Assembly (NCBI GenBank): GCA_049968255.1
Contig: JBMFRB010000003.1
Location: 32,001 to 96,000, forward strand
Direction of reading: 5' to 3'
DNA: 64,000 bases
DNA from: Candidatus Sumerlaeaceae bacterium
Lineage (GTDB): Bacteria > Sumerlaeota > Sumerlaeia > Sumerlaeales > Sumerlaeaceae
The first letter of the stretch is position 1, and the number at the start of each line of letters is the position of its first letter. This document shows, in pieces, positions 1-64,000 of the stretch. The translations under genes were made by a program, and so were the position numbers. The notes below the pieces were generated by a model. It searched no databases, was not told the origin of the DNA, and saw only the letters and a list, made by a program, of their open reading frames with translations.

Positions 1-408
1 GGGCCGCACGCCCAAACGCAGGCGAGGAAAATCCAAGGAGCCGAGCGACTGAATGATCGAGAGTAGCCCTTTGTGCCCACCGTGGCTTCCAGACGGACGT
101 AAACGCAGCTGGCCGAGGGGGAGGTTCACGTCGTCGCACACAACGAGGATCTCTTCGGGCGCTCCTTCGTTCTTGGCTAAATAGGCGTGCACAGCCCGCC
201 CACTAAGGTTCATATACGTGAGCGGCTTCATCAGAGTGGTGCGGCAGCCCAGAATGGTGGCCTCGGCCAGCGCGGCCTCGAAGCGAGCAGCAAGCGACCA
301 CTGAGCGCCGTGGCGCTGAGCCAAAATGTCCACAACGTCGAAACCCACGTTATGGGGCGTGCGTTCATAGCGGCGTCCCGGATTGCCTAATCCAACGATC
401 AATCTCAT
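1..408 (-). CDS. pth: Peptidyl-tRNA hydrolase, 3' end outside window; absent from ORF track
   Basis: Manual translation from ATG 408: MRLIVGLGNPGRRYERTPHNVGF...ILVVCDDVNLPLGQLRLRPSGSHGGHKGLLSII...DFPRLRLGV, canonical Pth motifs. Confidence 0.95.
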   Translation of the reverse strand, partial: MRLIVGLGNPGRRYERTPHNVGFDVVDILAQRHGAQWSLAARFEAALAEATILGCRTTLMKPLTYMNLSGRAVHAYLAKNEGAPEEILVVCDDVNLPLGQLRLRPSGSHGGHKGLLSIIQSLGSLDFPRLRLGVRP

Positions 409-561
409 AGGCCCGAGTGTGAAGGCGGGCGGACGCGATCTCCAGAAAAAAGCCGCAGTAAGCGCATCGGCGCGCGCTTTGCACTGGAATGCGGCTAGCC
501 GCTCGTGGGAGATTGCTCGCAAATGAAACACCCAGCTAACAGAGGGCCAAAGTTGGCGGTC

Positions 562-1125
562 ATGACATGGGCAGCAAAAAACATGCTGGCCGTGGGGCTT
601 GTCCTGGCAATCCTTCTGGCGACGGGCTGCGAACGCGAATCGTCGAGCCTAGGCCCCAGGCCAAACATGCGACACGCCGCAAGTGGTGTCGAGCCTACAC
701 CTGTGCGCAAAACGACGCCACCGAATCCTGTCGCCACGTTGCAACCGGTGACCTCGGGTGCCGACGTGATGAATGCAACGAGGGCAGCCGCAAGCCCAGT
801 GCCCGCGGCGTCGCCACGGACGCCGTCCGCCGATGTGATCGAGCGCGACCGCTCGCGATGGCGGAGCGAACTGCGCGACCTCGAGACGGAACTCAAAGAG
901 TTACGCGAGAAGGCACGAACCCTGAGCAGCACTCAGACCCGCGAGCGTGTGACCCAGGTGCTGGCTGAGCTCGAAAGCAAGAAGCGCACACTGGCCGAAC
1001 GGCTCGATCACTTTGATGACTGGCGCACCTCGGCGGCACTGGCCTGGCAAGACGTGCGGGCAGGCTTCGAAAACGCATTCAAAGAGCTGCGCGACGCTTA
1101 TACTAAGGCTAAGAGCCATTTCTAG
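562..1125 (+). CDS. Hypothetical lipoprotein with Pro/Ala/Thr linker and C-terminal coiled coil
   Basis: Hydrophobic signal ending LATGC (lipobox); heptad-rich C-terminus (AWQDVRAGFENAFKELRDAY). Start uncertain. Confidence 0.7.
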   Translation: MTWAAKNMLAVGLVLAILLATGCERESSSLGPRPNMRHAASGVEPTPVRKTTPPNPVATLQPVTSGADVMNATRAAASPVPAASPRTPSADVIERDRSRWRSELRDLETELKELREKARTLSSTQTRERVTQVLAELESKKRTLAERLDHFDDWRTSAALAWQDVRAGFENAFKELRDAYTKAKSHF

Positions 1126-1682
1126 CGGCGAGGCGGGGTGCCGTGCTTGCCGAGCCCTTCGACGACCCAATGGTCAAAAGGTAAGGTGGGGGAACAAGGG
1201 CAGTGGTTGTTAGACGCGCAAAGCGAGGGACAGCGCGAGCCGACGGCTTGGCGGATGGCGTGGGCGAAGGAACAAGGGGGCTCTGAGGACGTAGGAGGCT
1301 CTCGGCCTGGCCGCTTGGGGGAGGGCAGCACCGCGCAAATGCCCACCTGTTCGTTCCCTTTGCTCCACGTTGTTCCCGCCAGTCGCTCCGTAGCGCTTGC
1401 GCCGAGCGAATGTGTCCCCACGACGGAGGACGTTCTTTCTCCTCTGGGCGATCGATCTTCGTGCGTTGCCAGTGGTGCACGCTGGCTCGGCCAGCTACAA
1501 AAAGTCACTTCTCGCACTTCACCGTTTCGCTTTTTCCTTGGAAAGGCACGGTGTGGCGGGGCCTATTTAAGGGAGTGTGCCGCGGTAGCCAAATTCCGTA
1601 ATGATCCTGGCCACGCATCCCGTGCGCCGACGAAAGTGATGTGTTGGTTATGAGCGACGAAGTGATTGGGAGGAATGCGACG

Positions 1683-3677
1683 ATGAAGATGAACAAGATG
1701 GATTGCAGCCCTCCGGTGCGAAGTTGTGGCTTGCTGCGAAAGATGATTTGGCTTGTCGGCGCTCTTGGTGTGTTAACGTCCTGTGCGCCGAGCGATTCCA
1801 TCCAGCGCGAGCAGCAGCTGCGAGCGCCAGCAGAAGCAACGGCTGCCACGACGGTCCCCGCCGTGGCCGCGAGCCCCTCAAAACCGGAGTCTGCAAAAAG
1901 GTCCCTTCCGATCGCTATGGTAACGCCGGCTACGCGGCCGACCACTTTTTCTCTCGAATATCGGGCCACCCCTCCGCCCCCCGGATTTCCGCTCCCGTTC
2001 CCCGATGCTTACCCGGTTACGGATATTGAGCCAGGCAAGCGCGGCGGGAGTTTTACGTTCGTAAGCTTTGGCGAGGGGCCGAAGAGCTTTAACCCCATCA
2101 CTACGAACGAAAGCTCGAGTTCGGACGTCATTGGCCGGATGTTCGAGTCGCTCATCGGCTTCGACAATGCCAAGCAGCTCTACGTTCCGGGGCTACTCAA
2201 GGAATGGTACATGGAGGCGGATAAGTGCACATGGATCCTAAAGCTGCGCGAGGGTCTCAAGTGGTCGGATGGCTCGCCGCTTACCGCCGATGACATCCTC
2301 TTCACGGCGCAGATCATTTATGATCCGAATATCTCGACTCCCTTGCGCGACATTCTTCAGGTGGGGGGCAAGCCGTTCCTGTTTGAGAAGATTGACGATA
2401 CCACTGTGCGCGTGCGCCTGGCCCAGCCGACAGGTTCGTTCCTGGCCCTTATGGGCTGGGGGCCCATCTCGAAAAAAGCCTACGAGGAGGCTTACAAAGC
2501 TGGGCAGTTCGACACCTCCATGGGCATCAACGTGGCTGCGGAAAAAATCGTCTGCAGCGGGCCTTTTAGACTGAAGCAGTATGTGCCGGGCGAACGTGTC
2601 ATCCTGGAACGTAATCCGTATTATTACAAGTACGATCGAAACGGCACCCCATTGCCTTATCTCGATACGCTCATTTTTACCTATGCGCCTGATATGGACC
2701 AGATGCTGGCACGCTTCACGGGCGGCACGGCCGATGGCATTGTGCGGCCGCGTCCCGATAGCATTCCGGATCTGGCTGACGGGCAGGCGAAGGGTAACTA
2801 TACGCTCTACGATTGCGGGCCTGGCGACGGAGCGAATCTCTTCTGGTTCAACCTGAAAAAGGGCACGAACCCGTCAACGGGTCGCCCATTTGTGGACCCG
2901 CAAAAGCAGGCGTGGTTCGAGGATGTCCGCTTCCGTCGCGCCATGCTCCACGCATTGGACAAAGAGAGCATTATCCGGACAGAGCTGCGCGGACTAGCGG
3001 TTAGTGTGTGGGGGCTTGAGTCGCCAGCCAACTCCTTTTGGATTGCCCCGAATTTGCCCAAGTACGAATACGACCCGGGACGCGCTAAAGCACTTCTCGA
3101 TGAAATGGATTTGCGCGATCGCAATGGCGACGGCATCCGGGAGGATGCGCAGGGCAACAAGGTGAGCTTTACGTTCATCACGAACAAGGGCAACAAGGTA
3201 CGCGAGCGCGTGGCCAGCCTTATGCAGCAGGATTGGGCGCAAGTGGGCGTGGAAGCGCGGCCGCAATTTCTCGATTTCAATGCGCTTGTTACTCAGCTCG
3301 ATAGCACGTACGAGTACGAGGCATGCCTGCTGGGGCTAGGAGGCGGCGGGGTGCATCCGGCCAACTCAATGAACGTTTACCGATCAAGCGGGCGGACCCA
3401 CCTCTTCAACCCAAAGCAGGAAAAGCCTGCCACGCCTTGGGAAGCTGAGCTCGATCGGCTTGCTGACCAATTTAACGCGACGCTCGACGTCGGCGAGCAG
3501 CAACGCATCTACTGGCGCATGCAGGAGATCATGGCCGAGCAACTGCCAATCCTGCCGCTCTGGACGTCGAAAGTGTTTGTGGCCGTTCGCAATAAGTTCG
3601 GCAATGTCAAACCCAGTGCCTTGTCGCACGAGCTGCTGTGGAACGTCGAAGAATTCTACGTGAAAGAGCCCAAATAA
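1683..3677 (+). CDS. ABC transporter substrate-binding lipoprotein, family 5 (peptide/nickel)
   Basis: LTSC lipobox; LREGLKWSDGSPLTADDI, SGPFRL, LERNPYY, YDPGRAKALLD motifs; GGGAGG upstream of ATG 1683. Confidence 0.92.
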   Translation: MKMNKMDCSPPVRSCGLLRKMIWLVGALGVLTSCAPSDSIQREQQLRAPAEATAATTVPAVAASPSKPESAKRSLPIAMVTPATRPTTFSLEYRATPPPPGFPLPFPDAYPVTDIEPGKRGGSFTFVSFGEGPKSFNPITTNESSSSDVIGRMFESLIGFDNAKQLYVPGLLKEWYMEADKCTWILKLREGLKWSDGSPLTADDILFTAQIIYDPNISTPLRDILQVGGKPFLFEKIDDTTVRVRLAQPTGSFLALMGWGPISKKAYEEAYKAGQFDTSMGINVAAEKIVCSGPFRLKQYVPGERVILERNPYYYKYDRNGTPLPYLDTLIFTYAPDMDQMLARFTGGTADGIVRPRPDSIPDLADGQAKGNYTLYDCGPGDGANLFWFNLKKGTNPSTGRPFVDPQKQAWFEDVRFRRAMLHALDKESIIRTELRGLAVSVWGLESPANSFWIAPNLPKYEYDPGRAKALLDEMDLRDRNGDGIREDAQGNKVSFTFITNKGNKVRERVASLMQQDWAQVGVEARPQFLDFNALVTQLDSTYEYEACLLGLGGGGVHPANSMNVYRSSGRTHLFNPKQEKPATPWEAELDRLADQFNATLDVGEQQRIYWRMQEIMAEQLPILPLWTSKVFVAVRNKFGNVKPSALSHELLWNVEEFYVKEPK

Positions 3678-3901
3678 CACCGGTCGCCGGCTGAAAGAAT
3701 AGTTGGTGGAGGACAGGTGCGTACGATTGTGCCACGGCTGCGGTAACCTATTCAACCTGACAAAGGGGGCAGGAAAATGGGCGACGCAAGCCCGCCGAGG
3801 CCCAGCTGGCAATGCAGATGCTATCCTGTTAGCCCCGATCGACAGCTTGGAGTGAACTTGAAGAAACGGCAAACATCTGTCGGCACAAGCTTTCAGTGAA
3901 T

Positions 3902-3915
3902 AGAACATTTGTTCT
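3902..3915. promoter_or_regulatory. LexA operator (SOS box) AGAAC-ATTT-GTTCT
   Basis: Perfect GAAC-N4-GTTC palindrome 16 nt before lexA start; degenerate AAAC-ATCT-GTCG at 3871-3882. Confidence 0.85.
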
Positions 3916-3931
3916 TATGTAATGCGTCACG

Positions 3932-4630
3932 ATGAAACGTCATCTGAGTGCGGCGCAGAAAGCCATGCTCGATTTTATCGTTCGCCAGCATGAGCGCACG
4001 GGGATTTATCCCAGCGTGCGAGAGATTGCGCATCACATGGGCTTCGGGTCGACAAATACGGTGTCGTATCACCTGAGGCGGCTTGAGCAAGCAGGGTGTT
4101 TGGTGCGCTCGCGCCAGGCGCGATCCTATCATTTGCCTCAGACGAGAGGGAGCCGCGGCAACTTGCCCCACCTCTCCTCCAGTCACCAAATGACTGCTCC
4201 CACGGCCACTTCACGAGCCCGTTCCGCGTCCCGCTCGGCGCCCGCGCTGCGTTTTCCCATTCTTGGTCGGGTGGCCGCTGGTGAGCCGATCCTCGCTGAG
4301 CAGAATTTCGACGGCGTCCTCGAGCTACCCAGCTACTTCGACCCCTCGGGAGAGACGTTTGCCTTGCGGGTGCAGGGCAACAGCATGATTGAGGAGGGAA
4401 TTTTCGACGGCGACCTGGTTATTGTGCGTAGCCAGCCGACTTTAGCCAATGGAGAGATCGGCGTGGCCATCATCGGCGACGAAGCCACCGTCAAACGCAT
4501 TTACGACGATGGCAACGCCTGGCGGTTGGTGCCAGCCAACAGCGCTCTCGAACCGCGCATCGTGCCGAAGGACGCGGCCGATTTCCGTATTGCGGGCAAG
4601 GTGATCGGAGTGGTGCGAAAACTACGATGA
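3932..4630 (+). CDS. lexA: SOS repressor LexA
   Basis: wHTH PSVREIA; Ala-Gly cleavage site RVAAG; catalytic Ser GNSM and Lys ATVK. Confidence 0.96.
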   Translation: MKRHLSAAQKAMLDFIVRQHERTGIYPSVREIAHHMGFGSTNTVSYHLRRLEQAGCLVRSRQARSYHLPQTRGSRGNLPHLSSSHQMTAPTATSRARSASRSAPALRFPILGRVAAGEPILAEQNFDGVLELPSYFDPSGETFALRVQGNSMIEEGIFDGDLVIVRSQPTLANGEIGVAIIGDEATVKRIYDDGNAWRLVPANSALEPRIVPKDAADFRIAGKVIGVVRKLR

Positions 4631-5247
4631 GTCAAGCCGCATTTGTCGTCCGCAAAATTGAGTTCGTCAAAAGTGCGACCCAGCCGTCGGAATATCCGCC
4701 CGACGCGCTGCCCTTTGTGGGATTTGCCGGGCGCTCAAATGTGGGGAAGTCCTCGCTTTTGAATACACTGGCGAATCGTAAGCGACTTGCTCTGGTCTCT
4801 CAAATCCCAGGCCGCACACGCCTGCTCAATTTCTACCGCGTGAACGAGGCTCTCTACTTCGTGGACCTTCCAGGCTATGGCTTTGCCAAAGCGCCGAAAG
4901 CTGAGCAGAGCAGATGGGAGCTGATGATGAAGCGGTTTGTCGAGTCCAACCCGCGACTTCGGGCGATGGTGGCTTTGCTCGATGTTCGGCGTCAGCCGGA
5001 GGGCGACGACCGGGCTCTGCTGGACTGGTTGGCTTATCACGGGGTGCCAATTATCGTGGCATTGACGAAAGCCGACAAGGTGGGCCATGGGCGCCGCGTG
5101 GAGACACTTCGAGCGCGCCAGCACGAGCTTGCCCCCTGGGACCCCGCCGATGTCCTCCTTTTCAGCTCGTACACCCGACTGGGACGAGAAGAATTGCTCG
5201 CGGCGATTGCACGCACGGTATTCCCGTCGTCCACACAGGAGGGGTGA
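4627..5247 (+). CDS. engB: GTP-binding protein EngB/YihA/YsxC
   Basis: GRSNVGKSS, PGRT, DLPGYG, TKADK motifs; ATGA overlap with lexA. Confidence 0.95.
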   Translation: MSQAAFVVRKIEFVKSATQPSEYPPDALPFVGFAGRSNVGKSSLLNTLANRKRLALVSQIPGRTRLLNFYRVNEALYFVDLPGYGFAKAPKAEQSRWELMMKRFVESNPRLRAMVALLDVRRQPEGDDRALLDWLAYHGVPIIVALTKADKVGHGRRVETLRARQHELAPWDPADVLLFSSYTRLGREELLAAIARTVFPSSTQEG

Positions 5248-5608
5248 GACGGGGATTGGGAAGTCTTGGAAGCCACCGGCTAAACCAGCAACCATCCAAA
5301 TGCTCTGGGGGACCTTATGCAATTCGCTGTCAAGCTGACGAGAAAAGATGCTCTTTCCCGTCCCCGAGCAAAGCGTGGTGAAAGCCGTCATAGCGTTCCG
5401 CGCCGAACTGCCCACGGGTAGGGACCCCAGCCACAGCTGAATTACGGACCAAGAACACACAAAGTCACAAAAGGCACAGAAGTATTTTGCGACCGCTGGA
5501 GGCCAAGTTGTCCCCCATCGTGGACATACCGGCGAACACCCGCTGCCGCTCCGCGATGAACGAGCGTTTTTCGCGGGGGAGAGGAGGGCACTCCAGTAGC
5601 CCGGCGCC

Positions 5609-6619
5609 CTAGGTGGCTTGCTTGCGGCGCTGGTGAATCGTGATAATGTAATTACGCACGAGCCCCCTCAACACTCGCCAGGGCGAAAAACTGATAGGCA
5701 TGAGCAAAGGGAGGCGAAAGTTGTGCACACACAGGCTTTCAAGCGGGGGCCCTATGACTTCGATCCGCTCAAGTTCCACGCAGCCCGCGCCCATTTCTTC
5801 TGCCGCAACCAGCGTGGTGAGTTTGCGCCACGGTAGACCGATGATTTCCACAGCGACACGATCCAACGCCACCGCGTCAGTGGCAGCCATGACCACACCC
5901 AATGGCCGCGGATCACCGTTCGATGGCCCATTGCCCTCCATGGCAATGATCCCGTCCATAATGGTAAGGGCAGGGCTGACAAGTAAGTAATTCTCGACGA
6001 GCATCCGCGCGAACCACCGTCGATCGTCGCGCGAAAGCATGTGGAGTGCGGCTTTGCGCCGACCGGGGACACAGCCAAAAACATTTTTCACGCCCAACGT
6101 CAGGAGCATCTGTTGGTGAGCCTTGAACTTCGGAAGGTTAATCACGACGTCAGCCCTGCGGATGGTGGCGCTCAGGCGAAGTTGGGAAATGTTTACCGAA
6201 CCCAAAGGTGGGCGTTCGGGATCACGCAGCGTGAGAATCGGGATGCCTTCGCCGTGGGCGAGCTCTGCAAGACCGTTGACGCGGGCCACTCCTTCGGCCG
6301 TACCCCATCCAGGCGAATCCGCGATGAGCGGCTGACCGCCGCATTCGCGCACAAGCTGCGCAACGGCGAAAATAAAGAGCGGGTGGGTGTTGGCAGCGCG
6401 CTCCGCTGGACGGCCCTGCACAAAATTCGGCTTGAGCACAACGCGGGCACCGGGCTGCACGAAAGCCCCCAAACCGCCGAATGGTTCGAGCACCTCTTCA
6501 ATCGCACGGCGAATCAGGGGAACGCTGTAAGTTGCACACCGGCTCACCGCCACACGTGCAGCTGGGGCCAAGGGCTTTGCTGAGAATGAGGCGTTGATGT
6601 GGGGGGCTTTGGCGGTCAT
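5609..6619 (-). CDS. DUF362 domain protein
   Basis: VVLKPN, THP, INLPKFKAH, TLGVKN, DGIIAMEGNGP, DAVALD motifs. Confidence 0.88.
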   Translation of the reverse strand: MTAKAPHINASFSAKPLAPAARVAVSRCATYSVPLIRRAIEEVLEPFGGLGAFVQPGARVVLKPNFVQGRPAERAANTHPLFIFAVAQLVRECGGQPLIADSPGWGTAEGVARVNGLAELAHGEGIPILTLRDPERPPLGSVNISQLRLSATIRRADVVINLPKFKAHQQMLLTLGVKNVFGCVPGRRKAALHMLSRDDRRWFARMLVENYLLVSPALTIMDGIIAMEGNGPSNGDPRPLGVVMAATDAVALDRVAVEIIGLPWRKLTTLVAAEEMGAGCVELERIEVIGPPLESLCVHNFRLPLLMPISFSPWRVLRGLVRNYIITIHQRRKQAT

Positions 6620-7159
6620 TTCTATGGTAAATACATCACAGAAAATACCCCTTTATTCGGGCAACGTGGCAGGACGAGACACTTTTCTCATTCTAGCGAG
6701 CAGCAAAAGGCGAGTGTCTTCCGCCTCACTACGTGAGCTCGTAGGGACTCGCAAAGTTTTCTGGGACTTGGACCAATAGGGGGAAGCCTGGCTGTCGCCT
6801 AACGTGATGAGATTTGTGCTCCGAAACCGTTTCTGAGACTTGGGGCTACCCACCGCCATCGGCGTGCATGGCATCCTGGCAGCACATCCGAAAAGCGCGC
6901 TGCGTCAAAATTTACGATTTAACCGAGGACTGCGAAGCAAGGCGTGTGGCTCCTGCCCGTGAACGTGCATGGGGAGTTCTGCACGCGGCGTTGTTCTGAC
7001 ATAGCTCGAGTGTGCAACGGCTGACGCCTCGGGTTCGCGCGAAGTGCTGTATAAACGATTTGCAATGTTCGCGCACGGCATCACGATGCCCCGTGGGATT
7101 GTAGAATCTCCTGAAAACACGGATGTCCAAGACCACACACAAAGGATAAGGACTCAATT

Positions 7160-8179
7160 ATGACCCAAGCGCATGCCCCCGCAAAACGTCAAGACATTTG
7201 GCCGGTGATCATTATTGGCTCGGGTCCGGCAGGTCTCACGGCCGCGCTTTACGCAGCCCGCGCAACGTTGCACCCACTCGTCTTTGAAGGCGATGGTTTT
7301 TACGACACCATGCCTGGCGGACAGCTTACCATCACGACCGAGGTTGAGAACTTCCCTGGCATGGTGCGCTGGGAGGGCAAGAAGCTACGCGGCATGACTG
7401 GCCCGGAGATCGTGGATGCCATCCGCAAGCAGGCGCAGTACTTCGGCGCGGAGTGTGTGGCCCGCCGTGTCACGGGTGTGGATTTCAGCCAGCGCCCGCT
7501 GCGCGTGGAATGCGACAATGACGTATTTTACGCCGAAGCGGTCATTGTGGCCACCGGCGCGAGCGCTCGATGGTTAGGCCTCCCAAGTGAGCAAGAGTAC
7601 AAGAATTTTGGGGTCTCCGCATGCGCGACCTGTGACGGCGCTCTTTACCGCGATAAGGATGTGGTGGTGGTGGGCGGCGGCGACACGGCCATGGAAGAAG
7701 CGCTGTTCCTTACACGTCACGCGCGCCGCGTGACCGTGGTGCACCGCCGCGACCAGCTCCGGGCTTCGAAAATCATGGCCGAGCGTGCGATGAATCACCC
7801 AAAGATTCGCTTTGAATGGAATGCGGTCGTAGAAGAGATTCTCGGCAAACAGGAAGGGATGCGGAAATTTGTGACCGGCGTGCGGCTGCGCGACACCAAA
7901 ACAGGCGAGCAGCGTGTCGTGGCGTGCGACGGCGTGTTCATCGCCATTGGGCATCGACCCAATACGGATATGTTCCGTGGCCAGCTCGAAATGGACGAAG
8001 CCGGCTACATCCTAACGAAGGGACGCTCCAGCTACACGAGCGCGCCTGGCGTTTTCGCCGCAGGCGATTGCGCGGATCACGTTTATCGGCAGGCGATTAC
8101 AGCTGCTGGCACCGGTTGTATGGCAGCGATAGATGCCGAGCGCTTTATCCAGGCCAACCCTCTGCCCTCGGAATCGTAG
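7160..8179 (+). CDS. trxB: Thioredoxin reductase
   Basis: GSGPAG, GGQL, CATCDG, GGGDTA, HRRD, FAAGD, QAITAAG. Confidence 0.96.
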
Positions 8180-8531
8180 ACAGGGCATTTTGGGCATTTG
8201 GCGGATCTAATATAGATAAGAAGGGAGGGGAGGCCGACTTTTCTCGCGGCGTGGTTGCATTTTCCTTTCTTTGTGAGCAAGGCCTATGGTTTTCCGCTAG
8301 TCAGTCCTCGATCGTTGCTGAGTCCGATACGTGGGTCGGCCCAACGAACAGCGCATAAATCTTGTCTTTTAGCAGTTCCCTTTTACCTCGCTTTTTCCAC
8401 GATGGCGTGGGGCACCGTTTGGCGTGGAAATGAAAACTCACCCCCGCAAAGAGCGGACAAATTGGAACTTGCCAGACCACGGGGTGCTGTTGAATTATGT
8501 GTGACGGGAGATCACCAAGGAAGGAGCACCG

Positions 8532-9257
8532 ATGAAAACACTGTCCGATTTCTTAGCAGCCTACAGCCAAGTGATAGCACGGCGCGACGAAGAGGCGGGG
8601 CGTCGTGAAGTCTGCCACCCACCAATTGTGCTTTCCCGCGAGATCGGAAGTGGTGGTCGACGCATCGCCGAGGCGCTTGCGGGGCGTTTGGGATTTGTTC
8701 TGTGCGATAAACAGATTCTCGACGAACTGGCCGAACGCGCCAAAGTGCCTAAAGACTTTCTTGCGATGCTTGATGAGCGCCCCGCAAAAGCACTGGAGCT
8801 ACTAGGAGCAAGTCTTTTGCGTGGAGTGAGCCTGACGCCGGAGGATTACGAACGAGTGCTGAAATCAGGGCTTCGTGCTCTTCTCAGGCTAGGAAGTGTG
8901 GTCATCGTGGGCCGAGGAGCGATCTTTTTAGCGGAGCCGGGCAAGGCGCTTCGCGTACGGGTCGTTGCCCCCCGACATTTGCGAATTAAAAATTTGATGA
9001 ATTATGAAAATATCTCTGATCAGGAAGCGGCCAAGCGGATCGAAAAAATCGAGAAGGAGCGGGCTGAGTTTCTGCGGCGCTACTTTGGCGCCGAAGAAGC
9101 GCGCGCCGATTGCTTCGATATCGCGGTGAACACCGAGTGCCTCTCCATAGAGAACTGTGTGGATTTGATCATGGAGGCCTACAAAAAGCTCTTCAAATGT
9201 GGCGAACAGATTGTAGGCCCTGCAGCCCAGAATCTAAACACGTCCAAACACCCTTAG
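8532..9257 (+). CDS. Cytidylate kinase-like family protein
   Basis: SREIGSGG P-loop variant, VIVGRG; AGGAG RBS. Confidence 0.85.
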   Translation: MKTLSDFLAAYSQVIARRDEEAGRREVCHPPIVLSREIGSGGRRIAEALAGRLGFVLCDKQILDELAERAKVPKDFLAMLDERPAKALELLGASLLRGVSLTPEDYERVLKSGLRALLRLGSVVIVGRGAIFLAEPGKALRVRVVAPRHLRIKNLMNYENISDQEAAKRIEKIEKERAEFLRRYFGAEEARADCFDIAVNTECLSIENCVDLIMEAYKKLFKCGEQIVGPAAQNLNTSKHP

Positions 9258-9404
9258 AGTCAGTAAGGAGTTGCGAATAAGATTGCGAAAACATAGTAGA
9301 CCGAGTTTGTGCCATTTTTCACAGTGTGTGGGCTATGCGGTGCGATGAGAATGCCGCGAAATGCTTGATATTCGTGCGCCGAGCGTCCGAACCTGCCCAC
9401 TACA

Positions 9405-9650
9405 ATGGCACCCCCCGACAAACGAGAGCCAGGGACCGTTGACGATAAGGCTCGCGAGGTGCGGCGAGTTTCGTTGGGAGTGACAATCCCAACGACGTTT
9501 GCGGCAGCGGTCGTTGTCGGCGTGGCCCTTGGTTATGGGCTTGACCGGTGGTTGGGAACGGAACCGTGGTTGACGCTTGTGTTTTTGGCATTGGGTTTCG
9601 TGGCTGGGATCCGCGAAATGTTGAGTGTGTTGAAGAAGATGGATCGGTAA
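9405..9650 (+). CDS. atpZ: ATP synthase accessory protein, AtpZ/gene-1 family
   Basis: GYGLDRWLGTEPW two-TM motif at head of atp operon. Confidence 0.85.
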   Translation: MAPPDKREPGTVDDKAREVRRVSLGVTIPTTFAAAVVVGVALGYGLDRWLGTEPWLTLVFLALGFVAGIREMLSVLKKMDR

Positions 9651-9654
9651 GGGC

Positions 9655-11211
9655 ATGATGCCGTCTGCGATCAGAAAGTTGATGCGAGCAAGTGGTGTGA
9701 TGGGAGCCGCTGTGGCGGCTATGTGGGCTATTTGGGACTGGAAAGCGGGAGCGACGTTCGCGCTCGCTGTGGCGTGGGCCGTGGCCAATGTGTTCGTTTG
9801 GACCCGCCTCATCCAGGCCGTGCTGGTGCTTCAGCGGCGCAGCCGCACAGCTGTGTTTAGTTGGTTGGGAGCCAAGCTTGCTATGCTTGGAGGCGGATTT
9901 GCCGCGGTTTGGGCAGCGGCGCCTCTCTCGGTCGGGCAAACATTGGCCCTCACGATCGGTGTTTTTTCGGTCTTGCTGGCCGCAACGGTACTCGCTTTCC
10001 TGGGGGCATTTCTGGACACTCCGAAAGTCAGCACCGAGGAAAACGGAAACAAAAAGAGCTCTGCAGCCAGGAGCGTCATATCAAATCTTGCGGCTGTTGC
10101 TGCAGTTTTAGCGCTTCTTGTGTCGGCGGAAGCGCGTGCCAATGCCCCAGCGGTGTCGCCTGCCCCGAGCGAGTCAAAAGCCAATGTGGGGCTTCGCGAG
10201 AAATCTCCCGGGGAGGATGCCGGGGCGCAGAAGAGTTCGGCCGCAGCATTTGCGTCGGAGGTCTCCAACGAAGGCCCAAAGCATGAAGCTTCGGCGGCGC
10301 ATGGAGAGGTGGCCGAAGGCCATGGCCACGAAGAGGCAGCCAAACCGGAGCTACCTAATTTCATTACCGTCTTGCTTCAGCTCGAGCTCGGCGGGCGCCG
10401 CATTGCCGATACTTCGCTTGGGCACTTTCTCCACACCTACGAATACCAGATTTTCCTTGTGCTGATCACGATGTTTCTCTGTGGCGTGATCTTGGCCACG
10501 GCTGGCTTGCGCGCCCTGGTCCCGGGTCCCACGCAAGCTTTGCTTGAAATGGTCGTTGAAGGCGCGTACAATTTCTTTGCGAGTGTGCTGGGCAGCCGCG
10601 AGCGTGCGCGCCGTCACATGCCTTTTTTCGGCTCACTTTTTCTCTTTATTTGGTTCAACAACATGTTTGGGATTGTGCCGTTGTTTACGGGGGCGACTTC
10701 GACGTTCCAGCTCACGGCGTCGCTGGCCGTCCTCGTGTTCTTTTATGTGCACGTCAATGCCATCCATGAAGCAGGGTTCAAGCATTGGCTTTTGCACCTC
10801 ATGCAGGATCCGAAGGACTTCATGGGCTGGGTCCTTGCGCCCGTGTTTTTTGTTCTTCACGTCATCGGCGAGCTAGCAAAACCACTTTCTTTGTCGTTGC
10901 GTCTTTTTGGCAACATCACGGGTGAGCACATTCTCAGCGGGGTCTTTCTCATTTTGGGGCTTTTGCTCATGAGCGCGGTCTGGCCGCATCCACTGGTCGG
11001 CGTGCCGCTGCATTTGCCCTTCCTATTCTTGTCGCTATTGGTGGGGACAATTCAGGCTGTCGTGTTCACGCTGCTGTCGACGATTTACCTCGCGCTGTTC
11101 TTGCCGCACGATGAGCATGAGCATGGCCACGGTGGGGAGCAGGGAGAAGAGACGTCGGAGCTGGCTGCGCACGGCAACCGCGTTAGCGCTCAGGCATCCG
11201 CGCAGCATTGA
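9655..11211 (+). CDS. atpB: F0 subunit a with N-terminally fused AtpI-like 4-TM domain
   Basis: C-terminal KPLSLSLRLFGNI and IQAVVFTLL; N-terminal ~120 aa hydrophobic block in usual atpI position, no stop between. Confidence 0.9.
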   Translation: MMPSAIRKLMRASGVMGAAVAAMWAIWDWKAGATFALAVAWAVANVFVWTRLIQAVLVLQRRSRTAVFSWLGAKLAMLGGGFAAVWAAAPLSVGQTLALTIGVFSVLLAATVLAFLGAFLDTPKVSTEENGNKKSSAARSVISNLAAVAAVLALLVSAEARANAPAVSPAPSESKANVGLREKSPGEDAGAQKSSAAAFASEVSNEGPKHEASAAHGEVAEGHGHEEAAKPELPNFITVLLQLELGGRRIADTSLGHFLHTYEYQIFLVLITMFLCGVILATAGLRALVPGPTQALLEMVVEGAYNFFASVLGSRERARRHMPFFGSLFLFIWFNNMFGIVPLFTGATSTFQLTASLAVLVFFYVHVNAIHEAGFKHWLLHLMQDPKDFMGWVLAPVFFVLHVIGELAKPLSLSLRLFGNITGEHILSGVFLILGLLLMSAVWPHPLVGVPLHLPFLFLSLLVGTIQAVVFTLLSTIYLALFLPHDEHEHGHGGEQGEETSELAAHGNRVSAQASAQH

Positions 11212-11267
11212 TAAAGTTTTGGGTCGGATTGACGAAGGCCCAGAAAATACCAGGAGGCATTGAGAGC

Positions 11268-11504
11268 ATGGACAAAGTGACAGCGATGGCATTGGCTTAT
11301 GGCATCGGTCTGGGAATTGCCGCGTTTGGTTCGGCGCTCGGTCTGGGCAAAGCCGTCGGCAGTGCGATGGAGGCAATCGGGCGCCAGCCTGAGGCATCGG
11401 GCAAGATTCAAACGGCCATGATCATCGGTTCGGCGTTCATCGAAGCGCTCACGATCTACGCGTTGATCAGCCCGTTTATCGCGTCGCTCACGTTCTTCAA
11501 ATAA
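11268..11504 (+). CDS. atpE: F0 subunit c, probably H+-coupled
   Basis: RQPE loop, IEALTIY; lacks the Na+ signature (helix-1 Gln, E-S/T); GGAGG RBS. Confidence 0.95.
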   Translation: MDKVTAMALAYGIGLGIAAFGSALGLGKAVGSAMEAIGRQPEASGKIQTAMIIGSAFIEALTIYALISPFIASLTFFK

Positions 11505-11595
11505 GCGTGGCAAATTGCGGGTTGAGCGGGGGGCGCGGAGCTTGGCTGGACGCTCAAGCGTCCCCTCTCTCCCATGAAGCGAAAGGCTGACCATC

Positions 11596-12078
11596 ATGCA
11601 AACTGTTATCGCACAAGTCCTGACAAGCGTCCTGGCCTTCGTGATCTTCTATGTGGTGGCGAAGCGCCTGTTCTGGACCAGTATCCTCAACGCCATTGAG
11701 GAGCGCCAGCGTCGCATCCAAGGTGAGCTGGAGCGTATCGAGGAACTGAAGACTAAGGTACAGGCGCTTGAGCAGGAATACCAGACACACTTGGCGCAAA
11801 TCGAGCGCGAGGCCAACCAGCGCAAGCAGCAAGAGATCGCCGAGGGCAAACGAATAGCGGAAGAGATCAAGGAGCAAGCGCGCCGCGAGGCCAAGGCTGA
11901 GATTGCACGCATGCACCAAATCCTCGAGCTCGAAATTGAGCGCGTGCGGGCAGAGCTCAAGGGTGAGGTCGTGCGCCTGACGCTGGAAGCCACCGAGCGC
12001 ATTATTCGCGAGCGGCTCGACGATGCCAAACACCGTGAACTGGTGGCAAAATTTGTCGAGGAACTGAGTCGGCGATGA
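11596..12078 (+). CDS. atpF: F0 subunit b
   Basis: N-terminal TM plus charged coiled coil; operon position. Confidence 0.92.
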   Translation: MQTVIAQVLTSVLAFVIFYVVAKRLFWTSILNAIEERQRRIQGELERIEELKTKVQALEQEYQTHLAQIEREANQRKQQEIAEGKRIAEEIKEQARREAKAEIARMHQILELEIERVRAELKGEVVRLTLEATERIIRERLDDAKHRELVAKFVEELSRR

Positions 12079-12632
12079 AGTACGTAGACCCAGTCATCAC
12101 CGAACGCTACGCCCGAGCTCTCTATCGCTCGGCCGAAAAACTTGCCCAACTTGAGGCGGTGCTGACGGATATCGAGACCCTTTCGCCGCTTCTGGGCATG
12201 ATGAGCAAGCTGCAACTGTTGCTCGACAGTCCACAGATTTCCACGGAAGCCAAGCGCGAGCTCATCGAGCGCGGTATTGCTCCACGCGTCAGCCCGGTCA
12301 CGGCTCGGCTTCTCCTTCTCTTGGTTGCCAAGGGGCGCACCGAATACGCTGTGGCGATTTTCAGCCGCTTCAAAAAGATCACGCGCGAGGCCCAAGGAAT
12401 TTTTGACGCGAAAGTAGTCTCGGCCGTACCTCTCGCTGATGGCGAGCGTGCCCGGCTGCAGGCGGTGCTTGAGGAGCATATGCGGGCGCGGCTTGCCATC
12501 TCTTTTCTCGTAGATCCGCGCGTGGTGGGAGGCGTGTGCTTCCAGTGTGGAGATCTTCTCCTCGACGACACCGTGCGGGGCAAACTCGATCGGCTGCGTG
12601 AACGTCTCGAACGGGTGGTAACCGCGAAATGA
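12075..12632 (+). CDS. atpH: F1 subunit delta
   Basis: RYARALY, SAVPL, VDPRVVGG, DDTVRGKL. Confidence 0.93.
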   Translation: MKYVDPVITERYARALYRSAEKLAQLEAVLTDIETLSPLLGMMSKLQLLLDSPQISTEAKRELIERGIAPRVSPVTARLLLLLVAKGRTEYAVAIFSRFKKITREAQGIFDAKVVSAVPLADGERARLQAVLEEHMRARLAISFLVDPRVVGGVCFQCGDLLLDDTVRGKLDRLRERLERVVTAK

Positions 12633-13117
12633 GAACCAAAGCGGAGTTTCGGAAAAAGTTTTACGTCGATGGACTTCGCACCCAGCGCTTGGCGCAGGTG
12701 TTCGACGATAGCGACCTTGCTGTGAAGCCTGCCGAGGGCTCGATGACTATGGCAGAATTGCTAGCCCATATCATCGCCAGCAGAAATTTTCTTCGTGGCG
12801 TTTTTGCCGAGGAAGCTCCCACGACCGAGCTTTTCAAAATCCCCCTCGCCATAGAAAGCGCAGCGGCTCTGCGGCGCGAGCTGGCGAGGAGCTGGCGTGC
12901 TGTGCTCGATGCGCTCGATGGGGCTGAGGACGTATGGCTCGCACAGACGATTTCCCCCTTCGGCCCGGATTGGGAGATGAGCCGCTTGGAGATGGCAGAC
13001 CTTATGCTCGAACACGAGATTCATCACCGCGGGCAGCTCAGCGTGTACGTGCGCGTGGCTGGCAAAACTCCGCCGGAACTTTACACACCAGTGACCGAAG
13101 AAGTTTTGGAGGACTAA
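12629..13117 (+). CDS. DinB/YfiT superfamily protein
   Basis: ELLAHI and HEIHHRGQL His metal motif. Confidence 0.88.
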
Positions 13118-13133
13118 CCGAGAGGATAGCGCT

Positions 13134-14711
13134 ATGGCAATTCGGCCGGAAGAAATCACGAATATCATTGAACGAGAATTAGAAGGCTTTGAGGCAGCTC
13201 TCGACGTTCAGAAGGTCGGGACAATCCTGAAGATCGGCGATTCCATCGCCACAATTTACGGCCTCATGGATGCCATGGCTGGTGAACTCTTGGAGTTCCC
13301 GGGCGGCACGATGGGCATGGTGCTCAACCTCGAAGAATCCACCGTGGGCGCGGCGATTTTCGGCAGCGATCGCGACATCAAAGAGGGCGACACGGTGCGC
13401 TGCACTGGCCGCATTGCCAGCGTACCGGTGGGCGAGGCGCTCATTGGGCGCGTGGTGAACGCTTTGGGCCAGCCCATCGACGGCAAGGGCCCCATTGTGA
13501 CCAACGAATATCGGCCCATCGAATTTCCCGCCCCCAACGTCATTGCGCGCCAGTCGGTGAAGCAGCCCCTCATGACGGGCATCAAGGCCATTGATTCGAT
13601 GATTCCCATCGGCCGCGGCCAGCGTGAGCTCATCATCGGCGATCGCCAGACGGGAAAAACCTCCGTAGCGGTGGACACAATCATCAATCAAAAGGGGCAG
13701 GACGTTATCTGCATCTACGTGGCAATCGGCCAAAAGGCCTCGACGGTGGCAGGACTTGTGCAAACGCTCGAACGTTATGGCGCAATGGATTACACAATCG
13801 TGGTCTCGGCCAGTGCCGAGGAGGCCGCTTCGTTGCTCTATATCGCCCCTTACGCTGGCTGCGCCATGGGCGAGTATTTCATGTACAACGGTGGTCATGC
13901 CTTGTGCATCTACGACGACCTGTCGAAGCATGCCACGGCCTACCGTCAGTTGTCGCTTCTGCTGAGGCGGCCCCCCGGGCGCGAGGCTTATCCGGGTGAT
14001 GTTTTTTACCTGCACTCGCGCCTCCTCGAACGCGCCGCAAAACTCAGCGAGGATGCGGAAATCATTCGCCAGTCGTGCCCCGAGGCGAAGAAGCCCGGTG
14101 GCAGTCTTACTGCACTGCCGTTCATCGAAACACAGGCTGGCGACGTCTCGGCTTATATTCCAACGAACGTTATCTCGATCACCGATGGCCAAATCTATCT
14201 CGAGCCGGACCTCTTTTACTCGGGCGTGAAACCCGCCATTAACGTAGGCCTCTCGGTGAGCCGCGTGGGCGGAAATGCCCAATACAAAGCCATGAAAAAG
14301 GTGGGCGGACGCCTGCGCCTTGAATTGGCACAATATCGTGAATTGGCCGCTTTTGCACAGTTTGGTTCAGACCTCGACGCGGCCACGCGTGCCCAACTCA
14401 CGCGCGGCGAGCGGCTCGTGGAAGTGCTCAAACAGGACCTTTTCACACCCTACGTGCTGTGGAAACAGGTGGCAATTATTTTCGCCGCAACGCAGGGCTT
14501 CCTTGACGACCTGCCACTAGCCGACGTACGCCCCTTCGAAAAGGAGCTCTACCCCTATCTTGAGAAAAATCACGCGGATATCATCCATGAAATCGAGACC
14601 ACGAAGGACCTGAGCGATGCCGTGGCAGAACGGCTCCGCAAGGCAGTCGCAAACTTCAAGCAAGACTTCGTGAAGTCGCGAACCGGTGCTCCCGCCGGCG
14701 CAACGGCTTAG
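13134..14711 (+). CDS. atpA: F1 subunit alpha
   Basis: [39 protein letters not shown]. Confidence 0.98.
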
Positions 14712-14782
14712 CCTCAAAGGCGTGAGGCAAAGGTGCGCATAATTCGCACCATGCGATTGCTTCAACTTGAACCAAAATTCGA

Positions 14783-14824
14783 GCGCCGTGGCACGGCTAA
14801 CAAGCCGCGGCGCAAATTTATTTC
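14783..14824 (+). terminator. Possible terminator after atpA
   Basis: 10-bp stem GCGCCGTGGC/GCCGCGGCGC (one G-U) followed by AAATTTATTTC; second hairpin at 14711-14728. Confidence 0.4.
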
Positions 14825-15144
14825 GTGGCGCCTCCTGAGGTTCTCTTGCGCTTCAGAGATCTAAAGCACAGCCCAAACGAGGAACTTGGCGCGAGAGCGA
14901 TGTCGGTGGGGGCTGCAAGCTGCTCGCGTGGGGGGAGAAACGCAAGCGGGTGGGTGCGAGCTTGGGTTGTTTCACTGCCTCCGTTTGGCCGAGCGAAAGC
15001 CTCCTTTGGAAAAGCGCTTGCATTAGTTTTTCCCCTTAGGCGGAGTGCCTGGCAAGCGTGGGCGGTGTATTTCCACATCGCAGCATTGTCGAGACCGACA
15101 ATGGCCGTCTATCACGTTCCAATAATCCAGTGGAGGATAAAGGA

Positions 15145-16695
15145 ATGATTTCGCGCCCTGTGGCCCAAAGCTTATTAGTCAAAAGTGCTTTTTATTATCA
15201 AAATGTTTTTCTTACTTGTTTTATGGCAGCCACGCTGGTTTGCGGTGCAGCGCAACAGACGACGTCCCCCCTGGTCGAGCGCATTGAACGAATCGTTGCC
15301 CAGTATCCACTGAACGGAAATGTCACCGCAGCCGTTTACGTGGTGGACGCCGCAAGTGGTGAAGTCCTCGTGGACCGCTACGGCGAGAAACCCTTGAAAC
15401 CTGCTTCGTGCAACAAGCTTCTCACGACGGCGGCGGGCCTGACGCTGCTTGGGCCGGCCTTCACTTTTCACACATATCTCTATGCCGATGGCCCGTTGAC
15501 CACGCCCACCATGCACGGAAATCTCTACATCGTTGGTGGTGGCGATCCAACAATCTCGGGTCGGTTCGAGCCGAATAAGCGCGATGTCACGGCCCCTTTG
15601 CGCCGGTGGGCCGACGCTCTGACTTCAATGGGTCTTAAGCGCATTGAGGGAGACATTCTGGCCGACGACTCGTTCTTTGACACTCAGTATTTTCACCCAA
15701 CGTGGTATCCGGCCGAGCGCGGAGAGTGGTATGAGGCCGAAGTGTCGGCCCTTGCGTTCAACGATAACTGTGTGGATCTGCTCTGGTCGGGCCTGGAAGG
15801 ATTGCCAGGTGATCGAGCGGCCCTTCGGCTCAATCCGGCCACGAGCTATGTTCGGGTGCGCAACGAGGTTCGCCTTGTGGCAAAGGGGCGACCGAGTGGA
15901 CGCTGGTACATTCGCAAGGCTGGCTCAAACGACATCCTCGCCACAGGTACACTCAACGTTGGGACGGAAAAAGACGACAGCGCAAGCGTCAACGACGGTG
16001 CGCTCTATTTTGCCACCGTCTTTCGTGAGGTGCTGACAAACCATGGCATCACCTTGGTCGGCAAGCCACGGCATGTGCGCTATTCTCCCGCGCAAAGCCA
16101 GCGCCACCGCAAGGTTCTCCTGGCTGAGCGCGTCTCACCGCCCCTGGCCGAGATCGTCAAGGTCATCAACCTTGTCAGCCAGAATTTCTACGCCGAGTGT
16201 TTGGTGAAGATGCTCGGCCGCCAGTTTGCAGGCGAGGGCAGCTTCGAGGCGGGCACGCGTGTCGTCCGCGAATTCGTGCGCAAAAATGGAATCTACCATG
16301 AGGGCCATCGCATGGTGGACGGCTCGGGGCTGTCCGATGGTAACCGCGTTAGCGCACGTCAGCTTGTCGAGACAATTCGTTTCATGGATCGTGGAGCACA
16401 TCGCCAGGCGTGGCGTGCAAGTTTCCCCGTGGGAGGCACACGCGGCAGCCTTCGAACGCGTTTCCAGCAAACAAGCGCGACAAAGACACTGGCCCACAAC
16501 ATCATGGGCAAGACGGGCCTCATCGAGAGCGTGCGCTCGCTCTCCGGCATCGCTACCACCGTCGATGGACGCGAACGCTACTATAGTATCATCGTTAATG
16601 GTTTCCGCTCCGAGGGCGACAAGGTCATCCGCATGATCGATGAGCTGGCCCTCGCCATCGTCGACGAGAAATGTGTCGTGCTCGACCCGAAATAA
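15145..16695 (+). CDS. dacB: D-Ala-D-Ala carboxypeptidase/endopeptidase PBP4 (peptidase S13)
   Basis: PASCNK (SxxK), GGGDP, SQN, DGSGLS, KTG; GGAGG RBS. Confidence 0.93.
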   Translation: MISRPVAQSLLVKSAFYYQNVFLTCFMAATLVCGAAQQTTSPLVERIERIVAQYPLNGNVTAAVYVVDAASGEVLVDRYGEKPLKPASCNKLLTTAAGLTLLGPAFTFHTYLYADGPLTTPTMHGNLYIVGGGDPTISGRFEPNKRDVTAPLRRWADALTSMGLKRIEGDILADDSFFDTQYFHPTWYPAERGEWYEAEVSALAFNDNCVDLLWSGLEGLPGDRAALRLNPATSYVRVRNEVRLVAKGRPSGRWYIRKAGSNDILATGTLNVGTEKDDSASVNDGALYFATVFREVLTNHGITLVGKPRHVRYSPAQSQRHRKVLLAERVSPPLAEIVKVINLVSQNFYAECLVKMLGRQFAGEGSFEAGTRVVREFVRKNGIYHEGHRMVDGSGLSDGNRVSARQLVETIRFMDRGAHRQAWRASFPVGGTRGSLRTRFQQTSATKTLAHNIMGKTGLIESVRSLSGIATTVDGRERYYSIIVNGFRSEGDKVIRMIDELALAIVDEKCVVLDPK

Positions 16696-17025
16696 GGCCT
16701 GCGCAACGCCTGTCACCCCCGAGAGCAACGCGTGACACGGGAGGACTTACCCTTCCTTCGAAAGCTAACGTAGTCGGAGCGCGTCCTTTCGGTGCCTGCT
16801 GTCATGCAGCCTTTTCTCAGGCAAGGAAATGTTTCGTCTCTCATTTGCACTACTTTGGTGTTTTGGGAGGAGGCTCGCAGCCGAAGGCCCAAGAGAACCT
16901 GCACGTGAAGACGCTTGCGAGAGGATTGCGGGGCCTAGGGAAAAAGCTCTAGCGCCGACATGCGAGCTCCCCTGCAGCGGAGCATCCCCAACGATTCAAC
17001 GCCACGGCCATGGCCTGTTAAGGTG

Positions 17026-17631
17026 TTAGAGGCCGAAGAGGCGCGATTCAATGGCGTCGCACCAAAGGTGGAGTATGGTCGTGTGCAGCTCCTGGATACG
17101 CGCGGTGGAGTTCGAAGGAGCCACGACGCACAAATCACACAGCGAGCACATTGGTCCGCCATCGCGGCCTGACAGGCCCACGGTCGCGCATCCAAGCTCG
17201 CGCGCTTTTTCTAATCCAAGAATCACGGATCGCGATTTACCCGACGTGGAAATGCCGATCGCCACATCCCCCGGTTGCGCTAGGGCTTCGAGCTGACGCG
17301 CGAAGAGCTGGTCGTAACCGAAATCGTTAGCGATGCACGTCACGGCCGACGGATTCGTCGTGAGCGCGAGTGCAGGCAATGCAGCCCGGTTTGCACGATA
17401 GCGTCCGACGAGCTCGGCCACGAAATGTTGCGCATCTGCCGCACTCCCTCCGTTGCCGAACACAAGCGCTTTTTTGCCGCGCGCATAGGCATCGGCCAGA
17501 AGCTCGCCGCCCCGTGCGATGTCGGCGGCGGCAATTTCCGCAGCGCGGAGCTTTACTTCGGCGCTTTCGCGCAAAACTGTCACTACATGCTCGAGAAAAC
17601 TCGCTGATGAACGTGCGTCGCTCATAGTCAC
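17026..17631 (-). CDS. gmhA: Phosphoheptose isomerase
   Basis: GNGGSAADAQH, NDFGY, STSGKS, RIQELH. Confidence 0.95.
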   Translation of the reverse strand: MTMSDARSSASFLEHVVTVLRESAEVKLRAAEIAAADIARGGELLADAYARGKKALVFGNGGSAADAQHFVAELVGRYRANRAALPALALTTNPSAVTCIANDFGYDQLFARQLEALAQPGDVAIGISTSGKSRSVILGLEKARELGCATVGLSGRDGGPMCSLCDLCVVAPSNSTARIQELHTTILHLWCDAIESRLFGL

Positions 17632-18113
17632 CTGAGTTGGCAGCAGCAGTGTGAGCGCGCAAGCGTTTTTTGCGCGTGCAGGCGGACTCTGAGCAGAACG
17701 AGCAGAGTCGGCTTGAGTCGAACATCCACGTTTGCTCTCGGTTGCGGAGAGCGAAATTCTGCGGGAGTTGACTCACGTGTAGGCAAAACAGTGATACTGG
17801 CCTCTTAATGAACAAGGCACAGTGTGCGCTTGCAAGCGGAGTGCGCTGGGCTCGCCGTAAGCCCCCAGCGCGCGCAGTTCGTGGCGCGCCAGTATTGATC
17901 TCAGTGAGCAGCAAGGGGGTGTGTGTGAGGAGGCCGGGCGATTCTCCTTGTCAGAAGCCTATGTGCACGTATACCCGCGCGCCTGAGAGAAAGCTTCGGG
18001 CACAGTTCTTTGCGGATAATCTCACCGACTATACGCCTCTCTTCTCGAGTGGGAGAGAGGCGGAAGATTCTCCGTGCGCACAGTCTCGGCAGGAGGCAAC
18101 GCCGCCGTGCCTG

Positions 18114-18992
18114 TTAGAGGTCTGAGCTCAGCTCTTCGCGAATAATCTCTTCGACGGCTTCGGCAAGGCGCCGCGTGATAGGGCCCACTTTGCCGTCGCC
18201 GATCGGCATCCCGTCGAGCTTAGTCACCGGCATCACGTTCATCGTGGTGCTGGAAAGAAAAGCCTCGTCCGCCGCTCGGAAATCTCCGATGGTCACAGGC
18301 TCGTGGCGCACCTCGATCCCGATGCGTCGCGCGGCATCGAGCACCACCCCCCGCGTGACACCGGAGAGAATGCGAGGTCCCTCGGGATGTGTGAAAACAA
18401 CGCCATCGCGCACGCAAAAAGCATTGGAGGCTCCGCCCTCGGTGACGATGCCATCGCGCACAAGAAGGGCCTCAAACACTCCGGCTTCACGCGCAGCCCG
18501 CTTAGCCAGCACCACAGGCAGCAATGCAATACTTTTGATGTTGCAGCGGCTCCAACGTTCGTCCGGATAGCTGATCATTGCCACACCGTGGTTGCGTTGC
18601 TCTGAGGTGTAATTCGGTGCAGGCTTGAAGTACGCGATCACTGTCGGCGGTGGCTGAGGCACGGGCGGCACGTGAAGGCGCGGGGCCACCCCACGGGTGA
18701 TCTGGAGATAAAGAATCGACTCCTCACCGGGATCGCGCCCGAGTTCGCTGTGCTCTGCTAACTCGTTAATAATTTGGCGCCACTCAGCGGCACTGGGAAT
18801 CCCCTCAATATACAGTCCTGTGCAGCTTTCAGCCACTCTTTCAAGATGCTGCGCCAGCCGCACAGGCCGCCGGCCATGGAATTTCAAAACATCATAGACG
18901 CCGTCGGCGAATTGATAGCCGCGGTCCTCGATTGGCACCACGGCTTCGCTCATGGAAACAAAACGTCCGTTCAAGTACACAATCTGACGCAA
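18114..18992 (-). CDS. dat: Class IV aminotransferase, D-amino acid aminotransferase-like
   Basis: EDRGYQFADGVY, YLQITRG, IKSIALL, TEG, LSGVTR. Confidence 0.85.
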   Translation of the reverse strand: MRQIVYLNGRFVSMSEAVVPIEDRGYQFADGVYDVLKFHGRRPVRLAQHLERVAESCTGLYIEGIPSAAEWRQIINELAEHSELGRDPGEESILYLQITRGVAPRLHVPPVPQPPPTVIAYFKPAPNYTSEQRNHGVAMISYPDERWSRCNIKSIALLPVVLAKRAAREAGVFEALLVRDGIVTEGGASNAFCVRDGVVFTHPEGPRILSGVTRGVVLDAARRIGIEVRHEPVTIGDFRAADEAFLSSTTMNVMPVTKLDGMPIGDGKVGPITRRLAEAVEEIIREELSSDL

Positions 18993-19134
18993 CGTCGCTT
19001 ACCTCACATTCTCCGCTAGAACCCCAGATGCGTCGTCTATTGCCGTACCCCCCCTCAAAGAATTGCAACGCCGATGCCGGCGCCACCACCCATGTGCTCA
19101 ATAACGCTCGCGTTGGCGCATTGTTCGCAGCGGC

Positions 19135-20079
19135 CTAGATTTTCGCGAGAAATTCTTCGAGCTCGGCACGTGAGCCAACGTTAATGACTTTTGCATCGGG
19201 GACAATACGCTTGATGATGGCCGACTGCACCTTGCCTGGTCCAACCTCAACGAATTCATCCACACCCTCGGCTCGCATGCGCCGAATGGTATCCACCCAC
19301 AGCACGGGCGAAGTAATCTGCCGCGCGAGGTCCGCTTTGATTTCTGCAGCGAGTCGCCGCGGCTGGGCAGAAGCATTCATCACCACCGGCACACGCGCAT
19401 CGCGCCAGGCCGCCTGCTTGATGACAGGTGCGAGCTCGGCCGCGGCGTCATCGAGCAGCGGCGAATGGAAAGCGCCCGAGACATTGACGGGAAGGACCCG
19501 CTTCGCGCCGGCGGCCTTGCACTTTTCGCTCACTTCGGCCACGCCTTCGGGCTCGCCAGAAATCACGACTTGCCCCGGAGCGTTGTCGTTGGCCACGACA
19601 ACAATCTTCTGCGACTGAGCACAGAGCTCAGCAATGTTCTCCTTCGCCAGGCCGATGATGGCAGCCATTGCACCCGGACGCTTCTCGCCGGCGCTTTGCA
19701 TAAGCATCGCGCGGAGCTTTAGCAAATCAAAAAGGGGTTCAAAATCGAGAGCGCCGGACGCGTAAAGTGCGCTGTACTCGCCAAGGCTGTGACCGGCCAC
19801 CATTGCGAATTCTACGCCATGCGCGATGAGCGCTTCCGCCAGGATGACCGAACACAGAAAGATCGCTGGCTGCGTGAAGTCGGTTTGCAGCAGCTTTTCC
19901 TCCGGCCCTTCAAACATCACTGGCAGCAACGCGCCACCGTAACGTTGGTTTGCGAACTCCATCTTTTCACGCGCTTGTGGGCTAAGTTCTAAAAGGTCCT
20001 GACCCATGCCCACGAACTGGGAAGCTTGTCCGGGAAAAATCAACGCTCGCATTTTTGGGGTTTCCATCCTTTCCGACAC
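19135..20079 (-). CDS. fabD: Malonyl-CoA:ACP transacylase
   Basis: FPGQASQ, TQPA, GHSLGE, SGAFHS, EVGPG. Confidence 0.96.
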   Translation of the reverse strand: MSERMETPKMRALIFPGQASQFVGMGQDLLELSPQAREKMEFANQRYGGALLPVMFEGPEEKLLQTDFTQPAIFLCSVILAEALIAHGVEFAMVAGHSLGEYSALYASGALDFEPLFDLLKLRAMLMQSAGEKRPGAMAAIIGLAKENIAELCAQSQKIVVVANDNAPGQVVISGEPEGVAEVSEKCKAAGAKRVLPVNVSGAFHSPLLDDAAAELAPVIKQAAWRDARVPVVMNASAQPRRLAAEIKADLARQITSPVLWVDTIRRMRAEGVDEFVEVGPGKVQSAIIKRIVPDAKVINVGSRAELEEFLAKI

Positions 20080-20346
20080 TGCACAAAGGCTTGTAGCAAT
20101 TTATTAATTCAACAAGTAACACGCGTAGGCTATCACGCGCTTCAGCGTGACTGGTTTATAGGCGGAGATAGGCCGCGCTATGCAACACGAATCGTGTTGC
20201 GCCAGGAGATTTGGCACCACAGCGCCTCAATCGTTTACTCGCCCCCGCTTCGAAAACGCAATAGAGTTCTTGCTTCTTGTCGATCATGTGGGATCAATCA
20301 CGAGACAAGGCGAAGGAACAATTCTCGCGAAAAAGGCGGCGCGACC

Positions 20347-22740
20347 ATGGCAAACTGTTCGCGAAGAGAGATTCTTAGGTTGGGGGCAGTCTCGATACTC
20401 GGCGTTCTGGTGCCTGAACCGCTATTTCGCGCCCTAGGCGCCACCCCGCCACCGTGGGAAGTATTACCAGGTGCTCCACCGAATACGGCCGGCACTCTTC
20501 GTGAGGAGGGGCGAATCATTTTAGGCTCCGGTATGCGTAATGAATACCCCGTGGTCGCAGCAAGCGAGGGACAGGCATGGGCCGCATGGGTCACGAGCGA
20601 CGGGGAAACCGATCGTCTCGTCGTGCGTCTGCTTCTCCCTACGGAGCAAAACACGGGCGAGGAACGTTCCCTCGCCTTGGCGCGTTGCCATCGTCCCGCA
20701 CTTGCCGTCGCGGGCAACAAGGTTTACGTTGCGTGGGCCGGCAGCACGCCTGGCATTGAACAGCCCAGCAAGACGGACGCAACCCACAGGATCCAGCTGG
20801 CACAGCTCGAAAGCGACGGCCGCCTGCAAATACTGACGGAATTTGGTACTAAGGGAGGATGGGCAAGCCACCCTGCCCTTGCGCTCGACGCCGCCGGCAA
20901 TGGCTTTCTTGCGTGGGAAAGTGCAGAGCCAAGTGGCGGCTTTCGCGTGTGGGCTGCACCGGTGCAGCTAACGAAAGTGGGGCCGGCAATCCAGATTGCT
21001 CCGTCGGGCTCCAGCGATGCACGGCGCCCGGCGTTGGCTTTGCTCGACGCATCGAGCGCGTGGATTGTATGGGACGAGTCTCATGGCAGCGATGTGCTCA
21101 TCAAGGCGCGCCTTGTGCGAGCCAACGGAACGCTTGGCAACGTGGTGGCACTTACCTCGGGAAAGGGGCTGCATCTGGCTCCAGCCGTCGCCACCGATCG
21201 CGAGGGCCGCACGTGGGTGGCATGGTACACAAACTGTTGGCCCGACGGCACCACCGACATTGTGCGTCGTGTGGAGGTCGCTGTGCTCGAGCGCAGCGGG
21301 CAAGTTTCGTGGCCTCCACAGCCCGAGATTGTGACGCGCGAAACAACATCGACCGTGCAGGGTCTGGAATTCCCCCAGCTTGCGCACTCTCCGGACGGGC
21401 GCATTTGGCTGTCGGCTCGCGCTTCGCAGAACTTTTTCCTCGTCGTTTTCGACGGGCGAGAATGGACTCTGGCCACGCGCCTTGAAAAAGACGGATGGGG
21501 TGGGCGCGGACAACGTGTTGCGATTGTGCCGGTCGCAAAAGGGGAAATTCTGACGGCACGGCGCGATTTGAATGACGCTGTTGTGCAAAAGTTGACCTTG
21601 GCTGAGGCACCAACCGTGCACATCGGCAAGTTCTCCCCCAAGGGCCGGGCGCCAGTGCCCATTGCTCGCGTCCGCGAACGAATTGATTTCGAGCCGTGGG
21701 GCGAGTGGAAATTCTACTTCGGCGATATTCATGGCCACACGTCGCTGAGCGACGGTACCGGCGATGTGGACGAGTTTTATCTCATGCGGCGCGACATCTA
21801 TGCTGAGGATTTCGCTGCGCTCACGGACCACGATAGCTTTGTGGGCAACACAATTTCGCCTAGCGAGTGGGACGAAATCAAGGCCATCACCGAGCATTTC
21901 AACGACCCAGGGAAATTCGTCACCCTGTTCGGACAGGAATGGACAACACTGCGCGTGCCGCGAGGCAGTGGTCACATGAATGTTTACTCATGTCGGCGCG
22001 ATATTCCGCTCTTTGATCACACGCTTGCCCAGTTTGCGACGGCGGAAAAGCTCGTCGAGGCCGCAAGAACATACGATGCGATCGCGGTGCCGCATCACAT
22101 CGGCTGGACGGGCACCACGTGGGAAGCGTTCGCGCCCGACGTTATTCCTGTGATCGAAATCGTGTCCGTCCATGGCGCCCATGAATTTATGGGCAATCGC
22201 CCGCTCGCGCACCGCGGGGGGATGGCGGGCCACTTCGCCCAGGATGGATTGGCGCGAGGGTTGCGCTTCGGCTTTATCGGTGGCACCGATTGCCATGGGC
22301 TGCTGTGGCAACACGGCGAGTGCTGGAAACGCGACCCCTACCAGGCGGGCCTGGCGTGCGTCCTGGCACCTGAGCTCACGCGTGAAGCTGTGTTCGAGGC
22401 ACTGCGCATGCGCCGATGCTATGCCACAAGCGGCATCCGCGCGCGCATTGTCTTCGAGGCTAATGGCACTCCCATGGGAGCAGAAATCGAAGCGTCCGAC
22501 AAACTAGAATTCAAAGTGGATGTGTCAAGCGAGTCGCTCCTGCGGTGGATCGAAATCGTGAAGGATAACACCACGGTTTACACATTCGGCGGCGAAGGGC
22601 ACCGTTCGCAATTCACTTGGTGCGACCCAGAATGGAAAGGCAATCCAGCGGGCAGGACGTCGTATTTCTACCTGCGTGTGACGTGCCGCGATGATAACAT
22701 GGCATGGTCGAGCCCGATCTGGGTGCGCCGCAGCTCCTGA
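20347..22740 (+). CDS. Tat-exported protein: repeated beta-rich N-terminal region plus PHP-type (CehA/McbA/DUF3604-like) metallohydrolase
   Basis: SRREIL twin-arginine signal; GDIHGHT.SDG, TDHD, QEWT, GHMN, PHH, TDCH, AWSSPIWV. Confidence 0.85.
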   Translation: MANCSRREILRLGAVSILGVLVPEPLFRALGATPPPWEVLPGAPPNTAGTLREEGRIILGSGMRNEYPVVAASEGQAWAAWVTSDGETDRLVVRLLLPTEQNTGEERSLALARCHRPALAVAGNKVYVAWAGSTPGIEQPSKTDATHRIQLAQLESDGRLQILTEFGTKGGWASHPALALDAAGNGFLAWESAEPSGGFRVWAAPVQLTKVGPAIQIAPSGSSDARRPALALLDASSAWIVWDESHGSDVLIKARLVRANGTLGNVVALTSGKGLHLAPAVATDREGRTWVAWYTNCWPDGTTDIVRRVEVAVLERSGQVSWPPQPEIVTRETTSTVQGLEFPQLAHSPDGRIWLSARASQNFFLVVFDGREWTLATRLEKDGWGGRGQRVAIVPVAKGEILTARRDLNDAVVQKLTLAEAPTVHIGKFSPKGRAPVPIARVRERIDFEPWGEWKFYFGDIHGHTSLSDGTGDVDEFYLMRRDIYAEDFAALTDHDSFVGNTISPSEWDEIKAITEHFNDPGKFVTLFGQEWTTLRVPRGSGHMNVYSCRRDIPLFDHTLAQFATAEKLVEAARTYDAIAVPHHIGWTGTTWEAFAPDVIPVIEIVSVHGAHEFMGNRPLAHRGGMAGHFAQDGLARGLRFGFIGGTDCHGLLWQHGECWKRDPYQAGLACVLAPELTREAVFEALRMRRCYATSGIRARIVFEANGTPMGAEIEASDKLEFKVDVSSESLLRWIEIVKDNTTVYTFGGEGHRSQFTWCDPEWKGNPAGRTSYFYLRVTCRDDNMAWSSPIWVRRSS

Positions 22741-23083
22741 GGCAGCAATGAGACCGAGAAGCTTGCGCTGGCTGGCGGCGCCTGAACGTAGCCGACTGGG
22801 CCAGGCGTCGTGTGAGGGCGTTGAGCTGAAAAGTGGTCTATCAGCTAGCAACGAAGCCTCCCAGCCAGTGGGCAAGCCAATCATGATGACCCCGGGGACG
22901 CCGAGGGATTTCGCCTCATGTCACATGCTGCAAAGTGACCTGTGGCCCTGCGGCAACGCTAAGCAAAACAAAGCCGTTACGCTTGCCTCTCGCAAACCCG
23001 CGACCTCCACGAGGGGTCCCATCGCGGAATGGGATTGAAAAAGATGAGCTGCGAACCTCATGTACGCCCTTGCGCCGATGGGC

Positions 23084-23126
23084 AAAAAAGAAGGGCGGGC
23101 TCCGCTCGCGCCCATGGAACCCGCCC
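23084..23126 (-). terminator. Rho-independent terminator on minus strand
   Basis: Minus strand GGGCGGGTTCC-12nt-GGAGCCCGCCC followed by TTCTTTTTT. Confidence 0.7.
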
Positions 23127-23161
23127 ACCGCGCTCTGCGCTTTCCCCTCGCGCAGATTTGC

Positions 23162-23225
23162 TTCACGCTCATCGAGTTGCTCATCGCAGTTGCCCGTAAT
23201 TGCAACTCACCAAGTGCCCAGCAAG
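23162..23225 (+). pseudogene. Fragment of prepilin-type N-terminal cleavage/methylation motif
   Basis: FTLIELLIAVA, then VIAT after skipping one base; no Gly/Ala at -1 and no downstream pilin body. Confidence 0.55.
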
Positions 23226-23508
23226 ATGCCGGCCACACAAGCAACAGGAGAACCGTTCGCTAGCTAACAATCGCTTTTTCAGTCTTTTAATGCTGTGCTC
23301 TTGTGGTCATGGTAGACGCTAATCTGGTAGAGAAAGGACGATTCAGAACCAAGCGGAGCAGAGTATCGTACCATTTCGTACGCCCTTCCAATGTACTGAC
23401 GGCGTGAATCGCAGAACTTCAGCCGGGACGTCCATGTCTAGATGTGGCCGCCACGCGCTGGCGCGCATGTGGTTGCTCAAGACGCGTTTTACGTGCAGAA
23501 ATCCCAGA

Positions 23509-23679
23509 TCAATGGCGAGTCCTCCCTTGGGAGCAGTCGTAGGTCCAGTTGCACTCCCATCGCTGCCGCGGAGCCGTTGCAACCGCGCCGCGAGAGGTGG
23601 GCAGACGGCGAGCGCGAACCGTACCCAACTGCAAGCCCGGGCGGCTACGACGTGTGGCGCAGGTGGAGCGCATGGCCAT
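23509..23679 (-). CDS. Candidate 56-aa basic small protein, below ORF-track cutoff
   Basis: AGGAG 8 nt before ATG; MAMRSTCATRRSRPG...RWECNWTYDCSQGRTRH. Confidence 0.3.
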   Translation of the reverse strand: MAMRSTCATRRSRPGLQLGTVRARRLPTSRGAVATAPRQRWECNWTYDCSQGRTRH

Positions 23680-24167
23680 CTCGCTTTCTCCTCATGGATG
23701 GGCTCCGCTTGCGTTTTGTTTTGCCAAAGTTTTTCCCGCAGCGCCACACGCAGCGCCCCCTCGGAAGATTTCTCGAAACAGCAGGAAAAATACTGAGAAA
23801 AACCAGGCAGCCCTCTGCACTCCACCTGCGTGGCATTTTTCCCGAAAATTCTGACCGAGATTTTCGCGCAAAAATGCAAAGCCATTCAAGAGACATCGTC
23901 CCGCCCTTTGTGCGACACTGGGCCCAACGCTGGTGTTTCCGCCGAGTTGAGGACAAGCGTCGTGTGCCGGCGGGCGGGTGCGCTAGGCTCCACTACGCAG
24001 AGAAGCACGACCGGAGACCGTTGCGCATCATTGCGAAGAGGAGCCGTCGCCAGGGGCGAGAGAAGTTAGCAAGCATGACAAACACCGCTCCGATCGCCGA
24101 GTACCGGTCACAGCGGGAGGAAGCAACTCGGGAAGCACCGATCATGACAATAGAGGAAAATTGTCCA

Positions 24168-24404
24168 ATGTTGGAGTTATGGAGTGTTTCACGGGCAGCC
24201 AAATTCCTAGACGTTTCGAAAAAGCGTGTTTATCAGCTTATTCAACAGGGGAGGCTCGAATCCCTTAAGCTGAGCCCGCGCACGACCCGCGTTACTCGCG
24301 AAAGTGTCGAGCGGCTCGTGGAAGAGGCCAAACGCCGTCAGCGCGACGAGCTGGGACTAGATTTTCGGCCTCAGTCTCGTCAGCCGCGCAGCCGCAACTC
24401 ATGA
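24168..24404 (+). CDS. Excisionase-family (HTH_17) DNA-binding protein
   Basis: WSVSRAAKFLDVSKKRVYQLIQQGRL; GAGGA RBS; alternative starts 24075/24144. Confidence 0.8.
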   Translation: MLELWSVSRAAKFLDVSKKRVYQLIQQGRLESLKLSPRTTRVTRESVERLVEEAKRRQRDELGLDFRPQSRQPRSRNS

Positions 24405-24810
24405 GGTGGGATTCGCGGAGCACAGCTCAACGGCCAAAACCAACGGCGTCAAGGTGCTCAGTGGGCTCTTCTACCCAAGCTCGTTTCCGACGCCGAAGCC
24501 TTTCGCTCGGTCGCAGGAAATACAGCCGGCGATGGTGTGTGCGCGGCCTCACCGCGGACTCTTGCTTTTGCGGGCATCGCGTCTCCGACGGACTAATTGG
24601 CCTCTGTTTCGTCCGTTTTGTCGCAGGCGGACGGATGCTCTGGCGACTGTGAGGTTTGCTCAAAACCTAAGCGTGAGAAGCGCTGATATTCTGTGGCATG
24701 AGGCGCGAGCGGGGTATATTGGTGTGGCACAGCAGATCCATCGGCTTCTGGGTTACCCTTTGTGGCCGTCTCGAGAGCTCCGAATCGCCCTGATCCATTG
24801 CCAACTGGAG

Positions 24811-25038
24811 CTAGAAACGCGTGCGGATGCCGAGGGCGCGGACGGCGCACCATCCGACCGCCCCTTCGAAAATCGTGAACGCGCCAAATGCAGCGAGAAA
24901 GATCTGCAACGCCAGCGACCACCATTGGTCGTCGGGCATCTTGTAGCGGTGGAGAAGGTAGGCGTCGGCCACAAGAACAATTCCGACGCCGATGCGCACC
25001 AGACGGCCGCCCAAACCGATGTTGCAGCGAAATTTCAT
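24811..25038 (-). CDS. DUF2892/YgaP-like small membrane protein
   Basis: CNIG..GRLVR, two TMs, GWCAVRALG. Confidence 0.8.
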   Translation of the reverse strand: MKFRCNIGLGGRLVRIGVGIVLVADAYLLHRYKMPDDQWWSLALQIFLAAFGAFTIFEGAVGWCAVRALGIRTRF

Positions 25039-25826
25039 ATGAGAACTTATGAGTCGTGCCAACAGAAAATTCGTCGCCAATCTCTTGGCGCGGCGGAGTT
25101 GAGACGATGCCCATGCAGTGATCGCGAGGGTGCACGCACATTAAAGATCGGGTTTTCTGCGCACCGGGCGATCACTGCTGCTAGCGCGCGCCGGCACATC
25201 GCTGGCCAAGAAGCGGATAAGCTGAGAAAATACAATTCGGTGGCAGTGGGGTGAGTGCTTAGCGCAGAGGGAGATGTTCTCTATTCGCGCTGGCTGTGGG
25301 GTAGCCATGCCAGCTACGGCAAACGTCGGATGAGAGTGCGCCAAGGTTTTAGAGTAGAAACTCGTGCAGTCTGTCACCGCCGAGGCTAAGGCGAAATGCG
25401 GCGTTTGCAACAACGAGTGAAGAAAACGGAGTGCGCCGCAGCCCACCCCGTTGCCTGCCGCCAGGAAACCATGGTAGAGCCAGCACCTGTTTGTCGCACG
25501 GTGCGGGGGCCAAAGAGATCTCCTGCCGGGAATGTCCGCGCCTCTCGCGCTTAATCGAGTGGGGGCAAAGGGCGCTTCCGTTTGTTGCCGGATCGGGCTT
25601 GTGCCGGCGTGATCTGCTCATCGCCAAAGTTCTGCCGTCACATCAGGTGTTTCCTTGCGCCGCGGCGGGGCCTACACCGGCGCAGGATGGATACCCCTGC
25701 AGATAACTTGAGTTTTAGAATTCTCGCGCCGCGACGCTGGCCGCGGCGCTCTGCTATTGCCAGTGTGGGATTTTGTCTCTTAGCCCATGACGTGGCGGCG
25801 CGACACGTCATTATCCTTGCCCAAGA

Positions 25827-27890
25827 TCAGCGTGGCGGCTTGGAGTTTCGATTCGTTTTGGCTTGCTGGGTTGAGGAGGCACTTGCCTCGATGCGAGATT
25901 TGATCAGCGCAGCTGCATCGAGGAATTTTTCCTGCCTGTCGAGGCGCTCAGGATTGCGTTCAGCCTCGCGACGCAGGATTTCGATCGCTTGCAGATCGCT
26001 CCGCGGAATTTTCGCGCGCACCTCGGGCTTGTTGAGCATTGCGGCCACATAGGCGTGGGCAGCCACGATTTCGATTGCGCGCTTGAAGCCATCGCCACGC
26101 GCGATGATGCGATCATATTCCCCCTTTTGAAAATCGCTCTTCATGCTCGCAAAGCCACTCTCAACGGATGCAATCTGATCCCCAACGGCGCCACTTCGGA
26201 ACTTTCCTGCCCAGCGGCGCTTGAGCTCATTGAAGACGCTTTCCACCGCGCGGACCTTTTCCTCAGCCTGCTCGCGCTTGGACTTGGGTGGTGTTTGCTC
26301 GAGCTGGCGTGCAGCGGCGCGCAAACGTCCTGCCAGCGTGTTCGGGTCGCTGCTGTCCGCCGTCGCGGTCGTGCTAGAGCTGTCGCCCGTTGGTGCAACC
26401 AGTACGCGCGAGGGATTTGTCTCGCGCGCCACTGTGGCAATGCGGGCAGAGCCTGCCTGGGATGCATTTGCTGTTGCCGCGGTTGCATACGTGCCATTCG
26501 CACGCTCGTTTGGACTTCGTGGCAATAAGACAGGGATACCGTCATTGCCTCGCGCAGCGGCTGGGGTTGCAAATTCCACGGGATTGGCGCTTGCGACATC
26601 AAGCGAACTCCCCGTGGGCGCTGGCGTGGAGGAATGAATCGGCTGCGGATGTGTCGCATCGAGCTTCCCAGAGCCGGCGAGATCGTTGTCCGGCGTGCCC
26701 GCGGGAACGACTGCAGCCGGGCGAATTTGAGGTGTGGCCTGTCGCTGAGACTCAGATGCAGGAGCCGACACAGGCGACGGACGGGCTGAGGCCTGCTGCG
26801 GGGCCGGGGGAGCGGTGGGCGCGGTTGTGGCCGGCCGCGGGGCATCTGGTGCCGGGGTGTACCAGGCTAAGCTCTTGGTGAGCTTACTCTTCTTGAGAGT
26901 CCTCGATACCGGCGCAACCACAAGCAAATCCGGCAACGGCGTGGGGGTGGGACCAGCGGCCACCACCAACTTCCGCCAAAGTTCCTGATCAAGCTTTGCG
27001 CCCCGGGTGGCTCCTACAGACTTCTGAAATTCTTGGAGCGCCGCCAGCGAGCCGCGTCCCCAGCGTCCGTCAATTTCGCCCCGATAGAAGCCCGCCGCGG
27101 CCAGGGCCTTTTGCACGCGTACGACGTCGGCCTTATTGTCAAGCTTAGGGACAGCCCCGAGTTCCGATTCTCTCGGGCCACCTTTGACGACCAGCAATTG
27201 AGGCTCGCCAAGCCGTCGCGGCCGAACAGCCGCCGCTGCTGTTGTGAGAGCATTCTCAGCCGCTGTCATTGTTTTCGCGCTCAACGTAGCCGACAGCGCC
27301 CGAGCGTTTGCAGCCACTTGGCGTCGCTTGACTTCGTCCTCGAGTTTGGCCAGCGTCGCCGCATCAGGCCTTTTGGTCCGCGCCAAAGCATGCTCACGTT
27401 GGAAAGCCTCCAATGCGGCTTCAGTGCGTGGCCCAAGTCTGCCGTCGGCCCGCCCCACGGAATACCCAAGCTCTGCGAGCAAGCGCTGAGCACGCTGGAC
27501 GTTAGGATCAAACACCATTTGCGGTGCAGGCGAAGCGGTAGCAATGGGCGATGGCGAGGGTGCTGGCGACACCGCGCCAGGAGTTGCGCCCGGCTGTTCG
27601 GCGATGAGACTTGGTGCCGGCAGCTTTCCGATTGGTGTCGGCGCAACAAAAGGAGTTGGCCGCTGCGTGGAAGCCGTGGTCGCACTTGGCGTGGCAGCCG
27701 CATGACCAAGCGTGTTCGCTACCGTTTCGACTGGTACTCGGGAAACGGGCGCCTGCGTCAGGGGGGCATGAGCAGGAGCAAGCCCTGCGGCCTGGCGCGA
27801 GGGCGTGACAGCTCTGCGCACCAGAAACACGCTAACAACACATAATACGGAACTTACGACAGTTATGAGGATCCACTTTAGCAGCTTCAT
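25827..27890 (-). CDS. Membrane-anchored protein with two peptidoglycan-binding (PG_binding_1) domains
   Basis: N-terminal TM; VQRAQRLLAELGY..ADGRLGPRTEAALEAFQ and VQKALAAAGFY..IDGRWG..ALQEFQ; long Pro/Ala/Thr spacers. Confidence 0.85.
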   Translation of the reverse strand: MKLLKWILITVVSSVLCVVSVFLVRRAVTPSRQAAGLAPAHAPLTQAPVSRVPVETVANTLGHAAATPSATTASTQRPTPFVAPTPIGKLPAPSLIAEQPGATPGAVSPAPSPSPIATASPAPQMVFDPNVQRAQRLLAELGYSVGRADGRLGPRTEAALEAFQREHALARTKRPDAATLAKLEDEVKRRQVAANARALSATLSAKTMTAAENALTTAAAAVRPRRLGEPQLLVVKGGPRESELGAVPKLDNKADVVRVQKALAAAGFYRGEIDGRWGRGSLAALQEFQKSVGATRGAKLDQELWRKLVVAAGPTPTPLPDLLVVAPVSRTLKKSKLTKSLAWYTPAPDAPRPATTAPTAPPAPQQASARPSPVSAPASESQRQATPQIRPAAVVPAGTPDNDLAGSGKLDATHPQPIHSSTPAPTGSSLDVASANPVEFATPAAARGNDGIPVLLPRSPNERANGTYATAATANASQAGSARIATVARETNPSRVLVAPTGDSSSTTATADSSDPNTLAGRLRAAARQLEQTPPKSKREQAEEKVRAVESVFNELKRRWAGKFRSGAVGDQIASVESGFASMKSDFQKGEYDRIIARGDGFKRAIEIVAAHAYVAAMLNKPEVRAKIPRSDLQAIEILRREAERNPERLDRQEKFLDAAALIKSRIEASASSTQQAKTNRNSKPPR

Positions 27891-28187
27891 TCTACACCAA
27901 CCTCGACGTCTGCACGTTCGACTTTCCGCCCCACAATTACAGTTTTACCGCAGTAAGTTCTACGGTACAAAATTTCTCAACGATTTTCGGAACGATTCAC
28001 GCGGAAAAATGAAGCGCGATGGGAGATCACGGAAGGGGGCTCTGAAAGCTCGAAATCTAGGTAGATTTGAGCACTGTTGCAGAAGCTCAGGAAAACATCC
28101 ACCCACGATGGCTAGCGTCACGATAGGCGCCGAACCGTGCCGAAATTTTGCCGCCGAGCGATGCGGTAGCCTCGAGCCGGTGCGAAC

Positions 28188-29519
28188 CTAACTTCGAGAT
28201 TCCTTTGCAGAGAAACATTCGCTCTTTTGCTCCTCTGGCGAAATGATGGGCAAGAGTATGGTGAACGTCGCTCCGCGGCCCACTTGCGTGTCGACCTGGA
28301 TTTTGCCACCGTGCTCACTGACGGTTTTTCGCACAGCTGGCAGCCCGATGCCTGTTCCTTTCGATCCTTTTGTACTAAAGAAAAGATCCCACAGCCGCGG
28401 AATCATTTCTGTCGGAATTCCGGGGCCATTGTCGGCTACTTCCAGCAAGGCCCAATTGGTCGCTTTGACGCGTTCCTCGGGTGACAGCGGACATTCCTCG
28501 CTGGGGAGTTTTCGCACACGGACGCGCACCCACGGCCCGTCCTCGCTGCTGGGGCCCTCCGCACACGCTTCGATGGCATTCGTCACGAGATTCAGCAGCG
28601 CCCGCGTCATCTGGTCGCGGTCTGCCCACAGTTCGAAGTCCGCCCCGTCGGTTTCAAAACGCAACTCCACACCAAGCAAGGCAGCCTTGTGGGTCACAAT
28701 CTCGGCCACGTTGCGCACGATGTCCGCCACGGAAAAACGCTCGCGTAAGGGGCGTCGTTCCTTCGACATGTCGAGCATGTCTAACACGAGGTTTGACACC
28801 ATAGCAATCGAGCGCGAGAGAATCTCGGTGCCGTTGGCAATGAGTTCGTAGTTTTGTGTTTGGAGTCCCATTTTCACAAGGCCGAGGCTGCCATGCACGC
28901 CCGCCAGCATATTTTTCACGGAATGCGCGATTCCTGCCACCGCTTCACCCAAAGCTGCCAGCTGCTTGCGCTGCTGCAACTCCTCATGGAGACGATGATT
29001 CTCAATGACCATCGCTGCTTGAGAAGCTAAAATTTCCGCCACATGCAAGGCGCGCTGGTCGAACGGCGCCGCGCCCTCGCGCGTGCGGTTGACATTCAGC
29101 GTACCCAGCAGTCGTCCGCCGACGAGCAGCGGCACACAGAGAGCGGACCGGATCTGTCGTGCTTGGAGCTCCGTGTTTTCCGGTTTTGCTGTTTCCAAAG
29201 TCCCATTAATGATAAGCGGACGTCGCTCGCGCAAAACGCGTTCGCTCGGGGACCCCTCGCGCCGCACATAGCCCCGCTTGCAGATCTCTTCGGGCAATCC
29301 GCGTGCAGCCAGCATTTTCAGCTCGGGGTTTTCCTCGCCCACAAGCAACAGCAGCGACCCGTCGTCCGCTTCGAGCTCGCGTAGCGCCACCGCCAGCAGG
29401 CAGTCGAGCATCTCCTCGAAGCACAGCGCACGCCGCAGGCTCTCAAAAACGTCCTGAAACGTGAACCGTGTGCCTGTCAGGCTTGCCTTGTCTCCTGCCT
29501 CCGAGTTCATCCCAGTCAT
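28188..29519 (-). CDS. Cytoplasmic GAF-domain sensor histidine kinase (orphan)
   Basis: GAF SALCVPL; H-box IAHSVKN; NLVTNA, DNGPG, FFSTK, GTGIGL; upstream ORF extension probably spurious. Confidence 0.9.
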   Translation of the reverse strand: MTGMNSEAGDKASLTGTRFTFQDVFESLRRALCFEEMLDCLLAVALRELEADDGSLLLLVGEENPELKMLAARGLPEEICKRGYVRREGSPSERVLRERRPLIINGTLETAKPENTELQARQIRSALCVPLLVGGRLLGTLNVNRTREGAAPFDQRALHVAEILASQAAMVIENHRLHEELQQRKQLAALGEAVAGIAHSVKNMLAGVHGSLGLVKMGLQTQNYELIANGTEILSRSIAMVSNLVLDMLDMSKERRPLRERFSVADIVRNVAEIVTHKAALLGVELRFETDGADFELWADRDQMTRALLNLVTNAIEACAEGPSSEDGPWVRVRVRKLPSEECPLSPEERVKATNWALLEVADNGPGIPTEMIPRLWDLFFSTKGSKGTGIGLPAVRKTVSEHGGKIQVDTQVGRGATFTILLPIISPEEQKSECFSAKESRS

Positions 29520-30290
29520 AAGTTTATGCCACGGGGCACTGCCTTGCATCAAGCGCGAATGGCTCCCGAAAGACGAGTTTCGTTTTCTTGTGCGATAGCC
29601 GAGCAGCCTTTGCACAGGAGCCAATAAAAGGGCATCGAGCGCAGTGTGCGGTGCAAATCGATGGGGCACCGCCAACAAACGTAAAACCATGGGCGACAGC
29701 GCCTCGAGAATCTCCGACGACATCGAGCCCCCGAGAAGGCGACAAGGCCGTGTTTTTTTGCTGGACAAAAGGCACTCGAGGCTACTGGCGGGTCCTCGCC
29801 AAAGGCCATGACCGCGCTCGGAGAGCACGCCAAGTCACTTGGTGACGCAGTGGCTGTTCGCTAAAGAACGCAACGCCGCGCGTGGTGTCGAACTCACTGG
29901 GCGACGCAGCAATGCCCTTCCAAATTTCCCGCCGTGAGTCCCACGAAGACTTGAGGCGAAAGGCCACTGACACAGCGCTCAGATTCTCTTAGCCTCACCC
30001 TACGCTCGATCTGGAAATCTTTCTCAAGTCCTGTGGACAAAGCCACCGCGACAGCTGCCAAGCACTGCGGTGCGCGCGTGCCGGGATGGCGGGCGCGCAA
30101 AATACAGTGTCAAGCGACTTGTTGCGCCCTGCGCTTGCCGCGTGTTTTTCTCTGCTTCATCGCCGTTTCACGCTTGAAGTTTTTCCCCGTTTTGCGGGAT
30201 AAAAGAATTACACACCGATGATGCAGCGCCTCGGAAAGACGAAGTGCGTCTCGGCCGTCAGGCCACCAATACCCTGTGGAGGCATCAACC

Positions 30291-30944
30291 ATGTCTGTGC
30301 GCATTACCTCGCGTCACTTCGATCTCACCCCCGAAGTCCAGCAGTATGTTGAAAAAAAGCTCAGCCGACTGAAGCGCTACATTGAGAACGCACAGTCGGT
30401 GGAAGTGCTCATCGAGCGCGACCGCTACGAGCACAAAGTGGAACTCATGGTGAAAGACGGTCCGGTCTCGATCACGGCAAAGACGAAGGACCCCAAACTG
30501 CTTCCAGCTATTGATGCGCTGATGGACAAGGCAGAGCGTCAGCTCAAAAAGAAGTGGGAAAAGGTGCGGGGAGCCACAAAAAAGCAGAAAGCCAAAGGCA
30601 GCCCGAAGAAAGCAGCTGCCGTAGGCGTGGTTACCGAGAGCGCGGAGGAAGAGGCCGAAGAGGAGGAAGCAGAAACAGAGAGTGCAAGCGTGGCTGTGGC
30701 CACGCGCAAGCGCGCCACCTCGAAGCGCCGTGCTATGCCGCTCGAAATCGAGAAACTTGGGTTACTGGTCTTCCCACCTGAGGAACTGGAAGTGCCCACG
30801 CTTTCGATCGACGATGCGGCGTTTGAGCTTTTCTTCGAGGACGAACATTTTTTGTGCTTCCGTGACGAAGAGAGTGAAGACTTGTGCATCATATACCGCC
30901 GCAAGGACGGCAACCTGGGTATCCTGAAACCGGTCATTGGATAA
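30291..30944 (+). CDS. hpf: Long-form ribosome hibernation promoting factor
   Basis: ITSRHFDLT..YVEKKL N-domain; IYRRKDGNLG C-domain; GGAGG RBS. Confidence 0.9.
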   Translation: MSVRITSRHFDLTPEVQQYVEKKLSRLKRYIENAQSVEVLIERDRYEHKVELMVKDGPVSITAKTKDPKLLPAIDALMDKAERQLKKKWEKVRGATKKQKAKGSPKKAAAVGVVTESAEEEAEEEEAETESASVAVATRKRATSKRRAMPLEIEKLGLLVFPPEELEVPTLSIDDAAFELFFEDEHFLCFRDEESEDLCIIYRRKDGNLGILKPVIG

Positions 30945-31232
30945 CAGGACAGATTGGTGCCTTTTAGGGCAGCGCCATGAGTCCGCTTCGGTGGCGAGCA
31001 TTTTTCCGCTCGCGCCGAGGCGTTATGCGCTGAGAAGGCAGTGTTCTCTCGCGCTTGTGGGCGTTGCGTGTCGCCCCCTCTGCCGCAGCTTTTTCAGCGC
31101 CGTGGGTGGAAAAAGAGCTCGTGGCCGATAAACAGCGTGCAAACTGCCCAACGCACCGCAGGGGCTTTGTCGGCATGAGATAAGCGGGGTCGTGCGGGGC
31201 AAGCGAACGCGAATGCGTTGGGTGGCTGGCTC

Positions 31233-31248
31233 CGGCATGACCCTTGCA
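31233..31248 (+). promoter_or_regulatory. Possible sigma-54 promoter
   Basis: CGGCAT-GACCC-TTGCA has GG-N10-GC spacing, ~140 nt upstream of PASTA gene. Confidence 0.35.
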
Positions 31249-31388
31249 TCGTGCGGTGCGTGCGCTGCCCCCTAGATATTCCGTGAATGCGCTGCTTGGT
31301 AAAGCACTAGTGCAGCGCAGGGCCGCGGATCGCGCTTGCAGGCGTGCCTTGCGGCGAGTCTAGTGCAGGAATAGCGCGACCGACGCGG

Positions 31389-32417
31389 ATGGAAAAGCGA
31401 CGCAAGAAGATAAAGAAAACGAAGGCGAGCCGCGGCATTCTGGCGCTGTTTCGGCGCAAAATCGAAAACGTTGAGCAGCCGGTGGTGGCCTCAGAGGAGA
31501 ACAAGCCACAGACCAGCGCCGATGCGACATTGAGCGATAATTCGACGCTGCGCCTCGCCATTGTTTCCGACGACAGTGCAGAGCGTGAAGTGGCGCCCGG
31601 CCCTGCTTTGCGCAGCTCGGATGCTGGCTCTTTGGCTCCGCAGCAAGGTTCTGCCGCGTCGCACGACTCCACTGCCGCTTTTTCGCCCAAACGCCGTGCT
31701 GCAGAGGCTGCTTCGCAAGCGTATCGGCGCCTGAGCGCGGACGAAATGCGCCGGCGACATCCTAGCCGCCGCTCTCCCTTGAAACGCGTGGACGAAGTGC
31801 GTGTGCGCCGCAGCGAGGGGGGGCTGTTTGCTTTCATCTTCAGCCTCATCGGCTTGGTCATCCGGATGACAATCGTCGTGGTGCTAGTTGGCGCCATTGG
31901 CGCCTTCGTTGGCTACGAAATGGTGCGCTTTTACGTCCGCACTGAAGAAGTTGTCGTGCCAAATGTGCGTGGCATGAAAGAGGCCGACGCTCTTGATGTG
32001 CTAGCGCAGAAGAAATTGGGCCTTCTCAAAGAGCGTGTGGAACCGAATCCGCTTGTTGCGCCGGGCGAAATTATCGAGCAAAAGCCGCCTCCGGGCGGAA
32101 AAGCCAAGCAGGGCACCTTGGTGCGCGTGGTGGTGAGCAGCGGCCGGGCAAACTATATCGTGCCGGATGTTGTGGGCGAGCGGCGGGAAAACGCTGTCAA
32201 CAAAATCCGCGGCGCAGGCCTCGAGGTTGGCGATATTTCTTACCTCGAGAGCGAAACTGTGCCCCGCGACTGCGTGATTAGCCAAAATCCTGAGCCGAAC
32301 AAAGGACTGGAGAAATCCGAGCCGGTGCATTTGCTGCTGAGCAAGGGGCCGCCCAAGTCATCTGCAAGTCCTTTGCCTACGCCCCCTGGTGCGGCAGCGG
32401 CGACGCCAGCGCCATAA
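31389..32417 (+). CDS. Membrane protein with two PASTA domains and no catalytic domain
   Basis: VVPNVRG..IIEQKPPPG..VVSSG and VPDVVG..VISQNP..LLSKG after a TM. Confidence 0.9.
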   Translation: MEKRRKKIKKTKASRGILALFRRKIENVEQPVVASEENKPQTSADATLSDNSTLRLAIVSDDSAEREVAPGPALRSSDAGSLAPQQGSAASHDSTAAFSPKRRAAEAASQAYRRLSADEMRRRHPSRRSPLKRVDEVRVRRSEGGLFAFIFSLIGLVIRMTIVVVLVGAIGAFVGYEMVRFYVRTEEVVVPNVRGMKEADALDVLAQKKLGLLKERVEPNPLVAPGEIIEQKPPPGGKAKQGTLVRVVVSSGRANYIVPDVVGERRENAVNKIRGAGLEVGDISYLESETVPRDCVISQNPEPNKGLEKSEPVHLLLSKGPPKSSASPLPTPPGAAAATPAP

Positions 32418-32622
32418 GCCCACGCTTCTACGTTGTGGGTTTCGTGCCCATCGCAGAACTTTGGCCCGAGAACACGTAATCGCATGCAGAGGAGAGGCCC
32501 TTTCCTCGCAGGCAATTGTCTGCGCCTGAGCAGCGGTATGGCGTGGAAGCCATTTTGTCCGCACCCTCTCCATTGCAAATTGCACTTGCAATGCCACCTT
32601 GCGCCGTCCCCATCCTAAAGTC

Positions 32623-33975
32623 ATGAGTTCACAACCAATGATCAGCGTCGCTGGGATTCGCGGCATTGTCGGCGATTCTCTCACCCCTGAATCTTTCATT
32701 CGCTACGTGCTGGCTTTCGGCACCCTTATCGAAGGCGGCCCGGTGGTAGTTGGCAGCGACACACGCCTCACGCGCGACATGATGCGCCACCTAGCGTTTG
32801 CCGCATTGGAATCGTGCGGCTGCAAAATTTACGACATCGGACTCGTGCCCACCCCTACGGTGGGACTCATGGTGCGCGAGCTGGGCGCGTCGGGCGGTAT
32901 CGCCATCACCGCTAGTCACAACCCAGCCGAGTGGAACGCGTACAAATTCTTTGACGAGCAGGGCTCCTTCCTCACGAAAGAACAGAATCTGCGACTGATT
33001 GAAATCGTGAGCTCGGGTGCATTCCGCAGGGCAACTTATCGCACAGTCGGAAAAGTGAACCGCGTGACCACCGCAATCGAGCGCCACATTGAAAAAGTGT
33101 TGACCGAAGTTGACGTGAAAGCCATCCGGGCCCGGCGTTTCCGCGTTGTGGCCGACTGCGTAAATGGCGTGGGAGCCATGATACTGCCCCCTCTGCTCGA
33201 CAAACTCGGCTGCACGTCGAAACTTCTTTTCGACGATATCAACCGCGAGTTCGCACACAACCCCGAGCCGCTCCCTGAAAATCTCGCAGAGCTTTGTGAG
33301 CAGGTGAGGAAATCCGGTGCAGACCTGGGCATTGCCGTGGATCCCGACGCCGATCGGCTCGCACTCGTCGACGAAACAGGTCGACCGCTCGGCGAGGAAA
33401 GGACAGTGACGCTTGCGGCGGCTTCAATCCTCGAACGGAAGAAAGGTCCTGTGGTGGTGAACCTCTCCACCACGCGTGCTATGGACGATGTGACAAAGGC
33501 AGCCGGCGTTCCGCTTTATCGCACGCCGATCGGCGAAGCCAACGTTGTTGCGAAAATTCGCGCCACGAATGCCGTGTTTGGTGGCGAAGGCAATGGCGGA
33601 GTCATCTATCCAGCCGTGCACTGCGGTCGAGATGCTGCCACTGGCATCGCGCTCATTCTTGATACGCTTGCGCGCAAGGGGGTCGCGCTGTCGCAGCTGA
33701 ACAGCCAGATACCCGACTACAAAATCGTGAAGACCAAGTTTGCGCGCGGCGACCGCAATGTGGCCGAAATTCTCGCTCGTATGCGCGAAGAATTTCGCGA
33801 TGCCCTCGAGCTTGTCAGCGAAGACGGTCTGAAGGCGGTGTTTGCCGATTCGTGGGTGCACCTACGCCCTTCAGGCACCGAACCCGTGGTGCGCGTGTTT
33901 GCTGAAGCCCCTACACAAGCCGCTGCCCAGCAGCTTGTGGACCGCGTGTGGCAGCGCGTGATCAATATCGGCTGA
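32623..33975 (+). CDS. Phosphohexomutase (GlmM/ManB family)
   Basis: ITASHNP, DPDADR, GEGNGG, RPSGTEP. Confidence 0.92.
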   Translation: MSSQPMISVAGIRGIVGDSLTPESFIRYVLAFGTLIEGGPVVVGSDTRLTRDMMRHLAFAALESCGCKIYDIGLVPTPTVGLMVRELGASGGIAITASHNPAEWNAYKFFDEQGSFLTKEQNLRLIEIVSSGAFRRATYRTVGKVNRVTTAIERHIEKVLTEVDVKAIRARRFRVVADCVNGVGAMILPPLLDKLGCTSKLLFDDINREFAHNPEPLPENLAELCEQVRKSGADLGIAVDPDADRLALVDETGRPLGEERTVTLAAASILERKKGPVVVNLSTTRAMDDVTKAAGVPLYRTPIGEANVVAKIRATNAVFGGEGNGGVIYPAVHCGRDAATGIALILDTLARKGVALSQLNSQIPDYKIVKTKFARGDRNVAEILARMREEFRDALELVSEDGLKAVFADSWVHLRPSGTEPVVRVFAEAPTQAAAQQLVDRVWQRVINIG

Positions 33976-34107
33976 AAGCCAAGCCAGACCGGGAGAGCCA
34001 TCCGGAGGCGCGTCACGCCCGGCGAGAATTGCTTGCAGCGGTCATGCCCACGTTGCGAAAAGATTAAGCGTCGCGAGAGAGACAACGATGCAACAGCGGG
34101 CGCAACC

Positions 34108-35334
34108 ATGAGCGGGCGGCTACGGGATCTTGTTTTTGTTGGCGCTGTGGCTTTTGGCGTCGCGACGGGCGCGCACGAGCAGGGGGCTTGCGCAGCGTCG
34201 GCGCGCAAGCCAGCGGCGAGTACTGATGTGGGCGTGCTCGTGCTTCCCGTTCGTCCAGCGGGAAAGAGTGCTCAGGGGCAAGTTCTCCGTGCCTCGATGC
34301 ATGAGGATGATCCTGTGGTTAAGCATGCTCAAACGGCGGAGGCAGAAAACGAGGGGGCCGCTGGCGAATCCCTGAGCACATCCGATAGAAAAGTTGTGCC
34401 GACATTTTACGGAGATTTTGCGCCGGCCTCGCGAATGAGGCACGAGGAGGTCCAAGCACCCCCACAACCCTCCGCGGCGCCGAAAGAGGAGTCTACTTTG
34501 GCATCGCAGGCTCCTGAGGAGCATCGTAGCGCCACTCCATCTGCCGCACAACCTGTCGCAGGCTCCACGACGCTACTCTCATACGAGCGAACCCGCGAAA
34601 TTTTTCGAGAGCTTGTGCCTTCGGCAACGACCTTCGTCACCGACCACCGCCGGCGCCCGGCGAACTGTCCCATTCCGTTGACCCTGCGCGGAAAGGGGTT
34701 CGACGGACGCGACCTTCCCATCGGCCAAGAGGATCCCTACCGCGATCGCCTGCCGCCGAATTTCATGCCGACGGATTTGGTGCTCCTTCCCGCCGAGTAT
34801 TGCTATGCTAGTCAACCGATCTATCTGCGGCGCGAAGCAGCCGAGTCGCTCCTACGGATGATCCGCGACGCGCAGCGCCAGGGGCTGACACTGCGCGTCG
34901 TGAGTGGCTACCGCGACTATAGCCACCAGGAGCGCCTCTATCGCCAGAACGGTGGGCGGCGCGGAGCGCGGACTGTAGGGCGGCCGGGTAAAAGCGAGCA
35001 CATGCTTGGCACTACCGTGGATTTCACTTCCACTGAGCGCTTCTTATTGAAGCCCTCGTTTGCGACCACACCGGAGGGCAAATGGCTGGCCCGCAATGCA
35101 CAGCGCTACGGTTGGAAGCTCACGGTCGTCAGTGGCAATCGCGTCATCGAGCCATGGCATTTCCGCTACTTTGGCAGTGCATTGGGCAAGTCCGTGGCCA
35201 GCGTACCACGCGACGGGGTGGTCAGACGCGCGCTCGACAACGCCACCGCCCCTGTTCGCGGAACTTTGGCAAAACCATTGCGCGCGGCCGAGCGTCTTTT
35301 CGGCTCGATGTTTAAAAGTAAGGCAAGGGAATAA
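34108..35334 (+). CDS. Exported M15B (VanY-type) carboxypeptidase
   Basis: SGYR, SEHMLGTTVD, EPWHFRY; signal peptide and long linker. Confidence 0.88.
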   Translation: MSGRLRDLVFVGAVAFGVATGAHEQGACAASARKPAASTDVGVLVLPVRPAGKSAQGQVLRASMHEDDPVVKHAQTAEAENEGAAGESLSTSDRKVVPTFYGDFAPASRMRHEEVQAPPQPSAAPKEESTLASQAPEEHRSATPSAAQPVAGSTTLLSYERTREIFRELVPSATTFVTDHRRRPANCPIPLTLRGKGFDGRDLPIGQEDPYRDRLPPNFMPTDLVLLPAEYCYASQPIYLRREAAESLLRMIRDAQRQGLTLRVVSGYRDYSHQERLYRQNGGRRGARTVGRPGKSEHMLGTTVDFTSTERFLLKPSFATTPEGKWLARNAQRYGWKLTVVSGNRVIEPWHFRYFGSALGKSVASVPRDGVVRRALDNATAPVRGTLAKPLRAAERLFGSMFKSKARE

Positions 35335-35854
35335 GGTCGGCGGCGTTTGCTGAAAGCGCAAAGCCAGCGACGATCCACGCTGACCACTCGACACATGCCC
35401 TGGACGCGCGAAGAGTGGGGCTCACGTGGCTCAAAGGAATGAGCGAGCGGGAGCATCGCGCTGCACCGGAAGCCATTGACGAGAAGCAGGTGTATAGCAT
35501 TCACTAGCCAGCGGAGACAGACCATCGCAACCTCTTGTGGCTAAAAAAGGCCAAAGAAACGCCTCCAAGGATTGCATTGTTGGATAAGGTTCTCGATCCT
35601 AGGCTGATGGGCTTGGTTCCTCCCCATTCCAACAACGCCAGGCGCCGCCCACCAATGCCAATGAAACGCACTGCAGTCATGGCCGTTGGGTACCCTGACT
35701 GCGCACGCAATCGCCCGGCCCTCAAATTCTCCGCCCTCGGCTGGGGGCGAAAGCCACGTCGGCCAAAAGCTCGTTGCCGTCACTGCCTTATGCAGGGACC
35801 GCGGTCAAGCCGCCTGGCGGCAACTCCTTCATTGTGGCAGTCCGCTATGGCGCC

Positions 35855-36319
35855 TTATTTTACGTCCACGAGTTCGGTTTCGAAAATAAGCGTAGCATTG
35901 GGGGGAATGACAGGCGGAAAGCCGCGCTCGCCGTAGCCGAGTTCGGGAGGGATAGTGAGTCGGCGTTTTCCCCCGACTTTCATGCCGACAAGTCCTTCAT
36001 CCCAGCCCTTGATCACCATGCCGCTCCCGAGCTTAAAAGAGAACGGGCGCTGGCCGGGGTGATCGAAAGAGCTATCGAACTTTTTGCCGTTTGTGAGTTT
36101 TCCGGTATAGTGGACAAAGATCGTTTTGCCGGGCTGAGCTTCGGCGCCGGTGCCAACCACGATGTCTTCAATCTTGAGCCCTGAGGGCAAAACTTGTGTC
36201 ATGGACGTCTCCACATTGGAATGTGTTACGGTCTTTGTCGCTGTGGTTTGGGCACTTGCACCCCCGCAGAGGGCGAGGGTTGTCAACCCGGCCACTAGCA
36301 TTGACACTCGAGGCTTCAT
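35855..36319 (-). CDS. Exported FKBP-type peptidyl-prolyl isomerase
   Basis: [32 protein letters not shown]; signal peptide. Confidence 0.95.
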
Positions 36320-36583
36320 TATGCTTTCCTCCGTTTTAGTCGATGCAGAAAATCAGTTGTGCGCGCCAGAACACCGATTTTTTGCGCCGAATGCATCAGG
36401 CTGAAGTTTCTAGGGACATTGTTACATCGCGCGGGAAAAATCATCGTTGCGAAATCCAAAAGATGCGTGGGCTAGTCCGCAAGAGGATGCTTTAGGGCCT
36501 TTTCCCTCGTGGTTTTGTCTGACACTCTGTTAGTTGCTCAATCCACGGTCTTGGCTATTGGGTTAGCTGATGAGACAATGCGC

Positions 36584-36632
36584 CGCGCCCCCCTTCGCTT
36601 TTGGGCTTGTTGCCTACGCTTCGGGGGGCGCG
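36584..36632. repeat. Perfect 10-bp inverted repeat downstream of the metallopeptidase
   Basis: CGCGCCCCCC / GGGGGGCGCG with 29-nt spacer; no U tract. Confidence 0.5.
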
Positions 36633-36671
36633 AATCGTTAGTCCTGTGACGTTCGTCTCGCAGAGCGCTGC

Positions 36672-37580
36672 TTAGTATAGGCTCCACTCCTCGACGTGAG
36701 CCGGCGGTAGCACTGTCCAGCCGATGTCCTGGAATGCCTCCTTGGTAAGATCGATGTCGTGATGGGGGCCAAAGTAGGCTGGTTCCATGAGCAAGTTGGG
36801 TGTGTTTGACGGATCCCAATGCGAGATACTCGAGCCGTTTTCGTAGGGGTTGGGCGCATAGATTTTCACGAGCCCGCCCTTTGCGGCCACCACGTTGGGG
36901 CCATTCCAGTAGACCTGGTTGCTCGTCAGTGCTGCCAAGCGCTGTGAGTTCGTCATCGTGTCGAAATCGCCCACGCCTTGCTGGGTGAGCTGCAAACCGT
37001 AGATATCCGGCACGCCTGACAGCCATTGACCGTTCGATGAGTCAATCAAATCGACGAAACCGTAGCCGTGACCGAATTCGTGAAGGACAACTGTGACAAA
37101 GTCGATGTCGCTTCCTGCATTTCCGTCGGTTCCATAGTAAAAGCTCGTGGCACCGAGGACAACGGGGCCGTCCACGTCGGAGTTGAAGACAGCCGTAATG
37201 TCGGGTTGGGGACTGAGGTCGCTGCCATGAAGCTGATTGGCCAACGGCTGCGGATACCAGACGTTGGGCAGCGGTGCCCCCGAGAAGTTTGCATGGACGG
37301 TGGTGAAACCCGCCTGGCCAAGAACCGCGCTGGATGCATTACCGCCGAGTGGATCGAAACTCGCTTGAACTTGAACAGGAACTGTTCCCTGCAGACGGCT
37401 GGCCCACAAATTCATCGTATATTGGAAAGCATTCTGGCGAGCCGTTCCCAAAACAGGATCAAAAAAGCCCTCGCCGGCACTGTCGGTGTAAGTCACGTTG
37501 ACGGGGACAGCCGCAACTTCGAGAGTGGCCGCGCCCAGCAGTGCGACGAGCATACTGAATAGGCTGCGGTGGGTTCGCAT
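36672..37580 (-). CDS. Secreted zinc metallopeptidase-like protein
   Basis: Signal peptide; HEFGHGYGF, GSSISHWD, LLMEP; GGAG RBS. Confidence 0.85.
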   Translation of the reverse strand: MRTHRSLFSMLVALLGAATLEVAAVPVNVTYTDSAGEGFFDPVLGTARQNAFQYTMNLWASRLQGTVPVQVQASFDPLGGNASSAVLGQAGFTTVHANFSGAPLPNVWYPQPLANQLHGSDLSPQPDITAVFNSDVDGPVVLGATSFYYGTDGNAGSDIDFVTVVLHEFGHGYGFVDLIDSSNGQWLSGVPDIYGLQLTQQGVGDFDTMTNSQRLAALTSNQVYWNGPNVVAAKGGLVKIYAPNPYENGSSISHWDPSNTPNLLMEPAYFGPHHDIDLTKEAFQDIGWTVLPPAHVEEWSLY

Positions 37581-37585
37581 GGTGG

Positions 37586-37990
37586 TTACTCCTTTCCCTG
37601 CGTGGAAACTGAATCCGTGACAACCGGCTGGCAGTTGAAGTGCAATTGCCCCTGCGCGTCCTTCGTCGTTGTGACAGCGCGATGGAAACGTCCTTTCAGA
37701 TCCACAGTTATTCCGCCAGCGGGATTGTTTTCGACCACAAGTCCCTCGTGGCGCGATGCAGGGGCCTTTTTCACAACCTGTGGCGGCACAGCTTGCACGG
37801 GCTTGCCGTTTGCGTCGAGATTGACAACAAATCCGGCTGCTGCGGTGGTGGATGTTGTCTTTTTGTCGTCTGAAGGCTTGCGCTCGCCGGCGGGGACGCT
37901 CACAGGCACCAACGCTACGAGAAGAGCCATGGCCACGATGGCTCTTGCCGGGCACCAGCCGATGTTCTTGTGCTCCCGTCGTGTTTGCAT
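37586..37990 (-). CDS. Small secreted protein resembling the post-PEP-CTERM-1 domain
   Basis: Signal-like segment; GLVVENNPAGGITVDLKGRF...DAQGQLHFNC; AGGAGG RBS. Confidence 0.65.
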   Translation of the reverse strand: MQTRREHKNIGWCPARAIVAMALLVALVPVSVPAGERKPSDDKKTTSTTAAAGFVVNLDANGKPVQAVPPQVVKKAPASRHEGLVVENNPAGGITVDLKGRFHRAVTTTKDAQGQLHFNCQPVVTDSVSTQGKE

Positions 37991-38105
37991 TTGCAGGGAC
38001 CCTCCTCGGATTGCATGACGATAGTCACTTTGGAGACAAGCACAATGCTCGTACTCTTTCGTGTGTGTCCACTAAGGATAGGTAAAACAAAAGCGGGGTG
38101 TCAAC

Positions 38106-38423
38106 TTAATGTTTGATCAATGGCGCCGTTGTCTCACTTGACTCGTGCTGAAGGAGTTTCACCACCAGGCTGAATCTTTGCTTCGCTACCCGATCCCCCA
38201 CACTGAGCCGATCGAGCTGATCGCGCGGTAAAATCACTCGGAAATAGCGCCCCTCATCATCACGCACAACCACGTAGCCGTTAGGCCCCTGGTCTGGCAG
38301 CACAATTTGGGTCACATTACCTTGCCACTCACTAAAGAATCCTTGCCCTTTCCAAACGAGGGCAGCTACAAGAAGTAGAAGCAAGACGCCGATACGCGTC
38401 CACTGTCTCTGTTTTGCTGTCAT
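38106..38423 (-). CDS. Small single-TM hypothetical protein
   Basis: TM plus beta-rich domain (WQGNVT...LSVGDRVAK); ATGA overlap with ruvB. Confidence 0.7.
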
Positions 38424-39436
38424 TGAAAAAGCTCCATCTGCCGCTTTGGCGTGGCAAATCCCAGATGGCGGTAGGCTGCTTCCGTGGCGACGCGCCCGCG
38501 TGGGGTGCGTTGGATAAAACCTAGCTGAATGAGGAACGGCTCGATCATATCTTCGATGGTCTCTTCGTCCTCGCCAATGGAGACGGCAATGTTGTTCAGC
38601 CCCACGGGTCCTCCGCTGAATTTCTCAATGACGGTGTGCAGATAAGCGCGATCGAGATTGTCGAGGCCCAGTGCATCGATCTCGAGCAGGTTGAGCGCAT
38701 GGGCAGCCATAGCTCCGTTGATGGTGCCATCGCCTTGCACTTGGGCAAAATCGCGCACTCGGCGCAAGATGCGGTTGGCAATGCGCGGAGTGCCTCGCGC
38801 ACGGCGGGCAATTTCTTCGCAGCCGGTTTCGTCCATTATCACACCAAGAATTCGCGCCGAACGACGCACGATCGTCATCATCTCGTCGGTGGAGTAAAAA
38901 TCGAGCCTCTCGGTGATGCCAAACCGAGAACGCAACGGTGAGGAAATCATCCCTGCGCGGGTGGTGGCACCGACCAGCGTGAAAGGGGGCAAGTGAAGCT
39001 TGATGGATTTGGCGTGTGGCCCTTCGCCGATGAGGATGTCAATTTTGAAGTCCTCCAGCGCAGGGTAAAGGCACTCTTCCACGAGGCGGTTGAGGCGATG
39101 AATTTCATCAATGAACAAAACATCACCTTTCTTGAGATCCGTGAGGATAGCGGCGAGATCGTCCTTGCGCTCGATGACGGGGCCGCTGGTGGCCTTGATA
39201 TCGGTGCCCATCTCGTTGGCGATGATATGGGCCAGGGTGGTCTTGCCGAGGCCGGGCGGACCGAAGAGTAGGCAATGATCCAGAGCATCGTCGCGCTGGC
39301 GAGCGGCTGCGATATAGACGCGCAGATTCTCGATGAGGCGGCGCTGACCGATAAACTCATCGAGCCGCTGGGGACGCAACGTTGCTTCTTCGCGATCTTC
39401 TCCCTCGTCGCGCTTGGGGGATACAATAGATGTCAT
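38420..39436 (-). CDS. ruvB: Holliday junction helicase RuvB
   Basis: [33 protein letters not shown]. Confidence 0.97.
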
Positions 39437-39572
39437 CGCAGCGTCAGTAGTCCCTCATTTGAGAGTGTTCGTGCAATAACCAAAGTGCGCCCCGAGCATT
39501 TCGACGGACCGGAGCGTGGACAATCTTCCCGCATGGTGATTTGCCCTTTGTGGCGTCCGTCGTGGAAAAACA

Positions 39573-39989
39573 TCAATTGCTAAGCAGACGATAAATGGCT
39601 GTGAGCTCCTCGCGGAGCTGTCCGATCGTGTGGGTAATCTCTCGTACCCATTCGTGGTCAGCCGCTCGTGGTGGTGTCGGCATGGCGGGTTGGGCCTCCG
39701 CTACAGGCGTCGAGTTCGCGCCAGCCCCGCGACGCATGGCTTTGAGCTGCTGGCGCGCGCCGGCTAGCGTGAACTTTTGCTGGTACACGAGCTTCTTAAT
39801 CTGAAGAATCAGCTCGATGTCAGATTTGCGGTAACGACGCTCGCCTTTTTCGTCGCGCTCTGGCCGCAGCATCGGGAATTCCGATTCCCAATAACGGAGG
39901 ATGTACGGCTGGATGCCGGTGATTTCCGCCACATCGTTGATACGGAAATAGAGCTTGTTGGGGATGTTGGGCTGCTCTGACTGGCTCAT
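39573..39989 (-). CDS. MerR-family transcriptional regulator
   Basis: KLYFRI..VA...LRYWESEF..RRY; GGAGG RBS. Confidence 0.9.
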   Translation of the reverse strand: MSQSEQPNIPNKLYFRINDVAEITGIQPYILRYWESEFPMLRPERDEKGERRYRKSDIELILQIKKLVYQQKFTLAGARQQLKAMRRGAGANSTPVAEAQPAMPTPPRAADHEWVREITHTIGQLREELTAIYRLLSN

Positions 39990-40331
39990 AAGCGATAATC
40001 CTCCATGCGTCGCGTTCTTCGCTCTATTCGGTTCTCGCACTCTCGCTCCAACGCATGCGACAATCAATGAAAGTCCACACGCTCGTTCAAAATCGCGGTG
40101 GTGTGCAACACCCGCCGACACAAGCCAGCGAGGAACACTTCTGTCGCTTTGCTATGCGGTCCCCATGAGTCACCATTGAAATGACGCGGCTATTCTTCGG
40201 TTGTACTTTGCCGTTGTCAAGAGTGGGCGAGGCGGCCACGAAGGGGCTTTTTTGTCTCATGCGATCTGGCATCTTTGCACATGTACGGATATGCTGGACA
40301 ATGCGAGGCGAAGGCGGTTCAAAGCAATTCC

Positions 40332-41057
40332 ATGATTTTGGGAATCGAATCGTCAGGAAACACTGGCGGGGTGGCGCTGCTCGACAAGAACGGTCTGCGT
40401 GGTACGGCGATGGTCACCAGCCGCATGCTTTACTCGCAGCGCCTGTTGCCATCCATTGAGTGGCTGCTGCAGCGCTCAGGCGCTCATATGAGCGATGTCA
40501 CGGGCATCGCCGTGTCGCTTGGCCCAGGGTCATTCACAGGATTGCGTGTGGGACTTAGCACAGCGAAAGGATTAGCTTTTGCGCAGAAGCTTCCGATCGT
40601 CGGAGTCTCTACGCTCGAAGCCCTTGCTCTACGGGCGGCTGTTCCATGGCTTGCTTGCCGAGTCTGTACAGTGCTCGACGCTCGCCACGATCTGCTTTAC
40701 GCGGCACTCTACGTCGTTGCGAACCAGGCGCTGGCTGAGTCCTCTCCTGAATTGGGTTCAGCCGCAGCTGTGCAAGTGCTTCAGCCGCCGCAGGTCAGCA
40801 CGCCGGCGATGGTGGCCGAATGGATTAGCGAACCAACTGTGTTTGCGGGTGATGCCGCCCTCGAGCGTCGCTCAATGTGGCAGAGCTTGCTCGGACCGAA
40901 TTTTCTCCTTCCGCCGATTCATCGCGTGCTGCCTTCTGCCGAAGAAGTGGCATTTCTCGGAGCACAGCGTCTTGTGCGAGGCGAGAGCGATTCCCTGCCT
41001 GCCCTCGAACCATTTTATTTGCGGCGCAGTTATACCGAAAACCGAAAAACGCCTTAG
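40332..41057 (+). CDS. tsaB: t6A biosynthesis protein TsaB
   Basis: MILGIESS, GPGSFTGLRVG, DAR, LEPFYLR. Confidence 0.93.
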   Translation: MILGIESSGNTGGVALLDKNGLRGTAMVTSRMLYSQRLLPSIEWLLQRSGAHMSDVTGIAVSLGPGSFTGLRVGLSTAKGLAFAQKLPIVGVSTLEALALRAAVPWLACRVCTVLDARHDLLYAALYVVANQALAESSPELGSAAAVQVLQPPQVSTPAMVAEWISEPTVFAGDAALERRSMWQSLLGPNFLLPPIHRVLPSAEEVAFLGAQRLVRGESDSLPALEPFYLRRSYTENRKTP

Positions 41058-41309
41058 CGTGCCCGCTTTGCGCACTCCTCGACAGGAAGCCCACCGTCGC
41101 GTGGCTGACCTGCCTCTGTGGGCCTTTGAGAGTTAGAGCCGGCAAACGAAGATTGAGGGAAGAAAGCGATTATAATAACAGAATAATTAGTTATTGCACA
41201 CATTTATTACCCATAAATCACTTTCAGCCGTCGAGCTTTTTTGCAATTTTCCTTTCACAATGTCGGCAAGCGATTCGATTCCTTCTTGAGCAGCATCAAC
41301 ACGAACGCG

Positions 41310-43148
41310 ATGGTGCGGGATGTGCTAAGGAGCGAACCAATCACGCACGAAAAGCCTCGGCGTCGAGCTCGGTATGCGCCAGCAGGGAATGAACCGCGCT
41401 TGCTAAGTTGGCTGGTGCTTACGCTTGCGATCGCAGCGGCGTGGAGCTTTGCCTTCGTGCCCCTGCGAGCCTCGCAGGACGAATGGTGGCATCTCAAAGC
41501 GGGCAAGTGGATCGTCGAACACGGCCGCCTGCCTGAAACCGATATTTTCACGTATGCAGGGGAAGGTCTGCGTTGGTATAACCACGAATGGCTGGCGCAA
41601 ATGCTTTTCTACGCAATCTATCATGCGGGGGAAAAGTGGCTTTGGGGAGGGCTTCGCACGCTAATCACCTTCAAGTCTCTTATTGTGGTAGCCACTTTTG
41701 CTCTCGTAGCCTGGACAGCGATGCGACGCTGCGCATCAAGGAGCGTCGCTAGTCTCGTGGCGCTTGTGATGGCCGATGTGGCGCGGCGGACCATTTATCC
41801 TCGGCCGCCAATTCTCTCCTACCTTTTACTGGCGAGCTTTGCTGCCGTGCTTTGGCAGTGGCGAGCACGCCGTTTGCGAACGCGCTGGCTTTGGGCGCTC
41901 CCCCTTGTCACCGTGCTTTGGGCGAACCTACACGGAATGGTGCCGCTGGCGGTGGCCATTGTGGGTGCATTTGCTGCGGGAGAATTCATGGACTGCGTGG
42001 GCCTAGCTTGGGCAAGCCGTGGCGCACCAGAGCGGCGGCGCTCCGCTGCGCATCGCATGATCTGGATGCAAGTGCGCCGGGGGCTGTTGCTTGCTGGCCT
42101 CGCGTTGGTATGCACTGTGGCCGCCATGGTGAACCCTTCCGGCGCTCATATCTTTTTCTTAGGGCGCAAGTTTACGGCTGACCCGGTGCTGCAAAAAGTG
42201 ATAGCGGAAATGCTACCCACGCCGGGGTTGCTTGCGCGTGTGGAGTCCGCTCGCGGCGTCATATGGACGTGGAATCCGCTCTACGTCTCGTTTTGGTGTT
42301 CGCTTGCGTTGTTTGGGATTTTGCTCGTGCGTCGCGGCGGCCGCCTGCCTACCGGGGTCGATTACGTGCTGGCGGGATTATTCATCTATCAGGCCGTTAT
42401 GCACGTCCGGCTGTTACCTCTCTATGCCGTGACCTGTGCACCGACGCTTGCCGTGCTTCTCAAAGACGAGCTTGCGACGCTCAGGCGGCGCTTTGGAAGA
42501 CTGGCGGCTTATTTGCCTGCGCTTGCCGCGTCAGTGATATTTTCCTATTATGTTTTCATTGTTGCCGAACCGCCGCCCCAAACGTTTTTCCGCCGTAACT
42601 TGGATCTGCTCCGCGGTAAGGATCGCGAGCCTGCCGATTATCCCACGCCGGTCATGCAATTTATTCTTCGCGTTGGCTTCCCTGATCGCATGTTCAGCGA
42701 GATCAATTACTGCGGCTACATGATCTGGTGGTTGAGTCCTGAGCATCATAAGCTTTTCACGGATAACCGCTTCGACCTTTTCGGAAGCCGCTTCTATCTG
42801 GAGGAGGCCACAGTGGTGCACGGTGTTGAACGCGCGGAGGCTCGCATCGGGCGTGGGTGGCAAGACATACTTGATGATTATGGGGTGAACTTTGTTGTGA
42901 TTTCGCGAAGTGCCCCGCTCAACGCCAAGCTTCGTGCAAGTGGGAGGTGGGCTCAAGTGTACTACTGGATTCCGCCGGACTGTTCGCCCACGGTGGGATT
43001 TAATGTGTGGTTGCGGCGGGAGGAGCGATTCCGCGCGTTGCACGACCGCGCTTTCCAGATTTTCCGGCAGGAGCGACCGACGGCGCTGCTACCGGATGAA
43101 TTTGAGCAATGGCTGGCAAGCAACGGGCACAAGGCGCCCACTCTGTGA
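41310..43148 (+). CDS. Polytopic membrane protein, GT-C glycosyltransferase-like
   Basis: DEWWHLKAG, HEWL, RP, LWANLHG, VNP, DNRFDLF; many TMs. Confidence 0.65.
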   Translation: MVRDVLRSEPITHEKPRRRARYAPAGNEPRLLSWLVLTLAIAAAWSFAFVPLRASQDEWWHLKAGKWIVEHGRLPETDIFTYAGEGLRWYNHEWLAQMLFYAIYHAGEKWLWGGLRTLITFKSLIVVATFALVAWTAMRRCASRSVASLVALVMADVARRTIYPRPPILSYLLLASFAAVLWQWRARRLRTRWLWALPLVTVLWANLHGMVPLAVAIVGAFAAGEFMDCVGLAWASRGAPERRRSAAHRMIWMQVRRGLLLAGLALVCTVAAMVNPSGAHIFFLGRKFTADPVLQKVIAEMLPTPGLLARVESARGVIWTWNPLYVSFWCSLALFGILLVRRGGRLPTGVDYVLAGLFIYQAVMHVRLLPLYAVTCAPTLAVLLKDELATLRRRFGRLAAYLPALAASVIFSYYVFIVAEPPPQTFFRRNLDLLRGKDREPADYPTPVMQFILRVGFPDRMFSEINYCGYMIWWLSPEHHKLFTDNRFDLFGSRFYLEEATVVHGVERAEARIGRGWQDILDDYGVNFVVISRSAPLNAKLRASGRWAQVYYWIPPDCSPTVGFNVWLRREERFRALHDRAFQIFRQERPTALLPDEFEQWLASNGHKAPTL

Positions 43149-43189
43149 GGCCCAGACTGCCACAGACCCTAAGCTAAGGATTAATCGAC

Positions 43190-44416
43190 ATGGCTGAGAT
43201 CAAACTCAACAAACCCCTCTACGAGGAAAAGGCTGGTAGCGAAAGCTGTGCCAGCGGCACCTGCCCAACAGTTGGGCGCCAGCCACGACCGCCACGGCCC
43301 GGCATCCTGACGCGTGCAGGCGCCGCGGTGATTGACCTACTGCTCCTTCATTTTATCGGACTATTCGTTATACGTTTTGCTGCGCAACCCATCATTGTGT
43401 TGGGCGACGCAGCACCATGGCTTGGCCTCGCCGTGGGTTGGCTCTATTTCGCCATCGGTGCGTCCTCACTGACTGGTGGCCGGACGCTGGGAAAAGTCAT
43501 TTTGCAGCTACGAACTGTTGACGTCACTGGCCCCGAGCTAGGATTCGCCAAGGCGGCAGCACGGTCGGCCTTGGTGTTGTGGCCGCTGGCATTGTTTCTC
43601 CTGGCCGACCGGATCGGCGAAACCTATGACCGTCCCGACACGCTTACACTTGCGCCCATGTGGGCGCGCGTCGCGGGGGCTGGTGTGTTCGGATGGTGGC
43701 TCGGAAATGTTTTGTTCGCGTCGTTCGATCCCTACGGTCGTGCGCTGTGGGATTGCTGGATCGGCTCAGTCGTCATTACATCCGACTGCGAGGCTGAGGC
43801 CTTAGGCGAGTTTATGCGCGCCGCGCGCATGGCTCAACAGCAACCAATGACGCCACGATCGGCGGTCGCGCTCGTGGTGACGTTTCTCATGTGTGTGGGC
43901 GGTTTTACCGCGATGGTGTGGTGGGAAGCTCAGAGGATGGCGCAGCTCCCCACGGAGGACCGTGAGCGCTTCATCGCTCAGAAAAAAAAGTTGTACGTTC
44001 CTGGCTTTGGTCAGCCCGTGCCGCTTGGACCATCGCGTGGGACGGAGCCTGGCGATGAACAAACGTCCACGGCCCATTTTCAGTACCGTCGCCGCGGGAC
44101 CATTGATACAAATGTGCTGAAAAATAATCCTGCCGTTGTAAGCAAGGCGCGCGAGCTTGCAGAAGTGAGTCTCGAAGAAATGCGTCGACTCGTCCGAAAC
44201 GAAAAAGCGGACGTGCCCCTTGACGCGTTGCCGGCGAAAGTTCGTTTTGATGTGGGCTTTGCCTCATATTGCGATTTGCTTTTCGCCTGGGATGCAGTGG
44301 AAGTTTTGACCTTCTCACACACAATCGCTTTGCGCGAAGAGCTCGAAGCCGTCAGACGCGGCCCTGCCCAAGATAAGCAAACGACCGCGACAGGGAGCAG
44401 TTCTGGAGCACGATGA
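43190..44416 (+). CDS. RDD-family membrane protein with C-terminal extension
   Basis: RAGAAVID, GRTLGK, AAARS, ALWD. Confidence 0.8.
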   Translation: MAEIKLNKPLYEEKAGSESCASGTCPTVGRQPRPPRPGILTRAGAAVIDLLLLHFIGLFVIRFAAQPIIVLGDAAPWLGLAVGWLYFAIGASSLTGGRTLGKVILQLRTVDVTGPELGFAKAAARSALVLWPLALFLLADRIGETYDRPDTLTLAPMWARVAGAGVFGWWLGNVLFASFDPYGRALWDCWIGSVVITSDCEAEALGEFMRAARMAQQQPMTPRSAVALVVTFLMCVGGFTAMVWWEAQRMAQLPTEDRERFIAQKKKLYVPGFGQPVPLGPSRGTEPGDEQTSTAHFQYRRRGTIDTNVLKNNPAVVSKARELAEVSLEEMRRLVRNEKADVPLDALPAKVRFDVGFASYCDLLFAWDAVEVLTFSHTIALREELEAVRRGPAQDKQTTATGSSSGAR

Positions 44417-44604
44417 CTGCAGTAGGCCTGAACCGCCTTCGATTTTTCGAAGCCGCTTGGCGGATGACATGGCACACGCAGGCCGCTCGTGCTAGCGAGA
44501 GCTCCCGAGACCAGAGCGGTTCCTCCTCCGCGCTAATTCTGTAGGTTGGCCTACGGCGGCTTGCTCTTACGCAGCACGAGCCCCCAGTAAGCTCGACAGT
44601 TGCG

Positions 44605-46197
44605 CTATTTCTCTTTTTCGCGACTTTGCGCGATACTAGCCGCATCCGATTGGGAAAGAGGCGCAGGGATGCGCGGCGGTGCTCCATTGAAATACATGAC
44701 AAAGTCATCGTGCGTCCCCTCGATACCATCACGGCCGGGCGCAATAAGAAGCCCCCCGGAGTCGTTACTAAGGACGAAGCGATTGCCCCAAGAGTCGGTC
44801 ACTTCCTGTTCTTCAGCGACGCCGTCGGCCACCAGTTTTTTCACCGTGGGAAATGCGCCTCCATGCGCTTGCCTATAGTCGAGCGCCTTCAGCAGGATTG
44901 CCTCCATGCGCGAGCGAGTCGTGTCAATGCGCCGCTTGTCATCCTCGATAATTTGTTCAATTGTTTTGCTTTCACTCTGTTGCCCGGGGGGATTGAGCCA
45001 CAACTGAATGCGTTTGGCCAGCCAGGAGGGTTCTTTCTTTCCTCCTTCCTGCTCGCGCGGCATCAGCGCACTGGTCAGGGCCAAAGCCACGATAAAGATG
45101 CCGATGAGCGCAAGAATGTACGTGCGAGCACGCGAGGGCGGCTCGGGTTCGGGCAGTTCCCCCGCCTCAATACGCACGATGCCTTCTTGAACGTAAGAGT
45201 TAGCACCGGTCGCGCCTGCTACCGACCCTACGTCACCTAGCTCGTCCAGAAGCACGGTCTGCGCAACGTGCGGGTGGAGCTCTGTGGTGGAAGTCCGCCG
45301 CTCTTTGGCCAGCCGATGGATCTTTGCGGCCTCTAAATCTCGAATCAGCGATTCATAATCTTGATAGCGATTGTTGGGATCTTTCTCCATCATGCGACAA
45401 ATGATTTCGCTGATGTCGCCTGGGACCTTGGGGTTCACAAGGTAGGGCGGTGTGAGTGGTCGGTTGACATGCTGGAGCATGATCTGCATCGGCGTGTCGC
45501 CCTCGAACGGACACTGGTGCGTGACAAGTTCATAGAACGTGGCCCCAAGCGAGTAGATGTCCGAGCGGTGGTCCACCGTGCGCCCCAGGGCTTGCTCAGG
45601 CGCAATATAGCGCGGAGTGCCCACAACCACCCCTACAGCAGTGAGCAGCGACTTGTCCCACATCGATTTCGCGAGGCCGAAATCAATGATCTTGAGCACG
45701 AAATCGTTGGTGACGAGGAGGTTCGAGGGCTTAATATCGCGGTGGATAATGGTTTGCCGGTAAGCGTATTCGAGACCTCGCGCCGCCTGCAGGATAAAAT
45801 CCACAAGCTGCGAAAAAGGCAGCTCAACTCCGCCCCGCGCAAAGCGGTCGAGCGGTTCGCCTTCGATGTATTCCATCACGATAAAAGGTCGCTGATGTTC
45901 ATCGTGTTCGTAGGCCAGGATGCGCGCGATATTGGGGTGATCGAGCGTCATCGCATTGCGCGCTTCACGGTCAAAGCGGTGGAGTGCCTCAGGGTCGGAA
46001 TAGGCCTCGGGATCGAGCACCTTGATCGCAACGTGGCGATTAGTGCTCGGGTCAATGGCCTTGAGCACTTCGCCCATTCCGCCGCGGCCAAGCGAACGCA
46101 CGATCGTGTAGCGGCCAATGCGTCGGACGGTTACTTCCAGGCGTCCTCCCGGAACATTTGTGCTTTCAGAGGTCATGCTCGAGTTCCCACCATGCAA
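44605..46197 (-). CDS. Membrane Ser/Thr kinase with C-terminal GspG-like domain
   Basis: GRGGMG, VAIK, HRDIKPSN, DFG, YIAPE, DIYSLG; one TM; then DSWGN...PGRDGIEGTHDD. Confidence 0.92.
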   Translation of the reverse strand: MHGGNSSMTSESTNVPGGRLEVTVRRIGRYTIVRSLGRGGMGEVLKAIDPSTNRHVAIKVLDPEAYSDPEALHRFDREARNAMTLDHPNIARILAYEHDEHQRPFIVMEYIEGEPLDRFARGGVELPFSQLVDFILQAARGLEYAYRQTIIHRDIKPSNLLVTNDFVLKIIDFGLAKSMWDKSLLTAVGVVVGTPRYIAPEQALGRTVDHRSDIYSLGATFYELVTHQCPFEGDTPMQIMLQHVNRPLTPPYLVNPKVPGDISEIICRMMEKDPNNRYQDYESLIRDLEAAKIHRLAKERRTSTTELHPHVAQTVLLDELGDVGSVAGATGANSYVQEGIVRIEAGELPEPEPPSRARTYILALIGIFIVALALTSALMPREQEGGKKEPSWLAKRIQLWLNPPGQQSESKTIEQIIEDDKRRIDTTRSRMEAILLKALDYRQAHGGAFPTVKKLVADGVAEEQEVTDSWGNRFVLSNDSGGLLIAPGRDGIEGTHDDFVMYFNGAPPRIPAPLSQSDAASIAQSREKEK

Positions 46198-46314
46198 TTA
46201 TAGCGGCGAGGTGCCCGTGTGTGTCAATGCAAACTCCGGCCAAAGCTCACCATGGGCCGGCCTTTATGTTTTTTGTCTTGCCAGGGATGCGTCGTCGCAT
46301 TTGCGTTAGGGCCT

Positions 46315-47061
46315 ATGAAAACGATATCGCTAGATGGACAAGTCGCCGTCGTGACGGGCGCTGGGCGTGGTATTGGCCGCGCTATTGTGGAAGAGTTTGT
46401 TCAAGCCGGTGCCGATGTGGTCATCGCTGACCTAGCGGAGATCCCCGCCGATTTGCTCGATTTTGTGAAGCAGCAAGGACGCCGCGCTGTGCCGGTGAGC
46501 GTGGACGTTTCGAAAGTGGCCGACTGCAACCGCCTCATCGAAACAGCGATCAGCGAATTCGGCAAAATTGATATCCTCGTCAACAACGCCGGCATCACGC
46601 GAGATGCGTTGCTTATGCGCATGGAAGAAGACGCATGGGACGCTGTGCTGGCCGTGAACCTCAAGAGCGTGTACGCGTGTAGTCGCGCGGCCATTAAGCA
46701 CATGATGAAAGCCCGAAGCGGGGTCATTATTAATATCAGTTCAGTGGCTGGCATCATGGGCAATGCTGGACAGTGCAATTACGCTGCCAGCAAAGCGGGC
46801 GTGATCGGGTTCTCGAAATCTTTGGCGCGTGAAGTCGCCGGCCGCAACGTACGGGTCAATTGCGTGGCGCCCGGTTTCATCCGCAGCAAGATGACGGATG
46901 TGCTCGACGAGAAAGTCAAGCAAGCGGTCGTTGCTCAGATTCCGCTGGGCCGCTTCGGCGAAGTCACCGATATTGCGCAAGCTGTGCTGTATCTCGCATC
47001 GCCCCTGGCCCAATATGTCACGGGCGCCGTCCTTGTCGTTGATGGCGGCATGAGCATGTAA
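46315..47061 (+). CDS. fabG: 3-oxoacyl-ACP reductase
   Basis: TGAGRGIG, NNAGITRD, YAASK, PGFI..MT. Confidence 0.94.
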   Translation: MKTISLDGQVAVVTGAGRGIGRAIVEEFVQAGADVVIADLAEIPADLLDFVKQQGRRAVPVSVDVSKVADCNRLIETAISEFGKIDILVNNAGITRDALLMRMEEDAWDAVLAVNLKSVYACSRAAIKHMMKARSGVIINISSVAGIMGNAGQCNYAASKAGVIGFSKSLAREVAGRNVRVNCVAPGFIRSKMTDVLDEKVKQAVVAQIPLGRFGEVTDIAQAVLYLASPLAQYVTGAVLVVDGGMSM

Positions 47062-47095
47062 ATCGGCAGAATCCCCAAGTTCAGATCAAAGAGGG

Positions 47096-47142
47096 ACGTG
47101 GTGGTGCTCCCCGCGCGGGGAGAACACCACGTTTTTCTTTTT
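47096..47142 (+). terminator. Rho-independent terminator after fabG
   Basis: Long GC-rich stem followed by TTTTTCTTTTT. Confidence 0.8.
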
Positions 47143-47205
47143 CTTGACCCCTATCAAGTATTCATGACTTGCGAAACGAAGCGGGGTTTGCCGACTAGGT
47201 AAAGC

Positions 47206-48231
47206 ATGCAAGGCGTGGCCATGGTGGTGGGACAAAAGCGCTCTCAGTTATGGAGAGCATGGTGCCTCGTACTTCTCAGTGTGGTGTTGCTCTCGAGCTG
47301 CGAGTGGATGTCTGGCTCGCAGGGGGGGCATTTTATATCGGGCACAGTGGAGTGCGACGAAGTTCGCGTGGCTTCACGCTACGGCGGGCGTGTGGAGAAA
47401 CTGTACGCTCGAGAAGGCGACGATTTGGCGCCGGCCGCAGTGATTGCCGAACTTGCTGCACCTGAGCTCGAAGCGCGACTGCGTCAGGCTCGCGCAGCGC
47501 TCGAGGAAGCGCTGAGCGGGCCTCGTCCCCAAGAAATTGCTAGCGCGAAAAGCGAATGGGAAGCACTCACCGCCGAGCTCGAATATGCGCGCAGCGACGC
47601 ACGCCGACTGCGTGAGCTTTACCAGCAAGGCACGACGGCCAAAGCCGAACTTGAGGCGGCAGAATCCAAAGCCGCGTACCTTGAGCGCAGTGCGGAGGCC
47701 GCGCGCAAGCGCTACGAACTGTTGCTGGCAGGCACGCGCGCGGAGCGCGTGGAGCAAGCGCGAGCACAAGTGGCGGAGCTCGAAGCCCAGCTCGCGGAGC
47801 TGCGTGTGACAGCCCCTCCGACGTCCGCTACGCTCGAGGTCCTGCCCGTGCGTGTGGGCGATGTTGTTGGGCCGAATCAGGATGTTGCCGTCCTCACCCT
47901 GCCGAATTCTCTCTACGTGCGCTTTTACGTGCCAGCGCCGTGGTTGAGCTTCCTTGCGATTGGCCAGAAGTTGCAGGTCCGGCCAGACGGGCGTCCGGGC
48001 AAATCCACGGAGGGGACCATTGAGCAAATCGCCCGTGCGGCAGAGTTCACCCCGCGCAACGTGCAGACCGAAGCCGACCGCATCGAGCAAGTGTACGGGG
48101 TAAAAGTGCGCCTGCCGGCCGAGCCATGGTTGCGAGCAGGCATGACGGTGGTCGGCCGATTCGAGCATATCTCGCTCCCCCCACCAGAATTCCAGAAGTC
48201 TGGGCGTTATTTGGGGGCGGCAGGCAAATGA
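47206..48231 (+). CDS. HlyD-family membrane fusion lipoprotein
   Basis: LSSC lipobox, ISGTVE, coiled coil, AEFTPRNVQT. Confidence 0.9.
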   Translation: MQGVAMVVGQKRSQLWRAWCLVLLSVVLLSSCEWMSGSQGGHFISGTVECDEVRVASRYGGRVEKLYAREGDDLAPAAVIAELAAPELEARLRQARAALEEALSGPRPQEIASAKSEWEALTAELEYARSDARRLRELYQQGTTAKAELEAAESKAAYLERSAEAARKRYELLLAGTRAERVEQARAQVAELEAQLAELRVTAPPTSATLEVLPVRVGDVVGPNQDVAVLTLPNSLYVRFYVPAPWLSFLAIGQKLQVRPDGRPGKSTEGTIEQIARAAEFTPRNVQTEADRIEQVYGVKVRLPAEPWLRAGMTVVGRFEHISLPPPEFQKSGRYLGAAGK

Positions 48232-49199
48232 ACGGCGACGAGGTCATTATCGAAGTCGAGGGGCTGACCCGGCGGTTCGGTCACTTCGTTGCCGTGGACG
48301 ATGTTTCGTTTCGTGTGCCACGCGCCAGCGTGTTTGGTTTGCTCGGTCCCAACGGCTCGGGCAAATCCACCCTGATTCGTATGCTGTGCGGCGTGCTGCG
48401 TCCCACCGCAGGACACGCTCGCATTGCAGGCTTCGATGTTGTCCGCGAGACGGAAAAGATCCAGGGCATCATTGGTTACATGTCGCAGCAATTCTCGCTC
48501 TACAACGAATTGACGGTGGAGGAAAATCTTACATTTTTTGCGCGGCTCCATGGACTGGGTCGCCAGCAGGCAACCCGGCGACGGGAGGAACTCATCGAGC
48601 GTTATGGTCTCGGACCCTACCGCGACCGTCTCGCGCAACGACTTTCCGGCGGCTGGCGGCAGCGCTTGGCCATGGCTTGCGCGCTTATCCACGAACCGCA
48701 GGTGCTCTTCCTCGATGAACCAACGGCAGGCATTGATCCCGTGGCGCGGCGCGAGTTGTGGGACCACCTTTTCGACCTTGCTGGGCACGGCGTGACGCTG
48801 TTTGTCACCACGCACTACATGGATGAAGCAGAGCGCTGCTCGCTGGTGGCCTATATCTACCTCTCGAAGCTTATTGCTGTGGGCGCACCGGATGAGCTCA
48901 AGCATCTGCCAGCGGTCACACCCGCCAACACGCATCGGCTTGATGTGACGTGCGAATATGTCATGCGCGGGTTGCGTGTTGTGCGCCAGCTCGAGGGCGT
49001 GATCAGCGCCACGGTGTTTGGACAATCCATGCACTTGCTTGTGCGCGACGATTTTGACGTGGAAAAGATGCGCCGCGCGCTGGCCGAGGTGGGCATCGCC
49101 GAGATTGATGTGCGCGCCATTCTGCCTTCGCTTGAAGACGTCTTCGTTGAGCTCACGCGGCTCAAGCTGCAGAACAACCACAGCAGAGGTGCAGCGTAG
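48228..49199 (+). CDS. ABC exporter ATP-binding subunit
   Basis: GPNGSGKS, LSGG, LDEP, TTHY, PSLEDVF. Confidence 0.93.
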   Translation: MNGDEVIIEVEGLTRRFGHFVAVDDVSFRVPRASVFGLLGPNGSGKSTLIRMLCGVLRPTAGHARIAGFDVVRETEKIQGIIGYMSQQFSLYNELTVEENLTFFARLHGLGRQQATRRREELIERYGLGPYRDRLAQRLSGGWRQRLAMACALIHEPQVLFLDEPTAGIDPVARRELWDHLFDLAGHGVTLFVTTHYMDEAERCSLVAYIYLSKLIAVGAPDELKHLPAVTPANTHRLDVTCEYVMRGLRVVRQLEGVISATVFGQSMHLLVRDDFDVEKMRRALAEVGIAEIDVRAILPSLEDVFVELTRLKLQNNHSRGAA

Positions 49200-49201
49200 C
49201 G

Positions 49202-50320
49202 ATGCGGTTGTGGCGAACCTTTACGGCGATCGTGTATAAAGAATTCATAACGGTTTTCCGCGACCGCACCACGCTTTTCTTTATGTTCTTTCCGCCGCTG
49301 ATTCAGATCATAGCTTTCGGCTTTGCCCTCGATAACGATGTGAAGCACATGCGCACAATTATCTACGACGAGGACCGCACAGAGGACAGCCGAGCATTTG
49401 TGGAGGCGTTAGTAAGCACGAACACATTTCGGATTGTGGGTGAGGTCGGGAGCGTGCAGCAATTATCCTCGGCCCTGCGTGCGGGACGCGCCATCGTTGG
49501 CGTGCAAATTCCGCCGGACTATTCGCGTCGTCTGCGCGAAGGACGCAATGCTCAGATTCAAATTCTCATAGACGGATCGAACTCGACCCCGGCCCTGCAG
49601 GCGCTCAACACTGCTATGGGAATTGCCTTTCGAAAGTCTCTCACCACGCTGATGCGCGAAGCTCGACGCGATGCATTGCCCTTGGAAGTACGCCCGCAGG
49701 TTCTTTACAACCCCTCGTTACGTAGCCCGAATTTTTTCGTTCCCGGAGTGATCGGCATGGCGCTGCAAATTGCGACGGTCTTTTCCACCGCTTTGGCTCT
49801 TGTGCGTGAGCGCGAGCGCGGCACTCTCGAACAATTGCTCATAAGTCCGATTTCGCGATGGGGACTCATGCTCGGCAAAATTGTTCCCTATCTTGGGATC
49901 GCTCTGGTGATGGCGCTGGCGTTGTACGCTATTATGGTGGGCCTATTTCACGTCCCCATCGCGGGCGATACCGTTTCGCTGGCGGGGGCAACATTTGTTT
50001 ACGTGTTTGCGTTGCTTAGCCTCGGACTCCTTGTCTCGACCGTTGCGGAAAACCACATGCAGGCGTTTCAAATGACCATGGTTCTCATGCTGCCCTCGAT
50101 TTTTTTCTCCGGGTTCATATTTCCGCGCGATACGATGCCGCGAATATTTTATCTTATTAGCACTGTGCTTCCCGCGACTTATTTCATCGAGCTCGTGCGT
50201 GCCATCGTGCTTCGCGGTGCGCGGTTCGCTGAGTATGCCCACCATTTCGTCATTCTCAGCCTGATCGGCGCTCTGCTTTTTGTGGCATGTGCGCTACGGT
50301 TCCGTCGCACGCTTAGCTAA
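49202..50320 (+). CDS. ABC-2 type permease
   Basis: IDGSN, YNP, RERERGTLEQL, SGFIFP. Confidence 0.92.
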   Translation: MRLWRTFTAIVYKEFITVFRDRTTLFFMFFPPLIQIIAFGFALDNDVKHMRTIIYDEDRTEDSRAFVEALVSTNTFRIVGEVGSVQQLSSALRAGRAIVGVQIPPDYSRRLREGRNAQIQILIDGSNSTPALQALNTAMGIAFRKSLTTLMREARRDALPLEVRPQVLYNPSLRSPNFFVPGVIGMALQIATVFSTALALVRERERGTLEQLLISPISRWGLMLGKIVPYLGIALVMALALYAIMVGLFHVPIAGDTVSLAGATFVYVFALLSLGLLVSTVAENHMQAFQMTMVLMLPSIFFSGFIFPRDTMPRIFYLISTVLPATYFIELVRAIVLRGARFAEYAHHFVILSLIGALLFVACALRFRRTLS

Positions 50321-50395
50321 GAAGACGACCCGCCCTGCCACATCGTGGATCACGAACCTGACGCATCCGGCCGATGTCGAGCCCCCACATCTTGG

Positions 50396-50632
50396 TCAGG
50401 AATCGAGGCGTCCCAACCAGCAAGAGGGACCGAAATCTTGCCACAACCGCTCGAAGCGTGGCGGGTAGATCATCTCGAAAAGTTCCAGGCGATCAGGAGC
50501 ATGCTGTCGGCAATATTCGCGCATCTCCTCGGTCTGGATGAGCACGTCTACCCATTCGATCTGACCATAAAGAATCAGATTTGCGATGCGATCACTCATG
50601 CGCTGAAGGGCTTCGGCGACGTCGTTGTCCAT
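50396..50632 (-). CDS. Small conserved-looking hypothetical protein
   Basis: AGGTGA before ATG; PDRLELFEMIY..RFERLWQ. Confidence 0.6.
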   Translation of the reverse strand: MDNDVAEALQRMSDRIANLILYGQIEWVDVLIQTEEMREYCRQHAPDRLELFEMIYPPRFERLWQDFGPSCWLGRLDS

Positions 50633-50740
50633 CGCCGCTCACCTGCCTTTCTTTTATGAAGTATCAGGCAAAGCAGGCTTATCGTCAAGGGGCGCTCAGT
50701 GTGCGGTTCACGTTGGAGAAAATCAGCCGGGCAGAGCCCT

Positions 50741-51877
50741 TCAATCGCATTCGACCGGATAGCCGCGCTCGATCCAAGCTTTGATCCCGCCGCGAACGTT
50801 GACGGGATCGGCGAAGCCAGCTTGGGCAAGGATTTCGCAGGCTCGAGCGCTGCGTCCACCAATGGCACAGTGCACAATCACAGTCTTATCGCGATAGTCG
50901 TCGAGTTCATTAAGTCGCTGAGGAAGTTCCGGAAGCGGCACAAGTCGCGCGCCCGCGATGCGGGCTCGCGCGTTTTCGTCAGGGTTGCGACAATCGATGA
51001 GCAGGAAATTGTTCGCTCCGTGCTCTAGTGTTTCATGGAGTTCGTCTACAGTGATTTCGCGAAAGGGCATGGCGTGTGATCTTCTGCAGAAGTCTTCGTA
51101 ATCGATGAGCTGGCGAATCGACGGGGAGTCGCCGCAGACGGGACAGCGCCGATCGCGCTTGAGCGCAATCTGGCGAAACTCCATCTGCAACGCGTCGTAG
51201 ATGAGCAGGCGGCCGATGAGCGGCCTTCCGATACCTAAAATCAGTTTAATGGCCTCGGTCGCTTGGATGACGCCGATGAGGCCGGGCAGCACGCCCAGCA
51301 CACCGGACTCCGCGCAGCTAGGCACAGCACCGGGGGGCGGCGGCTCGGGGAAGAGGCAGCGGTAACACGGGCCACCGGCGGAGGCGTGGAAAACCGACGC
51401 CTGCCCCTCGAATCGGTAAAGCGCGCCATAAATGTTCGGCTTGCCTAGCATCACGCAGGCGTCGTTGGTCAGGTAGCGCGTGGGGAAGTTATCGCATCCA
51501 TCCACCACCAAGTCGTAATGGCGGATGATGTCCAGGGCATTGGCCGAACTGAGGCGTGCCTCATGCTCCACGACGCGCACGTCCGGGTTGAGATCCGTGA
51601 GCCGTTGGCGCGCGCTTTCTACTTTTGAGCGACCAAGCATCGAGGTCGAGTGGAGAATCTGCCGGTGAAGGTTCGATTCATCGACACGATCAAAATCCAC
51701 AATGCCGATTGTTCCCAGGCCGGCCGCTGCCAGATAAAGCGCCACGGGCGAGCCAAGTCCGCCCGCGCCCACAAGAAGGACCTTTGCCGCAAGGAGCTTC
51801 TCTTGGCCCTCTGGCCCAATCTCGGGCAAAATGATCTGGCGCAGATAGCGTTCGCGCTGTCGGTCGGTCAAAGCCAT
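50741..51877 (-). CDS. moeB: MoeB/MoeZ adenylyltransferase with C-terminal rhodanese
   Basis: GAGGLG, SNLHRQ, CYRC, PSCAE, CPVC; rhodanese CAIGGRS. Confidence 0.93.
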   Translation of the reverse strand: MALTDRQRERYLRQIILPEIGPEGQEKLLAAKVLLVGAGGLGSPVALYLAAAGLGTIGIVDFDRVDESNLHRQILHSTSMLGRSKVESARQRLTDLNPDVRVVEHEARLSSANALDIIRHYDLVVDGCDNFPTRYLTNDACVMLGKPNIYGALYRFEGQASVFHASAGGPCYRCLFPEPPPPGAVPSCAESGVLGVLPGLIGVIQATEAIKLILGIGRPLIGRLLIYDALQMEFRQIALKRDRRCPVCGDSPSIRQLIDYEDFCRRSHAMPFREITVDELHETLEHGANNFLLIDCRNPDENARARIAGARLVPLPELPQRLNELDDYRDKTVIVHCAIGGRSARACEILAQAGFADPVNVRGGIKAWIERGYPVECD

Positions 51878-52029
51878 GTGCACAAAGGCGTACTCGTGGC
51901 GCGCGTTTTTTATTTCGAGCGCCTAGCGGCGTAAGTGCGAGCACTTGCCCTTGCCCAAGGGCTCAGCGAAGCTTCCCCAGAGAAGTGGCTTGCTTTGCCG
52001 CAGGTGGCCGCTCCATTGTTGTGTCCCTC

Positions 52030-52896
52030 GTGAGCATACAAAAACTAACCATTGGAGAAGTCGTGAAACGGGCAGCGGAGTTTCTCGCCGCGAAGGGAAG
52101 TGCGACGCCCCGCCTAGATGCGGAACTGCTGGTGGGCCATGCCCTTGGCATGACGCGGCTGCAGTTGTATCTTGATCGCGAGCGACCGCTTAGCCAGGAG
52201 GAGGTTGCGCTGGCGCGTGCGCTGGTTCGGCGTCGTGCTGCCCACGAGCCTGTGGCCTACATCATCGGCAAGAAAGAGTTTTTCGGTCGCGACTTTGTGG
52301 TCACGCCAGCGGTTCTGGTGCCACGGCCAGAGACCGAGCTGCTCGTCGAGCACGTCGCGGAGGAACTTCAGCGCCGGTACGCGCAAGAGCCGCTACGCGT
52401 CCTAGAGTTCGGCACTGGCTCAGGCGTAATCGCGATCACATTGGCCCTCCTGTGCCCGCAATTGCAGGTGATCGCAACAGAGGTTTCCGCCGAGGCGGCT
52501 GAGGTTGCGCGCACAAATGCTCAACGCCACCGTGTAGCGGAGCGTGTCGAGGTGCGTGTGCAGTCAGATTTTGCGGGACTCGACGGCCCATTTCACGCGG
52601 TTGTGAGCAATCCGCCTTATATTGCCGAGACCGAGGCGGAGACACTGCCGCCCGACGTCGTTCGACACGAACCACACCTAGCCCTTTTCGGCGGGCCTGA
52701 TGGGATGACGTGGATTCGCTGGCTGTTCTCGAATACGCAGCCCCTGCTCTATGCGCATGGTTTCCTTGCGCTGGAGATAGGTGCGGGAATGACGGAAAAG
52801 GTGGTCGCTGCTGCGCAAGAGCATGGGTGGCGCGTGGAAGCCGTGGTGCGTGATTATGCAGACCACGAGCGCGTTGTGCGGTGTGCAAGAGGCTGA
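52030..52896 (+). CDS. prmC: Release factor glutamine methyltransferase
   Basis: EPVAYI, PRPETE, GTGSG, SNPPY; start uncertain. Confidence 0.93.
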   Translation: MSIQKLTIGEVVKRAAEFLAAKGSATPRLDAELLVGHALGMTRLQLYLDRERPLSQEEVALARALVRRRAAHEPVAYIIGKKEFFGRDFVVTPAVLVPRPETELLVEHVAEELQRRYAQEPLRVLEFGTGSGVIAITLALLCPQLQVIATEVSAEAAEVARTNAQRHRVAERVEVRVQSDFAGLDGPFHAVVSNPPYIAETEAETLPPDVVRHEPHLALFGGPDGMTWIRWLFSNTQPLLYAHGFLALEIGAGMTEKVVAAAQEHGWRVEAVVRDYADHERVVRCARG

Positions 52897-53035
52897 ATGA
52901 GTGGTTGGGGTCATCTCCCAGAGCGCGGCAAGCCCACTATTGTCTTTCAGGCGAAATGTGAAATCATCTGATCGACGAAAGGTAACCAGAAGAGAACAAG
53001 TGACATGCACACACAATAGCGCAGGACACGTCGCG

Positions 53036-53500
53036 ATGCCACGACTCTTTCGCTTTGAACAACAGCAGCTCATTCCTACGTCTCTCGAACGCGCGTGGGA
53101 GTTCTTTTGCAACCCGGCGAATCTGAAGACGATCACGCCGCCCGACATGGGATTTGAAATCCTGACGCCCGTGCCACCGGTGGCGGAGCCTGGACTCATC
53201 ATCGTTTACAAAGTACGTCCGCTCCTTGGGATTCCAGTGCAATGGATCACGGAAATTACACACGTCGTGCCGCAACAAAGCTTCGTCGATGAACAGCGCT
53301 TCGGCCCGTATCGCTTTTGGCATCATCGTCACATCTTCGAGCCAAAGGACCGTGGAGTTCTGATGAGTGATATCATTCACTACGCTCTGCCAATCCCCGT
53401 TGTTGCTACCCTCGTGAATAATTTTGTTGTTCGACCTCGTTTGAATGAGATCTTCTCCTATCGCCGCCAAAAGATTGAGGAGATTTTCGGCCGCGCCTAA
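53036..53500 (+). CDS. SRPBCC family protein
   Basis: PANLKTITPP, WITEIT, FVDEQRFGPY..WHH.H. Confidence 0.88.
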   Translation: MPRLFRFEQQQLIPTSLERAWEFFCNPANLKTITPPDMGFEILTPVPPVAEPGLIIVYKVRPLLGIPVQWITEITHVVPQQSFVDEQRFGPYRFWHHRHIFEPKDRGVLMSDIIHYALPIPVVATLVNNFVVRPRLNEIFSYRRQKIEEIFGRA

Positions 53501-53672
53501 CGGGGGGCTCGACAAGTATGTCGAGCGCCGAGAGAGAGCCAATCGAGTCAGGACCGCGCCCGTGTCCCCATGCGCATCGATGGATCGCGCGAAGCCTCAC
53601 GTGCAGTGGCAGGTGTGAGCTTCGGAGAGCCAAGGTTTTCCTGCTGATGGGTCGTTTCGCGTTGCCGCAGGT

Positions 53673-55649
53673 TTAATCGAGTGGTCGCCGCGCGAAAATG
53701 AAACTCTCTCGCCACGTTTTCGAGTAAAGCGGATCTTCGGGCAGCAGACTATTCACACGGACGCACGGGGGGCAGGAGTGAATGAAGCGTTCGCCACCGA
53801 GCGAGAGTGCGGTGTGGATAACCCGCCCTGTCTTATCGATGAAGAACAGAATGTCGCCCGGTAGAAGCGCCGCGTGGTGCCAACGCGTAGCCACAAGTCG
53901 CCCGACAAGCACCATCTGGCGCGCATCGCGTGGCAAGCGCAACCCAGCTGCTTCGTAGCTGACACCCACAAGACCCGAGCAGTCGAGGCCGTTTGCGGAG
54001 CGCCCGCCAAAAACATAGGGTGTGCCATAGAGGCTGAGAGCTGTCGCCACAGCGGTTTGTCCGCAGCGGAGATTGGGCGTGAGCGTAAGCAAGTTGCGGG
54101 GGAGTGCAAGTGTTTCGAAGTGCACGCGCCCACCCACGGCACGGGGCACCTCGACCACAACCTGCGCGGTGGTGGACGCCTCAAGGTTGCGGCCAATGTT
54201 TGTTTCCCGAAGTGGCAGCCGCGTGCCTGGCGACAGCGCATAGCGGTCATTGCTCCAAGGGGCCTGCAACACAACTTGGCGCGACGTGAGCAGCTCTAGG
54301 AACTGTTGCTCACTCAGCAGAGCGATCGCGTCCGCGCGCACCCAGCCAACGTAGCCGTCGCATCCATGCACCATATAAAATGTGCCGTCAGGTGTGCGGT
54401 CGAGTAGCCAGAGAGGCTCACCTGGCAAAAGTTGCGTCTGCACATCTTCACCTTCTTTGGGCGCGCCCCAGGTCAGTGCTGCTGTCTGAAGCGTCACAGC
54501 GAAGAGGTGCTCCGAGAGCCGTTCCCGATGCGGAAGGTCTTCGATGTCCATGGTAAGGGGCGAGCAACCGACAGTTTTCAGAATGCCAGCCGCGGTTTCA
54601 GCAAGCTCGCGTGCGTTGGTGCGCACTGAGAGGTGCCATTCACCGCCGTTGCGCTCCACTCGGACATCGAGATAAAAAAATGTTGAATCCGTAAGTTGAC
54701 GCTTATAACTTGCTAACAAGTATTCAGCCTCCGACGCATCGCTTGGGGGGTGTCCGAACGGCCACAGACGCCGCGCCAGTGCGGCAGCTTCCGTGGTGAC
54801 GCCGTCGGGTGGAATGGACTTCCCCTCCGGGATTTCGATAGGTGGCGCACCCAGCACACGTTGGCGCCGCGTGCGAAGAGCATCGCCTAGTCGCGAGGAA
54901 GGCCATGTGAGGTAAAAAGTCTCGTAAACAGCTTGAGCGAACCGTTGGGTGTAGGCTGGGACTGGGCGCCAATCTTTGCCTTTTGGCGGTGGAGGGGCAT
55001 GAATTTCTAGTGCCAGGGCTGCCGTCCTTTCAGCCATGTCTACGCGTCCAGCTTCGATGGCATAATCGCCAAGCCCAAGGCGCTTGAACGAATCCGCAAG
55101 CACTCGCGCCAGATCGGCTGCTACGGGGTCGCTCGTGGAAGAATCGGCTGCGGGGACAACGATCCTCGGTTTGGGCGGCGAATCGTCAGCTCCATGCCAG
55201 ATGCACAGCACACAGTGTGGTTTGGCGTGTTCGACTGGGAGCAGGCGGGCAATGCTGTCCTCAAGACTTGCGGTGGCCGGGCGATCATCTTGACGAGTGA
55301 GAACATAATGTCCACCGCCATCGGTCACGTGATGGCGCAAGAGCGCTGCAATGGCGAAATTGGTGGCATAGGCCAAGCGGAGCGCTTCCCGTCGGGTTTT
55401 CTGTTTTTCGGCAAGGGCATGCCCCTCGCTACCGGCTGGATCAACGGCGAGCACCAACCCCCGCAGCGCCGTGCCCGACGTCTCGAAAGTAGGCGTAAAC
55501 TCGGGTTTGTGCGTTTGGCGCACTGCGATTGAGTCTCCGCCACGCAGCTGGGCAAGAGACGCACAACATGTTAATAAAAATGCTATGCAGCTTAAGAACC
55601 TTCTTCCCGAGGAAGACGTACTCTGAGAAGTTTTGCAACTTGTTCGCAT
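53673..55649 (-). CDS. Exported NlpC/P60 peptidase with SH3 and degenerate amidase_3-like N-terminal domain
   Basis: PYVFGG..GLDCSG..HTA..FIHS; TQLLPGE..DGYVGWV; start uncertain, overlaps GH57 end. Confidence 0.85.
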   Translation of the reverse strand: MRTSCKTSQSTSSSGRRFLSCIAFLLTCCASLAQLRGGDSIAVRQTHKPEFTPTFETSGTALRGLVLAVDPAGSEGHALAEKQKTRREALRLAYATNFAIAALLRHHVTDGGGHYVLTRQDDRPATASLEDSIARLLPVEHAKPHCVLCIWHGADDSPPKPRIVVPAADSSTSDPVAADLARVLADSFKRLGLGDYAIEAGRVDMAERTAALALEIHAPPPPKGKDWRPVPAYTQRFAQAVYETFYLTWPSSRLGDALRTRRQRVLGAPPIEIPEGKSIPPDGVTTEAAALARRLWPFGHPPSDASEAEYLLASYKRQLTDSTFFYLDVRVERNGGEWHLSVRTNARELAETAAGILKTVGCSPLTMDIEDLPHRERLSEHLFAVTLQTAALTWGAPKEGEDVQTQLLPGEPLWLLDRTPDGTFYMVHGCDGYVGWVRADAIALLSEQQFLELLTSRQVVLQAPWSNDRYALSPGTRLPLRETNIGRNLEASTTAQVVVEVPRAVGGRVHFETLALPRNLLTLTPNLRCGQTAVATALSLYGTPYVFGGRSANGLDCSGLVGVSYEAAGLRLPRDARQMVLVGRLVATRWHHAALLPGDILFFIDKTGRVIHTALSLGGERFIHSCPPCVRVNSLLPEDPLYSKTWRESFIFARRPLD

Positions 55650-58042
55650 AGCATAACCCATTCTTGTGCCTCCCAAAGATCTTTGTCGCTCTCGGCTCTG
55701 GCTTTTATAATCCGATAGTTTGCGCGCACGATGTGATAAAAGCTCGTCTGCGCTTTCCAAATATTGGTGCGCAAGGGCAACGCGAATACTATTTCGGCCA
55801 CGGCAAGAATGCGCTCGAGGTTAGCCACATCGTTGGGGCTCGCTTCAAGCCGCGCAGCAGCTCGCTCGAGGGCGCAGCGCACCGCATGGTCAATTCGTTC
55901 GAGGTCGAGTTCGAGCTGCCAGTGCCGCGCCTCCTGAAAGCTGGCGCGCAGGTCGTCCGGCGATGTATCTTCATGTTCCAGAGCGTCCACAAGCTTGTGG
56001 GTGAGCACGAACTGCGTCATTGTTTTGAGGACGTTAGGCAGAGGAACATTGAGTGCAGCAAGGAAGCGCATGAGCGACGCATTCTCGTTGTAAAGCGCAC
56101 ACATTGTGGCAATGGCTTGGGAGATTGGTGCGCTCAACAGGTGGTAGACTACGCGACGTTGATCGTCGCGGAAAAGCGAACGGAGCGTGAAAGGTTCTTT
56201 GTCGAACAGGTCCGCAAAACTGCCAAGGCCTTTTTCGAGCTGAGCGTTGCACGCGCCCACTTGCAATTTCGTCATAAACTGGTCAAACCGACGGTTCTCC
56301 GGCGTGGCGACGTAAGACTGGATTTGATCTTCGCTAAGTTTTTCCGCACCAAAAATGAATTCCGCTTCTTCTGTGGTGGCGAGAGACCGGACACTCATCT
56401 GGCCGACAAGAAATTCGCGCTCGCCCAGTGATTGCTTGCAACGGTGCGTGGTGCGGATTTCGTAAGAATAAAAGCGGCCCATCGGCTTCGTGTCCTCAAG
56501 CAACATGAGCAAAGCGTAATTGCCAGCCACGCGTTCGAGGTCGACGATTGAGGGCCGAACAAACATCTCATAGATATGCGCGCCGTTGACAAACTGGGCA
56601 AGATTGCTCTTGGCTTCTTCGATCATCTTGAGATAGGTGGGTTCCAGATCCTGACCGCTTACTTGATTGTAAAGTTGCATAGCGCGCGCGGCGAAGAGCA
56701 TCACCTGTTGTGTCTCGATACCGGAGATGTCGTCGAAAAACCACCCGCAGCTTGTGAACATAAGTAGGCAGTGGCGCTGCATTTCGAGCAGTTGGAAGAG
56801 GCGTGTGCGCTGGTCGGCATTGAGGGGGTGGCGCTGATGTCGCGCGAGGAATTTTCGGATGGTGTCCTCGTTGCGGTCGAGAACGATACTCATGTATTCA
56901 TCCCGCGCCAGCCAGGGATCCGCAACGTAAGCAGCAGCTTCGCGTTCAAAAAGACGAGCAGCTTCGTCGCGCAACCAGTTCATGGCGGCACGCAACGGCG
57001 CACGCCACTTTTGGTTCCATCCCGGATGACCCCCCGAGTTGCAACCGCAATCGTAGCTCCACCGTCCCACGCCATGGGCACAACTCCATGAGGAAGCCTC
57101 GAAAATTTCCACTTCATAGCGTGGGGGGAACCGCTCCAGGAATTCTGCATAATTTGTTAGGCGCACGCGCGACTGTTCCTGCAAGTCGGCGATGGCGCGG
57201 CTCAATGCCATCTCCCCGAAACGGTGATGGTGGCCATAGCTCTCGCCGTCGGTGGCGATGTGCACAAGTTGGGCTCCCTCACGATCGGCCGAGAATCCAC
57301 TCATGAGGCGCATGGCAAAGGCATGACCGTCGTTCAGGAGTCCCTCGAAGGCCACCGCGTGGCTAATGGGACCATCGTAAAAAAACAGCGAAATGGAGTC
57401 GCCGCCGGGCAAGCGGCAAAGATAAGGGCGCGAGGGATCAATGCGGCCACCCCGCACGTCGCTCCATATCGCGCGCCCGATGGGACGGATGCGCGATGCT
57501 TGAAAGGGCGAGAGAATTGTGAAGCGAATGTCGTGCGAGGCAAGGATCGCAAGGGTCTCAAGGTCCACCGCAGTTTCGGCGAGCCACATGCCCTCTGGCT
57601 TGCGGCGAAAGCGCGCCTCGAAGTCCGCAATGGCCCAGCGCACCTGCGTGATTTTGTCGCGCCGGTTGGCTAGCGGCATAATGATGTGATTGTAGACCTG
57701 TGCCAGCGCCGACCCGTGGCCCGAGAAATGCTTTTTGCTGCGTTCGTCGGCTTCCAAAATCGCTTTATAAGTTTTGGGTGCGTGCACTTCGAGCCACGAC
57801 AAAAGGGTGGGGCCAAAATTGAAGCTGATCCACTCGTAGTTGTTGAGCAGGCGCGCGAGGTAGTTTTCCTGGTCGAGGATGCGCGCTGCGGCGTTCGGCG
57901 CGTAGCATTCCTCGGTGATGCGCTGATTCCAGTCATGGTAGGGCTGAGCGCTGTCCTGCTGCTCAACGGTTTCGAGCCACGGATTCTCACGTGGAGGCTG
58001 ATAGAAATGCCCGTGGATGCAAATGTAGCGCGAGTAAGTCAC
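55592..58042 (-). CDS. GH57-family glycoside hydrolase with DUF3536
   Basis: HGHFYQPPRENPW, GMWLAETAVD, ATDGESYGHH, MFTSCGWFFD. Confidence 0.92.
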   Translation of the reverse strand: MTYSRYICIHGHFYQPPRENPWLETVEQQDSAQPYHDWNQRITEECYAPNAAARILDQENYLARLLNNYEWISFNFGPTLLSWLEVHAPKTYKAILEADERSKKHFSGHGSALAQVYNHIIMPLANRRDKITQVRWAIADFEARFRRKPEGMWLAETAVDLETLAILASHDIRFTILSPFQASRIRPIGRAIWSDVRGGRIDPSRPYLCRLPGGDSISLFFYDGPISHAVAFEGLLNDGHAFAMRLMSGFSADREGAQLVHIATDGESYGHHHRFGEMALSRAIADLQEQSRVRLTNYAEFLERFPPRYEVEIFEASSWSCAHGVGRWSYDCGCNSGGHPGWNQKWRAPLRAAMNWLRDEAARLFEREAAAYVADPWLARDEYMSIVLDRNEDTIRKFLARHQRHPLNADQRTRLFQLLEMQRHCLLMFTSCGWFFDDISGIETQQVMLFAARAMQLYNQVSGQDLEPTYLKMIEEAKSNLAQFVNGAHIYEMFVRPSIVDLERVAGNYALLMLLEDTKPMGRFYSYEIRTTHRCKQSLGEREFLVGQMSVRSLATTEEAEFIFGAEKLSEDQIQSYVATPENRRFDQFMTKLQVGACNAQLEKGLGSFADLFDKEPFTLRSLFRDDQRRVVYHLLSAPISQAIATMCALYNENASLMRFLAALNVPLPNVLKTMTQFVLTHKLVDALEHEDTSPDDLRASFQEARHWQLELDLERIDHAVRCALERAAARLEASPNDVANLERILAVAEIVFALPLRTNIWKAQTSFYHIVRANYRIIKARAESDKDLWEAQEWVMLCEQVAKLLRVRLPREEGS

Positions 58043-58224
58043 TGCTAGGGCCTTTCCCGACTGATACTCATCGTACCACCACGGTGCGTTTTAGGAATGG
58101 TTGTCAAACGCTGCTCGCGGGGTACAAGATGGTTGAGAAAAACATCCTTTGCCTTTTGCTCGGCGGCAAAAGCGGATGGCACCTGCGTGTTGCTGCGGGC
58201 AGAGCGCGGACGCATGAACCTCGA

Positions 58225-58650
58225 TCAATTCTTATTCTCTGGCAAGAGCGAATCCTTCTCGCCCGGTGAGGTCCAGGTTTCAGAAATCACCTGCAGGAGA
58301 TTGCGCTCCGCTGCGCTCAGGTGCCGATCCGACGTGGCAATGAACTCAAGAATCTGGCGCACGCCTTCGAGCCGCTCGGCGTCAAGACTCTTTTTTAGAC
58401 TGGCGACGGAATAGGCCACGACATCAGCCACACTTGTCTCTTTCACTGCGCTTTTCGCGTTTTCCAAAAGCGACTGGATATCCTGCGGCGACAAGCCGAG
58501 CCCGAAGCCAATGCGTGTGAGCATCTCAGCTTCGCGATCGGTGACCTTTCCATCAGAACAAACAAGGCACAATCCCAAGCAGAAAACATGATAAACCTGG
58601 TCGGGTGTGAGATGAAGAATTTTCAGCAATTTTCGCGTCGTGTTGTCCAC
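58225..58650 (-). CDS. TerB-family protein
   Basis: SDGKVTDRE and SDRHLSAAE repeats; GGAGG RBS before GTG. Confidence 0.8.
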   Translation of the reverse strand: MDNTTRKLLKILHLTPDQVYHVFCLGLCLVCSDGKVTDREAEMLTRIGFGLGLSPQDIQSLLENAKSAVKETSVADVVAYSVASLKKSLDAERLEGVRQILEFIATSDRHLSAAERNLLQVISETWTSPGEKDSLLPENKN

Positions 58651-58966
58651 GGGAGCCCTCCTCCGGACGGGGCAAATTAGCTTGGCTGACTTCTCATTCG
58701 CTGATTAGAGAGTGTCGCAGCGCAACTGCCTTCTTCAAGCATTTATCGCAGACGCTTGTGAGGCGAGCGCACACGCAGAAAAACAACATTGCTAACGTTG
58801 CGCAGGCCTCTCAGCCATGATAGTCTTGCAGCTTTGAGGGCCTCAGGGCAGAATGTTCGGGGGGCAGAGCCCCCTGCGAATTCACAAGCTTGTTGTTACG
58901 AAAAAAAGCTGCGGGAGGTTGAGGGGAAGCTACCTTGTCCCGCAGCTATCGAGTGCACTAACTGGT

Positions 58967-59203
58967 TCACTCAAGGTCACTCAGCGCGGCTCCGAAATTA
59001 ATGTGGTAAACTTTTCCGCCCACCACAAGAGCCGGGACGCTCTTTACGCCCGCACTTTTTGCTTCGCTGAGGCGGTGCTTGTCGACACCAAGATGCACAA
59101 CTTCTAATTCGAATGCCTGGCGGTCGAGCAAGCCAAGGAAAGCTTGTTCGGCATCAATGCAGACGGGACACCCGGCATGATAGAAGACGACGCGCTCGGC
59201 CAT
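58967..59203 (-). CDS. Small thioredoxin-like protein
   Basis: FYHAGCPVC, GVKSVPALV. Confidence 0.85.
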   Translation of the reverse strand: MAERVVFYHAGCPVCIDAEQAFLGLLDRQAFELEVVHLGVDKHRLSEAKSAGVKSVPALVVGGKVYHINFGAALSDLE

Positions 59204-59280
59204 AAGCTCACCACCCTTCTTCTAGAATGCGAGGCCGTGAGTGCTCCTCAGGTTTCATTTAGCACTGGACCGAAACAGGG

Positions 59281-59311
59281 TCAAGTAGGTACTTTTTCGT
59301 AACCAGGTTGA
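59281..59311. promoter_or_regulatory. Putative HxlR-family operator
   Basis: Imperfect inverted repeat TCAAGTAGGTAC-TTTTTC-GTAACCAGGTTGA between the divergent genes. Confidence 0.5.
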
Positions 59312-59321
59312 GCAATGTGCC

Positions 59322-59690
59322 ATGGGCGGGAGTGACGCGCGAGACGAAGCATTGTGGGCGAAGACAACGCGGCGCACGTCTTTTGTTGGCTCAGCAATCG
59401 AAGAGGTGCTGGGTTGCAAATGGTCTGTTCAGCTTTTGTTGCTCGTTGCCTCGGGGATCGAACGGCCAGGCCAATTGCGGAAAGCTTGTCCGGGACTGAG
59501 CACAAAAGTTATGAACGAGCGCTTACGCAAACTCCAGGCGTTTGAACTTCTTTCCAAGACGACACGGGGCGAAAAGCCGCCCCTCCAAGTGTATTACCAA
59601 CTCACGCCCTTGGGCGTACGCCTAGCGTCGATCATGCAACAGATCAAAGAGTTAGACGAATGGTGGGCCAAGGAGCGTGCCAAACGCTGA
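59322..59690 (+). CDS. HxlR-family winged-helix regulator
   Basis: LGCKWS, PGLSTKVMNERL, PPLQVYYQLT. Confidence 0.9.
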   Translation: MGGSDARDEALWAKTTRRTSFVGSAIEEVLGCKWSVQLLLLVASGIERPGQLRKACPGLSTKVMNERLRKLQAFELLSKTTRGEKPPLQVYYQLTPLGVRLASIMQQIKELDEWWAKERAKR

Positions 59691-59831
59691 GGTCGATGAC
59701 CGGACCATATTAGCAAAAAGTCCTGTGGGCGGCAGGGAGTGAAAGATCGATGGCGCCGACAACGGTCAAAAAAGGATAAAATTGTCTTGCCTGTAAGCGA
59801 CAGGAGCAGCCATCTTCACTTTCGCTCTATT

Positions 59832-61040
59832 ATGACCCAGTCGCATGCGCTCCAACGAATCCTTGCTCTAGCAGGCAGTCTTCGACAGCGACTTTGGCTC
59901 GGTTTGTGGGTGGAAGGTAGCCACTGGCAACGGGGGACGGGGCGCGTGGAAACCTTAGTCAGTCTTGCCACTCTCGCTGCTCTGGCCGCAATTGCGGCCG
60001 CGATTTTGGTCAAGCAAGCTCACTACGATCGGGCGGTCATCAATCCGGGACTTGTCGTAGCCGAAAAATCGCAGAGTGCTGGATCCGGTGGCCTCTCAGC
60101 TGGCACCGCGTCCGCAGAAGCTGCACCTCCACCAAGTGAAGCCGAAACAGCGACAGATCTGGCGGTGCAGAAGGCTGCCGCCGCGGGCACTTTAGCCGCA
60201 AGTGACGCAAGTGCCGCACCACAGATTTTGGCGCAAATCACGTTGCCTAGCGGTGTGAAAGCGGTCGCAGCGCCAGAAGCATTCGACGCGACGACGCTCT
60301 CGGACAAAATTGACGGCAGAGCCGAGTTCTACCTCGACATCGGCTTCGAGCACCTCGAGACGCGCCGCTACGAGATCGCGAGCGAGCCGGCGTGTGCCTT
60401 CGAGGCGTTTCTCTACCGCATGAGTTCCCCGATCGCTGCTTTTGCGGCGTGGAGCGGTCAGCGGCGTCCGGACGCAAGGCCGGAAAAGGACTTGCCCCTG
60501 GCGTATTCCACAGCCAATGCTTTTTACCTTGCGCGCGGCCCATACTATGTCGAGCTGGTAAGCGCCTCGGAAACCTTCGGCGCTAGGCCGGAAGTGCGGG
60601 AATTTGCCCGCACGCTCTCCGAAAAGCTTCTCGACAATGAGCCAGAAACCGACATTGTAGCCCTTTTGCCCGAAGAGGGACGCGTGGCGGGAAGCGAACG
60701 CCTGATCCTAAAGGATGCGTTCGGGTTTGCCAGGCTCGACAAGGTCATCCTCGCTGACTACCTCGTGGAGGACACGACGGTGAGCCTTTTCATCTCCCCC
60801 CGAATCACGGAGGCGGAAGCGCGCGAGCTGGCTCGGGCGTATCACGCCTTTCTCGTGCAAGAGATGGGTGCCGACGACGTTAGCCACCAACTCGGTGGCC
60901 TGGCCGACGCATCTGCAGCCAACTCCCTGGGCGAGTACGAAGTCATTCAGCCATGCGGGAAAAACCTGGTCGGCATCCATGCGGCAAAACGGCTGGATGT
61001 GGCCATGCGGCTGCTGACTCGAACATGCCGCAAGCCCTAG
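59832..61040 (+). CDS. Membrane-anchored DUF6599-like protein
   Basis: TLSDKIDGRAEFYLDIGF, YRM, GPYYVEL; start uncertain. Confidence 0.65.
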   Translation: MTQSHALQRILALAGSLRQRLWLGLWVEGSHWQRGTGRVETLVSLATLAALAAIAAAILVKQAHYDRAVINPGLVVAEKSQSAGSGGLSAGTASAEAAPPPSEAETATDLAVQKAAAAGTLAASDASAAPQILAQITLPSGVKAVAAPEAFDATTLSDKIDGRAEFYLDIGFEHLETRRYEIASEPACAFEAFLYRMSSPIAAFAAWSGQRRPDARPEKDLPLAYSTANAFYLARGPYYVELVSASETFGARPEVREFARTLSEKLLDNEPETDIVALLPEEGRVAGSERLILKDAFGFARLDKVILADYLVEDTTVSLFISPRITEAEARELARAYHAFLVQEMGADDVSHQLGGLADASAANSLGEYEVIQPCGKNLVGIHAAKRLDVAMRLLTRTCRKP

Positions 61041-61103
61041 TGGAGAAGGGCAAAAGTGCAAGAGTGATGGTGAGCCAACAACTTTGAAGGACATGCGCAA
61101 ATC

Positions 61104-63206
61104 GTGGAGAAGCAAGGGATTCGTAATATGTTGACCAATTGGGCGAGCCGTTTGCGGACTGAAACGGCGGCCATAGCGCTAGTGGGGATTCTTATCATAG
61201 GTCTGGGCGGGTACTGGCGTTATGTGGCAACAGCGTGGGGCCTCCCTTACGCTTACTCGTGGGACGAACCTGAAATTGTCAATCCTGCCATACGCATTTT
61301 GCGCGAGGGCGTGTATCGCCCCACCCGTTTTGCGTACGGGCCGCTGAATAGCTACCTGCATGCCGGCTGGGGAGTGCTCTCGGTGCTTAAGGCCGTTGAG
61401 ACCGGCGACATTAAAACAGTGTGGGACCTGAAAACAGACTGGGATACAGGTTGGTATTGGACAATCTCTTCCCCTGTGTTCCACCGGCGTGCGCGCCTTT
61501 TCTGTTTGCTCATGTGGGGAATGACGGCGTTCGCCGTGTGGGGGGCGTGTCGCGAGCTCGGGGTGCGCTGGGGACTGCTCGCCGCCCTTGGACTCGTGGC
61601 CTTTTCGCGAATGAATTTTGAACAAACCAGCATCGTCAGCGTCGGTGCCACCGCCGCGATGTTTGCTGCGTTGGCATTTTGGGGTGGTCTGCGGGCTCTC
61701 AACGACGGTACGCACGTAAGGAAGGCTCTCTGGTGGACCTCTTTTGCGGCTGGTGCTGCCACCGCGTCAAAAATTATTTTTTTTCCGCTCTTGGTGATAC
61801 CGGTTCTAGCATATTTCGATGCGGTGAGACGGAAAGTAATGATGTTTTCCTATGAGCGACTGGCTCTGTGGTGCTTGGCTCCCGTTGCAATTTTTGCCGT
61901 GCTTATGGCACCGATGTTCTACGATCCGCCGCGTTTTATCCATTCGCTGACCACAGAACTCAAATTCTATGGAGACCAGACCCTGCAGCTGACGCTAACC
62001 CAACACCTACGTAGCGCCGTATTGTCGGCGCTGGCATCTGTGGATTCTGCTGTCTTGGCCGCCCGCGATGGCCAGCTCTTTGTGAAGCGCTATTCTCTGC
62101 CCTATTCGATCTACGTTGTGTTGGCTGCCTTTGGACTGGCGGTTCTATGGAGAAGCAAGTGGACAGCGGCGGCTCTCGTCACAATTCCCGCCTTAATCAA
62201 TCTGTGGCAGGTGTCAAGCTATTCACGCGAATTCTACGCGAGAAACTTACTTATAGCACAGCTCGCATCCGCCGTGCTTGCTGCTTTTGGTTTGAATGCG
62301 CTTGTCAAATCGCTAGGTCGCTGGAATCGCATCGCGCTATGGTTTGTTTTTGCGGCGCTCGCTATATTTCAAGGAGGTCAAGCGTTTGTTGTCGGGGCGA
62401 TGGCCAGTGAACGTACTTCGATTACGGATTCGAGAGTCCTGGCTGATGAAAAGATTGAAGACCTGACAAAAAAGGGGGCAAAAGTGGCGATCGCGTCCGA
62501 GCTTCACTGGTTCTTTTCCAGAGGGGACACCTCGCTGAAATCCAAAGTACATCAAGTGAGTGTGACGCGTTTGCTACGATATCCGGAAGAGGCTCAGGAT
62601 CTTGATTTCGCAGTAGTTCCGCTAGCTCTCACCTATGGTGACAAACTCCGCGCCTCAGACGAGGCGCTGTCCGCGTGGGCTAAGGGTCTCGCAACTCTTA
62701 CCCCACAACTAGTTCTCGGTCATAATGTGACTTATTTTGACTGTCTGACCACAGATCCCAAAGTTGGATTCATTCCTGGACGGGCGTTCAAGGCTTCGTT
62801 CCGGCGTGATTCGCGCCGGATTTACGGGTTTGAACTACTATCCACGACGGCGGGGCAATTTGCCTGGCCCACCCAATATGGGATTGCTGTTCCAAACTAT
62901 TTTCTTGGTTCCGCACGGCTAGGTCTTCGAGAATCAGCCAAGACGCTTGTGGTGAAGGCGCGCGGCTTGAATCCTTTTGAGCAGGAGGAGGCGCCCACAG
63001 TGTGGGTGCGGGTTGCAGCGACTACGGATACAGCTGCAAAATCACCCGTGGCCGACGTCCGTTTTGAACTTAAACGCAGCGGATCTGGCTTGGTCGAATA
63101 CACACGCCCCGTTGACGTGCCAGCGGGCGAGCATCTTGTTCTCGTCCGGGCCAACAATCCGAACAGCCGGTTTATGACAGAAATTGAATATGTCGAATTC
63201 CGATAA
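61104..63206 (+). CDS. GT-C (PMT/ArnT-like) membrane glycosyltransferase with soluble C-terminal domain
   Basis: WGLP...WDEP after first TM, ATASK, ARN, multiple TMs. Confidence 0.75.
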   Translation: MEKQGIRNMLTNWASRLRTETAAIALVGILIIGLGGYWRYVATAWGLPYAYSWDEPEIVNPAIRILREGVYRPTRFAYGPLNSYLHAGWGVLSVLKAVETGDIKTVWDLKTDWDTGWYWTISSPVFHRRARLFCLLMWGMTAFAVWGACRELGVRWGLLAALGLVAFSRMNFEQTSIVSVGATAAMFAALAFWGGLRALNDGTHVRKALWWTSFAAGAATASKIIFFPLLVIPVLAYFDAVRRKVMMFSYERLALWCLAPVAIFAVLMAPMFYDPPRFIHSLTTELKFYGDQTLQLTLTQHLRSAVLSALASVDSAVLAARDGQLFVKRYSLPYSIYVVLAAFGLAVLWRSKWTAAALVTIPALINLWQVSSYSREFYARNLLIAQLASAVLAAFGLNALVKSLGRWNRIALWFVFAALAIFQGGQAFVVGAMASERTSITDSRVLADEKIEDLTKKGAKVAIASELHWFFSRGDTSLKSKVHQVSVTRLLRYPEEAQDLDFAVVPLALTYGDKLRASDEALSAWAKGLATLTPQLVLGHNVTYFDCLTTDPKVGFIPGRAFKASFRRDSRRIYGFELLSTTAGQFAWPTQYGIAVPNYFLGSARLGLRESAKTLVVKARGLNPFEQEEAPTVWVRVAATTDTAAKSPVADVRFELKRSGSGLVEYTRPVDVPAGEHLVLVRANNPNSRFMTEIEYVEFR

Positions 63207-63313
63207 GACACGACGATCGTCCGGAAATTTCCCCGGTCCAACAGGACGGACTTCCGTTTAGTGCTCGCGATGGGAATGCTTTACGTAAACAGATCGCTCA
63301 GAAAGGGATCCCA

Positions 63314-64000
63314 ATGATGCCAATACTAAAGCTCCGTTCAACCACAGCAACCATGCAGAGCCTTTCCCTGATGAGCAGGTTGGAGCGACTCTACTCGAAC
63401 ATTGTTGAGAAACTCTTGCCAACCGTATTATTTTATTTTGCCTTTTATCTCCCATTCTTGTCGCCAACTCGTCCGTCAGCCGATGCTTTCAAGCATGCCG
63501 TTCACGTATTCGACGTATCGGGCGACTTTTGGTTTCCACATCACGTGTTGTATGCAGCCACTCTGTTACCTTTCGCTCGTCTTGCCGAGCAATTAGGCGT
63601 ATATCCATTCATTGGTTTTCGTTTCAATGTCTTGCTTTGGGCGGAGTTGTTTTTACTTGTCATGTATTGGTTTCTGAAACAACTTACGAGTTCCGTTTGT
63701 ATATCGCGTATTAGTGTTTTCTTTATAGCCTCCACTTATGTGTTTATATCTTATGCAGGCTTGACTGAAGCTTACGTTCCCTCTGCGACAGTGCTTGTTG
63801 CTTCGCTTCTCTTCCTTGTGATGGCTTTGCAACATAATGATAACGTTAATTACTTTTTCTATGGCGCAGCAATACTGGCACTGAGCTTCGCGACAACTCT
63901 GCATCAAATTGTTGCTGTCTCTGCATTTCCGTTGGCTGTCGTTTTCGTTGCGATGTCGCGCTTGTGTGGGGCAGATAAAGCGCGATCGTGTCGAATAAGC
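63314..64000 (+). CDS. Polytopic membrane protein, GT-C/DUF2723-like, runs off window; absent from ORF track
   Basis: Manual translation open to the window end: SADAF, FPHHVLY, TEAYV, LHQI among hydrophobic helices; T-rich, lower GC. Confidence 0.7.
   Translation, partial: MMPILKLRSTTATMQSLSLMSRLERLYSNIVEKLLPTVLFYFAFYLPFLSPTRPSADAFKHAVHVFDVSGDFWFPHHVLYAATLLPFARLAEQLGVYPFIGFRFNVLLWAELFLLVMYWFLKQLTSSVCISRISVFFIASTYVFISYAGLTEAYVPSATVLVASLLFLVMALQHNDNVNYFFYGAAILALSFATTLHQIVAVSAFPLAVVFVAMSRLCGADKARSCRIS

Follow-up and report, generated by a model that had tools for sequence, protein, structure and literature searches.

A minus-strand gene in the window, a 64,000-nucleotide stretch of DNA from a Candidatus Sumerlaeaceae bacterium, encodes what is almost certainly an intact Ser/Thr kinase with one transmembrane (TM) helix and an ectodomain of the GspG pseudopilin fold, in which the Ca2+ ligands are conserved and the prepilin site and alpha1N have been lost. 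The fusion is real and conserved. Fusions of this kind have recently been noted elsewhere, the GspG-type variant is apparently undescribed, and the function discussed below is a proposal.

Gene, kinase domain, and membrane segment

The receptor-type Ser/Thr kinase gene occupies 44605..46176 on the minus strand and specifies 523 amino acids counted from the ATG at 46176. The open reading frame (ORF) spans 44605-46197 (-) and holds 530 codons if read from the TTG at 46197, but the ATG is the likelier start, given that a near-identical database copy (P0002) has 523 amino acids. Residue numbers used here run from the TTG. The gene is overlapped by two plus-strand ORFs, 44626-45240 and 45361-46203, which were regarded as its shadows; promoter and terminator scans at the locus gave scores at chance level.

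An earlier note on this DNA had read the protein as an intact Hanks kinase with one TM segment, and the domain, the segment, and the motifs are where it placed them. The RD-type kinase domain (residues 30-279; 45361..46110, -) matches Pfam Pkinase with an E value of 5e-51 (PF00069, 174 bits against a cutoff of 31.7) and retains a complete set of catalytic motifs (G-loop GRGGMG, VAIK K59, E78, HRDIKPSN, DFG, and APE), features that place it among the Hanks-type Ser/Thr kinases. The closest solved structures are those of PknA, PknB, and StkP (phmmer E of about 1e-54), which share with it an RD kinase, a disordered juxtamembrane linker, one TM segment, and an extracytoplasmic domain. Unlike the PASTA kinases, it yields no match to PASTA repeats in Pfam or NCBIfam; classification as a PknB/Stk1 PASTA kinase was ruled out, the NF033483 score being 319.6 against a cutoff of 450 and the PASTA repeats absent.

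The linker, at about residues 300-355 (45133..45300, -), is cytoplasmic and predicted to be disordered (pLDDT < 50 over model residues 300-337), and it contains a juxtamembrane YxxEGxV motif that is kept by a close subfamily (17 of 61 family rows). The single TM helix (residues 361-379; 45061..45117, -) is the sole hydrophobic peak in the protein. It contains neither a Glu nor a prepilin cleavage motif and is not the pilin alpha1N. The one TM segment and the absence of a signal peptide suggest that the head is periplasmic; in a positive-inside test, 22 of the 61 rows are more basic before the TM, a charge bias that is uninformative on topology.

Assignment of the ectodomain to GspG

Between the TM and the head is a spacer with a short helix (residues 392-401; 44995..45024, -) that appears in both models and is probably amphipathic, its hydrophobic moment exceeding that of shuffled sequences in 40 of 60 rows (P = 5e-4). 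The head itself (residues 416-511; 44665..44952, -) corresponds to PulG 25-132 by profile, HHalign, and fold comparison and consists of an alpha1C helix, a shortened alpha-beta loop, the DxWG motif, beta strands, and the Ca2+ loop. Beyond this matched pilin core, the AlphaFold model has a C-terminal helix after the conserved P511 (44611..44652, -). The C-terminal segments quoted in the earlier note lie at 44902-44919 (TRSRME), 44776-44796 (DSWGNRF), and 44725-44748 (LIAPGRDG).

Direct sequence searches of this region are silent. The window protein has no Pfam T2SSG match above the gathering score, and the ectodomain has no useful match among NCBIfam or PDB sequences (phmmer and profile); its Pfam matches to Skp1_POZ (E of 0.14) and GreAB-C (E of 0.029) were judged to be noise. 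The best of four orthologs reaches T2SSG at an E of just 0.11, but the Pfam T2SSG cutoff of 21 is passed by two relatives, P0118 at 23.3 bits and P0155 at 24.8 bits, and domain databases may therefore already contain this architecture without its having been remarked on. An ESM Atlas search with residues 385-530 ranks T2SSG clusters first (0.91), with the family on 30 to 64% of their members, and serves as a lead only.

The assignment comes instead from the agreement of profile search, HHalign, and fold comparison, all of which bear out the GspG-like head proposed in the earlier note. With a profile of the four orthologous ectodomains, 118 matches were recovered from 1.84 billion proteins, and, counting the best five families per protein, PF08334 occurs at an E of ≤0.01 in at least 72 of them, N_methyl in 14, and Pkinase in 24. 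HHalign of seven family rows against six annotated GspG proteins gives 95.3% (E of 2e-8), in a register that is sound at the DxWG motif and the Ca2+ loop and off in the helix. The AlphaFold model of the head, built from an alignment of 40 rows of which none is a prepilin, has a mean pLDDT of 91.6. In the Foldseek comparison that the earlier note had proposed, enterohemorrhagic E. coli (EHEC) GspG is indeed the top match (probability of 1.00), but at an E of 0.014, and there are no matches at an E of ≤0.001.

A VIA comparison with 48,161 chains places EpsG (Z of 9.2, 2.6 Å, 92 residues aligned) and PulG (Z of 8.9, 2.1 Å, 86 residues) at the top, and the first 26 rows are all pilin entries. After realignment, six GspG/PulG/EpsG entries lead (Z of 9.3 to 10.2) and the next pilin follows at 7.9, GspG entries thus outranking type IV pilins; inositol monophosphatase rows (Z of ≤4.9) are background. 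The head therefore has in common with GspG, PulG, and EpsG (PF08334; PDB 3g20, 5o2y, 4lw9, and 5wda) a fold that matches at a Z of 9 to 10, with root mean square deviations of 2.1 to 2.6 Å over 83 to 92 residues in five entries and of 4.9 Å in 3g20_B (Z of 10.2). The helix Tyr50, the DxWG motif, and Ca2+ ligands 114, 117, 119, 122, and 125 are also held in common and in register. On these models and alignments, the ectodomain is assigned the fold of a GspG-type pseudopilin head. It differs from GspG in an alpha-beta loop that is shorter by about 12 residues and in an additional C-terminal strand, Pro, and helix. A head-only tree (71 rows, 100 columns) has a resolution too low to name the donor pilin.

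The pairing of DxWG with GxDGx5DD in the window kinase is not due to chance. It never arose when residues 380-530 were shuffled 200,000 times, and among 7,990 six-frame ORFs (1.18 M residues, from the window plus 78 loci) it is present in three only, those of the window kinase and two orthologs.

Conservation of the DxWG motif and the Ca2+ loop

The DSWG motif (44785..44796, -) is equivalent to PulG D92-G95, and its Asp is present in 61 of 61 family rows and its Trp in 60. Downstream of it lies a predicted Ca2+-binding loop (44704..44739, -) whose sequence, G-R-D-G-I-E-G-T-H-D-D, is an exact match to the PERCAL motif and is in register with GspG, as the earlier note had anticipated. Residues P487, D490, I492, T495, and D498 align with positions 114, 117, 119, 122, and 125, through which GspG coordinates Ca2+ (PMC3396595 and bioRxiv 10.64898/2026.04.10.717868). 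The head thus carries the GspG ligand set, comprising side chains 117, 122, and 125 and backbone positions 114 and 119, and is predicted to bind Ca2+.

No other part of the ectodomain is as conserved as this loop (G488 in 61 of 61 rows, D490 in 60, D497 in 61, and D498 in 60), and a pattern test finds the D/T(S)/D ligands intact in 57 of 61. According to the binding data in PMC3396595, PERCAL peptides bind Ca2+ specifically at 33 to 79 µM, and the authors argue that sites with affinities of that order would be saturated at environmental Ca2+. PulG is destabilized once Ca2+ is removed, as stated in the pertinent part of bioRxiv 10.64898/2026.04.10.717868. A cofold of two ectodomains with two Ca2+ ions, run without controls, scores 0.00, a value that weighs neither way.

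Loss of filament assembly features

The earlier note supposed that the kinase replaces the prepilin leader, which the layout of the protein contradicts. The TM is not alpha1N, and the HHalign match to GspG stops short of it; the PulG match begins at PulG 25, which is window residue 416. The TM is situated about 31 residues further upstream of the head than a pilin alpha1N, with a short helix and a Pro-containing loop between, and there is no alpha1N in register with the head helix. The TM-to-DxW distance has a median of 97 residues (range, 83 to 104) in 33 kinase rows versus 64 (range, 62 to 71) in 14 prepilins. A prepilin cleavage/methylation motif with Glu5 occurs in none of the 61 family rows, as opposed to 14 of the 14 N_methyl matches used as controls.

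Residues that pair during PulG assembly, E44/D48-R87/R88 (bioRxiv 10.64898/2026.04.10.717868, in its account of the interface), are replaced by L435, L439, E463, and Q464. With numbering taken from the 5wda alignment and positions 87 and 88 counted gaplessly back from D92, an acid at 48 together with a basic residue at 87 or 88 occurs in 2 of 61 family rows and in 4 of 6 canonical GspG proteins. The same combination is found in 1 of 14 short prepilins, so its absence excludes the canonical T2SS interface only. In contrast to GspG, the window kinase lacks the leader, the cleavage site, Glu5, alpha1N, and the E44/D48-R87/R88 pairs, and its gene stands outside any gsp operon. Because alpha1N is gone, no prepilin motif is present, and some 31 extra residues separate TM and head, the protein cannot polymerize, which agrees with the view of the earlier note that the head is not processed and polymerized normally. 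It has a pseudopilin head but is no pseudopilin.

The kinase family and its origin

The survey of this architecture that the earlier note had called for recovers 61 kinase-TM-head proteins, which form 60 clusters at 90% identity and 32 at 50%. They comprise the window protein and 5, 3, 24, and 28 rows from successive searches, the last 28 chosen from 113 new kinases by a head profile built from family rows; the near-identical P0002 was excluded. A phylum name is attached to 4 of the 61 (L001 to L003 and P0027), every one of them Sumerlaeota. The HxDxKPxN and DFG motifs are present in 56 rows. Across eight orthologs, identity is 41 to 74% in the head versus 64 to 94% in the kinase, and the head surface is variable except for the core, the Ca2+ loop, and T427-x-x-R430-M431.

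Three members (P0033, P0065, and P0118) have degenerate catalytic motifs and are likely pseudokinases, with head and Ca2+ ligands kept. In P0056, head and TM are each present twice, and P0025, which joins a CNNM membrane domain to the tail of this head, is probably a misassembled or chimeric record.

Sequence trees suggest that there was likely one main, old fusion of kinase and head, and possibly a second. In a quick kinase tree, the fusion kinases fall on one side of a branch (31 versus 75; SH-aLRT, 100), with an outgroup that holds no other Sumerlaeota kinase, and the head is absent from the other 75 GTDB kinase loci. A tree that took 29 of 59 rows and excluded the long branches P0118, P0033, P0065, P0100, and P0041 unites 26 of the 29 in one clade (SH-aLRT, 96) and leaves P0182, P0185, and P0188 outside. 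A FastTree analysis of 59 head rows among 169 splits the fusions, with four changes and long branches meeting, and nests the partial Sumerlaeota protein P0169 inside the family. In two sister kinases from Sumerlaeota, P0192 and P0193, the TM is present but the ectodomain is short and headless, a layout that fits either addition of the head to an existing kinase-TM scaffold or its loss from these two. A search for shorter relatives, with 8,000 candidates scored, found four proteins, all fragments of the same kinase family and none a pilin.

The head outside kinases and the genomic neighborhood

Heads of this type also occur in proteins other than kinases. In three bacterial alpha-2-macroglobulins (P0045, P0073, and P0124), the A2M domain is preceded by an insertion of three or four GspG-like heads, with the Ca2+-loop motif repeated in each, and 24 of the 118 profile matches have two or more matched stretches, marking them as tandem proteins. 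Among the latter, P0030, P0036, P0040, P0092, and P0108 consist of four tandem T2SSG heads in 450 to 490 amino acids and look secreted, without a prepilin leader. Because macroglobulins and tandem arrays hold it, the head can serve outside pili. Further profile matches are DUF4388 fusions, TraB fusions, and lipoprotein-like proteins. Four kinase-less proteins (P0055, P0060, P0104, and P0122) are single pass, with the order TM-spacer-head and a TM-to-DxW distance of 92 to 98, and share a cytoplasmic LAxMYV motif that none of the other retrieved proteins has; they are possible co-receptors or decoys.

The kinase has fabG-like, RDD, and ABC genes as neighbors, and no pilus genes or gsp cluster are beside it at any of four loci (the window and L001 to L003). 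Scans of 43 ORFs in the window and 9 in L002 and L003, chosen by eye, turned up no pilin, T2SS, or type IV pilus family, and neither did the ORF comparison of L001 to L003, in which L001 was judged by its identity to the window. L001, a Sumerlaeaceae contig, is syntenic with the window over 13 kb. A convergent RDD-family gene (43190-44416) and a gene for a 635-amino-acid multipass membrane protein without a Pfam match (41241-43148) are kept in L001 and L003 and not in L002.

Kinase-RDD fusions exist in P0200, P0206, P0210, and P0214. Elsewhere in the window, the protein encoded at 36672-37955 (-) is without a Pfam match and looks secreted, with a metalloprotease-like HEFGH motif and a terminal VEEWSLY that we take to resemble a short C-terminal sorting tag. 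An ATP synthase gene run (9655-14711, +) has a DinB-family gene (12629-13117) between the delta and alpha subunits.

Relation to known systems

Pilin-like proteins that lack alpha1N and bear Ser/Thr kinase or beta-barrel domains are reported from cyanobacteria in the relevant passages of PMC13759059, making the present fusion less surprising than the earlier note had assumed. Such an architecture is accordingly known, but it is not characterized in those passages: the accompanying table has 23 rows of alpha1N-less proteins with the kinase rows not told apart, and regulation of the pilus is a function that the authors suggest only. Proteins of the Oscil6304_4885 type (S6 Fig of PMC13759059) share with the window kinase an N-terminal Ser/Thr kinase and an alpha1N-less pilin head; their heads are described there as a 4-stranded type IV pilin core, whereas the window head is a GspG core with a PERCAL loop.

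An Atlas search with the whole window protein returned a cyanobacterial cluster at rank 15 (51 members; Pkinase on 100% and Pilin_GH [PF16734] on 94%). Pilin_GH is absent from the window protein and 30 relatives scanned for all families and is not among the matches listed for 148 scanned proteins, part of them with the best five families. Working from descriptions of the cyanobacterial proteins, we infer that the fusions of the two groups arose independently. Searches at the abstract level, with thin coverage of the subscription literature, found neither a GspG-type kinase with a PERCAL loop nor the Sumerlaeota family in print, and neither is described in the keyword passages of PMC8092238, PMC10866078, PMC6668835, and PMC10651672. 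The PERCAL motif is known from peroxidase inserts and GspG, and the sole "kinase" in the pertinent sections of PMC3396595 is an acetate kinase structure. As far as these sources go, a kinase joined to an alpha1N-less pilin fold is in print, and the GspG-type variant is apparently undescribed.

Proposed function and alternatives

We tentatively favor, at somewhat less than even chances for the whole chain including a type IV filament partner, a single-pass Sumerlaeota receptor Ser/Thr kinase with a domesticated GspG head. With this head, the kinase may be a sensor of the cell envelope or of the pilus machinery. Ca2+ would stabilize the head, as in GspG, and the head would stay tethered to the membrane as a protein-contact module, never built into a filament. 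Binding of a partner would cluster the kinases and lead to trans-autophosphorylation of their activation loops, with T186 and T194 as candidate sites; in PknB-type kinases, clustering leads to trans-autophosphorylation of the activation loop. As partner, the single best guess would be part of the cell's own type IV filament apparatus, either pilins in the membrane or the base of the filament, in which case the kinase would report the pilin pool or its assembly state. Such a partner is ranked first because a second phylum also has fusions of kinase and pilin, Sumerlaeota metagenome-assembled genomes (MAGs) encode type IV pili (all of those treated in the relevant part of one survey, PMC8092238), and kinases that sense the pilin pool exist (PilS and PleC, in the pertinent passages of PMC6058289 and PMC7196804).

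The long retention of the head (61 rows, 57 of them with intact ligands, in 32 clusters at 50% identity), the single clade of 26 of 29 sampled fusion kinases, the GspG-family identity of the top six fold matches from an alignment without prepilins, and the regulatory role suggested for the cyanobacterial proteins (PMC13759059, in part) all favor this explanation. Against a filament partner stand the absence of pilus genes from all four neighborhoods, the variable head surface outside the core, Ca2+ loop, and T427-x-x-R430-M431, and the presence of the head in macroglobulins and tandem arrays, as well as the loss of E44/D48-R87/R88, which counts against the canonical T2SS interface only; the charge bias (22 of 61) does not confirm the topology. 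PilS and PleC resemble the window kinase as membrane kinases in the function proposed for it, but both are histidine kinases without a pilin domain that, in the sections of PMC6058289 and PMC7196804 concerned, read pilin through TM segments and not heads. A bolder version, in which an old and diversified Sumerlaeota receptor-kinase family reads, through head-to-head contacts of its domesticated, Ca2+-bound pseudopilin head, the pilin pool or the base of the filament, has the kinase-less TM-head proteins as co-receptors or decoys, and follows a route distinct from that of PilS and PleC and independent of the cyanobacterial fusions, would be a long shot of perhaps one in four.

Several of the same observations bear on a somewhat less probable alternative, in which the head is a generic Ca2+-stabilized interaction module outside pilus biology and what the kinase senses is a different protein or polymer of the envelope, perhaps via the kinase-less TM-spacer-head proteins, which share its TM-to-DxW spacing (92 to 98). 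Occurrence of the head in macroglobulins, in proteins with two to four tandem copies, in DUF4388 and TraB fusions, and in lipoprotein-like proteins would be expected of such a module, as would N_methyl on just 14 of 118 matches (best five families per protein), the absence of pilus genes nearby, and the missing assembly residues. The cyanobacterial kinase-pilin fusions, which have a different pilin head, fit a pilin-related use, and the neighborhood evidence comes from four loci only. Pilus genes are often scattered in genomes.

Clearly less probable is that the head senses periplasmic Ca2+ directly, with Ca2+ folding the head and switching kinase clustering. The conservation of the loop, the micromolar binding by PERCAL peptides (33 to 79 µM; PMC3396595, in part), and the destabilization of PulG upon Ca2+ removal (bioRxiv 10.64898/2026.04.10.717868, in part) would suit a sensor, but in GspG this loop plays a structural part, and its conservation can be explained without any sensing role; sites with PERCAL affinities would, following the authors of PMC3396595, already be saturated at environmental Ca2+. 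Still more doubtful is a head that acts as a passive stabilizer or remnant of a kinase controlled from the cytoplasm or membrane: the headless sister kinases P0192 and P0193 and the lower conservation of the head relative to the kinase (41 to 74% versus 64 to 94%) agree with it, but head and ligands are kept across 32 clusters at 50% identity, even in the degenerate kinases P0033, P0065, and P0118, and the head is duplicated in P0056. That the protein is built into a pilus, or caps its base, as an unprocessed subunit is very improbable. It has the GspG fold, and some minor pilins lack Glu5 (in the relevant part of PMC13759059), but alpha1N and the cleavage site are both missing, there are about 31 additional residues and a break in the helix, and the 350-residue cytoplasmic part cannot leave the membrane.

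The kinase described here adds one more extracytoplasmic domain type to the bacterial receptor kinases. It also presents the GspG head, familiar chiefly as part of a filament, as a mobile module with predicted Ca2+ binding that occurs in kinases, macroglobulins, and tandem proteins and is mostly missed by Pfam. Taken with the cyanobacterial fusions, the family points to more than one acquisition of a pilin head by kinases. Since the Sumerlaeota hosts are known here only from MAGs, experiments would be easier with the cyanobacterial counterparts, whose hosts can be cultured. Should type IV filaments prove to be what these kinases monitor, there would be a direct tie between Ser/Thr phosphorylation and the state of the pilus.
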